A stretch of DNA of 64,000 bases from Mytilus edulis (lineage: Eukaryota), in the NCBI RefSeq assembly GCF_963676685.1, contig NC_092351.1:41416001-41480000 (forward strand), written 5' to 3'. Positions 1-64,000 of the stretch are shown here, in pieces. Positions within the stretch are counted from its first letter, which is position 1. Each line of letters begins with the position of its first letter. The position numbers and the translations under genes were made by a program. Under the pieces are notes generated by a model. The model was given only the letters and a program-made list of their open reading frames with translations. It was not told the origin of the DNA and ran no database searches.

Positions 1-500
1 TATTTTACAAGTATGCATTGTTGATATTTATATATAAATGATTCGGTAGATGTTTTGTCATTGCAGCACAATAACATTTAATTTTCTTGCGAGAAGAAAA
101 ATTAATAAACTTATGATTTAATAGAAAAGAAGAAAGCGGAACAACCATATATATGACATATATATCCTGTAGCAAATAATCGTCTATTTTGTAAAACTTA
201 AGTTTACCAATGTTCAAATCTGGTACATCGATTAGAAATCTAGAAATAAATCAAGATAATAAAAAAAAACAATTCAGGAAGGCGTCACATTTAACATTAT
301 AGAAAAAAAACTTTATTGTTCAGATTAACGTGACTGTACTTACAGAATTATTTGGTAGCATACCTTTTAGCAAACCTTCGTAAACTTACACGAATTGAGC
401 TCCAATACGAACCTACATAAGCTTACACCAATCATTTGCTCGCATTATTTACATCAGCTATGTTAATTCATGTTAAAATTGTTTTTATTTTATTTCACAG

Positions 501-754
501 ATACATCATCACAATGTGATAACTGTCGGCAGTATTTACCGCCAACTACTATCCAACAATTGGAGCACAACATTTGTATTCAAGACAAGACAGTACTCTC
601 TGCATTTAAAAGGAGAAAGAATTGTGCTGATGATTTCAGGGTATTATCCGTTAGATTGGGATGTATTGGAAGTGTTAACGTTGTCATTATCCTTATTGGG
701 ATTTTTATAATCATTCTAGATTTGTTACCAGAAGTGCCAAGACGGAATAGATAA
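501..754 (+). CDS. Terminal (juxtamembrane+TM) exon of FAMeT-TM family paralogue A; upstream exons outside the window
   Basis: Acceptor tttatttcacag ends at 500. Encodes ..DKTVLSAFKRRKNCADDFRVLSVRLGCIGSVNVVIILIGIFIIILDLLPEVPRRNR*, which aligns with the last exons at 7481-7740 and 21516-21787. AATAAA at 794-799. Confidence 0.75.
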
Positions 755-3700
755 AACAAAAACAAAACAGACAAAAATACAGATACCATGTCAAATAAAA
801 AAAAATTGATGGAAGGTTTAATTGTATAAAAAATAGGAAAAGAGTATAACGAGAATAAGTATTAAAAACGCAAGTGCTACTTTTTTATATTCAATTTCTT
901 TTAAATGATTATTTCGCTAAAGCGTTTGTTTACAATTTCAAAACTATTCTTAAAAGACCCTATACAATATAAATAGCGATGTTGGTCAAATAACTCATGT
1001 ACTGTTTTACATCATTGTCGAAAGAGTTTTACTTGTATGATGCAACTTTCCTAGAGGCTATTAAACAAAGCGAAAAAAATGTAATGGTAATCATATCTTC
1101 GTAAAAAGGGACAAAAATTATAAAGGGATATTCAAACTCATAAATCGAAGACAAACTGACAACAGCATGGCGAAAAACAAAAGATTAGTACAATCTACAT
1201 TCCACAACATAACAAACAAAAGACTGAGCAAACCGTGGGTGATCTCAGGTGAATAGAACCAACAGACCCTTCTACGCATGCGGCGCTGTTGGTGTTGCCC
1301 ATGTAAGTACACTTCCGGTGATAAGACTAATCTGGTGGTGTTACTTTCAATGAACAGAGAACAGGATTGGGTTTACAACTGTTTTAGAAAGTTTGATTAC
1401 GACATAGATGTGTAAATATTAATACAGAAATTAACCCATTTCAATCGAAAGCAGATTGTCAAAATTGTCAAATTTCATTGAAGTAAAATCCCAATTAAGT
1501 AACTGTCAGGAAAAAAAGGAAATAATCAATTATCATTTTCAAAATTGTCCATTTATAAAGAAACTAGGCTTTTGGAAGGATTTGGCTATATATTTTGTTT
1601 TAAATATTATGTTTGGTAATATAGATCTTTAATTGTTTCGGTTCTTATAAATACTTGGCCTTCGATTCTTTGGCATTAAGCGTCCCCGATTGAGATTGAT
1701 CTAGAAAAGCGCTTTGGACGCATAAAATGTATATAACGGACTGTTTTCATTTTATTTTTCGCGCGTCCGTCGCGCTTATCTTGATAAACACTCATCAGAA
1801 ACGACCAAACCAAAAACGATAAAAGCCAATAGTTTATGTATTATACTTGAGTACGTGATGAGATGTATGTCATAAAATGAATGGCCAACTACATAGTATG
1901 TCAACTTTGCGAGAGGAATTTGGAACTCTACTAACCTAAATATTTTTTAATCTATAAACGGATAGGTTATTGAGATAAGCGAAACTGTCAATATCACTTT
2001 ATTTTTGATATTATAATTCCATTGTAAATATGTGCGTCTACGTCGAAAAATAAGAAAACAAATGAATAATCAAGAAAACATAACTTCTTTTCGTTCGAAA
2101 ACTGTTTACTGTAGAAAATTAAACAGAAACTTAAAAACTCATGTCAAAGAATCAGATGAAATGTTAAAAGTAGCTTAAACGTTTGATAGGTTGACACATT
2201 TCAAATTTCATTTATTAACAAGGTATTCATGCATAACAGGAACCCAGTCCAAGAAGTTTGAACGACATCCTGCACTACATCAAATGAGATCTACTCATAA
2301 TACTAATATATACTGGGTTGTAATAGATTGATTGATTGATTGGTAATGAACGCCACGTTCAGCACTCCTGTGCTAAATCTTAGTGGTCAACTTTTATTAG
2401 TTTAGAAAGCTGGGGTGTTTGCCATGCGCAGGTTTGAAAAAAGAGGTTGAGAGGGTATTATATATGTATCAGTACATTTAATATTCTTATCCAATAAAAC
2501 ATGTTAGAAACAGAGAACAGATACCCAGGTGGCAAAAAGCATGTTTTGAAAGGCAGATATTCTTAAGAATAATATGCCGGAGTATGTAGGTGAACAAACA
2601 TTTTTTTGGGACTGTGAAATCTGAAGTAACTTAGATAGTTACATGCTTTTGTTGAAAAGTATTGTTGTTTGAAAAAACGGGCCGGGATTTATTTGAAATT
2701 TATGTTATCATAAAACTTCTTTAAAGTTATCAGTTTTATCCCAAACAGTATTCAGTATGCATAACGACAACAGAATACGAACAAACTATGCTCAGAAAGT
2801 TAACTGTAGAATAATTGACCAAATTTATTTATACTTTCAGGTATTTGATCATGGAACGTGATCAGCGTAATGATTTTGGACAGGCATGTAGAGAATCTGG
2901 CGGGGTTTAATATGTTTGTTAGTTTGATGCGTAAAGCAGCATATCTTCTAATGATACAAACATGGCATCATTCTGAAAATGCATTTTCTATTTCCTGCTG
3001 GACGTTTAGTGACACTAATTCAATCAACCAATCAACCAATCAGTTTTATTCTAGGGATACACATACACCATATAAGTCGATCCACACAAGCTTCTTCCCA
3101 TTCACAAAAGTCCAATAGAATCAGTACATGTATACCAATATCAATACAAATTTGTGGTGTCAAATTATCAGGAAATGTATAATAATTTATGTTCATTATG
3201 ATTTGAGATCCTTTTGAACACTTGTCCAAATATTTTACTATCTTTTTCGGATATTAACACTTTGTAATTTTTACCCTGTTTTATTCATTTATCTAATTAA
3301 GTTATAATAGATTATTTGCATACTTGATATTATCTTCTGATTGATTTTAATGTACACTATTGATTGATTTCTATACCACTTTGTACATGATGATTTGAAA
3401 TAAAGTTCAAATCAAATTACAGTTCCATCACTATGCTTTCTATTTCAATGTGGAAAATGAATTTCATTTTACATTGTGCAATATTTATAAAGGTTACTCA
3501 GGGTAAGTTATAATTTATACTTTCCACAATGCAGTATCAAGAGATTCTCGCTACATTGAAGACCCATTGGTTGCCTTCGGCTGTTGTTTGCTCTATGGTC
3601 GGTTGGTTGTCGCTTTGACATACTCACCATTTCCTTTCTCAATTTTATTGAGTTTTTTTGTAGTGTATTTCGTATAAAATTATTAGTGTAAGGCTCAAAT

Positions 3701-5682
3701 CTTTTTTAAAAGTCATCTCTTAAGAAAAACTGCATATGTTTATATTACTATTGGTGGCCTTGTGCTGTTTTCTGCTCTTTGGTCTGATTGTTTTCTCTTT
3801 TGCATATTCCCCGTTTCATTTCTCAATCTTGCATTGTACATACGTTATCCTTGTTTTCTCCATGTGTGCAGTGGTTTTAACCACCATATTGTCGTCCAAA
3901 AAGTACTATGTTTATATTGAGTCTTTGATGAATTCACTTTTTATAATTCTTTTATATATATTTAGTCTAATAATAAACAGTATTTTTGAACGATACATCT
4001 TGTCATTTAAATTATAACAGTGTCCTACATTTTTGTTAATTATAATTGTCAAAAGCGTTACTTCTAATGTTATTGCTGTTTAATGTTAGAAAAGTTAAAA
4101 TAAGATTGCGTAAGTGTCCCATATGTTAAAATGTTAAAAAAGTTAACCAAATAAAAGACCAAACTCCAAGGAAAATTCAAAACTGAAAGTCCCTTATCAA
4201 ATAGCCAAATCAAAAGCTTAAACACATGAGACGACTTGAAAGAAACAAATGTGACTTGGTGCAGGCATTTCTTCATGTTGAAAATGGTCGATAAACCTCT
4301 AACTTGTATGTCAGTCGCATAAAATTCCATTATATTGACAACAATGTTTGAGCAAAACAAATGATAAAAGCGAATAAATAACTCCGATAAGATTGTATTT
4401 TAGGATATAGAATTTTTTTTTAAATTTGATAATTCAACCATGTAAGTGCAAAAGACACTTTATTTTAAGTTTATTTTTTGCGACCGAAACATTTTTCTGG
4501 ATAAATCTACAGCAGGAATACTTAAATCTAAAAATTTGTCATGTATATATATGTAGAGACGTTTAGGGCTATATGACCAAAAGGGATCTAACACAATGCA
4601 AAATCCATGTAAAGTCAACGTTGCTAAAATGATGTTGAAACTATATTTGCATACAAAGGTATAGTCGAATATTGAAATTAAAGATATTTGGTTTTGATTT
4701 CAATAAGCCATGCATTCGGACTAATAATATGAATAAAGGCACGAATATTTGAAGAAATTGGTAATAGCTTGGGATTTTGTTTTTGTGTCGCTGAGGTATT
4801 AATGAATACCCTACGAGATCTACTTTAACAATTTGGCTGCGTAGTGCTTTTGTTGAAGACCATATATTGGCCATTGTATGTGATGCTTTGATGTGTCTGT
4901 TTTGCTCGTTTGTTTTGCGGGGCATCTATTAGAACTTTGTTTTTTCGAATACGTACACATTTTCTTTTATTTATATTTTCATAAATTGATGGAAAATGTC
5001 TACCACGCAATGCTAATTAATCGTCTCAAATATATTTCTTTTTATAATCTTCTTCTGTTATAGGTGTCATCTCTTGTAATATCCGTGATTTGTATTGCTA
5101 TTCCACAATTAGGTTATTATTGTCTCAATCCTATTGCATATTTAGACAATAAAATATGTCTAAACTAAAACAATTCGGCTAATTGTCGTCTTCCTTTTCG
5201 AACTTCCAAGTTCAACAAAAATTAACATAACTATGTGCATGTATAAATTCAATAAGTGCAGTTCACCAAAAGTGAATAAACCAAACCGCGATGGAAAGTT
5301 GAAAACAAATTGAAAAAGATTATTACCATCTAACCAAATATATCATATATATGTGCATAAATAGTCAATAAGAAAGTATGTTTCATATAGACTGATTAAA
5401 AATCTGGAATATGACCGGCAAAATATTAAAACTATATAAATCGCTATTATGCCAGAGCCTGTAAAATAAACCTAAGAGGCTATTTTGCCGGAGCCGGCAA
5501 AATAACCACTGCCTTTATTTTAAAACTGCAATGAGTTTTAATATATTCAGTAAATAATGTAACCGAGTTTTGTGACTAAATATTTGTATAATCTTATTGA
5601 TTTTGCCTTACACCTTAGTGTAATGAATTATATTAAAAAAAAAATGCATGGACATTGAATCTATAATTTGAATTTAATTTAG

Positions 5683-6165
5683 GTACCATGGTAGAAATAA
5701 TTCAGACGAAGGATCAAGGAAATGTACAATACACTACACCTGATATACTAAGCTACTATACTCCGTTGTCGCTTTACAGTGTTGATGTTTCGAACAGAAC
5801 ATACATACGGTTTCTTGTGAAAGCAAAAGAGTCAGCATTTGTGTCATTATGGTCCTCTTCTATTATATCCGACGCCATGTTTTATGAATTTGCTTTGGGA
5901 ACTGCAAGTACTGCAATTTCTCTTCGTCGAGACAAGAGTTTGGTATATTTTGAACATTTTTTGAGTGATAAATGGATGAGCGATACGGAATTCATGCCTT
6001 TTTGGATAAGTTGGGAAAATGGAGTTATCGAAATTGGAACCTCATCGGAACTTCACAACAACATCAGAAAAAGCTGGTCAGACCCAAATCCATTGAATGT
6101 TTCTTCTGCAGGAATAATGACAGGATGGGGACAGAATGGGGGTTGGATAATCTTTCCGTATACAG
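5683..6165 (+). CDS. FAMeT-like (Methyltransf_FA, PF12248-type) domain exon, paralogue B
   Basis: ag|GT ACC ATG acceptor, ACA G|gtagc donor, phase 1-1. Motifs FLVKAKESAFVSL, FYEFALG, EFMPFWISWENGVIEIG, WSDPNPLNVSSAGIMTGWGQNGGW are typical of this domain. First (signal peptide) exon not located. Confidence 0.85.
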
Positions 6166-7480
6166 GTAGCTTACAAATAACTGTTATGTATTTTTTAAGC
6201 ACATGTTTTGGATTTTTTTCTGATTTTTAGGGGTCATATTCCCTGACATCAAAGAACATCTTTGCTTAAAAAATTACAAAACTGTAATATAAACCGTTAC
6301 ATAAGCAAGTGTTTTTAAAATGGACCATAATGCATTGTATTTCACATTAATACTATTTCGAACATAATATGATTGCAAATAATTGTAAAAAGTGACCTTC
6401 CGAACTACCATGATTGTAATTGTATGGTGACACGTTATTCAATGTCAATGATATCATTCGTTTTCTAATGAAAGTGGTAGTACTATGCTTGTAGATCACT
6501 CATTTGGGTACCATCTAAATGCCTAAGGATTTGATACGGAGTTGGTTGAAGATATCTCAAGATATTTATAAATAGCTTTATAACTACAAGCCATAAGGCA
6601 ACACACTTTATGTTACACAGCTTTCTTACTATAATGGTAAATGCCACATAACGTTCGGATTACACAAAAAAAAAGCCTAAATGCATCGTGCTGCACATTT
6701 GACAGTGTGTGTTCCTAAATGTCAATAAAGGTGATAATTGGGATTTGTCAGGTCGGAGAGCATGGAATTTATAATACCAAATATTCATGACTGCATATAA
6801 TGTCTATTTTCATTTTTTGTCAAATATTATTTATATAAGGTTTTGAAAAAACTAAAGATTTTTTAACGACATTAATTTTGCTATTCCAATTTTTAACGCA
6901 TTGCTATTTTCTAGGTTAAGGTATTGGAATAGTTTAAATATTGTATTTTAACGTTTAATGTCTCAAAAGAAATCAAGTAATGAGTAATTAGGCAGCAATT
7001 ATCAGAAAAGTCGTGGTAGCAAGTTATTATTACGTATACTATCTGGACACTTTGGTTCAATTGAGCTAAATAGCACTACTCTGTGAAATGAAATAACAAA
7101 AATGTGAATGTTTCGAATAATTTGTATGTAGACTTTGTCACAACAGTAAATCTAATATCCACGAAAATACAATTTGTCCTTTCACCACAAAAATACAGTG
7201 TGTCCTTCATCCAAGAAAATACAAACTTCATTTTGTGAATGAATGACACATTAAATGTGTCATACATTCACGAAAATTCAATATGTCTTTCATCCTTGAA
7301 GTTATGGTGTGTCTTTCATTCACGAAAGTACAGTGTTTCCTTCATCCACGAATATAGAATCCACGAAAATAAGAGACTCCACAGTATTTTAATTAGATTT
7401 AAGCAATTTTTTTTTCTAATATATGATTTTCATTTTTTTTGTATTTTTTTTTTTTTTTTTGTATTTAATTTGTATTTTAG

Positions 7481-7740
7481 TCGAAGAAGCTAGTTCAAAA
7501 GTTTGTTCTAGTATGGAGTCCAAGAAGCCCAACATCAGTTTTGCAAAAACAAAAGCCGGACAGGTGAAAAAAGAATTAGAAATTAAAAAGGATAGTTTAT
7601 CTAGATTCAAAAGAAGAAAGATCAGTGTCAGCGATTCTCGTGGTTCATCAAAACACATCGGATACACAGCAGCTGTTGTACTCACTTTTGTAATGATTAG
7701 TATCTGTTCTTTAGATTGTTTCACTGTACGAAGAAAGTAG
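7481..7740 (+). CDS. Terminal juxtamembrane+TM exon, paralogue B
   Basis: Polypyrimidine tract and ttttag acceptor, in phase with the 6165 donor (G|TC=V). Encodes ..IKKDSLSRFKRRKISVSDSRGSSKHIGYTAAVVLTFVMISICSLDCFTVRRK*. Confidence 0.8.
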
Positions 7741-8210
7741 GAGCTGATTGACCATAGTGCTTTTTTTCATTACGATTGGTTTATGTTCTTTATATTGTTT
7801 CTCTGTATAACAAAAGTAAGAGGTGATAGTCGACATTGATTACATTCATAATGAATGGTATATGTCTTTAGATTGTTTCTCTGTACAAAGACAGTAAGAG
7901 TTTATTGTCGGTAGTGCTTACATAACATAATGATTGGTTTCTACTCTTTTGGTTGTAGAAAGTAAAAAGTAAAATCACCAAAATACTGAACTTAGAGGAA
8001 AATCAATTTGGAAAGTCCATAATCACATGGCAATTTCAAATAACAAAACGCATCAAAAACGAATGGACAAGATCTGTCATAAGAGTTTATTGTCGGTAGT
8101 GCTTACATTCATAACGATTAGTTTCTTCTCTCTTGATTGTTTTTTTGTACGAGGAACGTATATAAAAATGATTGCAATCTGTTCTTTGAATTGATTCTCT
8201 GTACGAGTTT
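7690..8210 (+). repeat. ~79-bp degenerate minisatellite derived from the end of the TM exon of paralogue B
   Basis: tttagattgtttc.ctgtac-like core recurs at about 7710, 7788, 7867, 7947, 8131 and 8185; interrupted by an interspersed repeat at about 7965-8080. Confidence 0.6.
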
Positions 8211-8292
8211 GTTGTCAATAACTCTAACGGTTAGCTGACAAATAACATTAAGTATCTCATTTAGTTTTAATAGTTAATTCTTAACACCTTTG

Positions 8293-8490
8293 CGAATAAA
8301 CTCATCATAGATACCAGGATGGATTTTTTTTTTTTATTTACGCTAGATGCGCGTTTCGTCTCCAAAAAACTCATCATTGACGCTTGAATCAAAAAATGTT
8401 AATAGGGCCAAATAAAGTACAAAGTTTACGAGCATTGAGGGCCAAAAATTTCTAAATGTTTTGCCAAATACTGACAGCTAAGGTAATCCA
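8293..8490 (-). mobile_element. Retrozyme-like repeat copy with mutated hammerhead core
   Basis: Minus strand 8340-8384 reads agcgtca-ATGATGA-gttttttggagac-GAAA-cgcgca-TC-tagcgt (C3 of the core mutated). Confidence 0.65.
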
Positions 8491-9143
8491 AATGTATCCA
8501 AATATAACAATAAAATTTTCTAGAAACCCGTATGAATGTTATAACAAAACAAAAATGCATGAACTGCAGGTAAAAAATCAAATACAGTCATTGGCATGTA
8601 TCTACTTGGCACAGACAAAACAACAAATGATGGTATGAATATGAAGTTAGAAAGATATGGTATAATGTCCGATGATTCGACCAGAGACTATGTGTCGTAG
8701 CAAAAAAGATATTCGTAGCCACTAGGTCATTCGACAATAAGCACAACCCATATCATAAAGTAATATAAAAAAGGTCCTAACATAACAAAATATAGAAACA
8801 ATCCAAAACATAAAATCAAAGTTTATTTAGAAAACAAAAACAGAAACATAAAAATAAGTTTGATAGACAGCAAACAACGACGACCCCTGAAATACAGAGT
8901 CCTGACGTTAGACAGGCACATAAGTAATAAATGTGTTGGAATTTAACCAGTTTTGGGACACTTCATCCTTCCCTAACCTGAGAAAATTGTGAAGGAACAA
9001 CATAAGAATAAGCTCCTGTTTTCCATGTTTAACTTGTAGATTAACCTCTCGATCGGCGGAATAACAAAATGAATGAAGTCATATATGATAAAACTTGAAT
9101 AAAACTATATAGTGGGGATTTAAAGATAACCAAAACATAATTC

Positions 9144-9640
9144 TAATAAACTCATCATAGATACCAGGATTAAAATTTTGTATTTGGGCCAGACGCGCAT
9201 TTCGTCTACAAAAGATTCATCAGTGACGCTTGAATATAAAAAGACCAAATAAAGTACGAAGTTGCAGAGCATTGAGGACGAGAAAAACTCATAAAAGTTT
9301 TGTCAAATACAGCTACGGTAAGCTATTCCTGAGTAGTAAAAGCCTTAGTATTTCAAAGATTAAAAGTTTTGTAAACAGTTCATTTTCATGTCAACACAGA
9401 AGAGCTTGACTACTTGGTTGGTGATATCTTCAACAAAAGGAGAAAAGGAACTATACAAACATTCTTAGTTATCAAATAAACAACTACCCCAACTCCCAAA
9501 TCCCAGTAACTGAAAGAAGAAATTCTGGTAAAAAAAGACTTGATAACTGTGCCAGAAAAAGGGTAAATAGTTATCAAAGGTACCAGGATTTTAATTTAAT
9601 ACGCCAGACGCGCGTTTCGTCTACATAAGACTCATGAGTA
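9144..9640 (-). mobile_element. Two adjacent retrozyme-like copies (hammerhead motifs about 410 nt apart)
   Basis: Shared ataccaggatt...acgccagacgcgcgtttcgtctac.(a)aagactcatcagtgacgct block at about 9160-9230 and 9580-9640. Confidence 0.7.
9187..9230 (-). ncRNA. Type I minimal hammerhead ribozyme motif (best-preserved copy)
   Basis: Minus strand: AGCGUCA CUGAUGA AUCU UUUGU AGAC GAAA UGCGCG UC UGGCCC. Both core boxes are intact, but stem II opens with an A-C mismatch and stem I is partly eroded. Confidence 0.7.
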
Positions 9641-9824
9641 AGATGGACCTTCACTTGACACTATCTGTATCAAGGTTGTTTCATCTTGAAATTTTTAGCA
9701 CATACAATAATCTAAATGTAAAATGAACACATTGATTTCTAATCCCTTCAAAGAGTCTGAGGCTATATCCTCTCTGATGTTAACAAAACGATGAATCGTA
9801 AGAAGACTAACGATTATCCAATAC

Positions 9825-9995
9825 CAGGAATGAGGTACCTTAGATGTACTAAGCAAAACCTATCAGAATTTTCGGTCATAAATGCTCGTCAATTTCCCAT
9901 TTTATTTTGCTTTTGATATTTTATATTTTGAGTCTCACGAATGGGTCTTTCATAGACGAAACTTGCGTAAGGCGTACATAATGTTAACCCTGGTA
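9825..9995 (+). mobile_element. Degenerate retrozyme-like copy, opposite orientation
   Basis: ..agtctcacgaatgggtctttcatagacgaaacttgcgtaaggcgtac..cctggta; core degraded. Confidence 0.5.
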
Positions 9996-10526
9996 ATTGT
10001 TATAAGGTTTTTTTTAAATACATGATGGTCTTGGTCACATGACTTTTGACGTGTGCATCTAACTTTCCAATTTATGGGTTGTTCTGATATTGGTGAGTTT
10101 ATATTAAACACTATATACAATATCGCTATTAAGTCCCATCAAAGAAACCTCGTCACGTTGACAACTTCTTGTGTGTGTCGAGTGTTGCAAAAACAAAGGT
10201 CATCGGAGACGAGCTGCGGTCCGACAAAGTTAAAACTTTAAAAATAGGATATAATCTTCTTTTTATGCATAAATCAAAATCATAAAAAATGCCTTGATTG
10301 ATCTATTTACGATGATTAAATATGTGTTTTTGCTGCTGATATTTATGCAGAATACATTGTTTTAAAAGGGCACCAGATAGATTCAACAAAACGTTTGTTT
10401 AATTCTGGATTGGATTAGATGATAAGAGACTGTATTTTTTGTAAGATTGCATGCTACTGATATATACTTTGCAATTAAACAAGGCTGAGACACTAACCCA
10501 TGGGATACTAAACCTGTACAAACGAA

Positions 10527-11305
10527 ACTAGAGGCTCTAAAGAGCCTGTGTCGTTCACCTTGGTCTATGTGCATATTAAACAAAGGACACAGATGGATTC
10601 ATGACAAAATTGTGTTTTTGTGATGGTGATGTGTTTGTAGATCTTACTTTTACTGAACATGCTTGCTACTTACAATTGTCTCTATCTGTATAGACTTGGC
10701 CCTTAAGATACAGAGGAAAATATTTTGTAAAAATTTACAAAAATTTACCAAATAAATGAAAATTGTTAAAAAATTACTATAATGGGCAATAACTCCTTAA
10801 GGGGTCAACTGACCGTTTTGGTCATGTTAATTTATTTGTAAATCTTACTTTGCTGAACATTATTGCTGTTTGCAGTTTATCTCTATCTATAATAGTATTC
10901 AAGATAATAACCAAAAACAGCAAAATTTCCTGAAAATTACCAATTTAGGGGCAGCAACCCAACAACGGGTTCTCTGGTTCATCTGAAAATTTGAGGGCAG
11001 ATAGATCTTAACCTGATGAACAATTTACCCCCCGTGTCAGATTTGCTCTAAATGCTTTGGTTTCAGAGTTATAAGCTAAAATCTACATTTTACCCCTATG
11101 TTCTATTTCTAGCCATGGCGGCCATCTTTGTTGGTTGACCGAGTCACCCCAATGATGATTGTGGCCAAGTTTGGTTAAATTTGGCCCAATAGTTTCAGAG
11201 GAGAAGATTTTTGTAAAAGTTAACGACGACGATGACGGACGACGGACGCCGGACGCTGGACGAGGGACGCCAAAAGATGAGAAAGGTGAGCCAGGTGAAC
11301 TTAAA
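10527..11305 (+). mobile_element. Non-autonomous Helentron/HINE (Pearl-like) element
   Basis: 5' hairpin aggctctaaagagcct with gttcacc subterminal motif; internal ~170-bp repeats; (GACG)-type microsatellite at 11224-11270; 3' ggtgagccaggtgaac. Confidence 0.65.
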
Positions 11306-11609
11306 ATATGAATAAACCTAACTCAATATGGTCTCCTTAGTTTCAGCTTTATCCTAAAGATGACATTGCTATGTATTAGGGTTGTGTATATAAATGTCTA
11401 AGTAAACATACTACTGGGTTAGTATTGAATCACATGGTAAAAGATGGTGTCTATCAAATAACTTTAAAATACAATCTGTACAAACTATTTTCGCTAGAGT
11501 AGAAAATTACACCTTTTACACAACGTATATGAATATGAAGCAGCTGTAACAAAAAAAAACTTGTACGATTTGCTATATTTTTTCCTCATACTGCATACAT
11601 GTAAAAGTC

Positions 11610-11801
11610 ATTTCCTGGTAGGATGTTCTTGGTCAACAATCGGTGGTTTACGTGGCAGTTCAATAATATACTCCTGATTGCGCTTGTTCTTGTAATTAAG
11701 TCGGTTGAGCTCCAAACCTGAAGACAGCTCTGTTCAGTTAATCTCTCTTTCTTGTACGAAACATCATTCTAAATTCCATTTTAATTCTGGTTGAAAATAT
11801 A
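11610..11801 (-). pseudogene. Decayed SARAH-coding last exon of the SAV1-like gene (now probably 3' UTR)
   Basis: ttttgcag acceptor at 11802-11804. SARAH-like fragments FQPELKW / MMFR / YKKE / LELNRL are spread over different frames with stops. Confidence 0.5.
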
Positions 11802-11847
11802 CTGCAAAAACAAATATTTTGTGAGTTAAATATGAACATTATAATGT

Positions 11848-11990
11848 AATAGTTATCAAAGGTACCAGGCTTATAATTTCATACGCCAGACGCGCGTTTC
11901 GTCCACATAAGATTCATAAGTGACGCTCATTTCAAAATATTTAGAGAGTCAAACAAGTACAAAGTTGAAAAGCATTTAGGACCCAAAATC
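11848..11990 (-). mobile_element. Retrozyme-like copy with mutated hammerhead (G5>U)
   Basis: Minus strand 11883-11927: agcgtca-CTTATGA-atcttatgtggac-GAAA-cgcgcg-TC-tggcgt. Confidence 0.65.
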
Positions 11991-12258
11991 TCAAAAAAAA
12001 TGTGTCAATTCAAATACGTATAATTTTTAACCCGGAAAAATAAATCATGACAGTCATAAGCTCTAAGCGAGCATTACAGCCAATGGTTTTAATCAAAAGT
12101 TTATTGTTTTTCTTGGACGGCAGTTAAAAAAAACTCTGTTAAATTCAATAAATTAAAAACCTTGCTATTTACATGAATTCTTACGCTAAAGAAATATTTT
12201 TTTAAGTTGAAATGATTTTGGATTTTTACTACAGGCACATAGTATGTACATACCTTTA

Positions 12259-12323
12259 TCATTTCACCATATGATTACATTGATGTCTGTCTTTTAAGTA
12301 AGCGTGCAACCAGTAAGGCATTG
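12259..12323 (-). CDS. SAV1: SAV1-like exon 4 (ends in TGA at the conserved Trp)
   Basis: ttttcacag acceptor, phase 1. AMPYWLHAYLKDRHQCNHMVK* aligns without gaps to SAV1 EIPDWLQVYARAPVKYDHILKW (recalled). TGA then TAA, then donor gtatgt after 12254. Confidence 0.75.
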
Positions 12324-13402
12324 CTGTGAAAAGATGTTCATCCATTTCTAAATATGTTATCTTTGTTTATGAATAAAAGGATATTCTAGATAAATGTGAA
12401 CGAGACAAAATGCTGACAACAATTTTTTTTTTCATTTTAATAGAAATATCTATATTGGAAAGTAAAATGTTCCCACCATAATATGAAAGCTTCAATTATA
12501 TTCTTTTCTTGCAATTCGTCTAATTTATTTCTTTCACTTTGGTTTGTTTGTCCCCTTTTTCTAAAACTACTTATTTTGTATTTAACATTCAATCTATAAT
12601 CTAACAGACAGGGCATGCTCCAAAATTTATAATTGTGTACGTCATTTATTTTTAGAATCCGATTGAAATTCTCCATTTTGCTTGCTTCTGAATCCTTTTT
12701 GTTCATAAAATATTATTTATATAACATGTTTTTTTTATAAATGTTGTCTAAACCTACAAAACAAATACCATTAGACTTATAGACAACATTTGACAGGTGC
12801 CTATAAGAATTCTTTAAATTCTAAATCAACCCAAATCCGTCTATAAAATCTGTGAACAAATTTAAAATAAAAAATAGATTAAAACAATTATGTTATCAAC
12901 TCTCCATTCTTCAAAAAAAAAAACAAATAGTGAAGATATGACATTAGATAACAACTGGTGATGTTCCAAACTAAGGGCTGGCAAAAAAATTGGTTATGCG
13001 GTTAAATAAGTTTTTTTGTAAGTCTCACTACCATCTTGTCTTAATCTCTATCAATGAACAAAAAATATAGTACAGTACTTACTTCTAAAACACAGTATAA
13101 AAATAAATAACAAAAACATAAAATAATTAGATAATAAAAACAAAAAGAAAATCAATATCTTACTGATTTTAAAAATGCATTATGTAATTGTTTCCATCCT
13201 CGTCTTTTGGTCTCTGGTTGATATGTGTCTCATTGGCATCATACCACATCTCCTAACCTGAAGATCGTTGTTTCCAAAAAGGCTCAATCTACTCGACCTG
13301 TTGGTTTATAATGGTTTATAGTAACTATCTATACAGTGATAGGTAAATTTTATGTGCCACTGTGGGACATAGGTTTTGACAATAAAAAACAAACGAACAT
13401 AC

Positions 13403-13551
13403 CGTGTGCTCGGTATGCTTTTCCTGGAACCAAGTTAAGTTGTTGTTTCTGAGTATTCTCTGAGATGTGTTCTAAAGTTGCTTGCTTTTCTTCATCTTGA
13501 AATTGTGATTGCACGAAGGGATGTTCATACTTAGCAGTTTTTGTAAGAAGA
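13403..13551 (-). CDS. SAV1: SAV1-like exon 3 (end of WW2, LVP motif)
   Basis: tttcag acceptor (phase 2), CAC G|gtatgt donor. Encodes NLLTKTAKYEHPF...NLVPGKAYRAH. Confidence 0.85.
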
Positions 13552-14171
13552 CTGAAATGTAACATATTATAAAATCGTTAAAACATATGCATATGTGTAC
13601 AATTAAAAAAGGACCAAACAGAACTCACAGTTCGATACAAGGGAGACGACACTGTGACCAAAATAAGTAGGTGGATAAATATTATATCTATTAAATATGG
13701 GTCGATATAAAGCTCCTGTTCACGATTGTATATCTTTTATTAATCCGTTTGTTGTACAGTATTTAACAGTTCGCAAAGTGTTGGTGGTTGTACATGATAA
13801 CTTGCCTGTCAAGGTCGACAATTCTAATTTTTTCAGACTAGTTTAATGTTTTAATATCATATCCAGTAACTGGAATTTCTATAACTCATTTTTAGGTTGA
13901 GCGTGACAAGTGTTAGACAGTAGTCTGTCTTTTATATACCATGGTTTTGTTTCTGTTTCTTCAATCAAATTTCGATTTTTAAATGCCTAATTAAGTTTCT
14001 TTGTAATTTCTTCTGAGCTGTTTCAGTTTTTAACTACAAACGGAAAATTGGTTTGTTTTTTGTTATGCGCTTACACATCCAAAGTGTAATATGTGCATAC
14101 AATCATATTTACTGACAAATATGAATAAATTTCAGTGTTTGACACAATTACTATAATCATAAATTACAAAC

Positions 14172-14379
14172 TTGACATAATAAACGCCATGTTTTTGAGA
14201 CTCTATTCTATCCCAGTTAGTTGGCAGACTATCTTTTATAAGAGGATGACTCCAGTGTGTTGATTTCTTATTGTGGTCAATGTAGTATTTTCTACCACGA
14301 AATGTCCAATTATAACTCCAACCCCTCGGTAAAGATATTTCTACAGTTTCGTGTGTTAACTCGTCGTCTCTTTTGAATG
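14172..14379 (-). CDS. SAV1: SAV1-like exon 2 (WW1 and most of WW2); not in the ORF track
   Basis: ttttgcag acceptor, gtttgt donor. [54 protein letters not shown] closely matches the Salvador tandem WW ([27 protein letters not shown]). Confidence 0.92.
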
Positions 14380-15272
14380 CTGCAAAATGTACAACTTAGT
14401 TGTTAATAAAAAAAATATTTACTTGACAACAATTTTTAGCATAACAAAATTCTATTTTAAGTTGTTTACATTCAGTAATGATAGTTGTTCTTTACAAGAA
14501 TTTTTAACAATTTACATAAAGCTCCCAACAATATAATTTCAAGAATAAGAAGACCGAAAGACTCAGAAATTAATAACTATGGATCATCGAACGCCTTCAA
14601 TAATTAGTACAGCCCTGGTCATATGATAGAAAATGTTTTCTGGCATACATTCCACATTTCTGAATTTATCATAAACATGCATACGATGACCTATGAACAT
14701 GCCGTACGATGACTTATAGTTAATTTATATGTCATTTGGTTTCTTGTGGAGAGTTGTCGCATTGGCAATCATACCACATTTGTTTTTTATATACAGAAAC
14801 CAAACTTCAATCTGAATGTCAACCAGTATAAAGATATTAAAACAACATTTATGTTGGACATGTTGAGTGGGCTGAATGTTTATTACTAAAATACTTCGGT
14901 GGCTTATGAAATTTGTTTTATTCTTGTTTAGTCTGTTTTAACACAGGAAATGTAGGCTTGATCGATGTTAAGGGGTGCAACTCAAAAGGGGGAGTTTATG
15001 TTTTTGTCGGAGTTGGAATATTTGTTTTAGATCCTATCAATCAAATTTATTTTTAGCATTCAACAGATTACATGGGATTCTGATAACACTGAAAAATGAA
15101 TGTTCACCATGATACAATAAGACTGAAAGAAAACAAGATTTTTAGACATACAAATGCCATAAAAATTAATAGAAACTCTTCAAATATACCAACTGTCTGA
15201 TATTTGGTAGGTCAGACGCGTAATGTATGGGTACAAATATGTAGTTAATGATCAATCATCTTTTTAGTTTAC

Positions 15273-15978
15273 CTGAGGCGTCTGGATTTCCACGACAAAT
15301 AATGTTCTCTTCATTTGTCAAATGTTGTTTATCTCTACATTTTTCAGAATTTCGTTCCTGTTCTAATCGTTGATGGTTACATATAGTTTGAGCATTGATT
15401 TTACCTGCATCACACAACTGTTGTATTGCTTCCCATTGACTTTGTATTTTAGGATTCTCTTCTAATTTTTGTTCACTTTCCTGTTGTTCAGACATTTGAT
15501 CCATCTCTGATAAAGGATAAATTGTTTTACCTTTTACTGAACTTTGTTCTACATCTGGTGATTTACTTTGTACAGGAGTAAAATGTTCTAACTCGGACAA
15601 AACCTTAATTGCTCTGCTTTGTTCTTGCATGGCTTCTCTCATTCGTTTGAGTCCATCCTGCAGAAGAAATGCAACTTTTTGCAATTCCGTTTCTGACTTT
15701 TTGAGATTCGTTCTGTTTGCTGAATTTTCCGAATCTACTCCAGCCATTAAAATGTCAACTGGTTTTTGGATTAAATGATCAATAGTCGCCATTACCATTT
15801 TGAAAGCATCCGTCAGAGCGTTGATTGCTGTCCTTAATTTACCATTTCGTAATTTTAAATTGAATGTATCACCTGAACTAGAACTTCCATATGTACTCGA
15901 ATTATACGGAGATTTATTTCTGGTCTTGAAGAAAAATAAATCCTCTGAACTAGTATTACATAAACTTCCACTATCCAT
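15273..15978 (-). CDS. SAV1: SAV1-like exon 1 (Ser-rich start, predicted coiled-coil region)
   Basis: 240-aa ORF with an in-frame TAA upstream; TCA G|gtaaac donor in phase with exon 2. The four exons total 706+208+149+65=1128 nt, i.e. 375 aa. Confidence 0.8.
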
Positions 15979-17844
15979 ATCGTTACCGGGGAGTTAAATG
16001 CAACGGGAAACAACTGTTTAGGTGCAAAATGTATCATAAACCTACAAAACGACAAATTAGTAGTTTCGTTGTCACAAATTTCACCTTGATCCTATTTTTA
16101 GCCACTAGTATTGTGTAGTATCTAAATTTAAACGAACAACAATACAATCCTTTAAATTCTTTACATTCCAAAACATATATAAATAGAGAAAGTATGTTAT
16201 GATAAATTATCCTACCTGTAAGCAATGTAAAAGAAAACAAAAGCTATATTGATTGCAATGATTGCTTAGTTTAAAGACAATAACAACATACTAAAATCTA
16301 TTTTTAATTAATTTTTGATAATGAAACAAAAAGCAAACTAGCAATTAATAACGTATGAACGTATGTGTGGAGAACCGGAGATGACCCTCACAAGGGTGAC
16401 AGCGGGAATAAGTTTTTTTTTAATCATATTACATCGTTATTATATATTAGGGTATGGATGGGGTTTACATAACACAGAATAATGGCCAAACAAATTAACA
16501 TTGATTAATAAAGAGAGAAAATGAGAAAAAAGTAAAGATATTATAATGTGGTCCAATAGTATAAAACAAATAACTGTGAGAAAAATAATTATGTATTATA
16601 ACACTAATTATAGAAATGAATGCAAATCAATTCAATTCAATAAAAAATATCAATTATAAATAATACAACATACATGAACGATGTACATAAAAAGAAATTC
16701 ATGTAAACAGTTATAAAGTTAAAAGTAAATTTACATTGTATGTTTGTGAATATTCTACAGAATAAGCGTTATTTTTAAAGATTATGCGAGTAATGACCCA
16801 AAAAATCAATAGATTGAGATTAAAATATTTCATTTGAAATCAGACTTTCTTAAATCATATGGCAGAGTGTACTCATAGAACTTTGTCTGTTATTTTTTAT
16901 GAAAGTTGGAAAAGGAAAAATTCGTAAAAAGTAAGTGAAAATATGTCTTTCGATATAAAAGACCAGTTAGATAACACCAATCTTGTTTGTGTAACACATG
17001 TAACAGTAAGCAATTTTAACGGCCATATTTTTGAAATAATACAAGAACAATTTTGTAAATTCATTTTTAATCATTCCAAACATCCTACAATTATGTCATT
17101 TATACGTTTAGATTGTATGATGCTCATTCAAACAAACAGGTTAGCAACAGTAATTTGAATTAGAGGTCGTTTACTAAGTCATCACTAAAACACTACTAAA
17201 ACTAGTATCTCAATTCTTTGTAAAACAATTGAAAGGTCTTTCCTGTAAAAGCGATGTTTTCGTAATGTACTTGTTACGACCTTTCGTTTGATATACGACA
17301 AGCATCCCTTCTGAAATTTTTCGCTTTTTACACTTAATGACTTCATTCGCCTACATTTTTGAGATCGGAAGTATGATATATGTAACACAGGGTACATGAG
17401 CTTTCATTTGATATGCGACAACGCCATGTTCTAAAAAGTTTGATTTTTGCACTTAATAACCCCATCCAACCAATTTTTGGAGGTTGGGAATTTGATATTT
17501 CAAATGTACACATCATGACCTTTCATTTGATATACAATAACCCTATCGTAAAAGAAAATTTATTTTTTGCACTCAATGACCCCATCCAACCAATTTTTGG
17601 GGGACGTCAATTTGAAATTTGAAATGTACGCTTTATGTTCTTTCATTTGATATGCGACAACCTTACCATCTGAGAAATTTGAATTTTTGCACTAAATGAC
17701 CCCACCCTTCCACATGGGATGAAAAAGAGGTTTAAGATTTTCATTTTTAAGTAGAGTTTATTAATATTTTCAATTTGATATATCAGATGACCCCATTTGA
17801 CAAAGTGCCAAAAATGATGCAATATCAACGATATAAATAGAAGT

Positions 17845-18780
17845 TAGGCAACAACCATTTTCTTATCTGGGGGGGGGGGCTGGGATTTTTTTGAAAAAAA
17901 TATTTTGATGGCCTAGCTGACCGAAAAAAAAATTATGTTTTGCACTGTAGCTGAAAAAAAAATTTATGCTGTCACCTGCTTGAAAAAAAATTTTGCACTG
18001 CTGAATTTGAGAATAGTGAAAATAGCAACAGTTGAGACAGTGAAACATGTACAGCAGATTATAAACATCTGCCCAGTCTACAGATTACGCTAAGATTTCT
18101 ATTTATACCTTATTACTTTTTGTATTTTCCTGTAATAGTGTTTGATCCAGAAATATTTAAAAGCATTTCAAATCTCCCGCATGTATGCTACTACATTAAG
18201 ACATACTTAAAACTGCAACTATTATAAACATGAAATGTTCATTTTATAACAGGGATAGATATGGTATCATAAGCAGTCTTTTAAAGTAGCCCTGATTGTG
18301 TATGACACAGACTTGTATACCGGTAGTATTTTCCTTTGTATCATTCTGTATCATTCTTTATACCTCTTTTTTCAATGGAATGTCAATTATCATAGTTGGA
18401 AACAGTGGATGTTTATAATTTGGAGCTACTCACTCTTTGCCATTACATATGGCAATGGTGGCCACTTCAATTGCAGTATTAAAATCCAAGGACTGTGGTA
18501 CCTGTATGACGGACTCAGAGAATAGAAAGTGGGCTAAAAAAAACCAACAGAGACAACAGCCAATGCCAGGATATAGACAGAGCCATGCACTGTACATTTT
18601 ACATCAATCAAAAAATTAAAATGAATTTTATGTAAATTTTATGGTTTTGAGAAAAAAAAAATGTATTTCTGTTCCACATTATAGGAAAAAAAATTTTGCT
18701 TTCCTTCTCATAAGAAAAAAAAAATTATCGGAGGAAGGTTCTGAAAAAAAAATTATGAACACAATAAAAATCCCAGGAAT
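17845..18780. mobile_element. Nested DNA transposon remnant (possibly Kolobok-like)
   Basis: G-run + ctgggatttt on the left and aaaatcccag on the right; periodic gaaaaaaaatt motifs at both ends. Confidence 0.4.
18405..18619 (+). pseudogene. Fragment resembling the His-box of a USP (C19)-type cysteine protease
   Basis: YSLFAITYGNGGHFNCSIKIQGLWYLYDGL followed by stops and a frameshift, then SHALYI. Confidence 0.4.
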
Positions 18781-21515
18781 GGAATGTTTTTGGTATTTGG
18801 TCAAACATATAACTATGTTAACCTCTTCAATTTCTTAAACTTTTTAAGTGGTAAGCTGTTGTTGATTCAGAAATACATGCCGCCGCTCACAAAATTTCAA
18901 ACTCCATTATCTCTTAAACGACAATAGATATCTCAAATCTGTTAAATGGTAAATGATCTACAGTTAAAGGACAACATTATAGAAAAAGAATTATGACAAT
19001 TTCAAAGTTCACCAAGGTCACAATTAATCATCAAATATATGATGCAATACCAAACTTGAGAACCGGAAGTCGTGGAGACATGGGACTACCACCATTCAAC
19101 TCAGGACCACTTGACCTTTCAAATATCACAAGGTCAAGGTCATAGTATACTATGAAGGTCAAGGTGAAATTTCATCATGACCTGACATTGACCTCAAATT
19201 GACGGTCTTGAATTACTGATCATCTTTGCAGTTTATAGTAGGTTGATATCTGTTACCTTTAAAAAGATATACACAAAATACTATACTTTTAAGAATCATC
19301 CCGTTGTAACTTTTGAACAGACAGTCGGACATTTTTGGACTTATCATATAAAATGTAGACCTCGTCGAGAGGAACATTTTATACGCTGTATGTATGCAGC
19401 AAAGTCTTATCGTTTTCCTAATATGTAAGCTTGAAATTGCAGCGTAATTTTTTTTTTTGCACTCAGTGACCTTTCACCTTGACTGCATATTAAAGGTCAC
19501 ATGAATTTAAGATTATTGGTGAAGGTCCCAAGTCTCTACGACTTCTGGTTCTCGAAATACAACTTTTCTAAAATTATGTACAATTTTTCAAGGGGAATAA
19601 CTCCTTATAAGGGTTAATAACAAAATGATTGTACATGTTCATTAACATTGCCATCTGTTCCTGTACATGTTGCCGTTTTCAAATCGATTCTATCTCTTAT
19701 ACTTTTTGAGAAAAATGCAAAGGAAAGAAATTGTTTCAAGGGGATATAACTCTCATTGGGGACGATGAAATCCTATTTAGCCTCACATGGTAATACATCA
19801 TGATGAGATCTACATTATGTCCAATTAAGGTCATCATATCTTTAAAACCAACGAGGGGGGCCATGTTGAAAAAAATCAATAAAAGGGAGACAACTCCTAA
19901 AGGGGATGATGAAATCCTAAACCGGATCATCTGGTAATACTTCATGATGAGGTCTATCAATGGTCCATATTTCGTCTTCATAGCTTCAACAGAAACAAGA
20001 GGCGGGCATGTGAAACAAATGTTGGAAGAAAAAAAAGAAAAAGAAAAAAAAAACATTAGAAAAACAATAAGGTCTTTCCTCGCGTAGAGGAAAGACCTTA
20101 ATGATGTGTTGTGTCAATAAATATCAAACTAGCAAAAGCCAACACCAGGCATCTGACTAAATAAACTTATCCATTCCAGTTTGACGTGAAACCCTGTGTG
20201 TTTAAACATCCCGAACAACCAAACGTGTCATCTCCCCTCAGCATCAGAATTAGGTCAGGGAAACAATATTTCTTTATCCTATTCAATCCTTCGGGTCAAC
20301 TTTAATGTTTCTCAAAGGCTGCAAGTTCAAATGATATGAATAAGGGAGATAGGAGGTAATGTTACGTCTACGAGAAAGCTAAGCAGCAACTATCATTCAC
20401 CCTATCTTGACATCTAAAACCCCAATAGTCTTCGACAATAGGCAAGTGCCTACACAAGCGGTATGTAAATAACTGTTCACGTTTAAATATATATTAAGTA
20501 GATACAAAAAATGTGGTATGAGCCCGAAGGTATGAGTTCCAATGAGACAACACTCCATTCAAGTCAAAATTTGGTTAAAAAAACAACATTACATATGTAC
20601 GGAGAATAAGTGCATAGATTCAACAGTGTACTTAGCTTGCATGTCAAATAAAGTCGGAGACAATGTGTAGCATAAATAAAGGTATAAAATAAAACACATG
20701 TAATTCAAAAGGCTAACCGAGTATGTGAAGAACACTTCGCTTTAATAAAAAAAAACTTTTAGGTGTAATACAACCAAATCATGGTAATACGAAAATAGTT
20801 CGGGGAAAAAAATCCTTGAATTTGACGTTTGTAGGTAATTAATCCTACATTTTATTGCAGCAAAACATTTCTGGGTCATAAACATATAACTTGGGTATTT
20901 CTAAGCACCACTATGTTTTTATTTTGGGTTTCTATAGAATATTTTGGAAACTTGAGGTTACATGGTTACTAAAGCTTGTACACAGATCAAAGAAGGGGGA
21001 AATTTGATTGCTTAATTTCCAGTGATTGTTATTTTCTTATATGCAATGAAATGTTATGTAAAAAAAATCTACAGTACTAGACAGGATACAAACTACTTTT
21101 GCCAAATATTTCTTTATTTGAAACAAGTATGGACACAGACGCAAATTGTCAGTGGGGTTAAAGGTCGTTACAAATGTATTGAAAGCTAGACTGGAAATAT
21201 GTATTAACAAATTGAGTTGATGTGTACATGTCTTCATTCAAATGCATTGACTGATAAAAAAGGGGGCTTCAACTTCCACCCCTCTCTATGAATTAGTTGT
21301 TTGAGTGTTTGAATATGGAGTTTGTTAATAAATAGCTGCACTCTAAGCGCATGATATGTCTTGATTCCGTTTTAAGCTTGCTTAAAGGTTGAACTATTTT
21401 GTTTTGTACAATTATTATTCTTTATTTGAAACAAAGAAAAAAGTGCAAATTTAACAAAGACTAAGAGGGAAAAATCTGTATTCTGAATATATGTATGTGT
21501 GTTTTAATAACACCT

Positions 21516-21787
21516 TTATTTATGTCGTCTTCTTGATGGTACACAATCGAGTATGAGAATAAGGATAATACCAGATACAATGATAAGACACCCTGTTATA
21601 CCAATACAAGCAGACGAGAATCTTTTGTCACGCGCACTTGTCATCTTTCTTTTTGCAGAGGAGAGCGTTTTCTTTTTAATGGATATTGCACTTTTGAGCT
21701 CATCAACTGACGTCCTTTCTTTTAAAATGTTATTGGTAGAAAGGCTTACATCGGAGTGTTTACAACCACAATCATGACTTGACACTT
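21516..21787 (-). CDS. Exon 3 (juxtamembrane+TM) of FAMeT-TM paralogue C
   Basis: cttttcag acceptor, phase 1. Encodes ..IKKKTLSSAKRKMTSARDKRFSSACIGITGCLIIVSGIILILILDCVPSRRRHK*. Confidence 0.85.
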
Positions 21788-21985
21788 CTGAAAAGATATT
21801 TTGTTATTAAAGTGCATGCCTTAAAATATTCTCAATGCTTACCAAAAAAATGCATTAAATGTAGCTATAAATTTCTATAAAGCAACTACTTAGATACCAT
21901 CTCCTATATAAGATTTGTTATATTCTACAGTTGAAAACACTATAGTTTATCAATAAACCTTCCATACTTCTGTGTTATGGATAAA

Positions 21986-23451
21986 CATTGGACACTTTTA
22001 ATTTGCAAAACACTTATTTGCAAATCCTACGCCGCCTATGTCTAGAACTATAGTGTCGTGTATATAATCAAAATTTGCGGAATTACATGGGATTCAATAA
22101 TTTTATTGCTTTTCTGCTTTTGTTATTATGTTTATTTTGTAATTTAATTTAGGTAAACATGGGATTTTTAATATCCCCTGGGACAGGGCAATATCCCCTT
22201 TGACAGGGCAATATCCCATGGGATTGATCATTATCCCATAGGATTTTTTAGGGTCCCATGAGATAATTGTAGTCCCATAGGATATTTGTTATAAAGAAGA
22301 ATACTTTTAATTGATTGTTATATAATGTTAGAATAGAGAGATGTGGTATATTGCTAAGTTTACAATTCTCCATCAGAGACCAAAGGATGTAGAGGGTTAG
22401 TAACTGATGACACTAGACAACCATCAATAATCTGTAAAATCCATACCGCATGTTTATATATATATAGCTATTTTTATTGAAAATCATATGTTATTGCTTC
22501 ATGTATGCAAACATTTTTTTTATAATCCATAACGAATTTTATTGGATATATTGAAATTCATCAATTATAATAAAGGGAGAAAACACAGAAACAAGACCAG
22601 AATAAATTGAAAGACAAAAGTCAGATAAGTTATTATTTTCATCACTCAGTCAATGAATTGAAGTTCTATTAAATAACAAAAGATATTGAAACTACAATAA
22701 TGACAATGTTCTTTGCTGAATGGCCAAAAAGTGGACTACAAATTACGATCACACAATGCTGGGTGATAAGAAACTACTATTTTGTCGGGTGGAGAAATAT
22801 CCTGGAAAAAAATAGATTTATGTAAAAAAGCTACTAGTATGTTAAGCCTAAAAATAGTGTTCAATGATTTTAAAAGGGAAATAATTGTGTTTCAAAAAAG
22901 TATTCTAGAATTCAAAAATAAACATATATTGATATTTTCATTATCTGCTTTGTTGTTTAAAAGTTTAGTTTTGAACTGGTATATAGAACAATATATTGCA
23001 TTAAGGAAAAAAAGATATTCAACTAAAAAGATTTATCTTATAACAATTTACTACCAAACAGGATTCATAGAAACATACACATTACTGTATATTTATAATT
23101 TGAATCCCATCGGATTTTATTTTGTCAATTGGGATATTGAAAATCCCATGGGATGATTATAGTCCAACAGAAATTTGTTTGTTCCATGGGACAACAAATA
23201 TCCCATGGGATTACAATTATCCCATGTGACTCAAACAAATCCCATGGGATTTTGCCCTGTTCCATGGGGTATTGAAAAGTTTTTCTAAATCAAATTGCAA
23301 AATATATATACTAATAATAGCAGAAAGGCAAAGAAATTATTGAATCACATGTAATTCTGCACGTTTTGGTTATATACACGACACTGTAGCTCTAAGGAGA
23401 GGCGGTGGCGGATTTGCAAATGAATGTTTTGAAAATTAAAAGTGTCCGGTG
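21986..23451. mobile_element. Non-autonomous DNA transposon with ~300-bp imperfect TIRs
   Basis: Left cattggacacttttaattt..gcaaatcc..gtgtcgtgtatataa is the inverse of right ttatatacacgacac..ggatttgc..aattaaaagtgtccggtg; clusters of cccatggga palindromes at 22160-22285 and 23105-23270. Confidence 0.8.
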
Positions 23452-23858
23452 ATGATAAATATAATAATCACATTGCTTGTATCGACGGTACGGTCTGTCT
23501 TTAATTTTGCTGTAAGATTTAAGCTGTTCACTTCGTCGTTAAAGACATTCTATGAAGAAAGCCAGTTATAAACGTCGTTGTTGGTTTTTCGTGAAAGATT
23601 TATCTCCTATACATCCAACCATGCTTTCCTTTTCAATACTTGTACACGATGATGGTCACATATTCTTAGCTCTTGGTGCATTTGATGTATCAATCGGTTT
23701 TGAGTGGTGTTTGCATCGGTCATTCTTGGATTGTTTTATAATTAGTAGAGTTGTGCTTGTCGTCTTTCTTCTAGGGGTAGGGGTTATGTGTTGCTGTCTG
23801 TTTTTCTTCGACTTGTGGTTTTTTAATTTCATTTTGCCGACCGTGCGAGACTCTCATG

Positions 23859-24378
23859 GGTAGGGCTTTCATGTCGATCCGGCCCCACGTCGATCCGGCC
23901 CATTTTTAAAGTCGATCCGGCCCCAATAAAAATATATTTATAAGGAATAAAAATAAAGATATATATTAATTGTAATTCATAAATGTTAACGAATTTTATT
24001 ATAATGTAAAATGTGTATTGCGGTACGGTAAAAAAAAGGCCTATGACAAATATTGTCTTTACATGAGTATAAAACAACTAGGTTGATTATGTTTCCATTA
24101 CAAGTTTTCAAGATTATTAAGTATAATTATATCAAAATCGTATATAACAGAATTTAGGACAATCAACAGACATCAACATTAATCAGCAGTAATTAGCATC
24201 TTTTTTTCAACTGACTGTGATCTTTACAAGTTTCTATATAGTTTATTCCTTGTCATTTATTATGGGGCCGAATCGACGTGGGAACGGATCGACGCGGGCC
24301 TGATCGACTCGGGCCTGATCAACTTTGGGCCAGATTGACTTGGGGTCGGATCGGTTTGGGCCGGAACGACCGGTTACC
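23859..24378. mobile_element. MITE with ~15-bp subterminal repeats
   Basis: gtcgatccggccc x3 on the left, inverse gggcc.gatcgac x7 on the right; ends ggta..tacc flanked by atg on both sides. Confidence 0.7.
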
Positions 24379-24804
24379 ATGTTAACTAGTTAGGGTAGTT
24401 AAACAACTCCTAGTAGTGGTATTGTCCCGTTGTTTTTTAGAGTCTCCTTGGTGTCTTATGTCTCTTTTTATATAACAATTAGTTCATAAAATTTGTACAG
24501 TTTAACTTTATACATGTATACTAGAAGATGCCCGCGAAATAAGAAAGCATGCGTAAGAGCGTTTAAGACACGGATCGATAACGGTCTCCGAATTTGGATA
24601 TGTTCTAAAAAAATTGGCGTTTTCTGTGGAAAACAAATGGTTTCAAAAAGGAATTTAGGTAGTACAAAACACTACATTTATACGTCATATCACAATATTT
24701 CCGACCTATGGTCTCATTGGAGATTGCGGCTCGATTAAATGGGTTTTTCCTTTATTAGTATAGATATACAGTTATCAGCTGTGTTATGAATAGACAAATC
24801 TTAC

Positions 24805-25293
24805 CAGTATTATTTAAAACAAGCCATTCTCCTGTAGATCCATATCCTGTCATAACTCCAATAGACTTGATAGAGAACGAATTCGGGTCATGCCAGGATA
24901 AAACTTCGTTTTGACACCTATCTACTCCTTTTCCAATGCTGATCGATCCATTTATCCACGAAATCCAAAATGCTTTATATTCATAGCAGTCCAAAACTCC
25001 AGAACGCATTAGTTTATACGATTCCACTTGTTGGTGGAATCTACGGATACGAAGTTTGAAATTTTGATTGGATCCAAAAGCAATCTCGTAATAGTTTTCT
25101 TTTGACGACATTTGCTTTGAGCGACATAATGAAACAAAAGCATTGTTGCATGCTTTTATCAGAAAAGTAACTGAGTTATCTATCTTGAAGCCGTACCTTG
25201 ACAACGAAGTGTGGTAGTCCAATATGTTATCCGGGTATTTGTATGCATCTTTGTTTCCAGTGTTATTGGTGTGAATAAGAATAACACAATTTC
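24805..25293 (-). CDS. Exon 2 (FAMeT-like domain) of paralogue C
   Basis: ttttacag acceptor, ACT G|gtaaga donor, 489 nt. Motifs FLIKACNNAFVSL, YYEIAFG, EYKAFWISWINGSISIG, WHDPNSFSIKSIGVMTGYGSTGEW. Confidence 0.9.
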
Positions 25294-25751
25294 CTGTAAA
25301 AAATTGATCTTGTTACCTGACAATTTTACCATGAACACGTAGTTTTACCTGCGTATTGTTTTTATGCAAATAATCGTTCAAGATCAAATTAAAACTCTTG
25401 CAATATAGTCATACCTCCACATGAATCTCTGGATTGTCTTCAAATGATATCAAATTTAGATATAACATTAACCAGTACCAATTTTACTGTAAATTTGTAC
25501 ATTTGTACATTTGTACATTTTTACCAGATGCAATATGGTTTCAGTGATGTCGGAAGCTTTAAATCCTAAACATAATACACTGAAAAGCTGACCAAACCAA
25601 ACATTACAAGTTGGAGAAAGAGCTGTCCCATTGGTAATAATGCAACATCTATTAAAGTTAAAGTATGTTAACTGATGAAGAATGGTTTTTGTAAAAGATT
25701 ATATAACTGGAGAATTTCAGTAAAGGTGTCAAACTTTCGTAAAAAAATCGT

Positions 25752-26587
25752 AAGGGTTCCGCGGAACCCAGTGTCTCGCCTACTTTTGCTGTTAATCGCA
25801 GTCTGAACAAACATGAGGGGAAAAAATAATAAAATATTCCTCTCGATACTATCTTTTCAGTGTAAGAAGCTTCACTCCAAATTTTGGTAAAAATCAAGGA
25901 TAGTTTATGAATCAAATAAATGTTTTGAAAACTTTAACTGCAGGCTGTATGTTATGTTAACTGGAAGAAAAACTAAGTCATTTATAAATAAAATACGGAA
26001 AAACAGGTACAAAATTTTAACACAATTTCTTCTAGATCCTAGCTTTTGATCATAAACAAGCTTCTGTCCAAGTCTAGAACAAATCCAGGATAGTTATTAA
26101 AATTTAAAAAAAAAACTTTAACCAAATGTAATGTTTCCTGGTAGAAAAACTAAGTCCATTATAAGTGAAATACAGAAAAACAGGATTTTTTTTACACAGT
26201 TTACTTCTGGGTATTATTTTATGATCATAAACAAGCTTTTGTCCAAGTTTGGTAGAAATCCAGGATAGTTTAAGAAAATTATCAAAATTTCAAAAAACTT
26301 TAACCACAGAGTGAATGTAATGTTTTATGATAGAAAAACTAAGCTCGTTTATAAGTAAATACGGAAAAACTAGAATATTTTTTACTTTTTACAAAATCAC
26401 TTCTGGATACTATCTTATGATCATAAACCAGCTTCTGTTCAAGTTTGTTAGAAATCCAGGATAGTTTAAGAAAGTTGTTAAAATTTCAAACACTTTAACC
26501 AAGGAGTGGATATTTGCGGACGCCGCCAACGACGGAATGTAGGATCAATATGTCTCACTTTTTCGACAAAATTCGAAGGCTCGAAAA
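25752..26587 (+). mobile_element. HINE-like element with ~180-bp internal tandem repeats
   Basis: 5' hairpin gggttccgcggaaccc + gtctcgc; ccaggatagtt units at about 26085, 26260 and 26456; gacgccgccaacgacg; 3' ttcgac..ttcgaaggctcga. Same family inverted at about 62815-63840. Confidence 0.7.
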
Positions 26588-26802
26588 TAAAATATACAAA
26601 ATATTTTTTCTGAAAAATGGATTTTCAAGGGTTGTAACCGTGGAAATTTAGGCCTTAGATAGACAAAAGGAATACGCTTACAATTTTGGTATGACTAATG
26701 GATAAATGGCTTATGCACTATCAAAATACATTAACTTTAAATGCTGATAAATGAAGTATTTTCTATTACCAACATCTAAAATGTATTATAAGTATTTCTT
26801 AC

Positions 26803-26842
26803 CTATCCCAAAGCAGGTAAAGATCAGGTAAACAATTTTCAT
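26803..26842 (-). CDS. Exon 1 (signal peptide) of paralogue C
   Basis: ATG..MKIVYLIFTCFGI G|gtaaga, 40 nt, phase 1; joins exon 2 as MKIVYLIFTCFGIGNCVILIH. Total CDS 801 nt = 266 aa. Confidence 0.75.
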
Positions 26843-27068
26843 CCTTTGGTTTATTTCTCAAAAATTTACCTCAAGTCATTACAGGAAGCAGTTTGTAACG
26901 TAGAATCGAACGATTCTGAATTGTAATATCTTTTATATGCATAGGATGCATATGAAAGAAAAAGTTATTGAATTACGCTTACAACACTGAAATTAATTTA
27001 TGTTTCATAAGAACAACAGGAATTTATGCTAAAACTGATCTATACTATACAGATAAGGTATAGTGTGA

Positions 27069-27075
27069 ATTTATA
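27069..27075 (-). promoter_or_regulatory. Possible TATA box of paralogue C
   Basis: TATAAAT about 230 nt upstream of the ATG, at the edge of the block duplicated at about 42 kb. Weak evidence in AT-rich DNA. Confidence 0.25.
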
Positions 27076-27349
27076 GCAGATTGTTCAGGTATGTTCGCGT
27101 TGTAAATGACCAAATATATAGATATTGTACATATATACTGAAGCTGTACTATTTGCAAAGAAAAAGCCTCGCTTTCTTCAAGTTTCTACGCTTTGTACAA
27201 ATAAAATTTAAATTTCACGACCATATGTATTGTTATTCTATTCGCGTGATTCACATATTGAACATATGCTGTATATTTTAAAAAAATCGATATCCCCCTC
27301 AATTTTTCCATCTCATGCAATTTAAATACTATACAAGGTTAATAACCTC

Positions 27350-27668
27350 AAAAGTAAGGTTGGGGTTGATTTGGGGAGTTTTGGTCCCAACAGTTTAGGA
27401 AATAGAGGCCATAAGGGTTCAAAAGTAAGCTTTGTTTGATTTCATCAAAAATTGAATTATTGGAGTTCCTTGAAATACTGAATCTAACCGTGTATTTAGA
27501 ATCTTGACATTTTTATTTGTTTTAAATTGGTCTACGTCATTAAGGTCTAAAGGGTTCAAAACTTAACTTTATTAGATTTCTTCAAAAATTGAATTCTTGG
27601 GTTCCCCAACTGTTCCGGGTTCGACCTCTGCAGTCGTATAAAGCTGCACCCTGCGGAGCATCTGGTTG
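27350..27668 (-). mobile_element. Truncated inverted copy of the 30.6/34.2-kb HINE family
   Basis: gtcgtataaagctgcaccctgcggagcatctggtt is the reverse complement of the element start at 30597. Confidence 0.7.
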
Positions 27669-29298
27669 TAATATGTACAACAATCAAACATCAATCCACA
27701 CCAAACTGAATGTAATTGAAAGACATCTAGAGGTCAATATACAGTCTCGAACAGAGAACAAAAAAAACCCAGAAAAATATAGCGAATTTTGGAGAATTTA
27801 TATTATTACATGTACATGCATTTGAAATATTTAATATATATTGTTTCAATTTTTTTAGTTTTAGGTTCCACCTAGCTAACATTTTAGAAAACTTGGATTT
27901 CAATGCTAGTCTATTAGAAGGATATTTGATTTTCATTGGTTGTACATGTAGATATGGAATCTTATTTTATCATGAAGTCAGATTTGAAAATGACTTGGGG
28001 AATAAAGTTTTCAGTAAAGACTGAATGTCAGTTTTAGTCTTATATATGTACTTTAAAATTTTAGTCTTACATGTGTATGATTATGTGTACATATATCACT
28101 GATTCAGTGGCAATGGTAAATAGACACTGACAAGTCTTGGATAACATTTTATAGTTTTGAATGTTTGTTTATCAGTTGTCTAAAATTAGGTGGAGGTGTG
28201 TTCTTATTTCCAACAGAGGGGCACTCAACCTATATCAATTTGTGCATGAAGCAAATTGATAGTTGCTAGATACTGAATGATTATACCAGAAGAAAGTTTT
28301 AACCTGTGCGTATATATTTAAAATAACATAAAAAAATCATGTCTTTTTCAGGACTTCTTATCCAACCATGTAGTATGGCATGTTATTGAGATATGGTTTT
28401 GGTCGATGGATGTTCATGAAGAATCTGTAGTACAAAGTATATCACTGGATTTAGCTCTTTGTCTAAGTGTATAATGTATTATTAAAGTACTTTGCTTTGA
28501 GCTCAGTTCATTGTTATGCAATTCATTCTTTGTGAAATAAAGATTTGACAGACAACTCTCATGTACAAGGATTGTCAAAGAAGTATCATCTATGTACAAT
28601 GTAAGTAATAAGGAGATAAAAGCATTCTGTTTCGACTTGAACCAAACATTATACAAATGTATGTTCATTGACCAAATTTAAAAAAAAAGACCAAATTTAC
28701 CCGACAATGCTACTCCCACTACTAGCAATATGATGCTAGGTTGTTTTAATACATCTGTTCTGCCTACTGATGACTCGGTCCTGAGTGTAAATGGTCCTTC
28801 AATTTAATGTTTAAATTTTTTTTATGAATTACAGTAAATGTTAATTACTACACTTTCATACCACAACAAATACTGTATTGGTACATGTATCATTTATATT
28901 TGTATCCATATAACCAAAAAAAAAATGAAAAGAAAATAATTTTGCATAACCTTTTGAATACTATTACTTTGTAAATATTTAGACATATTAAGACTAATTA
29001 AGTAGCTGTTGATAATATCCACTTGACATGCTTGAAATTCTATCAGATTACTTTTGGAGCAGTTATGAGTCTTTGAAGCATGCTCACAAAGGTTCTTTTG
29101 GTGAATCATTGTCATATTGCTCAAAAATTTTCTTTTCTTCGACCGGATTTGGAGGAGATATTATCAAAGAATTGATAAAAATCAGCACAAAGATTTACTT
29201 CCTAGATCGTCTAGCCCCAAGCATCATGTCAGTCATTGTCATTACTAAAAAATGAATAGAATAGAACCATACAAATAGTAAGCAAATGCATATAAAAA

Positions 29299-29555
29299 AG
29301 ATGTGGTATGATTGCCAATGAGACAATTCTCCACAAGAGACTAAAATGACACAGAAATTATTAACTACATGTCACCATATGGCCATCAACAATTAGCAAA
29401 GCCAATACCCCATTATCAGCTTTAAAAGGCCCCGAAATGACAATGTAAATCAATTCAAACGAGAAAACTAACGGCCTTATTTATGTACAAATAATAAACG
29501 AAAAGTGAATATGTAACACACAAACAAACGACAACCATTGAAATACAGGCTTCTT
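29299..29555 (+). repeat. High-copy interspersed repeat (agatgtggtatgattgccaatgagaca family)
   Basis: Further copies at about 13200-13250 (-), 14700-14790 (-), 20510-20560, 41160-41215 (-) and 43750-43960 (-). Confidence 0.7.
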
Positions 29556-30594
29556 ATATCATGTTATCAAATCTATAGTTCATCTCCCATTTAGAAAAAA
29601 AAACACATGAAAAAATGAACCTATAATGTGTTGCTCTCCTATCTACAAAATGTATCCAAAATCAAAGATGTAGAACATATTCTATCATAATCATTTGGTA
29701 ACTAATGTAATTACTGTCTCTTCCATGTCCGTCTTGAACATACAAACTAAATATTAAATAAACGATACTCCTAATGCTCAGGTTGGTTGTCATCGTGACA
29801 CAGTTAATAACACCATATAGGAAAACATAGAACTCCCTTTTGTCATAAGACACTGTCAAACATCCAAACATACTATCCACACTCATCTGTGGTGTCCACA
29901 CTTGTAAATACTATAAAATAAATATAACATAGGAAAAAATAAAAAAATCCTCAACAGTATCAGTGACTGCTGTGGGTTGTAAACTTGAGCCAAGATGGAG
30001 GTCAGGGGCGGATTCCACTATTCTAAAAGGGTGGGGTTACAACCATTTGTCCCAATTCAAAAGCATTGATCATCAAAAGAATGGGAAAGGGGGTCTTACC
30101 ATTGTGTCACTTGTATAAAACGTAAATTTTCTGCTGTAATGAACCAAGTGCCAAAATATATTTCTTACCATGGAAAGTTTTCAAGAGCATCCTTGTTCCG
30201 ATAAAAACAACTGCACATGCTTTAATAAATATTTAACAATCGTATTAATTAATTCATAGCGATATCAACAAATTGAATGCCTCAAAAGGTAAAGGACTTT
30301 GTAAGATTTGGGGATATTCTTTTTAAGTTGTCTACAAAAATATTGGCCACATGTATTACATTTTTTCTTCTTAGAATCTACTTTAAAGACTTTTTTTAAA
30401 TTCATTTCTCTTTTCAAGAGTGGTGATAAAGACACCAGGAAATTACACACCAAATTCCATATTGCCGACACTAATCATTATTGATGGACTGGTCAGTAAG
30501 TAACAGTAAGAAATAACTATTGGTACTTCCAAGACAAATGTGTTTTTTGGAGGTAATCATTATATCTTTTTACCCTAACCGCAAAAAGTATTAA

Positions 30595-32293
30595 AAAACC
30601 AGATGCTCCGCAGGGCGCAGATTTATACGACAGCAGAGGTTGAACCCTGAACGGTTGGGGCAAGTATGGACACAACATTCAAGCTGGATTCAGCTCTAAA
30701 TTTGGATTGTGATTAAATAGTTGAAACAACATAGGTTTCTGACATAGAATGAATGTGGTCTAATAAAGTTAAAATTTGTTTTTGCCTTTGAGCAATTCAC
30801 TATGCTGTTGAATATTAATCCTCTCAAAAAAATGTTTGAAGAAATTTTCTTTTTATTTATGAAATCTGAAATGAGAAAAATTTAACCCCCCCCCCCAAAT
30901 TTTTTTTCTCACATCCCCCTTTCCCTTATTCCAAAACTGATCTCAATTCAAATTACTAATGAAGTTTGCAACAATAACTACTCATTTAAATACATCATAA
31001 AATATTAAAATGTAAAAAAGTGCTTGTTATCACTGAATGGTAAAGATTGTTTTAATTTATCAGTTGGTAGTAAAAGTGAATATACATTGTATTTTGTATA
31101 AAACAATGATTTAAGCTGATTCAACTACTATTCTGGACAAAGAAAGATAACTCCAATTGAAAATGTCTTGCTATTGCACAATATTGTGCAATTAGATATT
31201 TCTTGCTATTGCGCAATACTGTGGAATTGAAAATACTTGCTATTCCACAATACTGTGCAATTGAAGATTTCTTGCTGTTGCGCCATACTGTGCAATTGAA
31301 AATTTCTTGCTATTGCACAATACTTAATATAATAATTTTGGATCCTGATTTGGACCAACTTAAAAACTGGGCCCATAATCAAAAATCTAAGTACATGTTT
31401 AGATTCAGCATATCAAAGAAGCCCATGCAAGAATTCAATTTTTTGTTAAAATCAAACTTAGTTTAATTTTGGACCGTTTGGACTTTAATGTAGACCAATT
31501 TGAAAACAGTACCAAAAATTAAGAATCTACATACACAGTTAGATTTGGCATATCAAAGAACCCCAATTATTCAATTTTTGATGAAATCAAACAAAGTTTA
31601 ATTTTGGACCCTTTGGGCCCCTTATTCCTAAACTGTTGGGACCAAAACTCCCTAAATCAATCCCAACCTTCTTTTTATGGTCATAAACTTTGTGTTTAAA
31701 TTTCATAGATTTCTATTCACTTATACTAAAGTTATGGTGCGAAAACCAAGAAAATGCTTATTTGGGCTCCTTTTTTGCCCCTAATTCCTAAACTGTTGGG
31801 AACTCAACTCCCAAAATCAAGTCCAACCTTCCTTTTGTGTTCATTAACCTTGTGTTTAATTTTCATTGATTTCTATTTGCTTATACTAAAGTTATTGTGT
31901 GAAAACCAAGAATAATGCTTATTTGGGCCCTTTTTTTGCCCCTAATTCCTAAACAGTTGGAACCAAAACTCCCAAAATCAATCCAAACCTTCCTTTCGTG
32001 GTAATAAACCTTGTGTCAAAATTTCATAGATTTCTATTTACTTAAACTAAAGTTATAATGCGAAAACCAAGAAAATGCTTATTTGGGCCCTAATTAGCCC
32101 CTAATTCCTTAACTGTTGGGACCAAAACTTCCAAAATCAATCCCAACCTTCCTTTTGTGGTCATAAACCTTGTGTTTAAATTTCATAGATTTCTATTTAC
32201 TTAAACTAAAGTTATAGTGTGAAAACCAAAAGTATTCGGACGCCGACGTGATACCAATATACGACGCAAAAATTGAAGCAGTCGTATAAAAAG
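30595..32293 (+). mobile_element. Helentron/HINE-like element containing a ~160-bp satellite array
   Basis: Starts aaaccagatgctccgcagggcgcag..tatacgac; ~160-bp units (ctaaactgttgggaccaaaactccc..) at about 31630, 31789, 31950 and 32110; ends gacgccgacg..tatacgac..gtcgtataaaa. Confidence 0.8.
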
Positions 32294-34170
32294 TTTGATT
32301 TGTGATTAAAAAAAAAAAAAAAAAATCTTCAATAATGCTTTATGTTGTACATATTTTAACTAATCAAAATGAAAAGCAAATTATTTATTGAAGGTAACAA
32401 TAAACAACAAAATCAGTATCCAGTATATAGTCTAAGCAGGGGTTTGAGGTCAGCATGTTTCATGTGGTACAACTCCAGACTAATGTGGGATAACTTAGCC
32501 AAGAGACAAGTCTGAAGGAGTCAAATTAGGCTGACTAATAAGTTAAATTGGACTGTCTACCGGTATTATGTATTGGGAGTGAACAATTGTCAACACTATT
32601 GTGCTATTTCATGGCAGTCAGTTTTTCTTGGTGGAAGAAGCTGGAGTTCCTGGAGAGAACCACCAACCGTCTGTAGGAAAATCCTAGTCAAATGAAGATT
32701 GGAGTTTCAGGAATCAAACGCACAACCTGTGTTGACTGGCTAGTGATACATTAGTTTAATTATATAGACCACTATGCCACCAAGGCCCTGAACCTCTGTG
32801 CAGACAACTCAAATTATCAATAAGGCAACTTTTGACCGTCAATAAAGTCAACTTGGACCGTCTTTTATGACAATTCACACAAAGTATTAAAAGAGGACTC
32901 GAACTATATCAATGATTTTAAATCGTTAAATGTTAATTTTTTTTCATGTCAAAAAAATTTGCAAAACACCATATTATATTATATAATAAGTTATACGTAG
33001 TGCTCAAATTATATGTATCTTATGTGAATGACATACTTTTTTGGAATTAGTGTGTACATCTTTGGTTGTACTTGGTGCTTGAATTCATAAAGCTTTATTC
33101 AACGAGTTAAATTGTCACCAATTTAGCAGCCTTCAGCTGTTGTTGGTGTGTCTTGCATTCTGATCCACTTATTATGGAGACGCTTATTGTGATTTGTGTT
33201 TTTTCTCCTCGAATTTTTGACATTTTCTGATTAAGCATGAAGTAGTTGCTACAGCAGAAGTAACAATCAACACTCAATCAGTCAATGTTCACCCTGCAAA
33301 ATTATAAAAGTCAGTCATTTATATTTTTAAGTTTTATTGCAAGACACTTTAAATTCAGCCTGATACATATTTGACCTTATTACAACTTAGTCCCTAAGTT
33401 TTAGTTTATAACCCGGATTTGTTTTCTGTCCATCAATTTATGACTTTCGAAACAGCTGAATACTACTGTTGCCTTTATTTATTCAAACCAAGTGAGATCA
33501 ATATAACAACGGTTATGTAGAAACAAGAACTACATTATTTATTTAATTAGTTTATTTCTCTTGATGATATAGAAATGATAACAGCACCTTAAATAAAACT
33601 TAAACATCTTAATAATATGTTAAAATATTATGTTGATTCAACTGCATCTTTTGTTACTCTAGTTCATATCCTAGGAAGAACTATTCAATAATTTAATATT
33701 ACATATCAATATATTTAAGAAATACAGAAGAGCTATCACTACAATAGTTATTTTAGATATATAACTGCTTTTAATACATGTTCCTCCATCTCAAAAGCAA
33801 AATAAATATAGAAGTTGTAAGAAAAGTATCAAATAAAATAATTCAATATTAAGTAATAACTGTAATTTGAATTTGGTTTTAGGTGTAATGACTTTTTGCT
33901 CATTAAATTGAAATTTCTGTAGTCTTAAAATGAAAAATCACCTCTGAATAAATTGATATTCTTCAATGAAATATATTTTTAAATCAATGGTTTCAATTTT
34001 ATTTTAATTCAAATTTAATATATATAAAAGAATATGTAGGACCAACCTTTTTTATTATTCTGAAATCAGAACTATTTAAATTTTAATAGCTTATGTGATA
34101 CAGAATACATATTGTGATCTCAAAACTATTTTGTTTTTAACTGCTGTCAGATGTTAAAATATTGAAAATG

Positions 34171-36322
34171 TAAACCAGTTGCTTTGCAGGGCGCAGCATT
34201 ATACGACCGCAGATGTAGAACCCTGAACAGATGGGACAAGTATGGACACAACTTTTAAGTTTGATACAGCTATAAATGTGGATTGTGATTAAATAGTTGA
34301 AACAACATAGGTTTATGTCACATTATGAATTTGGTTTAAGAAATGAAAATTAGAATTTAAAATTTTTAAATTGGATATTAAACTATTATGGTTTAATATC
34401 CAAAATGTAGATACATGATTATATTCAGGATATTATAGAATTCTAAAAATTAATTTTTTGATGAAATCAAGTAATGTTTAATTTTAAACTTTGTAGGCCT
34501 CAATGTGGACCAATTTTATTAGTGAATCAAATATTTAAAATGTAAATATATTGTTAGATACAGTATTTTGAAAAACTCATATTTTCATTTTTTGTTGAAA
34601 TGAAACAGTGTTTATTTTTGGAGCATGATTTGGAATCATTTGTAAACTGGGGTGATAATGAAAAATATAAGTACAAATTAAGTTTAAGCATATCAAATAA
34701 GTCCAAGAATTCAATTGTTATTAAAATCAAAGTGAGTTAAATTTTGGATCCCTTAATCCAAAACTGATCTCAATTCAAATTTCTAATGAAGTTTGCAACA
34801 ATAACTGCTCATTGAAATACATCATACAATATTAAAATGTAATAAAAAGTGCTTGTTATCACTGAATGGTAAAGATTGTTTTAATTTATCAGTTGGTAGT
34901 AAAAATGAAAATACATTGTATATTGTATAAAACAATGATTAAAGTTGATTCAACTACTATTCTATACAAAGAAAGATAACTCTAATTGAAAATTAATTGC
35001 TATTGCACAATATTGTGCAATTAGATTTTTCTTGCTATTGTGCAATACTGTGCAATTGAAAATTTCTTGCTATTGCACAATACTTAATATGATAATTTTG
35101 AATCCTGATTTGGACCAACTTGAAAACTGGGCCCATAATCAAAAATCAAAGTACATGTTTAGATAAAGCATATCAACGAAGCCCAAGAATTTAATTTTTG
35201 TTAAAATCAAACTTAGTTTAATTTTGGATCCTTTGGACCTTAATGTAGACCAATTTGAAAACTGGACCAAAAATTAAGAATCTACATACACAGTTAGATT
35301 TGGCATATCAAAGAACCCCATTTATTCAATTTTTGATGAAATCAAACAAAGTTTAATTTTGGACCCCGATTTGGACCAACTTGAAAACTGGGCCAATAAT
35401 TAAAAATCTAAGTACATTTTTAGATTCAGCATATCAAAGAACCCCAAGGATTCAATTTTTGTCAAAATCAAACAAAGTTTAAGTTTGGACCCTTTGGACC
35501 TTAATGTAAACAATTTGAAAACAGGACCAAAAATTAAGAATCTACATACACAGTTAGATTCGGCATATCAAACAACCCCAATTATTCAATTTTTGATGAA
35601 ATCAAACAAAGTTTAATTTTGGACCCTTTGGGCCCCAAATTCCTAAACTGTTGGGACCAAAACTCCCAAAATCAATCCCAACCTTCCTTTTATGGTCATA
35701 AACCTTGTGTTTAAATTTCATAGATTTCTATTCCTTTATACTAAAGTTATAATGTGAAAACCAAGAAAAATGCTTATTTGGGCCCCTTTTTGGCCCCAAA
35801 TTCCTAAACTGTTCGGATCTCAACTCCCCAAATCAATACCAACCTTCCTTTTGTGGTCATAAACCTTGTGTTAAAATTTCATAGATTTCTATTTACTTAA
35901 ACTAAAGTTATTGTGCAAAAACCAAGAATATGCTTATTTGGGCCCTTTTTTGGCCCCTAATTCCTAAACTGTTAGAACCAAAACTCCCAAAATCAATCCC
36001 AACCTTCCTTTTGTGGTCATAAACCTTGTGTCAAAATTTCATAGATTTCTATTTACTTAAACTTAAGTTATTGTGCGAAAACCAAGAAAATGCTTATTTG
36101 GGCCCTTTTTGGCCCCTAATTCCTAAAATGTTGGGATCAAAACTCCCAAAATCAATCCTAACCTTCCTTTTGTGGTCATAAACCTTGTGTTAAAATTTCA
36201 TAGATTTCTATTCACTTTTACTAAAGTTAGAGTGCGAAAACTAAAAGTATTTGGACGACGACGACAACGCCAACGTGATAGCAATATACGACGAAAAATA
36301 AAAATTTTTGCAGTCGTATAAA
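34171..36322 (+). mobile_element. Second copy of the same HINE-like element
   Basis: Same 5' end, internal blocks, ~160-bp array (35640-36240), gacgacgacgac and 3' tatacgac..gtcgtata hairpin. Confidence 0.8.
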
Positions 36323-37763
36323 AAAAACAAAAAAACACAGACACTGAATTGTAGTGTTCTTTGCCCATAAATTCTAAAGACATCTCAAGATGTAGTCTTA
36401 CTTAATGATGACAGAAAACAATATCATTTTAATGGTAGTGACCATCACTTAATTCTGTACATTGATACACATTCATTATCATAATTAACCTGAATAAGTT
36501 ATGTATGCAATACATCTATATTCAAATACTTTCATGAAATAATTTTTCATCCATCTGACATGAACCAATTCAAGATAGCCTTGCTATAAATGAATTAATC
36601 TTTCTCAAGAATATTAAGTTCTTTGAAATTAAATTAATCTAAGAACACATTCTGTAGAGTTCCACATGTCAATTGTATACCTTAAGTAAGTAAGTACATA
36701 CATATGTCCACTTTCATAAGCTTTTACTCCATTCACTTTTGTAGAATACATTACAATTTTTATAAAAATCCACAAATATCATATAAATAATCATGTGTAA
36801 GACATACCATAGCATATACATGAATTTAAACGAAAGACTGATTCTACGATAATGTTGAAGACAGCTGAAACTAAACAAACTTTTTCTGAGTCTTGATTAT
36901 ATTTCCCGGGAACGCATGGAGAAGCATAAATTAAAAGTTGAAGAGAAATCTAAAATATCATATACATGTATTTTAAATATTGAATTAATATGGACAGAAG
37001 ACAATTTTAACAGTATATACACAGGTTTAGCACTGTTGATGTTTATTTGTTTGTACAACTAAATTTTACATTAAAAACTTCGTTTAAAGTTAAGTTTTGT
37101 TCTAAAACTAGTCGTCTGAGAGAAAATAGTGTTACATGATTATCGACACTTATGTTTCTTCCCCTGACCATTTACCAACTAACCGTTTAGGTTGCAAGAT
37201 AAGAAAATTTGAAAACTGTTTGAAATATCATTTACTACTGATATTTGTTCAAGTTTACTTGAAATGAAATTGTCAATCTTGTTTATACAATGATGCTGTT
37301 AAAATATTCTACGAGGTACACATAAAGATGGAGGATTCTGAAATTGGAAATTTAGGCCAGTGCTTAAAACAGCAAATGGAAACCTAAATCAACCATGCAA
37401 TCTACAAAATGTCTGGAGTGAGAAAAAAATGTAACAAAGAAATAATGAACAAATATGTTAAACTTGTATGTACCCACTATATATATCATTTATAAAAATC
37501 ATCACAGGACGAGGAACAGCACTAAAATGACATTCAAAAATACATACACACACACACACATAAACACAGTATTCATAACATATTCATATATATACTACAT
37601 ATTCCAATAAAAACATTTACATTTGTAATATTCATTTTAAAACACACTTCTCACATGAGATATCTGTTAATAGTCACAATTGAATCAATTTTATTTACAC
37701 GAATCTTGCTACTTCAAAGAGATAATTAACCTCTAATTAAATGGAATCAATCTTACAGCAGAA

Positions 37764-38012
37764 TGCATTGAGTGTGTAGGTAAAGGTAATAATATCTTCG
37801 GTTAGCTTGCTTGCTAGCTGAACCTTTAAGTCATTATCATGATTATTAAGTTAGGTAAACTACCCTTCTTTAAGAGTTGACTAGTCAGACATATATATCT
37901 TATCAGTCTGTAGGACTAGACTACTCCCAAAGGAGGGTAGTATACCTAATCTTATAATGACTTCACAGTCCAGCTAACAAGCAAGCTAACCTTGATCTAC
38001 ACACTCAATGCA
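37764..38012. mobile_element. Foldback MITE (near-palindromic)
   Basis: tgcattgagtgtgtag..ggttagcttgcttg..actaccct versus agggtagt..caagcaagctaacc..ctacacactcaatgca. Confidence 0.75.
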
Positions 38013-39142
38013 ATTTCCAATACAAATTACTGCGATAAACAGAATTAAACAACTGATATTTTCTCATACAATTAAATTAAGTTTTTTATATATCGAGTAT
38101 ATTACCTCTAAATTGTTATAAATAAGTAATTTGCTTATTGTTCAATTTTTATTTATGTAACAAGTTCAATAAATACATTAAACATAACTCTGATGATATA
38201 AATGAAGAAATGAACTGTTTTATCTACAAATGAGCCAGTTTTATAGTAAAAGCTAATTTTTGTAAAATCAAATGAGGGCAGAAAAAAACATATATATACT
38301 GTGCAAATTATGAATAATATAGGAATACTTAATAGTAGTTTATAAATAATACTTACGTGTTTTTTTCAAACCAGTATTATTTGAATATACATAATGATAA
38401 CAATAATTTAAATACTTGAGGCCATATGCGTCAATTGTTAGTCACACTAATACTGATAATTTTGAAAAAAACTTATTATTTAAAAAACTTGAATTCATTT
38501 TCAAAAATTGTTCCGAATTCAACAGTCTTCTTCATGATATTTGTTACACCCCTCAATAGGAAGTTAATGAAATGTTATGATTTATCCTGTATAGAGGCAT
38601 AGAAGACATTATTAGTAAGATGGAAGAGGGTCAGATTGGGGGTCCTTTAATCCTGTATTCTTCAAAAATTTTAGGCCATTTTTCTCTATTCATTATAAAC
38701 TTTGCCTTTATTTTTAATCTTTTCTGTATATTTTAGCACCCCATTATTCTCTATTCTTGAGTTTTTGGTCAATCTTTCTGCAGTTTTTGCTATTTTTTCT
38801 CTGTTTTGTACCCGAAATAATTGAAAAGCAATATCAAGTTGCATATCTTTTGACAATTTCTAAATTAAACTAAGAGTATGAATAAACTTTAAACTAAACA
38901 AAAAGAATTTTATACCTGTAGGAAAGAGATTTCTGAAAAAGCATGCAAGAACAAATTCACTGGCAGGTGCATGAAGATGTTTATCAAATAAACAGCATAC
39001 CAAACATAAATTATGTTCTAACTGTACATGTAACTAGTACAATATTTACTTGGTCACGCTGCTGATAGAAAAAAAAATATAGAAAAAAATACCAACTCCT
39101 TGTCATTGGTTAATTTCATGTAGTTTATCATCTGCTCTATAT

Positions 39143-41111
39143 CACGGCCGACACTCGGCTAACCGTGAGATTGGTCGGTTAATTTATATTGAGTATGCGG
39201 CTATATTGGCGATTGGTCTGTTAATCGGGTTGGTTATACGCCTGTTAAGAGTAAAACGCTTAATTTAATGTTAAACTCTATTAAGTATACAGATTTTTGG
39301 CATGCTAGAAGAACCAAATCAAAAAAAGAAAAGTGTCTGACAAAATGATATCTATCATAGAACATTTTGCACTTGTAGAAACATTTCGTAGTCTAGGCAG
39401 TTTTCAGTAAAACTAAAAGGCGTCGCGCAAGTATGTAGTATTTATGCTTATACGCATAGCAATTTTCTTTTTATTAAAAGCCGAAACAAACAAATTTAGA
39501 TATCATTTAAAGGACAAAGAATAGTACTGTGGTTCTAAAAAATAAATTGACATTAGTTAATATTTCATAATTGTAAAATAACGTGAATAATACCACGTTT
39601 TAGTGAAAATTATGGGAATAAAGTCTGTTAATGGGTTGGACAATTGAAATTGTGTCAGTTAAGAATTATTTAGCCACGACAATAATTTTGCTACCTTTAT
39701 ATTTTCCCCTTGAAAAATTTAAGAATTAAATGTTCCTGAGTAAACAAAAATGACAATACGGTGCCACAGTATCCTAGAAAGATACGTTTTCGCGTTTTCG
39801 ACTTCGCAATTTCACGTTTTCGCCATATAGAATATCTAAAGGCGAAAACGCTAAAGCGCTAAAACGCAAAATGGCATTAACCTGCCGCCATAGTTGTCCG
39901 CATGTAAACTTCTAGAATTTGTCACCAATTAGAGTACATCGCAATCCGTTACTGTTTCAACAACCATCGGTGTTTCATATGTGTATTTTTAAACAAGTAT
40001 TATTTTTCTCTGGTTTTTAGCAATGTATCATTCTCTACTGCCCTTATATATTAATATATATTCTGCATTTCCATCCAGATTCCCGTGCATACCATGAGGG
40101 TCCTGATTGGGGGTATTGTTTATTTCTGTATTCTTTAAATTGTTATGTCATTTTTTTCTACATTTTGTTTATCTTACTCATTATTCTTTCTTTATTTTTC
40201 ATATTTTGTCATCCCAATATATTTTACTTAGTAATACTGATGTTTAGTTACATTACGACGTTTATCTCTGATTTATATACTGGTTACCAACGTAGGTGAC
40301 AAATTTGTGTCATTCATGACAATTAAACAGAATCAACATGATATATGCGATCATTCTTGGATGAAATTAATATTACTTTAATATTACACTTTTTGAAACC
40401 ATTTTTATCAATTGTCAATTTCATGTGTTGTTTCCGTATATGTTATCTTTCATTGCTTATGTGTTGTTTTCGTATATTTTAGCCGCTCGTCTTCAGCCAA
40501 CTCATTTGATCCGATAACACCCCATATAGCAATAAAATTATAAAATTATATTTTTATTGCCATTCATAACTCTTAACAGACCAAAAAAACAGACCGGGTT
40601 TTATACATCCGACCCATTAACAGACCAGGTTTTAGATAAAGATTGATTTATGTCACCAACATACAGATTTTCGTGTAGATTTTTCACACAAAGATATCAA
40701 TATGATTAACAAACATAATGCCTGTCTTTTTTGATGTTCAAAATATTGAATGCAAGTAAATTTAACCAATGTGTCATTTTGTGTACATTTTATGTGTGTA
40801 AAATGTGTATAAATTTATTGATGAGTAACCCGCCTTTTCATTTTTTAGATCGTACATCGAAGCTAGAAAAATAATAATTACACCACTGAATTCAGTACAT
40901 TGAATTGTTTTGTTTGACATGAATACTTTTTATGATGAAAATACATTAAGAAAGTTATACAAAGAATCATGAAGAACTTTCAATGATTTTTCTCGATAAC
41001 ACCTGATTAACAGACTTTAGCCAACCCGATTAACAGACCAAACGCCGATATAGCCGCATACTCAATATAGATTAACCGACCAATCTCTCGGTTAGCCGAG
41101 TGTCGGCCGTG
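39143..41111. mobile_element. 1969-bp non-autonomous DNA transposon with CAC...GTG termini (Chapaev/CMC- or Transib-like)
   Basis: ~90-bp TIRs starting cacggccgacactcggctaaccg; flanked by tatat on both sides; no transposase ORF. Confidence 0.85.
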
Positions 41112-41489
41112 TATATTAAAATTTAATTCCAGTGGACAACAAAATAATTCGGGGGGATCTACGTCCTTTAGTCTCTGGTGGATAGATATTTCATTGGCCA
41201 TCACACCACATCTTCTAATTTTTATAAGGTGAAACTGTATATTTGTAATTATACATGATTGTTCGCTTTAATGATAGTCCAGAAAATGCATGAAGTATTT
41301 GCCACTGGATTTTAAGCAACCATTAATCAATAAGTCATTTCGAGGGTATATTTTTAATCCCTTTTACAAAGTATAGATCAAATTGATCACTTACAAAAAT
41401 TTAACGATTGATATTGCAGTATGATTGATTACTTGAGGGTGAAAAAGTTATACATTCCATGCATATTCAAGAATAAAACCAATTAGACA

Positions 41490-42030
41490 AAACTAAAATT
41501 GACAAATTGTTTCTTTGACCCTTTGGGGTGGTAAGCATGAAATGTGTGCCTCCGATGAACAAAAAGGATACTTTGAACTATGGATCTTATATTTGTACCA
41601 AAGATAACATACGGACTCCAGAAACACAAATAGACACCATTCTGGTAAGAATAAAAACAAATGGTACTATCAAAATAAAGTTCAAACGTTACGAAATGCG
41701 GAAAGTATTTTCTTTTACTAAAATCTAAAATTATTAGTAGTATTTCTTACCTATCCCTAAACCGGGAAGGATCAGATAAGCAATGTTCATCTTTTAGTTT
41801 ATATCTCCATAATTTTCCCCAAGTCATTATAGGAAGCAGGTTGTTGTACCATAGAATCGAGCGATTCTAAATTAATTTTGTAATATTTGTTATATGCACT
41901 GGATGCATATGAAAAAAAGTTATTGAATTACAATTACAACACTGAAATTAATTAAAGTTTTATAATAACAAAAGGAATTTGATAAACGGTATACCATATA
42001 CAGGTAACTTAAGGTGTGAATTTATTGCAA
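41490..42030 (-). repeat. Segmental duplicate of the first exon and upstream region of paralogue C (about 26590-27080)
   Basis: Colinear similarity, e.g. tatttcttacctatccc, aagtcatta.aggaagcag, tagaatcga.cgattct, ggatgcatatgaaa, acaacactgaaattaatt. Confidence 0.85.
41751..41790 (-). CDS. Intact duplicate signal-peptide exon (alternative or orphan first exon)
   Basis: ATG..MNIAYLILPGLGI G|gtaaga, same 40-nt length and phase as 26803-26842. Confidence 0.5.
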
Positions 42031-42961
42031 ACATCATATATAACACAGTAATAGTATCTATACTAAGTAATTTAACACACAACTTTGTGAACCAAAAAAT
42101 ATACTTCCGGCAACAATAGTAATAAATATCTGTTAACTTTCAAGAACATTCCAAATGTTAAATATCATATTATGAATACCCGTCATAAACCGACACTCGC
42201 CGCCCAGGAAAAACTAATTTATATAGTTTGGAAACCTGCACACGGAGCAATGCAATAACCGTTTCTGTGTAATGATGCCGTACTCCATCATGATCATGAT
42301 TATATGAAAAAAAACATTTTTTTATGCAAAAAAAGAAGTTTTAACTGTACGATGTCTACGGCTAAAAATGACCACCTAGACAATTTTTTCACGAACCCGC
42401 GAAAAACAAATTAACATAAAAAAAAACATTAGGTCACCTGACCTATCAAATCATACATCAATGACCAATACAAGATATTAAAGAAACTTTAAGATAGTTT
42501 TTTTCCGCTATACTGCGAAACGCTGAAAAAATATATTTATCATTGGCACTCATATCACATGTTCTTATTTAAAGTTAGGACCCGGATAGGGAAATGACCT
42601 ACAATAAGTCTTACCACGATTATGAAGATAATATACGGCATGCATTGTAATGTTTATACAACTGAATGCCAGATAGTTTAAGTAAATGTTAAAACTATAA
42701 AAACCAATGCATTGGCCCAGAGAAGTTTATAACAACAATAAATAGGAGAAATACAATACATATGTCTTCCTTTATTCAGTTAATGAAGGTTAGAAATAAT
42801 CGCGACTTTTACACCATTTAGATAAATTAACACGAATTAACGTGAGGCGTTCAAATAACCACTCAGAGGCATAAAACTACAATAAATCTTTTAATAAAAA
42901 AAAAAGAAAATAACAAAACAAAACATTGATCAGTTTTAATCCTAGACACACATCAAAATAT

Positions 42962-43289
42962 TCAAGAAAGTTCGATATAAGTTTGTGGAATTGAAGTTGC
43001 ATTGTCCATCTGTTCTGCAATTATTGTCTCATATTTTGATGTGTTATGTTGAACTTCTTCAGCTTCATGTGTATTGTCATCGGAATCTGACATCACCTTT
43101 AAGTATGTTCTGTCTGTTGTGCTCTCATAACTACTGGAAGAAGACTGGTCAAGTCTATGTACAACGGGGTCACTGTGTAGACTGTCAATATCGTCAATAT
43201 CCTCATATAATGCATCGTTTGATATTGCTGCGTTCATATGAACTGGCATAACATTTTGGTTCCCAGGCCTGCGTACAAAGAATGTTGAA
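42962..43289 (-). CDS. IgSF receptor last exon: cytoplasmic tail with Tyr motifs
   Basis: tcaatag acceptor, phase 2. Contains ALYEDI, SSYEST, RTYLKV, SKYETI and QTYIELS*. Confidence 0.85.
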
Positions 43290-44344
43290 CTATTGAAAGA
43301 ACATTTGACATACTTTTAGATATGTGTACGCAATGCAAAGAAAAAAATCAATGCACAAGTACGAGTTCCTGACAAAAAGAATTCGATGAATGTCATCAAT
43401 CTGAGAACAAATATATTTTGCAATCCCTATCCAATGTGAAGCTATCGATAGTGTATGGACACTTAAAACTGTTTTTGAAGTAAGTGTATTTTATCAAACA
43501 GTATGTACTAATTCATTAAACAAAACATATAACTTTGTCATTTTCAAGTGTATTTGGTTACATAGTTTCATCTTTATATCTCGTAACACAACTATGTTTC
43601 CGAACTTTTGGCTTAGTGTGTCTTTTAAAGTTTTCAGCGAGAAAATAATCGACTATAGCTAATTCTGAACACTTTACTTTATTTAAGGTAAGCGGGTATG
43701 CCATTTCTTGAAAACAGGAGTTCGAGTGCAAGGTTCTTGAAATAATCAGTGTTTCCTGTTTTTATATAGATAAGACCTTTCGTTTTTCCGTTCGAATAGT
43801 TTAAAACTAATCATTTTAGAGCCCTTTGTAGCTTGCTGTTCAGTGTGAGCCAAAGCTCCGTGTTGAAGACCGTACGTTGACCTGAAATGGTTTACTTTTA
43901 CAAATTGCGACTTGCATGGTTGAAGCATGCTCTCATTTGCACTCATACCACATCTTCGTTTATCTATATTCTACATTTTCTATGCCATCGGGATTTTTTT
44001 TAACTGTTGAGAAGCGGTATATGATTTTTTCGAACCATCCATTTAATTTCAATATTTCGAGGGGGATATAAATGTGTTTTTTTCCGTCAGCATATTCCTT
44101 ACTTTTTTTTATTATTGTTTTCATTGTAATTTTTAGAATACACCAATACATGGTTTTCTTTATTATTCAACCTATTCAAACTTTTTTTTCTTTTTTTCCT
44201 TCAAATTTATTCATAATTAAAACTGCCACTATGTAAACTGTATGCTTCGATGTTACGGTAACAACTTAAAAAGTTACTCTAGACTATATGCATCAAAGTC
44301 ATTTTGGAAATATAAGTAGCACAATCGAATTGAAAAAAAAGTGG

Positions 44345-44515
44345 AATCACAAAAATACTGAACTCAGAGGAAAATTCACAACGGAACGTCCCTAATCAAA
44401 TGGCAAAGTCAAATGATAAAACACTTCAAACGAATGAACACCAACTGTAATATTCATGACTTGTTACAGGCATTCTCAAATGTTGAAAATGGTGGAAAGA
44501 ACCTGGTTTTATAGC
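44345..44515 (+). repeat. High-copy interspersed repeat (aaaatactgaactc.gaggaaaattcaa family)
   Basis: Related copies at about 4150-4360, 7965-8080, 47700-47900 (-), 54060-54300, 57280-57535 (-) and 58490-58720 (-). Confidence 0.65.
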
Positions 44516-44630
44516 GCGAAATGTAGAATTAACGTTAACTTTGTAAGTTAAACATACTTTTTTGAAAGCCATTAAAATACCCGATTGATTCTACGTTACA
44601 ATGTCCAAGATGTATATGATTAAGATTTAC

Positions 44631-44670
44631 CTTGAGTGTCCTATAGTCTGACTACCTCTTGTGTCGACAC
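44631..44670 (-). CDS. IgSF receptor small cytoplasmic exon
   Basis: ttttag..AG|gtaaat, 40 nt; converts phase 1 to phase 2 as needed to join the flanking exons (GVDTRGSQTIGHS). Confidence 0.7.
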
Positions 44671-45399
44671 CTAAAATTCGTCAATTTTTATGTGTAACTA
44701 TTTCATAAATTGTCAATCCATTAGTAATATGTTGTTATTGGGGAAGATATATAACAACACTTTACAAAGAATTACATTTTTCCTACCAAAATACAATAAC
44801 TGTTCGTGAACGATTTTATAGAAAAACAACGAACATCAACCATAGTAGGTATAGTGAGAAAACATGTGATAAATTCAATTACCTGTTATATATCGTAATA
44901 ATAATATAGTCTTTTACATGAATACCAATCTATTTTTGAATTCTATACATGTTAAGAGCAACAAAGAAGCACCATTTCCTTGTATTTAACCATAACATTC
45001 AGTTTTTGATATTTTCCGGGGTTTCATTTTAAGCAACAGTGATTGAAACCATTCGGGTTTTCGAAAAGATGATCGGTTATTAATGAATTTCTAATTAAAA
45101 AAAAAGGTATTTTTGACTTTGAAAAAGGTGTTTCTGGTTTATAACTGTAATTAAGTGAAGAACAATGTCATATATTCCCAATAAATCACCAAAACATATG
45201 AAATAGTTAAACAGTGAGGAAGAGGTGTGTCTGAATAAGAAATCCTGACGGATGGAGGCCGGATGAGGTTTCTCATCAAGACACAATGTATCCCGAAGTG
45301 TGTAAATATCGTACAACCGATGCTGAACCCTTTAATTGTTTCTGTTGAAATTTAAATGAAAAAGTATGGATAAAATCTTTATTCAAACATTGACAAGTG

Positions 45400-45750
45400 A
45401 GTAGAAGGGGGGCGAACGATACCAGATTGACAATCAAACTCATATATCGAAAACACACTGACAAAGCCTTGGCCAACAAAGGAAATGATAAACAGACAAA
45501 TTATAGAACACAAGACATAACATAGAAAATAAAGTCTAAGCAACACAAACCCTACCAAAAACTTGGGATAATATCAGGTGCGCGGGAAGGATAAGCAGAT
45601 CCTGCTCCACATGTGGCACTCGTCGTGTTGCTCAAACTCGGTAAATAGTCTAATTCGGAAGGTCACATTCGTGAAAAGGGAAGGTGATTGTATTTATAAC
45701 ATTAGGAGCATATCCAATATCACCTTGAAACGGTTATTCCATAACGGAAA
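45400..45750 (-). mobile_element. 3' end of a Penelope-like retroelement family
   Basis: Minus strand RYGITVS remnant plus gagcaacacgac..gtggagcaggatctgctt..; related copies at about 1100-1400 (-) and 48880-49230 (+, YRRHHDLVNRIGISV). Confidence 0.5.
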
Positions 45751-45901
45751 AGATGTTACAAAAGTCGAAGTTGACGTTTTGCATATTCTCATTAAATGCA
45801 TGTGCTTATATGGATCAGAAGGTCAAGGTTGACCGTATCGTGCATATGTTTTACCAAAACAATACATCATACTTATGGTATGCAGTTGTCAATATGGACA
45901 T

Positions 45902-46049
45902 AGACAATAATAGTGCATTGACTTGACATATCAACGATATAAGGATGAGGCTTAGAAACGGGGAAATGCGAGGCTGTGCCGAGCTATTTCCCCGTTTCGG
46001 GCCGAATCCTTATATCGTTGATATGTCGAGTCAATGCACTATATTGTCT
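45902..46049. repeat. Long hairpin of a non-autonomous element (which probably extends to about 46535)
   Basis: atagtgcattgacttgacatatcaacgatataaggat..gaaacggggaaat / atttccccgtttc..atccttatatcgttgatatgtcgagtcaatgcactat; loop cgaggctgtgccgag. Confidence 0.75.
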
Positions 46050-46687
46050 TTATACTGCAATCTAAAAAAAAATATTTTCAATTGTTGTTTAATGCGTTAG
46101 GGTTATTTATTTGATTTAAATATTGGGGGAAATACCCTTTAAAAATGCCTCACAACATGCCCGCGGAAAAATATACAGCACAATGAAATTTGCATTTACC
46201 TGTTGAAAACCAACACTCGATGGTCAACGAAATCGTTTGAGTATGGACTTAAATATCAACCATATGCATAAAACATAATGATTTATAATATTAACAAATT
46301 AAATATGTTTTTCCAATAATTGCAAATGAAACAATGTTGAGTCGTTCCACGCATCGTTTCATGCATTTGAAACAAGAACAGGTTGAAGAGGTTGTATGAA
46401 TAATTCAATATTATTTCGGCAATTTCTATTTAAAGATTCATGAGGAAAAGTGATATCGGGTCAGTGTCTGTATATGACATAGAAATATACAGTCAGCGCA
46501 TTTTGACTGCTCAAATAGAACGAGTGCAGTATAAAGGTGTATATAAAACTGACAACATTTTGGGTCATTCGTTGGATTTGGCAGAAAAGACTGAAGATAA
46601 CCAAGGGTACTAAAATGCGTAATAAAAGACACTTCTTTCATTCAAACTATTTCTTACCTGAAATATTGATATTAGTTCAACATTTAC

Positions 46688-46789
46688 CTTTCTTACATCT
46701 GTAGAACATAATGGTGAGACCAATTATAATAAAAAGTAACACACTGCCTAAACTGGAATAAACATATGCGTGTCTATTCTTCTCATTGT
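46688..46789 (-). CDS. IgSF receptor transmembrane exon
   Basis: cttttag acceptor, AAA G|gtaaat donor. Encodes AYVYSSLGSVLLFIIIGLTIMFY-RCKK. Confidence 0.85.
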
Positions 46790-48237
46790 CTAAAAGTAAA
46801 CAAACAATTTGTAAATACAACGAAAAACCGGCAGAAGATGTTAACTAAGCAAACTAGTGAGGGGAAAGAGGGAATCCCTTTTCATTATTAAATTATTATC
46901 GTCTAGTACTTTAATTCGATGACAGCCGTTTTAGTTTGTATTGATCTTATCTACGCGTACGAGACCTCTCATTAGTACTTCGGCACCTGCACAGCGCAAA
47001 TGTGAGGAATATAAATGATGAAAAAAAGAAACAATTACTTAAAAGTAAAATATATAAAGATGTAGTATTAACTGATTCTAAAAGAGAAAAAAACTTGATT
47101 GTTAACAAAAATTACGATCAGTTAACTTTGGCGATGAAATCCAAAAGTAAATTTAAAATACGCAAATGTCTCTGTAAACATACTTTTTTGTCGATTACAT
47201 ATACTTATGAATACATAACAAATGTTCAAACAATTGTGAACAATTGACTCATTTTAGAGTATGATAGTCATGCATTCTTAGTTCAATAATTTCTTGTACA
47301 TTATAGTTTCATGGACTCGTTTCATATGATTTAAAATATTGGAGCCACGGATGTTTAAGTAGTTCCTTAATTTGAAGAGGATTTTAGTAAGGCAATAAAA
47401 TACCTCGATTATATTTTACGTAACATTTTAAATTATTTATAATTCAAGCTTTACGAGTAAACTTTTTTTTAAATTCTAATGGAAGCAATAACGTAAAAAC
47501 AAACAAACAAATATCAACTGAGCAAAAGCATAGCTAAAATGATCAGTTTATCATTAGTACTCTTTTTTGTTGTTGTTCACAACGTAAACAGATTAACGGT
47601 ATCAAGTCAATATCTTTTCAGGGATGCTCAAGACCAATACATTTAAAAACCAAAAATCTAATACAAACGTTGAAGAGCTGCTTATAATACATTAACAACA
47701 GACAAGGATAAGAAACATAATTTAACTTTGCTTTCGTGAGACATATTCCTGATTTAAAATTATACAATATGAATTTACAACACTTATACCAAGTCAGCAA
47801 TATGACAGCTGCTTTCCACGCGTTTGATTTATCCATTTGGTTATGTACTTTCCTCTTGGAATTGTCCTAGGAGTTGAGTATTTTTGCCATTTTACTTTTT
47901 TGATAGTGTTTATTCTTATCTTTTTTCTTCTGAAACTTTCATTCTGATCAAAATACATAACCAGCGCCCTGTATTTGCTTTAAATGCTATACCAACGCCC
48001 TGTTTTAGTTTGTTTTAATAAAACAATAAACGTTTGGGATACTAAGGTTCTGTCGTTATGATGCTTGCGTTTAAAATGTAAATTCAGCAATTCTGGATAC
48101 TGGAACGTAAACAGAACAATGGCCACTGAGTTTGTATTTTCACCCGATTTACAAAATAGGGACTTTTTACGTGCACTATATACTTTTTCGTTGTTATCAA
48201 AATCAAATATAATAATACAAGTGACTATTTTACTCAC

Positions 48238-48597
48238 GATATGTTGTCACATTTGTAGTACTAGTTGGACGTATATAATATACTTGGTCATCAAAGGATG
48301 CATCAAGGTATCCAAAAGTGTTTTTGATTTGACAGCTAAATAGCATAAAATCATATTCTTTCGACAGATTTATGCAAAAGAATGTTCTGTATCCACTGGC
48401 TTTAACGGATTTGTCATAAAAAATCAGGCTAACTTCTACTGCTTGCACTGTTTGGTTGTCGGCAATTGCCGATAGCATTATTTTATTGTTGTACATCCAT
48501 GAAACATGATAAGCTCTCGGTTCAGAATAAAACATTACTTGCAGTATTAGTTGTTTGTCATATTCCCTAACTGTTTTGGACGCCAGTATCGGGGGAC
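48238..48597 (-). CDS. IgSF receptor Ig-like exon (5th in window)
   Basis: 360 nt, phase 1-1. PPILASK..FYSEP..VSWMY..FSCQIKNTFG, followed by a Thr-rich stalk. Confidence 0.85.
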
Positions 48598-50444
48598 CTG
48601 TTGAGAGAAAATTATGCTGTAACAACTTTAGTTTCGACAAACATATATACAGAAGATTATGAACAAAACCATAAAATTGAGAATGGAAATGGGGAATGTG
48701 TCAAAGAGACAACAACCCGACCAAATAAAAAAACAACAGCAGAGGGTCACCAACAGGTCTTCAATGTAGCGACCATGGATCTATTGAGACATTGGTTCCC
48801 ATATCAGATATCATAGCGAACACCTATGAAAGTGGATTTTATAGACAATACACTAAGGTTCAAAGTACATTGATGTAATTCCTTCTTATGTTTACCGGCG
48901 ACACCATGATTTAGTTAACCGAATTGGAATATCTGTGGTACAGACTTTCACAAATCTGGTACACGCGACATAGTTACAATTTTTTCATTTTTTCTTCGAT
49001 TATGAAATGACTGAATGCAACTTATACCCGGTTGTGATATGTGTAATACGACAGGACCCTAAGTGGAGCAGCTACTGCTTGCTCTTAGTCACATTTTTTT
49101 ACTCATATTCGATGTTCTTATTAACGTTTATACGTATAAAGGGTTTTATGGAGTTTTGTTCATCTTTTCGTTGTAGTTTAGTCATGGTGTTTACCTTTCT
49201 TCGACTTATGGTTTTGATTTTCTTTTGATATCTTTCATCGTTTTACGTCCTCTCTGCACGGTTCAAATATAACTAAATGTAAATCAATTCACAACAAAAC
49301 AAAATGAAGACATGAGAGCGCTAACTATGCAATTGTTGATATTGATTATATTTCAAAGGCCTGAGATATAATTCCTTCAAACATAATCTATCGGAACAAA
49401 TTTTCAAATCTTATATTGCAATTTTTTTTATATATTTTATAATTTCAAGGGAAAACTTCTTTAACATGATTAATCGATGAATTCATACTCGTTCAAAACT
49501 GGTAATATGAACCTTATGGGATGCAATTTTTACAATAAAAAACTGTCAAGAATGGTACTTTTGAGGTCGCTTAATATGTATACTAGTATGTGTCGGGAAA
49601 TATTGACACTGCTATTTATATGTCACTGCGCACGTTCCAGTGCAAATGGCGGACAGATATATAAAATGCGGGTCAGTTAGAATATTATCTTTTCATCCAA
49701 TAATACAGTAATACATGTTGTATAATTGCCAAATAGACAACTTTCCTACAAACCCAAAATGAAGTTTGTATGACTAACAAACTTTAGGTCAACGTACGGC
49801 TTTCATCAATGAGCAAAATCTTAACCGTCATTTTTACACAGCTATAATGGGCCTGGGTAGCCCCTTCAGTCTTATTGAATCTACTTCTAACTACAATATA
49901 CCATTACCACAAGGGTTTCTTATATTTCTATTTAGAAAACCGAGGTTTGGATGAGTTATCCTCTCTTCGTATATGTTGTTGTTTTGCAATATTAAAAGTT
50001 TAGATTTTATTTTCTACGCTCTGTCGCATACTGGCCTATTTAATATTTGACATATTTGTTTTGTTTGATATCTCAACTTTAATTTGGTTTTCCATTCGGT
50101 TTCCAATTGTTCTTCTTATGTCACCCACTTAACTCGACTTTAATGGCTTCAATATAAACACCCCAAAAATATATGAAAATATATAAATGTCAGGGAAATT
50201 TTAAAAATGATAAGTAGCTTTCCAAAACAAAATATTAAGATTGATCAAATAGGAAGGGGGCAAAAACGGGAGGTTATCGTACCTTGCTCCTGAAATCTAC
50301 TCTACACAAAATATATGTCGCGTTTGAACTGTCGTCTGGCTATATCTGTATAATTTTTATTCACTATTTGTTTCTTATTGGAAATTATAGCATTCGTAAC
50401 TGAGTATGAATTCGCATAGAGAGTTACGTATTCGCTGTATGATA

Positions 50445-50625
50445 CTGTATATTCAGAAATTATTGCGTGCATTTATTATTGCGATTTTGTAATTTTGTAA
50501 TTTTAAGAAAAATCCTGTTCAATTCATATAAAACATTTCAAAATCCGAGTTTAAATTATTGCGTTTACAACTCTGTCGCATTTTTCGCAATAATAAAAAC
50601 CTCGCAATAATTTCTGAATTTACAG
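50445..50625. mobile_element. Tc1/mariner-type MITE
   Basis: TIRs ctgtatattcagaaattattgcg / cgcaataatttctgaatttacag with TA on both flanks. Confidence 0.8.
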
Positions 50626-51021
50626 TAGACTTTCCCTGTCGATTGAAAAGGTGTCGCTCCGTTTTTTGAGTTAATGCAAATGCAGGTCTTGTGTTTATCT
50701 TGATTGATATATTCTTTGTATATTTTCGACATATAAGCATCGGTTAATTTTTGCCTTTTCGAGTTCTGTTTTATCCTTAATTTTCAGAATATAAACTGCA
50801 ATTTAGGCTTGCTATATCAATTATGCACATGCGATAAATTGTCTAAATCCTAATTTCCAGTTCCGATTTTAATCACTATATTAGTTTATTTTTTTGTCTC
50901 AGATACTCTGTATATTAAGTACAGAAACACATCATATAAATGTACAGATTCATGGAGTCAAGACTTGTTGATATTGGCTATGAATTCAGCGTTAAAAAGA
51001 AGTAAGATGTAATTAACTTAC

Positions 51022-51300
51022 TATGAACAATCAGAGAAGATGATTCTGTATAAAATACAGTCCCCGATTCCCATTTACACATGTAAGTGCCAGCATCTCT
51101 GTAATCGCAGTATGTAATTGTCATCAGTGACAAATTGTCTTTAATTTTTCCAGTCATTGTTCTAATTACACTTCCTTTGTATATATGAACCCATTCATTT
51201 CGTAGCTCTGTTGTGTTCTTGCTAGTAATATTGCACGTAAAAATGGTTCTCTTAGATGTGTTACAAATGGTGCTCACAGGATAAACCTGGACAATAAAAC
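51022..51300 (-). CDS. IgSF receptor Ig exon (4th)
   Basis: cttgcag acceptor, gtaagt donor, 279 nt. FTCNI..EWVH..DAGTYMCKW. Confidence 0.88.
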
Positions 51301-52156
51301 CTGCAAGTACTTATGCTTTATAATGTATCTTCAATTTGTGTATTCCAATTTTGTTAAGGAAATAAGACTTCACATCGTCATTTGCTTATATATTGATGAA
51401 TATTGTTCACAGTTGATGCATTCTACCCCATAAATTAAATACCCTAGGTTTATTAAGCAAACACTTTCAGAATATTGAATCCTTAAATATAAGGATCAAC
51501 ATCGTTTTTTAACTTGAATTTGAAAAATTATGATTAGGGCGTCAGCTCTGAGTCTTATGAAGATGAAACGCATTTCTTGTGTACGAAATTCCAAGCCTAT
51601 AAATAATGAGTTTATTTGTTTTGAAACGCCATGAAGAGTACATAAAGATGCAATTTTATCTAAATGCAAATATTAATCTGCCGAAAAAATATCATGCCGC
51701 CCTACAATCTAGCTACTACTCGGCTATTATTACTGCTATCCGTTTCTTCTAAAACGTGAATGCTTGATGATAAATAAAGTCAAAAATAATAAAGAAAGAT
51801 AAAGTTGCATATAAGGAAATAATCAAGAAACAGCATTTATAACTAATAGAAGTAACAAAAACAAAAAAATACACAATCGAATTGTAAGTACTAAACAGAT
51901 AATTTTACATGATGCAAATAGATAACACTGAAAACTTTTCATTTACAGTTGAAATTATATGTAGTTAGGTAGAAAGCAATGACAAACATGACAAAAGAAA
52001 ATAGAATTTTCAGCCAACAGAATAAAAACCAACAACATAACAGTCAAACATGATCGACGAGAAAAGGATTTGTGGTTTTTTAGTGAAAGAAACATCAAAT
52101 CGAATATATAATAATCTAAACGCTTCTATAAATAATTTTGTAAAATCTTGTCCTAT

Positions 52157-52705
52157 AAAATTGAGAATGGAAATGGGGAATGTGTCAAAGAGACAACAAC
52201 CCGACCATAGAAAAAAACAACAGCAGAAGGTCACCAACAGGTCTTCAATGTAGCGAAAAATTCCTGCACCCGGAGACGTCCTTCAGCTGGCCCCTAAACA
52301 AATATATGCTAGTTCAGTTATACTGAACGCCATACTAATTTCCAAACTGTATACAAGAAACTAAAATTAAAATAATACAAGACTAACAACGGCCAGAGGC
52401 TCCTGACTTGGGACAGGCGCAAAAATGCGACGGGGTTAAACATGTTTATGAGATCTCAACCCTCCCCCTATACCTCTAGCCAATGTAGAAAAGTAAACGC
52501 ATAACAATACGCACATTTAAAATTCAGTTCAAGAGAAGTCCGAGTCTGATGTCAGAAGATATAACCAAAGAAAATAATCAAAATGACAATAATACATAAA
52601 TTACAACAGACTACTAGCAGTTAACTGACATGCCAGCTCCAGACTTCAATTAAACTGATTGAAAGATTATGATTTCATCATATGAATATCAGGCACAATC
52701 CTTCT
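52157..52705 (+). repeat. High-copy interspersed repeat (aaaattgagaatggaaatggggaatgtgtc family)
   Basis: Near-identical start at 48672-48770; inverted partial copies at about 3540-3650 and 3770-3830. Confidence 0.75.
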
Positions 52706-52784
52706 ATAACATGCATCATCAACGGTGTCAAATGATACCCAATGGCCATGATAAAAACAACACTAAACATTAGGCAAAACTTAC

Positions 52785-53066
52785 GAACCAATTCCACAGC
52801 AAGATCAATGCAACCCACGGTGTTTCTTACTCTTATGCTATACACTCTGTAATGATTTGCTTCATATGGAACGATTGTCGAAGTCAATCTAAAAGTATCG
52901 TTTACTATTCGATTCACAGTCCATATTCCTAGTTTTCCACCAAGACTAGTTGTCCAAGCGGTGATTGGTGCATCCGAACTATAAACGATAACTGATATAT
53001 TTGTAACTTTTCCTTTTTCAGATTCATATTTGTATATTGTCGAACCGTCTAAGGTGAAAGGTTTGT
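52785..53066 (-). CDS. IgSF receptor Ig-like exon (3rd; lacks the canonical Cys pair)
   Basis: ttttccag acceptor, gtaagt donor, 282 nt. KPFT..ISVIVYSSDAP..YRVYSIRVRNTVG..VELV. Confidence 0.82.
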
Positions 53067-56000
53067 CTGGAAAAAAATTAATTTCAATAATAAATATGTT
53101 TCATTGATGTTTACAGTCTATCAACGATCAATCTCACGAAGTTGTCAAATTGCTTTGAAAAAACTACGAATACGTAAATCGTTCGTATTGAAAATGTACA
53201 ACACAACCAATATCTATTTTTGTGGATCACAATTCTTTTTCACCAGTATGAACCGCCAGTTGTAAAATGACGCCCTATTCTTTTGTGTAATCATGGGAGA
53301 TTTACATCATACAAACCTTACATAGATAGCACTCATAAATCTTGAATGCATATAATGCATGAAACTTCTGGTTAATGATTTTAAAAGAAAGCAGCCCACA
53401 TCCTAACTTATAACATTAACAAAACGAAACTCTAGATTTGCAAATGCATGTTAACAGGAACATACAGATTATGACACATTTAAAAAATTCAACAGGGAGC
53501 TTCAAAGACAGAGTGTTTCTATGTTCAGCTTCTGTTTACAGTCGCACGACGGAGAGAAAATATTGACTTTCAAAAGAGATCACACGCAGAAAATCTACCA
53601 TCCTACATAAAAGAAACATTCTCTAGAACAATTAAAAACATTGAGCCGAGTTCATCTTCTTCTCGCTTTAATCTACCGCCTTCTTTATCAATATTGTCAA
53701 TCACGGTAACGAAACCTGTAAAAATAATCTGTAAATCTTGCCGCACTTTAAATCTATCAACTAAATTGTCAGCCCATCTGATGACCTTGGCATTCCAATG
53801 CAATAGTTAAATACTATTAAATGGTGAATACTTATTTGAAGGGAATAGCTATGGGAATAAATATTGCTCCGTAATTTTTCCAAATCTTAAACGAATGAGA
53901 ATAACAAGTCTCATTACTTCTATTTACCAACCTGTCGGTTCTGCTTCAATGATAAGGTTGAAAAAAATGGAATAAAAACTTATCAAAGATACAAGGCTTA
54001 TAATTTTGCTCGCTAGACCCGCGTTTTGTCCAACATATAGTCTAATCAAAATATCAAACCCTCTAACATTGTCTAAGGAAATTTTAAAAAAAACTAACAA
54101 ATAGCTAAATTGAAAGTTAAAACACATCAAACCAATGAATAACAACTGTTATATTCCTAACTTGGTACAAGCATTTTCTTATGTAGAAAATGGTGGATTT
54201 TTTTTATGGTAGCAAAATCTCTCACTCTCTCATTTGTATGACAGTCGCATAAAACTCATAGCACAGCAGTGGACGTTTTGTTATATTATTAATCACTATG
54301 AAAACAAAACAAATGTGTCAACCAAGACAAACAAAAAGGCATTTAGACAAATTATATTAGCAAACATTAAAAACAAGAATACAAAAATGTTCTGTAGCAT
54401 TATAACACAATGATAGGATGTGTAAGTACCGAACCATATCAAATGGATATCACGTAAAATTGATAAATCAATACAAGTACTCGTTTACAAAGAAAAATAA
54501 ATGAACACTCTAGCGGTATACTACTGTTTCCTTTATTTATTCACACAATTATGAATTTATAAGGAAAAATCTTATGTTTAAGCATAAAAAGACATTGAGG
54601 CACGGCTCAATTAATTATCGGGAGGGGGTATTTTTTTTACGGAACAAAAATTTGTTTGTCAAGCTTCGTGTCCAAATGTTAAATTAATTTCATTGCGGTC
54701 ACATCCAGGGGCAGAAATATGTTTTTTTATCTTAAACACCCCTTTCGTGTCCCCCCCCCCCCCCCCACCACACACAAATTTTAAGTTCCAGGCTTGATAC
54801 ATAAATGTCACTTTAGAATTAACATACTATGATAAATATCCGATTTAAATGATAAAAACTGGCAAAAGGAGACGACCAAATATTATATTGTGTATTATAC
54901 GTATAAGCCTTAGTTTCCTGTGTTAAAGTATGTTAGTTTCGTTTGTAAATTTTAAATTTTGTATAATGCATCTTCACCAAATTTTGCAATGCGTATAATT
55001 TTAACTAAGAATACTTTATAATGTAATGGACAATTTAATAAAGTTAACGGTATTACTTTAATTCATCAGATGTACATTTCTGCAATGATTTTGTAGTCAA
55101 ATGTTAACCAAGCCGAAACTAATACAATGTTGAATAGCGCATCAAATCAAAAATGACATAAAATGAAGCCAAATCCGAACAACCAAAAATCAGAGCTTTG
55201 CATGGGTGAGATATATTCCTTAATTTAAAATGATTTCTAAAATTCAAAACGCAGCAAATTAAAATGAAATACTCTCCGTATAATCATGTCAGTACGGAAG
55301 TACTGGTATCTGAATGCATATCAACTTTATTGACCATATCAAGGTTTGTTGAAGGGAAGTAAATCTATGTTAGTTCGATTAAAGGAATAGGGGCTTAATA
55401 GGCCATTTTTAATTTGTCATAGACCTTCTGAAAATGGTTGCATTTTGTGTCTATCTCGTTTATTTTGTTGCCTAGCAACCAATAAAATGGCGGAGCTAAA
55501 CTCATCAAACATGATTAATATACAGCTTAAAACTATCCATATTTGAAATTATAAATATTTAGCATGTAGTGAACTTTACACTTGTACACTGTTTAGACAT
55601 TACATAATTATATGCACATTTCTTGCTAAATTCACTGTTGATTCTCCCTAGCAAAACATCTGTGCACATTGCAACAGCAATCTGTTTTCTATTTTTCAAG
55701 ATTTGATTTAAATATGTTGCAACAGAAAGGCAATTTAAGATGCAAATTGTAAAATGTAACAAACTCCAAAGTAAGGGGAAAAGCATGATGAAACATCAAC
55801 AAACAAACCAACACACTAACAACGGTAGTTCTTCAAGAGAAGTTGGTATCAAAATGCATTTTTAGAGTCTATTAGAGAAGTAAACATTTTGCGTTTATAA
55901 AATTTTTCAGGAATTATTACTTGTACACCGTATATATTCTGACAATTTTACCGGGTATTGCTGATATACTCTTTGTACTTTAAGTGCTTGGTGGCGTCTC

Positions 56001-57648
56001 ACTTATCAGCGACAAGAAGAATAATATAACGACAAGAAGATATATTTAGCGCTAAGAAATCTTAATATAAATTATCTGAAATAAATAGATACAGACTAAT
56101 ACCCTAAAGGGTGTTTTTGAATATCAGTGTATTTCCCTTACAGTACTTATGTTTCATGTAGGGGTTGAGGAGGCGGGGGACTTCTATTTACAAGGCGATA
56201 GGATGTGCCCCTGTTATATGTCACCTTTTAAGTTTAAAGATATGTGAAAAGTGGGGAAAATTATCAGAAATATATGATAAGGTCAATAAAGTTCCTATAA
56301 CTTCACAGACTGCCACCTTGTCTGGTGTTCCCGCTGTGTCTTTATCAGTCACTTTTTTATTAGGAATACATGTTACCGAGTCATAAGTGAAGTTCCTATA
56401 AGCATAATAATGTAAAAACTAAATTTTGTCAGATAAAAAGGTCCAATTTGGACGGCAAATTTCAGCTTTTTATTGCTCCCTTTGGCTATGCAAATATAAA
56501 TAAACTATCGGACCAACCTTGAACCAAAACACTGTTTTATCCGAAGTTTAATATGTATAAACTTGTCAAAATGTTGCAAGCATGGTGCGGTGGTAAAAAT
56601 TTAGAAATCATTTTTGCCTTTTTTCCAGATTATGACGTTAATTGCACATACCATTGTAATGTTATTGAAACTTTTTTTTTTTTAGATAAAATCACTTTTA
56701 TTCATTTCATTGACTCATATTCTAATAAATAATGGAGAAAAATCTGCTCCGTTTTTATTAATTTGTAAATCTTGGGCAATTTTATGCCATTATAGCCCCT
56801 ACTTCTTTAAAAATTCATTAACTATTATTGTGCGGGAAAAAATATACATTTGTATTGACAGGTGTATTGGCAGGTGTATTCTCTTATCAAAGTTGAAAAT
56901 ATACTGAAAACACCATGGCTAAAAAATATAAAAGAACAACACAATAACAAAAGCGGAAGCGCTTCGTTCCAATATTGTGTATACGGTCAACGCTTTAACA
57001 ACCCTTTTAAAATTACCAAAAGAAGCATTCAATACTTATAATTACATGTTTAGCTTGGATCACAAATACACGATTCCTATCAAGTTTTTTTATTTTCCTG
57101 TGCACTTTATTGTGGAAGATCGTGTCACCATAAGTGTTCCATTTCATTTTTGAAATAAAGTTTTATTTCAGAATGACACGAGATTGGCGTTAGTCAATAA
57201 AACATTTATGTAATGTAATTATTTTTCTATAACTGTATGATCATTATATCAATCTAGATCTGATTGAACTTGTATTAAAAAATATGTTTGTTTTGTTCAC
57301 ATATCGTTGTCAATACAATGGAATATTATGAGACTGTCATTCAGGCGAGATGTTAACCTACATATAAAACCAGTTTTAATTTATTGTTTTCTAAATAATA
57401 ATATGCCAGTACAAAATAAGGAATATGACAGTTGCAATCCAATCGTTTGATGTGTTTGAGCGTTTGATTTTGCCATTTATTTACGGAACTTACGTTTTGA
57501 ATTTTCCTCGGAGCTCGGTATTTTTGTTACTTCATTTTATGCATATGAAGTTTATTTATATTAAGTTAGCAAAATGATGTAGCTAGTAAGTCAGTAGTTT
57601 TATCTAAAATAATAAACTACGGCAATAACATGAATAGTGTATTCTTAC

Positions 57649-57906
57649 ATTTGATAAAAACTGAGATCGAATCTGCTCCTTCACCAATAACATTTTTTAC
57701 GTTGCAGGAGTATTTGCCTGTATCTTTTCTGGAAACATTTTGTAAAAATAAAAACATTCGATTTTCTTCCTTTATGTGTTGTCCATAATGTGTCCAAGTC
57801 ACATTGTTTTGATATGTTGTAGTTGTAAAATTACATGTCAGTGTAATGTTGTACCCCTCTTCTAATTTCGACGAAGGCTCCTCAATAATCTCCACATCGG
57901 GGGATG
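57649..57906 (-). CDS. IgSF receptor Ig exon (2nd)
   Basis: 258 nt. EGYNITLTCN..VTWTH..LFLQNVSRKDTGKYSCNVKNVIGEG. Confidence 0.92.
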
Positions 57907-58179
57907 CTTGAAATAAGGGATAACACAATATAAATACAAATAATGTCATGTTTTATGAAACACATATTGATTAATTCAAATTTATGGAGCGTTATTTTCA
58001 TTTTAAGATTTATTTTGCCAACTGATATACATATCATTTACTTATTTGTATAACTTGTGGATGCCATTTGTAAAAAAAATCAACAATACTTTTCCGCATG
58101 CAAATGGTAACATACCATAAGAATTTATTATGACGGAGTACTATACCGCATATTTTGTTAATAGTGGTCAAAGGATAAA

Positions 58180-58420
58180 ACATGCTGCACAGCAAGTGCT
58201 GGAATTTCCTATGGACAATATATTTGTTAAATTTTGGGGTAGACTTTTTCTAAAGAAATTCCTATGTGAATGAATTGAGCGCTTCTCCCTTTCTGACCTC
58301 TACTTATTTTCATATGATTCGAAGTTACTTCAGATACTGGTCTCAAACAAGGAGATACGAGAAGCCAATTCATTTAATTTCGCATTCAGATATTTTGATG
58401 ATTTTCTTTTCATTGATAAC
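58180..58420 (+). pseudogene. Degraded Penelope-like reverse transcriptase fragment
   Basis: LEFPMDNIFVKFWGRLF..IPM*MN*A..SDLYLFSYD resembles the DNIFV..QxxGIPMGTNCAPLLADLFLYSYE motif. Confidence 0.6.
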
Positions 58421-58863
58421 AATCCAAACGTTTTTTTTTTTATCTGGTTCAATCTATTTAATATATATATATTTCAATATGACAGTTTCATTTGTTAAAA
58501 TATTATTAGCAATATAATGGGTTTTTTTGTGGCTGTCATACAAGTGAGAGGTTAAGCAAGCTTTAAAACCCGATTTACATAAATACATAAAAATGCCTTT
58601 ACCAAGTGAGGAATATGACAATTGTTATCCATTCGTTTGATGTGTTTAAGCTCTTAATATTACGATAAAAATAGGGATTTTTCGTATGAAGTTTGGTATA
58701 TTTATTTTTTTACTTTTTGCATGTCTTTAGTTATTAATAGACATGTGCGTTCTTCATGAATCATAAACACAAACATGTGCGTCCTACACTCATGGGATAT
58801 TTGCTGTCATGCATTTTAAAGCCAGACTGTTAGACTTATTAGAATATGAATTCATAAACTTAC

Positions 58864-59139
58864 TGTAGACATATAGATGGATTATCTTTATTGTTGTGTA
58901 AAAAGAGTTGGATGCTTTACATGTCAACTCCAAACTATGATCATGCTTCGCGATTATAAAACTATGGATAACGATACTGGAGTTATTTGATGCTAAGTTG
59001 GTATCTCCATTACACCATGAAATGTTTCCGGAGGGAATTCCTTGTTGGACTGTACATGTAAGAATAATCTTTGATCCTTGATAAGCGTAAACGATATTGA
59101 ACGTATCGCTGCTGGCTACCTCTAAATTTCTAGGTGGCT
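58864..59139 (-). CDS. IgSF receptor Ig (C2-like) exon (1st in window; 5' exons not found)
   Basis: caccag acceptor, gtaagt donor, 276 nt. PPRNLEV..IILTCTVQQGIPSGNISW..HDHSLELTCKASN. Confidence 0.88.
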
Positions 59140-60309
59140 CTGGTGATAATCATAAGAAATGAGATGGAGAAAACATTCGTTATGGAAATAATTTGTTAAG
59201 GTTTCAACCATGAAAGAATAATTAATACCAAATTTGCTAATAAATAAGAATGTGTTCATATGCAAAGATGCCCTACTCGCGTATTTTCTATGTCCAGTGA
59301 TACAATTAGAAAGATGATAGTACTTGAATCATGTGTAAGAACTTTCAAGTTCATTGGACCTCATCTTTATCAAAAAATAACTGACCAAAATCTTCAGATT
59401 AAGCGGAACAGACGGGAGAATGGAAGGACAAACGAACGCATATACCGAAATCATAAACCCCTAAGTGGTGCATAAAAAAAGTAATATGCATGATATCAAG
59501 TTTAAATTTAGCTTCGTTTAGCTTGATCTTGACAATTGCTTATTATTATTATAGAGTGGCTAGTTTTGTCCTTTTTAAGCAGAAAGCGTAGCATTGACAT
59601 GTAGTTCTACATGAACTGAATTTAAAAACTTAAACGCAGAAACTAACTGATGTCATCAAAAATTTGAGTAAATGTTTTATAATGGCTTTGATGAGTGGTA
59701 GTCTAGTATTTCAGATACAAAAGTCTCGATTTCTATTAAAATAAATGTCTGAATATCGTTGATATCACATTTCGAAATAAAACAGTAAGTGATATGCCTA
59801 TTTCTAGATTAAAAACTAAATTCAATTTCTCTTCAATGGTTTTGTGTTCATATCGGCTGACAAAGCAGCCAACACTGAGGTGGTATGACAACCATACTAT
59901 ATGAAAAAAAAAGAAAAAAAACGTCCATAAGAATGAAATGATCATTGATTCAAATGTAAACTGAATTACTCAGAAATCAGTATTTAATTAAATGTTCGTT
60001 TGATAAATCTGGTTGCAAATTTATTATGAAACTCTTTTTTTTCAATTGAGAAAGATAAATATTCTAGCTGTACTTAATAGAGATGTGATGAAATGAATTA
60101 AGCTGTAATTTTTTTTTCGTTTTTATCAGCTTCATGTTCCTCTCGGCAATAAAATGTATCAATAGGTTATGAGTATTGACATCATCACCAAGTGTGTCCT
60201 TTTTTGACAGACTTGTTCCTTTACTGTTTGCATGACATACGTGTATTCTCATTTATATAATGCTTTCAGTAAAGTCCCATGTAAACTTTGTTCAATAGAT
60301 AAATTCGTC

Positions 60310-60650
60310 GATGCCACTTCTGGTGAGTTTTTATTTCCCTCGGGTATCATCAGCCCAGTAGTCAGCACTTCTACCTTGTTGACATGAATAATCGTTAACA
60401 TGGTCAATTTTATAATTTAACTGTTAACAAAACTTTGAATTTTTTAAAACCTAAGGCTTTCCTACCTCAAAAATAGAATACCTTATATGTATTTGGCAAC
60501 ACTTTTAGGAATTGTTGGTCCTCAATGCTCTTCAACTTCGTACTTTTTTTTTAGCCTTTTATAATTTTATCAAATCGAGTATTTTGTACACGAAACACGC
60601 GTCTTACGCAAAATAAATAAAAAAAAATCCTGATATCTATGATGAACTTA
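60310..60650 (+). mobile_element. Retrozyme-like copy with partly deleted hammerhead
   Basis: Reverse complement of the 9144-9430 block; remnant tttgtacacGAAAcacgcgTCttacgc. Confidence 0.6.
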
Positions 60651-60739
60651 TATTCAACATAATTGATCGTTAATTTTATGAAAATTGTTTGTTAAATAAC
60701 CATGAATTCTCAGAATGAAGTTCCTAAAAAAAAATTGGA

Positions 60740-61250
60740 TTTAAGAAACTATACACAAAAGTTTACGGCACAAAAGACGATCTTCCTTTCCCTATTGTTA
60801 ATGTTCTTGTTTAGACGGTGGTGTTTTTAGTATACCATCGTACGGTGATTATTTATCACAACTCGTTGTTTTATCCATCTTTATTGACGTTTTTTTTTAT
60901 TCTCTGAGCGTAATTTAGGTATTTTTGGTGAACTATTCAGTCAGGGATTTCGTTACCACAAATTAACAATATTAAACTTAACTTAACTCTTGTTTAGATA
61001 CAAATACTTGGCTGGACAGTTTGGTTGTTCCTATCAAAAACTCATTTAAAACAGAAAAGCACATTTTATTTTTTATGTGAATGTTGTTTACCGAGCTTGG
61101 AATATTTAAGATACGATTTAGGTAAACTTATCAATCCTTTAAATAAACTTCTGATAAATAGTTACAATTCATCAGTGTAAATAGATTTTTGAATATTGTT
61201 TTAAATGGTATAAATATTTAATTTGTTATCAGTAAATCAAAACCATACCA
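60740..61250 (+). pseudogene. Degraded Penelope-like RT C-terminal region
   Basis: KVYGTKDDLPFPIVN..DGGVFSIPSYGDYLSQLV resembles the YDKRDDFxFPIVNFP..PSYGVYISQL motif. Confidence 0.6.
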
Positions 61251-61867
61251 AATAGTATTGTTATACAATATAGATCATTACATTGATACAAATGGGTTAT
61301 CGGATTTATCCAATCGAGATAGTTAGATCATCAATTTTAAAGTCCGAGCCTCGGCAAGGACTTTAAAATTTATAATTTAACTATCGAGCTTGGAATAACC
61401 CGTTAACCCACGCGTTACTATGTAATAATCTCTTTCTCTAATGATTAAAAGATAAATTTCCATTCTTTCTAAACCAAAATCCCCTTCGAGTGCCTTCCAC
61501 TTTCTACGAAGTTGACAATTTCATTAACACCTGTTAAAACATTTTATTCATTTCAGGGAGCTGAGAAAGGTAATGATCCTTTGACATATAATAAGGAAAA
61601 TATATCCCTTTCCGAACCCATTGTATTAAAAAATTTAATCAACGTGTGGTTGCCGTTGATTTCAGATTATGATTGACTGAGTCAAAGGGTCATTACCTTT
61701 CTCAGCTCCCTGAAATGAATAAAATGTTTTAACAGGTGTTAATGAAATTGACAACTTCGTATAATCGTATCTTAAATATTCCAAGCTCGATAAACAACAT
61801 TCACATAAAAAATAAGATGTGCTTTTATATATATAAAAAATAGGTATCGACAGATCGTTGTACGACA

Positions 61868-61870
<3 letters not shown>

Positions 61871-61945
<75 letters not shown>
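61871..61945. repeat. (TA)n microsatellite
   Basis: About 37 TA units, followed by the hairpin cagtctaaagatttg..caaatctttagactg (61946-61991). Confidence 0.95.
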
Positions 61946-61948
<3 letters not shown>

Positions 61949-62099
61949 TCTAAAGATTTGTGACGGTACCGTTGTGCAAATCTTTAGACTGATATAATTT
62001 TTTCCTTACCTGCATAGTATCGCCTATTCTAGACGATCCGGTACATAGTAAATTTGCTGGTTGGTCGTTTTTATAGACTTTTATATATATATATATATA

Positions 62100-62551
62100 T
62101 ATATACTAAAACACACTAATTGATACATTAAAAAGTTCTATTAGATGTTAAATAGAAATACGCAATATTTCGCTAAACAAATTAGCTTCATCAGGCGTGT
62201 GCATCTCTCAAGGTGAAATCGGATGCATGAAAAAAAAATATTTTTGTAGCTTAATCTATACAAGATTTGAGGGAAAGTGTAACATATTAATTCGGTCATA
62301 AAATATGTTTGTAGCTACAACTACATGAAGTTGGAATAAAAGTTTAACACATTTGTAGATGTTCGATTAATTGTATGAATTTTTATAAATTAATTTGTAT
62401 GATTTCAAGATAACTATGGTTTTGATTTGCTTTGAAATCTTTTTTCGTCTCTCTCATTGAGTCCATCAGGTTCAAGAGTTCGTAACTGGTGCATCCAAAA
62501 TCTCTCTCTGGATGCACCAGTTACGAACTCTTGAACCTGATGGACTCAATG
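62100..62551 (-). mobile_element. 5'-truncated Penelope-like element end with inverted duplication
   Basis: Minus strand 62509-62414 encodes RERFWMHQLRTLEPDGLNERDEKRFQSKSKP*, the GIY-YIG C-terminal RExxW..L.TL.P.GLN motif; perfect 43-bp inverted arms at 62455-62497 and 62509-62551. Confidence 0.8.
62160..62198 (-). ncRNA. Minimal type I hammerhead ribozyme in the 3' region of a Penelope-like element
   Basis: Minus strand: ACGC CUGAUGA A GCUAA UUUGU UUAGC GAAA UAUU GCGU. Stem I 4 bp, stem II 5 bp, palindromic AUAU in place of stem III. Confidence 0.75.
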
Positions 62552-62557
62552 GACTTT

Positions 62558-63287
62558 CCTGACCGATAATGACGTATGGCGTCCATTAAATCTATTCGAT
62601 GTTGGATGTGTACTAATCTAAAACTGATATTCAAGTCTAAGATCAATGGTGTTTTTAAAAACTGTTATTGGCTTTAAACTAGTTGCCAGTAACTGCAAAT
62701 ACTTTCAGATCTTTACGTAGTTGGATGTAAAAATACGTTACGACGTCTGATTCGTGTTTTTGTTCAATGTTTTCTACTTTGTATCGACTAAATGAGTTGA
62801 CCTTTTTTCAACTGTTTTTGTCGAGCCTTCGACTTTAGTCGAAAAAGCGAGACTAAGCGATCCTACATTCCGTCTTCGTCGGCGTCGTCGGCGGCGTCAA
62901 CAAATATTCACTCTGTGGTTAAACGATCTGTCGATACCTTTTTTTTTGCATTGTACAATGTCATGTTTTTTCCTGACCGATAATGACGTATGTCGTCCAT
63001 TAAATCTATTCGATGTTGGATGTGTACTAATCTAAAACTGATATTCAAGTCTAGGATCAATGGTGTTTTTAAAAACTGTTATTGGCTTTAAAGTAGTTGC
63101 CAGTAACTGCAAATACTTTCAGATCTTTACGTAGTTGGATGTAAAAATACGTTACGACGTCTGATTCGTGTTTTTGTTCAATGTTTTCTACTTTGTATCG
63201 ACTAAATGAGTTGACCTTTTTTCAACTGTTTTTGTCGAGCCTTCGACTTTAGTCGAAAAAGCGAGACTAAGCGATCCTACATTCCGT

Positions 63288-63318
<31 letters not shown>

Positions 63319-63760
63319 GTCAACAAATATTCACTCTGTGGTTAAACGATCTGTCGATACCTTTTTTTTTGCATTGTACAAGGTCATGTTTTTTCCTGAC
63401 CGATAATGACGTATGTCGTCCATTAAATCTATTCGATGTTGGATGTGTACTAATCTAAAACTGGTATTCAAGTCTAAGATCAATGGTGTTTTTAAAAACT
63501 GTTATTGGCTTTAAACTAGTTGCCAGTAACTGCAAATACTTTCAGATCTTTACGTAGTTGGATGTAAAAATACGTTACGACGTCTGATTCGTGTTTTTGT
63601 TCAATGTTTTCTACTTTGTATCGACTAAATGAGTTGACTTTTTTTCAACTGTTTTTGTCGAGCCTTCAACTTTAGTCGAAAAAGCGAGACTAAGCGATCC
63701 TACATTCCGTCGTCGTCGGCGTCGTCGGCGGCGTCAACAAATATTCACTCTGTGGTTAAA
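62558..63760. repeat. Tandem triplication, units of about 414-423 bp, nearly identical
   Basis: cctgaccgataatgacgtat starts at 62558, 62972 and 63395; each unit includes the 3' end of an inverted HINE element. Confidence 0.92.
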
Positions 63761-64000
63761 GTTTTTGAAATTTTAATAACTTTCTTAAACTATACTGGAT
63801 TTCTACCAAACTTTGACGGAAGCTTGTTTATGATCATAAGATACAGTTGGGTGCAGACCAAGCATTACATGTAAACGGGCCTTAAAAGTTAACGCGGCGT
63901 TTACTCGCGTGCACTTCATGTAAACGCCGCGTTAACTCTGCGTTAACTCCGAAATTTTAGTAGACATAAATAGTAAACGGGCGTTTACTTTCGCGTTTAC

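What the first reader, a model, noticed from the sequence alone, without database searches (positions are those of the whole stretch)
12259..15978. SARAH-less Salvador paralogue: a possible natural decoy of the Hippo pathway
Seen: four exons with consistent phases give an uninterrupted 375-aa protein with Salvador-type tandem WW domains. The conserved Trp at the start of the SARAH region is TGA, immediately followed by TAA, and the next exon holds only frameshifted SARAH remnants while upstream exons are fully open. Known: Salvador binds Hippo/MST through SARAH and PPxY partners through its WW region. Inference: decay confined to the part after the stop suggests the truncated protein was retained. 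It could bind WW ligands without recruiting Hippo/MST, making it a dominant-negative or rewired scaffold. Genuine SAV1 is usually single-copy, so a canonical copy is expected elsewhere.
Basis: partly seen in the sequence, partly recalled or inferred. Interest (0 to 1): 0.85.

Follow-up and report, generated by a model that had tools for sequence, protein, structure and literature searches.

The report
Mussel Salvador-like gene without SARAH
Blue mussels carry an expressed, conserved extra gene that joins a mussel-specific helical domain to the two WW domains copied from the Hippo-pathway scaffold Salvador, but ends just before the part that binds the Hippo kinase; it is a real lineage-specific chimeric gene, and its role as a Hippo "decoy" is untested.

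Summary
The gene is real. It lies on the minus strand and has four coding exons (15978-12259) giving 375 aa, identical to the public Mytilus edulis protein XP_071126276.1. It ends in TGA TAA.

Spliced RNA contigs from two studies join E1-E2-E3-E4. They then splice from a donor 5 nt after the stop into a fifth exon that is 3' UTR only.

A SARAH profile built from 75 Salvador proteins finds the canonical SAV1 on chromosome piece C3 (E 1.6e-22). It finds nothing in the window, so no "SARAH remnants" were detectable.

In canonical SAV1 the conserved Trp is the first codon of the next exon. The TGA is therefore not a mutated Trp codon. It sits in an 8-nt exon extension at the old exon border.

Only residues 236-375 derive from Salvador, and three intron positions and phases are shared with SAV1. 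Residues 1-235 belong to a Mytilus-specific helical family.

Five Mytilus assemblies keep the reading frame open and SARAH-less. The domains are 89-96% conserved against 72-78% for the linker, which points to retention by selection.

A decoy or rewired-scaffold function is plausible but untested.

The scan had already noted the canonical SAV1 elsewhere in this genome (s1-832572).

The parts
15273..16071 (-). Exon 1: 5' UTR (at least 16071-15979) and codons 1-235 plus one base. ATG at 15978, donor G|GT at 15273|15272.
   Evidence: ORF. RNA contig X1 record 5 covers 16071-15273 joined to 14379.
15583..15891 (-). N-dom, residues 30-132: a Mytilus-specific two-helix hairpin domain, not Salvador-derived.
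   Evidence: Family found by HMMER and aligned. AlphaFold2 gives helices 36-83 and 87-131 with block pLDDT 85-96. No Pfam hit, no PDB sequence hit and no PDB fold hit. 94-95% identical between species.
14172..14379 (-). Exon 2: WW1 (14332-14243, residues 252-281) and the first half of WW2. Acceptor AG at 14381-14380, donor AA|GT.
   Evidence: Pfam WW 28.5 bits against a cut-off of 26.9. Human SAV1 WW tandem E 3e-23. Joints 15273/14379 and 14172/13551. Same exon end and phase as canonical SAV1.
13403..13551 (-). Exon 3: second half of the atypical WW2 (Tyr in place of the second Trp; WW2 = residues 287-316, 14227-13518 across intron 2) and the linker.
   Evidence: RNA contig X1 record 2.
12254..12323 (-). 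Exon 4: pre-SARAH motif MPYWLHAYL (12321-12295), last codon AAA 12264-12262, TGA 12261-12259, TAA 12258-12256, then AG and the donor GT at 12253-12252.
   Evidence: Sequence. Alignment to canonical exon 6. Joint 12254/11801 in RNA contigs of X1 and X2.
11802..12253 (-). Intron 4 (GT..AG). It holds part of a retrozyme-like repeat.
   Evidence: Joint 'skips 452, CT..AC'. Repeat depth at 11764-11957.
11458..11801 (-). Exon 5: non-coding 3' terminal exon (3' UTR, at least to 11458). All three frames close within 7-21 codons and there is no SARAH signal.
   Evidence: One diverged copy (73-88% identity) lies 312 kb away at C8:41.114-41.115 Mb.

Best explanation
This is a Mytilus-specific, transcribed and selectively maintained chimeric gene.

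Origin (shown in part, inferred in part): a DNA-level partial duplicate of SAV1 kept only the three exons for WW1, WW2, the linker and the pre-SARAH motif. It is spliced behind a first exon that encodes a lineage-specific helical-hairpin domain (N-dom) plus a variable linker. The reading frame ends in TGA TAA at the ancestral exon border, 5 nt before the last splice junction. The last exon is only 3' UTR.

Product (shown): a 375-aa protein. It lacks the Salvador N-terminus and lacks the SARAH domain through which Salvador pairs with Hippo/MST.

Mechanism (inferred): the intact WW1 pocket still binds PPxY partners of the Salvador type, such as Warts/LATS-like proteins, but cannot bring the Hippo kinase to them. 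It either competes with canonical Salvador for these partners or ties them to whatever the N-dom binds.
For: - Exon structure and the 375-aa ORF.
- Spliced contigs in two studies give E1/E2, E2/E3 and E4/E5. One 559-nt contig runs E3-E4-E5 without a break. A few raw RNA-seq reads cross E1/E2 and E2/E3. Fourteen small runs in five studies hold 21-34% of the sampled words, about the exon share of the stretch.
- No retrocopy: exons 1 and 3 have a single full-identity locus each.
- SAV1 origin: the WW tandem is 72% identical to the C3 gene and matches human SAV1 at E 3e-23. Three exon borders share position and phase. The pre-SARAH motif is kept.
- SARAH is absent from the window, while the canonical exon is found.
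- Retention: the frame is open and SARAH-less in five Mytilus assemblies.
- Retention: identity to the two most distant orthologues is N-dom 94-95%, WW 89-96% and linker 72-77%. Fisher p values range from 1e-5 to 8e-3.
- Retention: all indels between orthologues are in frame.
- Retention: a neutral simulation gives P(no new stop) of 0.017 at the observed overall divergence and 0.001 at linker-level divergence.
- Retention: the 12 differences listed in RNA contigs split 6 synonymous to 6 non-synonymous over 218:907 sites, pN/pS about 0.24, binomial p 0.017.
- Retention: the tree shows a very long stem (about 2.5-3.3 changes per site) and a very short crown.
- The WW1 residues aligned with human SAV1 (YYIDH, THW, P) are kept.
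Against: - No binding or pathway read-out of any kind was obtained.
- The polymorphism count is small and comes from an incomplete table.
- Expression in the two raw RNA-seq runs is low or absent.
- WW2 has Leu where Salvador proteins have His (YYVNL against YYVNH), so the ligand range may have shifted.
- The post-WW region is strongly diverged (32-36% identity to canonical).
- Mytilus genomes are rich in lineage-specific duplicates, many without a known role.
Confidence: 0.6

Rival explanations
1. The gene is functional, but the Salvador WW module has been reused for partners unrelated to Hippo signalling. In this reading the gene is best seen as a member of the N-dom family that captured a WW module, so 'decoy of the Hippo pathway' is the wrong frame.
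For: - The N-dom is the best-conserved part. It belongs to a family of at least 8 loci in this genome, mostly small stand-alone proteins.
- The very long stem branch and the changed WW2 and post-WW residues suggest new specificity.
- RefSeq names orthologues 'MAGI2-like' or 'uncharacterized'.
Against: The WW1 binding residues and the Salvador-specific tandem arrangement are kept, with the closest match to the SAV1 tandem. The pre-SARAH motif, which has no known use outside Salvador, is also kept and conserved.
Confidence: 0.28
2. It is a transcribed but functionless partial duplicate on its way to decay (a unitary or unprocessed pseudogene).
For: It lacks both ends of Salvador. The stop lies at a disturbed exon border. 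Expression in raw RNA-seq is low. One M. galloprovincialis RefSeq model skips exon 3 and shifts frame (P0012). C-terminal ends differ between species.
Against: - The frame is open in five assemblies, with in-frame indels only.
- Conservation is domain-wise.
- There is an excess of synonymous differences.
- The probability of escaping stops under neutrality is low.
- Splicing is clean.
Confidence: 0.1
3. It is an artefact: either an assembly error at the stop, or an unseen splice form that continues into a SARAH exon.
For: Only contigs, not raw reads, cover exon 4. 140 joints and 196 differences in the read table were not shown.
Against: The same end appears in independent assemblies and species. 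The E4/E5 joint in two runs lies after the stop. No SARAH-like sequence exists anywhere in the 64-kb window in any frame.
Confidence: 0.02

Closest known systems
Salvador / SAV1 (WW45), the Hippo-pathway scaffold; canonical copy in this genome at G000:C3 about 44.43 Mb
   Same: SAV1-type tandem of a canonical WW1 and an atypical WW2. Conserved pre-SARAH motif (IPxWLxVY type). Identical intron positions and phases at three borders.
   Different: No SARAH domain. No Salvador N-terminus (MLSKKK...GKYVK...LRN region). No Gln-rich tail. A foreign 235-residue N-terminal part. Strongly accelerated sequence change on the stem branch.
Truncated splice isoforms of human SAV1, and engineered Salvador lacking SARAH
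   Same: WW domains without the MST/Hippo-binding SARAH. A review notes that truncated SAV1 isoforms 'may not complex' with MST1/2 (PMC5867882).
   Different: Those are isoforms or laboratory constructs of the single SAV1 gene. Here the loss is fixed in a separate gene, conserved across a genus and combined with a new N-terminal domain.
Other WW-tandem scaffolds (MAGI2/3, KIBRA, NEDD4 family)
   Same: Tandem WW domains that read PPxY motifs. RefSeq names two orthologues 'MAGI2-like'.
   Different: No PDZ, guanylate-kinase, C2 or HECT domains. The single-stretch match is clearly best to SAV1: 84.7 bits over 56 residues, against about 22-24 bits per WW for NEDD4L.
Mytilus N-dom family (unnamed; e.g. 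M. edulis XP_071124041.1 and XP_071126787.1; M. coruscus CAC5415953.1)
   Same: Shares the roughly 100-residue two-helix domain with the conserved S-x-D-T...RN..L and KSE..L...L..G motifs.
   Different: Most members are stand-alone proteins of 123-175 aa. Only this gene couples the domain to WW domains.

Membership tests
Salvador / SAV1 | Tandem WW domains: WW1 canonical, WW2 atypical with Tyr in place of the second Trp | tested here: met
   Pfam WW above cut-off. 56-residue alignment to the human SAV1 tandem, E 3e-23. WW2 ends AKYEHP.
Salvador / SAV1 | C-terminal SARAH domain that pairs with Hippo/MST | tested here: not met
   The CDS stops at the border before SARAH. PF11629 gives no match in the window. 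A Salvador-SARAH HMM gives nothing in the window but E 1.6e-22 on the canonical gene. tblastn and DNA alignment are negative.
Salvador / SAV1 | Conserved Salvador N-terminal region | tested here: not met
   Exon 1 has no similarity to the C3 gene. The canonical N-terminus is present on C3. Exon 1 belongs to another family.
Salvador / SAV1 | Descent from SAV1: shared intron positions and phases, and the pre-SARAH motif | tested here: met
   The borders YYV-N (phase 2), after the linker (phase 1) and the start of the pre-SARAH exon coincide. The motif is aligned. In the tree the clade attaches next to the mytilid canonical sequence, with weak support (80/74).
Salvador / SAV1 | Binding of Warts/LATS PPxY motifs and of Hippo/MST | not testable with these tools
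   No binding assay was possible. The one complex prediction run concerned the N-dom and gave no verdict.
Pseudogene (unprocessed partial duplicate) | Broken frame, no proper transcript, neutral evolution | tested here: not met
   Open frame in five assemblies. Spliced RNA. Domain-wise constraint and a synonymous excess. A formal dN/dS was not computed.
Mytilus N-dom family (unnamed) | Two-helix domain of about 100 residues with the invariant S35, D37, L48, L55, L77, L92, L99 and L106 pattern | tested here: met
   phmmer hits with E from 1e-23 to 7e-4 over residues about 25-135. Alignment A1. Helices at high pLDDT.

The most novel reading that the evidence does not exclude
The N-dom has taken over the part that SARAH plays in the canonical pathway. 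It would be a lineage-specific helical interaction module shared by a Salvador-like WW scaffold, by a family of small stand-alone proteins and, in one M. coruscus gene model, by a GCK-III (MST4-like) Ste20 kinase. Mussels would then run a parallel, rewired Salvador-kinase module, or a natural dominant-negative regulator of Hippo signalling. This could bear on growth control and on mussel transmissible cancers, in which 'SAV1' is reported as down-regulated.
Probability: 0.1. Interest if true: 0.75.

Novelty: new variant of a known kind. Interest (0 to 1): 0.45.

Why it matters
Salvador is normally a single-copy core scaffold whose function depends on SARAH. A genus-wide, expressed and constrained gene that keeps only its WW module would be a natural experiment on what that module does without Hippo. 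It would also be a clear case of gene birth by exon shuffling.

There is a practical point as well. Public mussel annotations call this gene 'SAV1' or 'scaffold protein salvador'. Transcriptome studies that report 'SAV1' may therefore be measuring a SARAH-less paralogue and drawing the wrong pathway conclusion. One example is the MtrBTN2 cancer study PMC10564563, which reports log2FC -3.65.

Tried and rejected
Orthologous DNA of other Mytilus could not be fetched and dN/dS was not computed. Protein-level conservation, a small synonymous/non-synonymous count and a drift simulation were used instead.
- SARAH remnants were sought four ways: PF11629 on the genome, tblastn with the canonical exon, DNA alignment with shuffles and a purpose-built Salvador-SARAH HMM on six frames. 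All were negative in the window. A weak 11-residue tblastn match at 12496-12464 (E 5) lies in intron 3, out of order, and is taken as chance.
- The 7-residue match LSELEHF (exon 1) to LNELEHF (canonical SARAH) has E about 9 and is taken as chance.
- N-dom identity: Pfam, PDB sequence profile (the hits came only from the kinase and WW columns of other rows), Foldseek PDB (nothing below E 4) and ESM Atlas (no usable hit).
- Complex prediction of two N-dom copies gave no verdict (score 0.08, mark 0.32). This is not evidence either way.
- The N-dom + kinase architecture (P0019, M. coruscus) has no close counterpart in this genome, where N-dom loci and kinase loci lie on different pieces. It may be species-specific or a fused gene model, so it was not used as support.
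- The copy of exon 5 at C8:41.115 Mb has no N-dom or WW exon within 20 kb, only transposon-like ORFs and a FAMeT-like fragment. The origin of exon 5 stays open.
- Literature searches found no description of this gene. The supplements of PMC10564563 are not held.
Searches used exon-wise references or the public protein P0013. Scripts mapped codons across exon borders in memory only.
Full report
WHAT IS THERE

The window is G000:C8:41416001-41480000. It comes from a 1.37-Gb genome at about 31% G+C and contains no N.

The gene lies on the minus strand. An ATG at 15978 opens a 706-nt first coding exon that ends G|GT at 15273|15272. The next exons are 14379-14172, 13551-13403 and 12323-12254, each with AG/GT borders and phases 1, 2 and 1.

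The coding sequence is 706+208+149+62 = 1125 nt = 375 codons. It ends AAA TGA TAA AG|GTATGT. TGA is at 12261-12259 and TAA at 12258-12256.

Each exon-wise translation sits at the expected place (1-235, 237-304, 306-354, 356-375) in the public protein P0013 = XP_071126276.1, an 'uncharacterized protein' of Mytilus edulis. That protein's contig length of 90,587,198 equals that of C8. The window is therefore from the M. edulis RefSeq assembly, and the 375-aa model is already in the databases.

Searches used exon references or P0013.

TRANSCRIPTION AND SPLICING

Fourteen small runs from five studies hold 21-34% of the sampled 31-mers of 11600-16000. That is about the exon share of the stretch.

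I laid four runs on 10600-16400. Contigs of X1 and X2, from different studies, show three joints: 15273/14379, 14172/13551 and 12254/11801. All three have GT..AG ends on the minus strand.

- One 1031-nt contig runs from 16071 through exon 1 into exon 2.
- One 559-nt contig runs E3 (149 nt), then 68-70 nt that can only be E4, then E5 down to 11458.

The donor in use lies 5 nt after the TGA. The contigs that cross that joint cover 47 and 34 nt of exon 4, and no listed difference falls there.

Raw RNA-seq run X24 has three reads across E1/E2 and one across E2/E3. X21 has none, so expression in those samples is low.

Exons 1 and 3 have only one full-identity locus each in the genome. The spliced contigs therefore come from RNA, not from a retrocopy.

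By the vertebrate 50-55-nt rule (my own knowledge), a stop 5 nt before the last junction should not trigger nonsense-mediated decay.

WHICH PART IS SALVADOR

Exon 2 carries a WW domain (Pfam 28.5 bits, cut-off 26.9). Its best single-stretch PDB match is the human SAV1 WW1-WW2 tandem: 7BQG/7BQF, E 3e-23 over 56 residues, with YYIDH, THW and P of WW1 kept.

The genome has one other such tandem, at C3:44433203-44433343, 72% identical. That locus is the canonical SAV1:

- It has seven open exons, mapped with a mytilid SAV1 protein.
- It has a Salvador N-terminus and the pre-SARAH exon ...IPQWLHVYSRGAPEHDHKLK|gtaagc.
- Its last exon starts WDLFRLNELEHF. That exon matches the SARAH chains of fly Salvador (6BN1_B, E 4e-7) and human SAV1 (6AO5_B, E 2.6e-6).
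- It then runs into a long Gln-rich tail.

The paralogue's exons 2, 3 and 4 correspond to canonical exons 4, 5 and 6. Three borders coincide in position and phase: YYV-N (phase 2), the end of the linker exon (phase 1) and the start of the pre-SARAH exon. This shows duplication at the DNA level.

Exon 1 has no similarity to the canonical gene.

THE STOP

The canonical intron lies exactly between Lys and Trp (K|W).

Relative to the canonical exon end, the paralogue has 8 extra bases (TGATAAAG) before its donor. Two origins fit this. Either the old donor was destroyed and the next GT was recruited, or a 2-nt insertion occurred in an ancestral AAATTAAAG|GT. I cannot tell which.

NO SARAH REMNANT

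Exon 5 starts at 11801 and closes in all three frames after 6-20 residues. I found no SARAH signal in four tests:

- PF11629 on the genome finds the Hippo/MST-like kinase on C12 (E 1.5e-19) but nothing in the window.
- tblastn with the canonical exon finds nothing in order.
- DNA alignment of exon 5 to the canonical SARAH exon scores 27, against a shuffle mean of 26.
- An HMM of the SARAH region built from 75 Salvador proteins scores the canonical exon at E 1.6e-22. It scores nothing in the six frames of the whole window below E 4.

Exon 5 has one diverged copy 312 kb away (73-88% identity). That copy includes the acceptor region and sits among transposon-like ORFs and a FAMeT-like fragment.

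THE N-TERMINAL PART

A full HMMER scan of 1.84 billion representatives with exon 1 found only 12 proteins. Beyond the orthologues these are mostly proteins of 123-175 aa. Every member that carries a source name is a Mytilus protein; the others are unnamed Logan or ENA records. This genome holds at least eight such loci, on C8 and C12.

The shared part covers residues about 30-132 and has a distinct conserved pattern. AlphaFold2 predicts two long helices, 36-83 and 87-131, with block pLDDT 85-96, and a third helix at 174-228.

Pfam, the PDB sequence profile, Foldseek and the ESM Atlas gave no match for this domain.

One M. coruscus model (CAC5415953.1) joins the domain to an MST4-like kinase. 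No close counterpart exists in this genome, so I treat that model only as a lead.

CONSERVATION

Proteins from independent assemblies end at the same ...HMVK: M. edulis (two assemblies), M. galloprovincialis, and XP_063414394.1.

XP_052077106.1 and XP_052077107.1 read on for 10-11 residues into exon 5 (...HMVKDK(A)EYFQPGLK). This fits a one-base difference before the same donor. No form has SARAH.

The tools did not print the species of those two RefSeq sets. From the accession ranges I take them for M. trossulus and M. californianus. This rests on my own knowledge, not on a tool.

The M. coruscus model P0004 contains the peptide CEMIK. That peptide is the window's ...TGAAATGATAAAG read in another frame, so M. 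coruscus very likely shares the TGA TAA.

Identity of the M. edulis protein to the two most distant orthologues, by region:

| Region | Identity |
|---|---|
| N-dom | 94-95% |
| Linker 133-235 | 72-77% |
| WW region | 89-96% |
| Post-WW | 84% |
| Pre-SARAH | 85-92% |

- N-dom against linker gives Fisher p 1e-5 and 2e-4. WW against linker gives p 8e-3 and 9e-4.
- All indels are in frame.
- In a neutral substitution simulation, the frame escapes new stops with probability 0.017 at 15% amino-acid divergence and 0.001 at 25%, before counting indels.
- The twelve coding differences listed for the RNA contigs are 6 synonymous and 6 non-synonymous over 218 and 907 sites. That gives pN/pS about 0.24 and binomial p 0.017. 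The sample is small and the table incomplete.
- In a tree of the WW-to-pre-SARAH region, the paralogue clade (100/100) sits on a stem of about 2.5-3.3 changes per site, with crown branches of 0.07 or less. It attaches next to the mytilid canonical sequence, with weak support of 80/74.
- No such paralogue appeared outside Mytilus among 5.8 billion proteins. The next hits are ordinary Salvador proteins at 52% identity or less.

READING

Shown: this is a real, spliced gene conserved across the genus. Its product joins a mussel-specific helical domain to the Salvador WW tandem and lacks SARAH and the Salvador N-terminus.

Inferred: after a burst of change the protein came under purifying selection. 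WW1 still reads PPxY partners, and the protein cannot recruit Hippo through SARAH. It could compete with Salvador for those partners, or it could link them to partners of the N-dom.

WW2 carries Leu where Salvador proteins have His, so its specificity may have shifted.

A role outside Hippo signalling is a serious rival. Plain decay is unlikely, and an artefact is close to excluded.

A complex prediction for N-dom self-association gave no verdict.

KNOWN OR NEW

The protein is in RefSeq and ENA under mixed names: 'uncharacterized', 'SAV1', 'scaffold protein salvador' and 'MAGI2-like'.

Full-text searches found no paper describing a SARAH-less Salvador paralogue in mussels. A review notes only that truncated human SAV1 isoforms may not bind MST (PMC5867882).

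A study of the mussel transmissible cancer MtrBTN2 reports 'SAV1' down by 3.65 log2 units (PMC10564563). Which of the two genes was measured cannot be checked here.

I class this as a new variant of a known kind, of moderate interest.

LIMITS

Exon 4 is covered by contigs only, not by raw reads. Most rows of the read tables were not shown.

Noticed in passing
window 10650-11230 (both strands; reads mostly first mate on +): RNA reads and contigs pile up by the thousands on a repeat. Many joints 'go back' about 433-466 nt (for example 11219 to 10759, over 1100 reads in X21), with 12-19 other letters between the two sides. This fits tandem or circular RNA of a unit of about 460 nt.
   Followed up: no
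window 14674-14867 and 13200-13250 (introns 1 and 3): A short interspersed repeat shares the core CATTGGCA(A/T)CATACCACAT. It has very high depth in RNA runs and loose ends on both sides at 14735 and 14779.
   Followed up: no
G000:C8:41113747-41115161 (L022, L023): A diverged copy (73-88% identity) of the gene's non-coding last exon, including its acceptor region, lies 312 kb away. It is next to transposon-like ORFs and a FAMeT-like fragment at about 41109084-41109377. No N-dom or WW exon lies within 20 kb.
   Followed up: partly
P0019 (M. coruscus CAC5415953.1); G000:C3:103296796-103305839: A M. coruscus gene model joins the N-dom to an MST4/STK24/STK25-like kinase domain. In this genome the nearest kinase exons (48-54% identity) lie on C3 and the N-dom loci on C8 and C12. 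The fusion may be species-specific or an annotation artefact.
   Followed up: partly
L007:8584-9732 (G000:C3:44436584-44437732): The last exon of canonical SAV1 encodes SARAH followed by a Gln-rich tail of over 300 residues ending ...IETKV. This is unusually long compared with human or insect Salvador.
   Followed up: partly
P0003, P0005, P0012 (public gene models): Older or alternative models of this gene differ. M. edulis P0005 fuses a FAMeT domain in front of it. M. coruscus P0003 joins the same first exon to an unrelated C-terminal part. M. galloprovincialis XP_076070358.1 skips exon 3 and shifts frame in exon 4 (319 aa).
   Followed up: no
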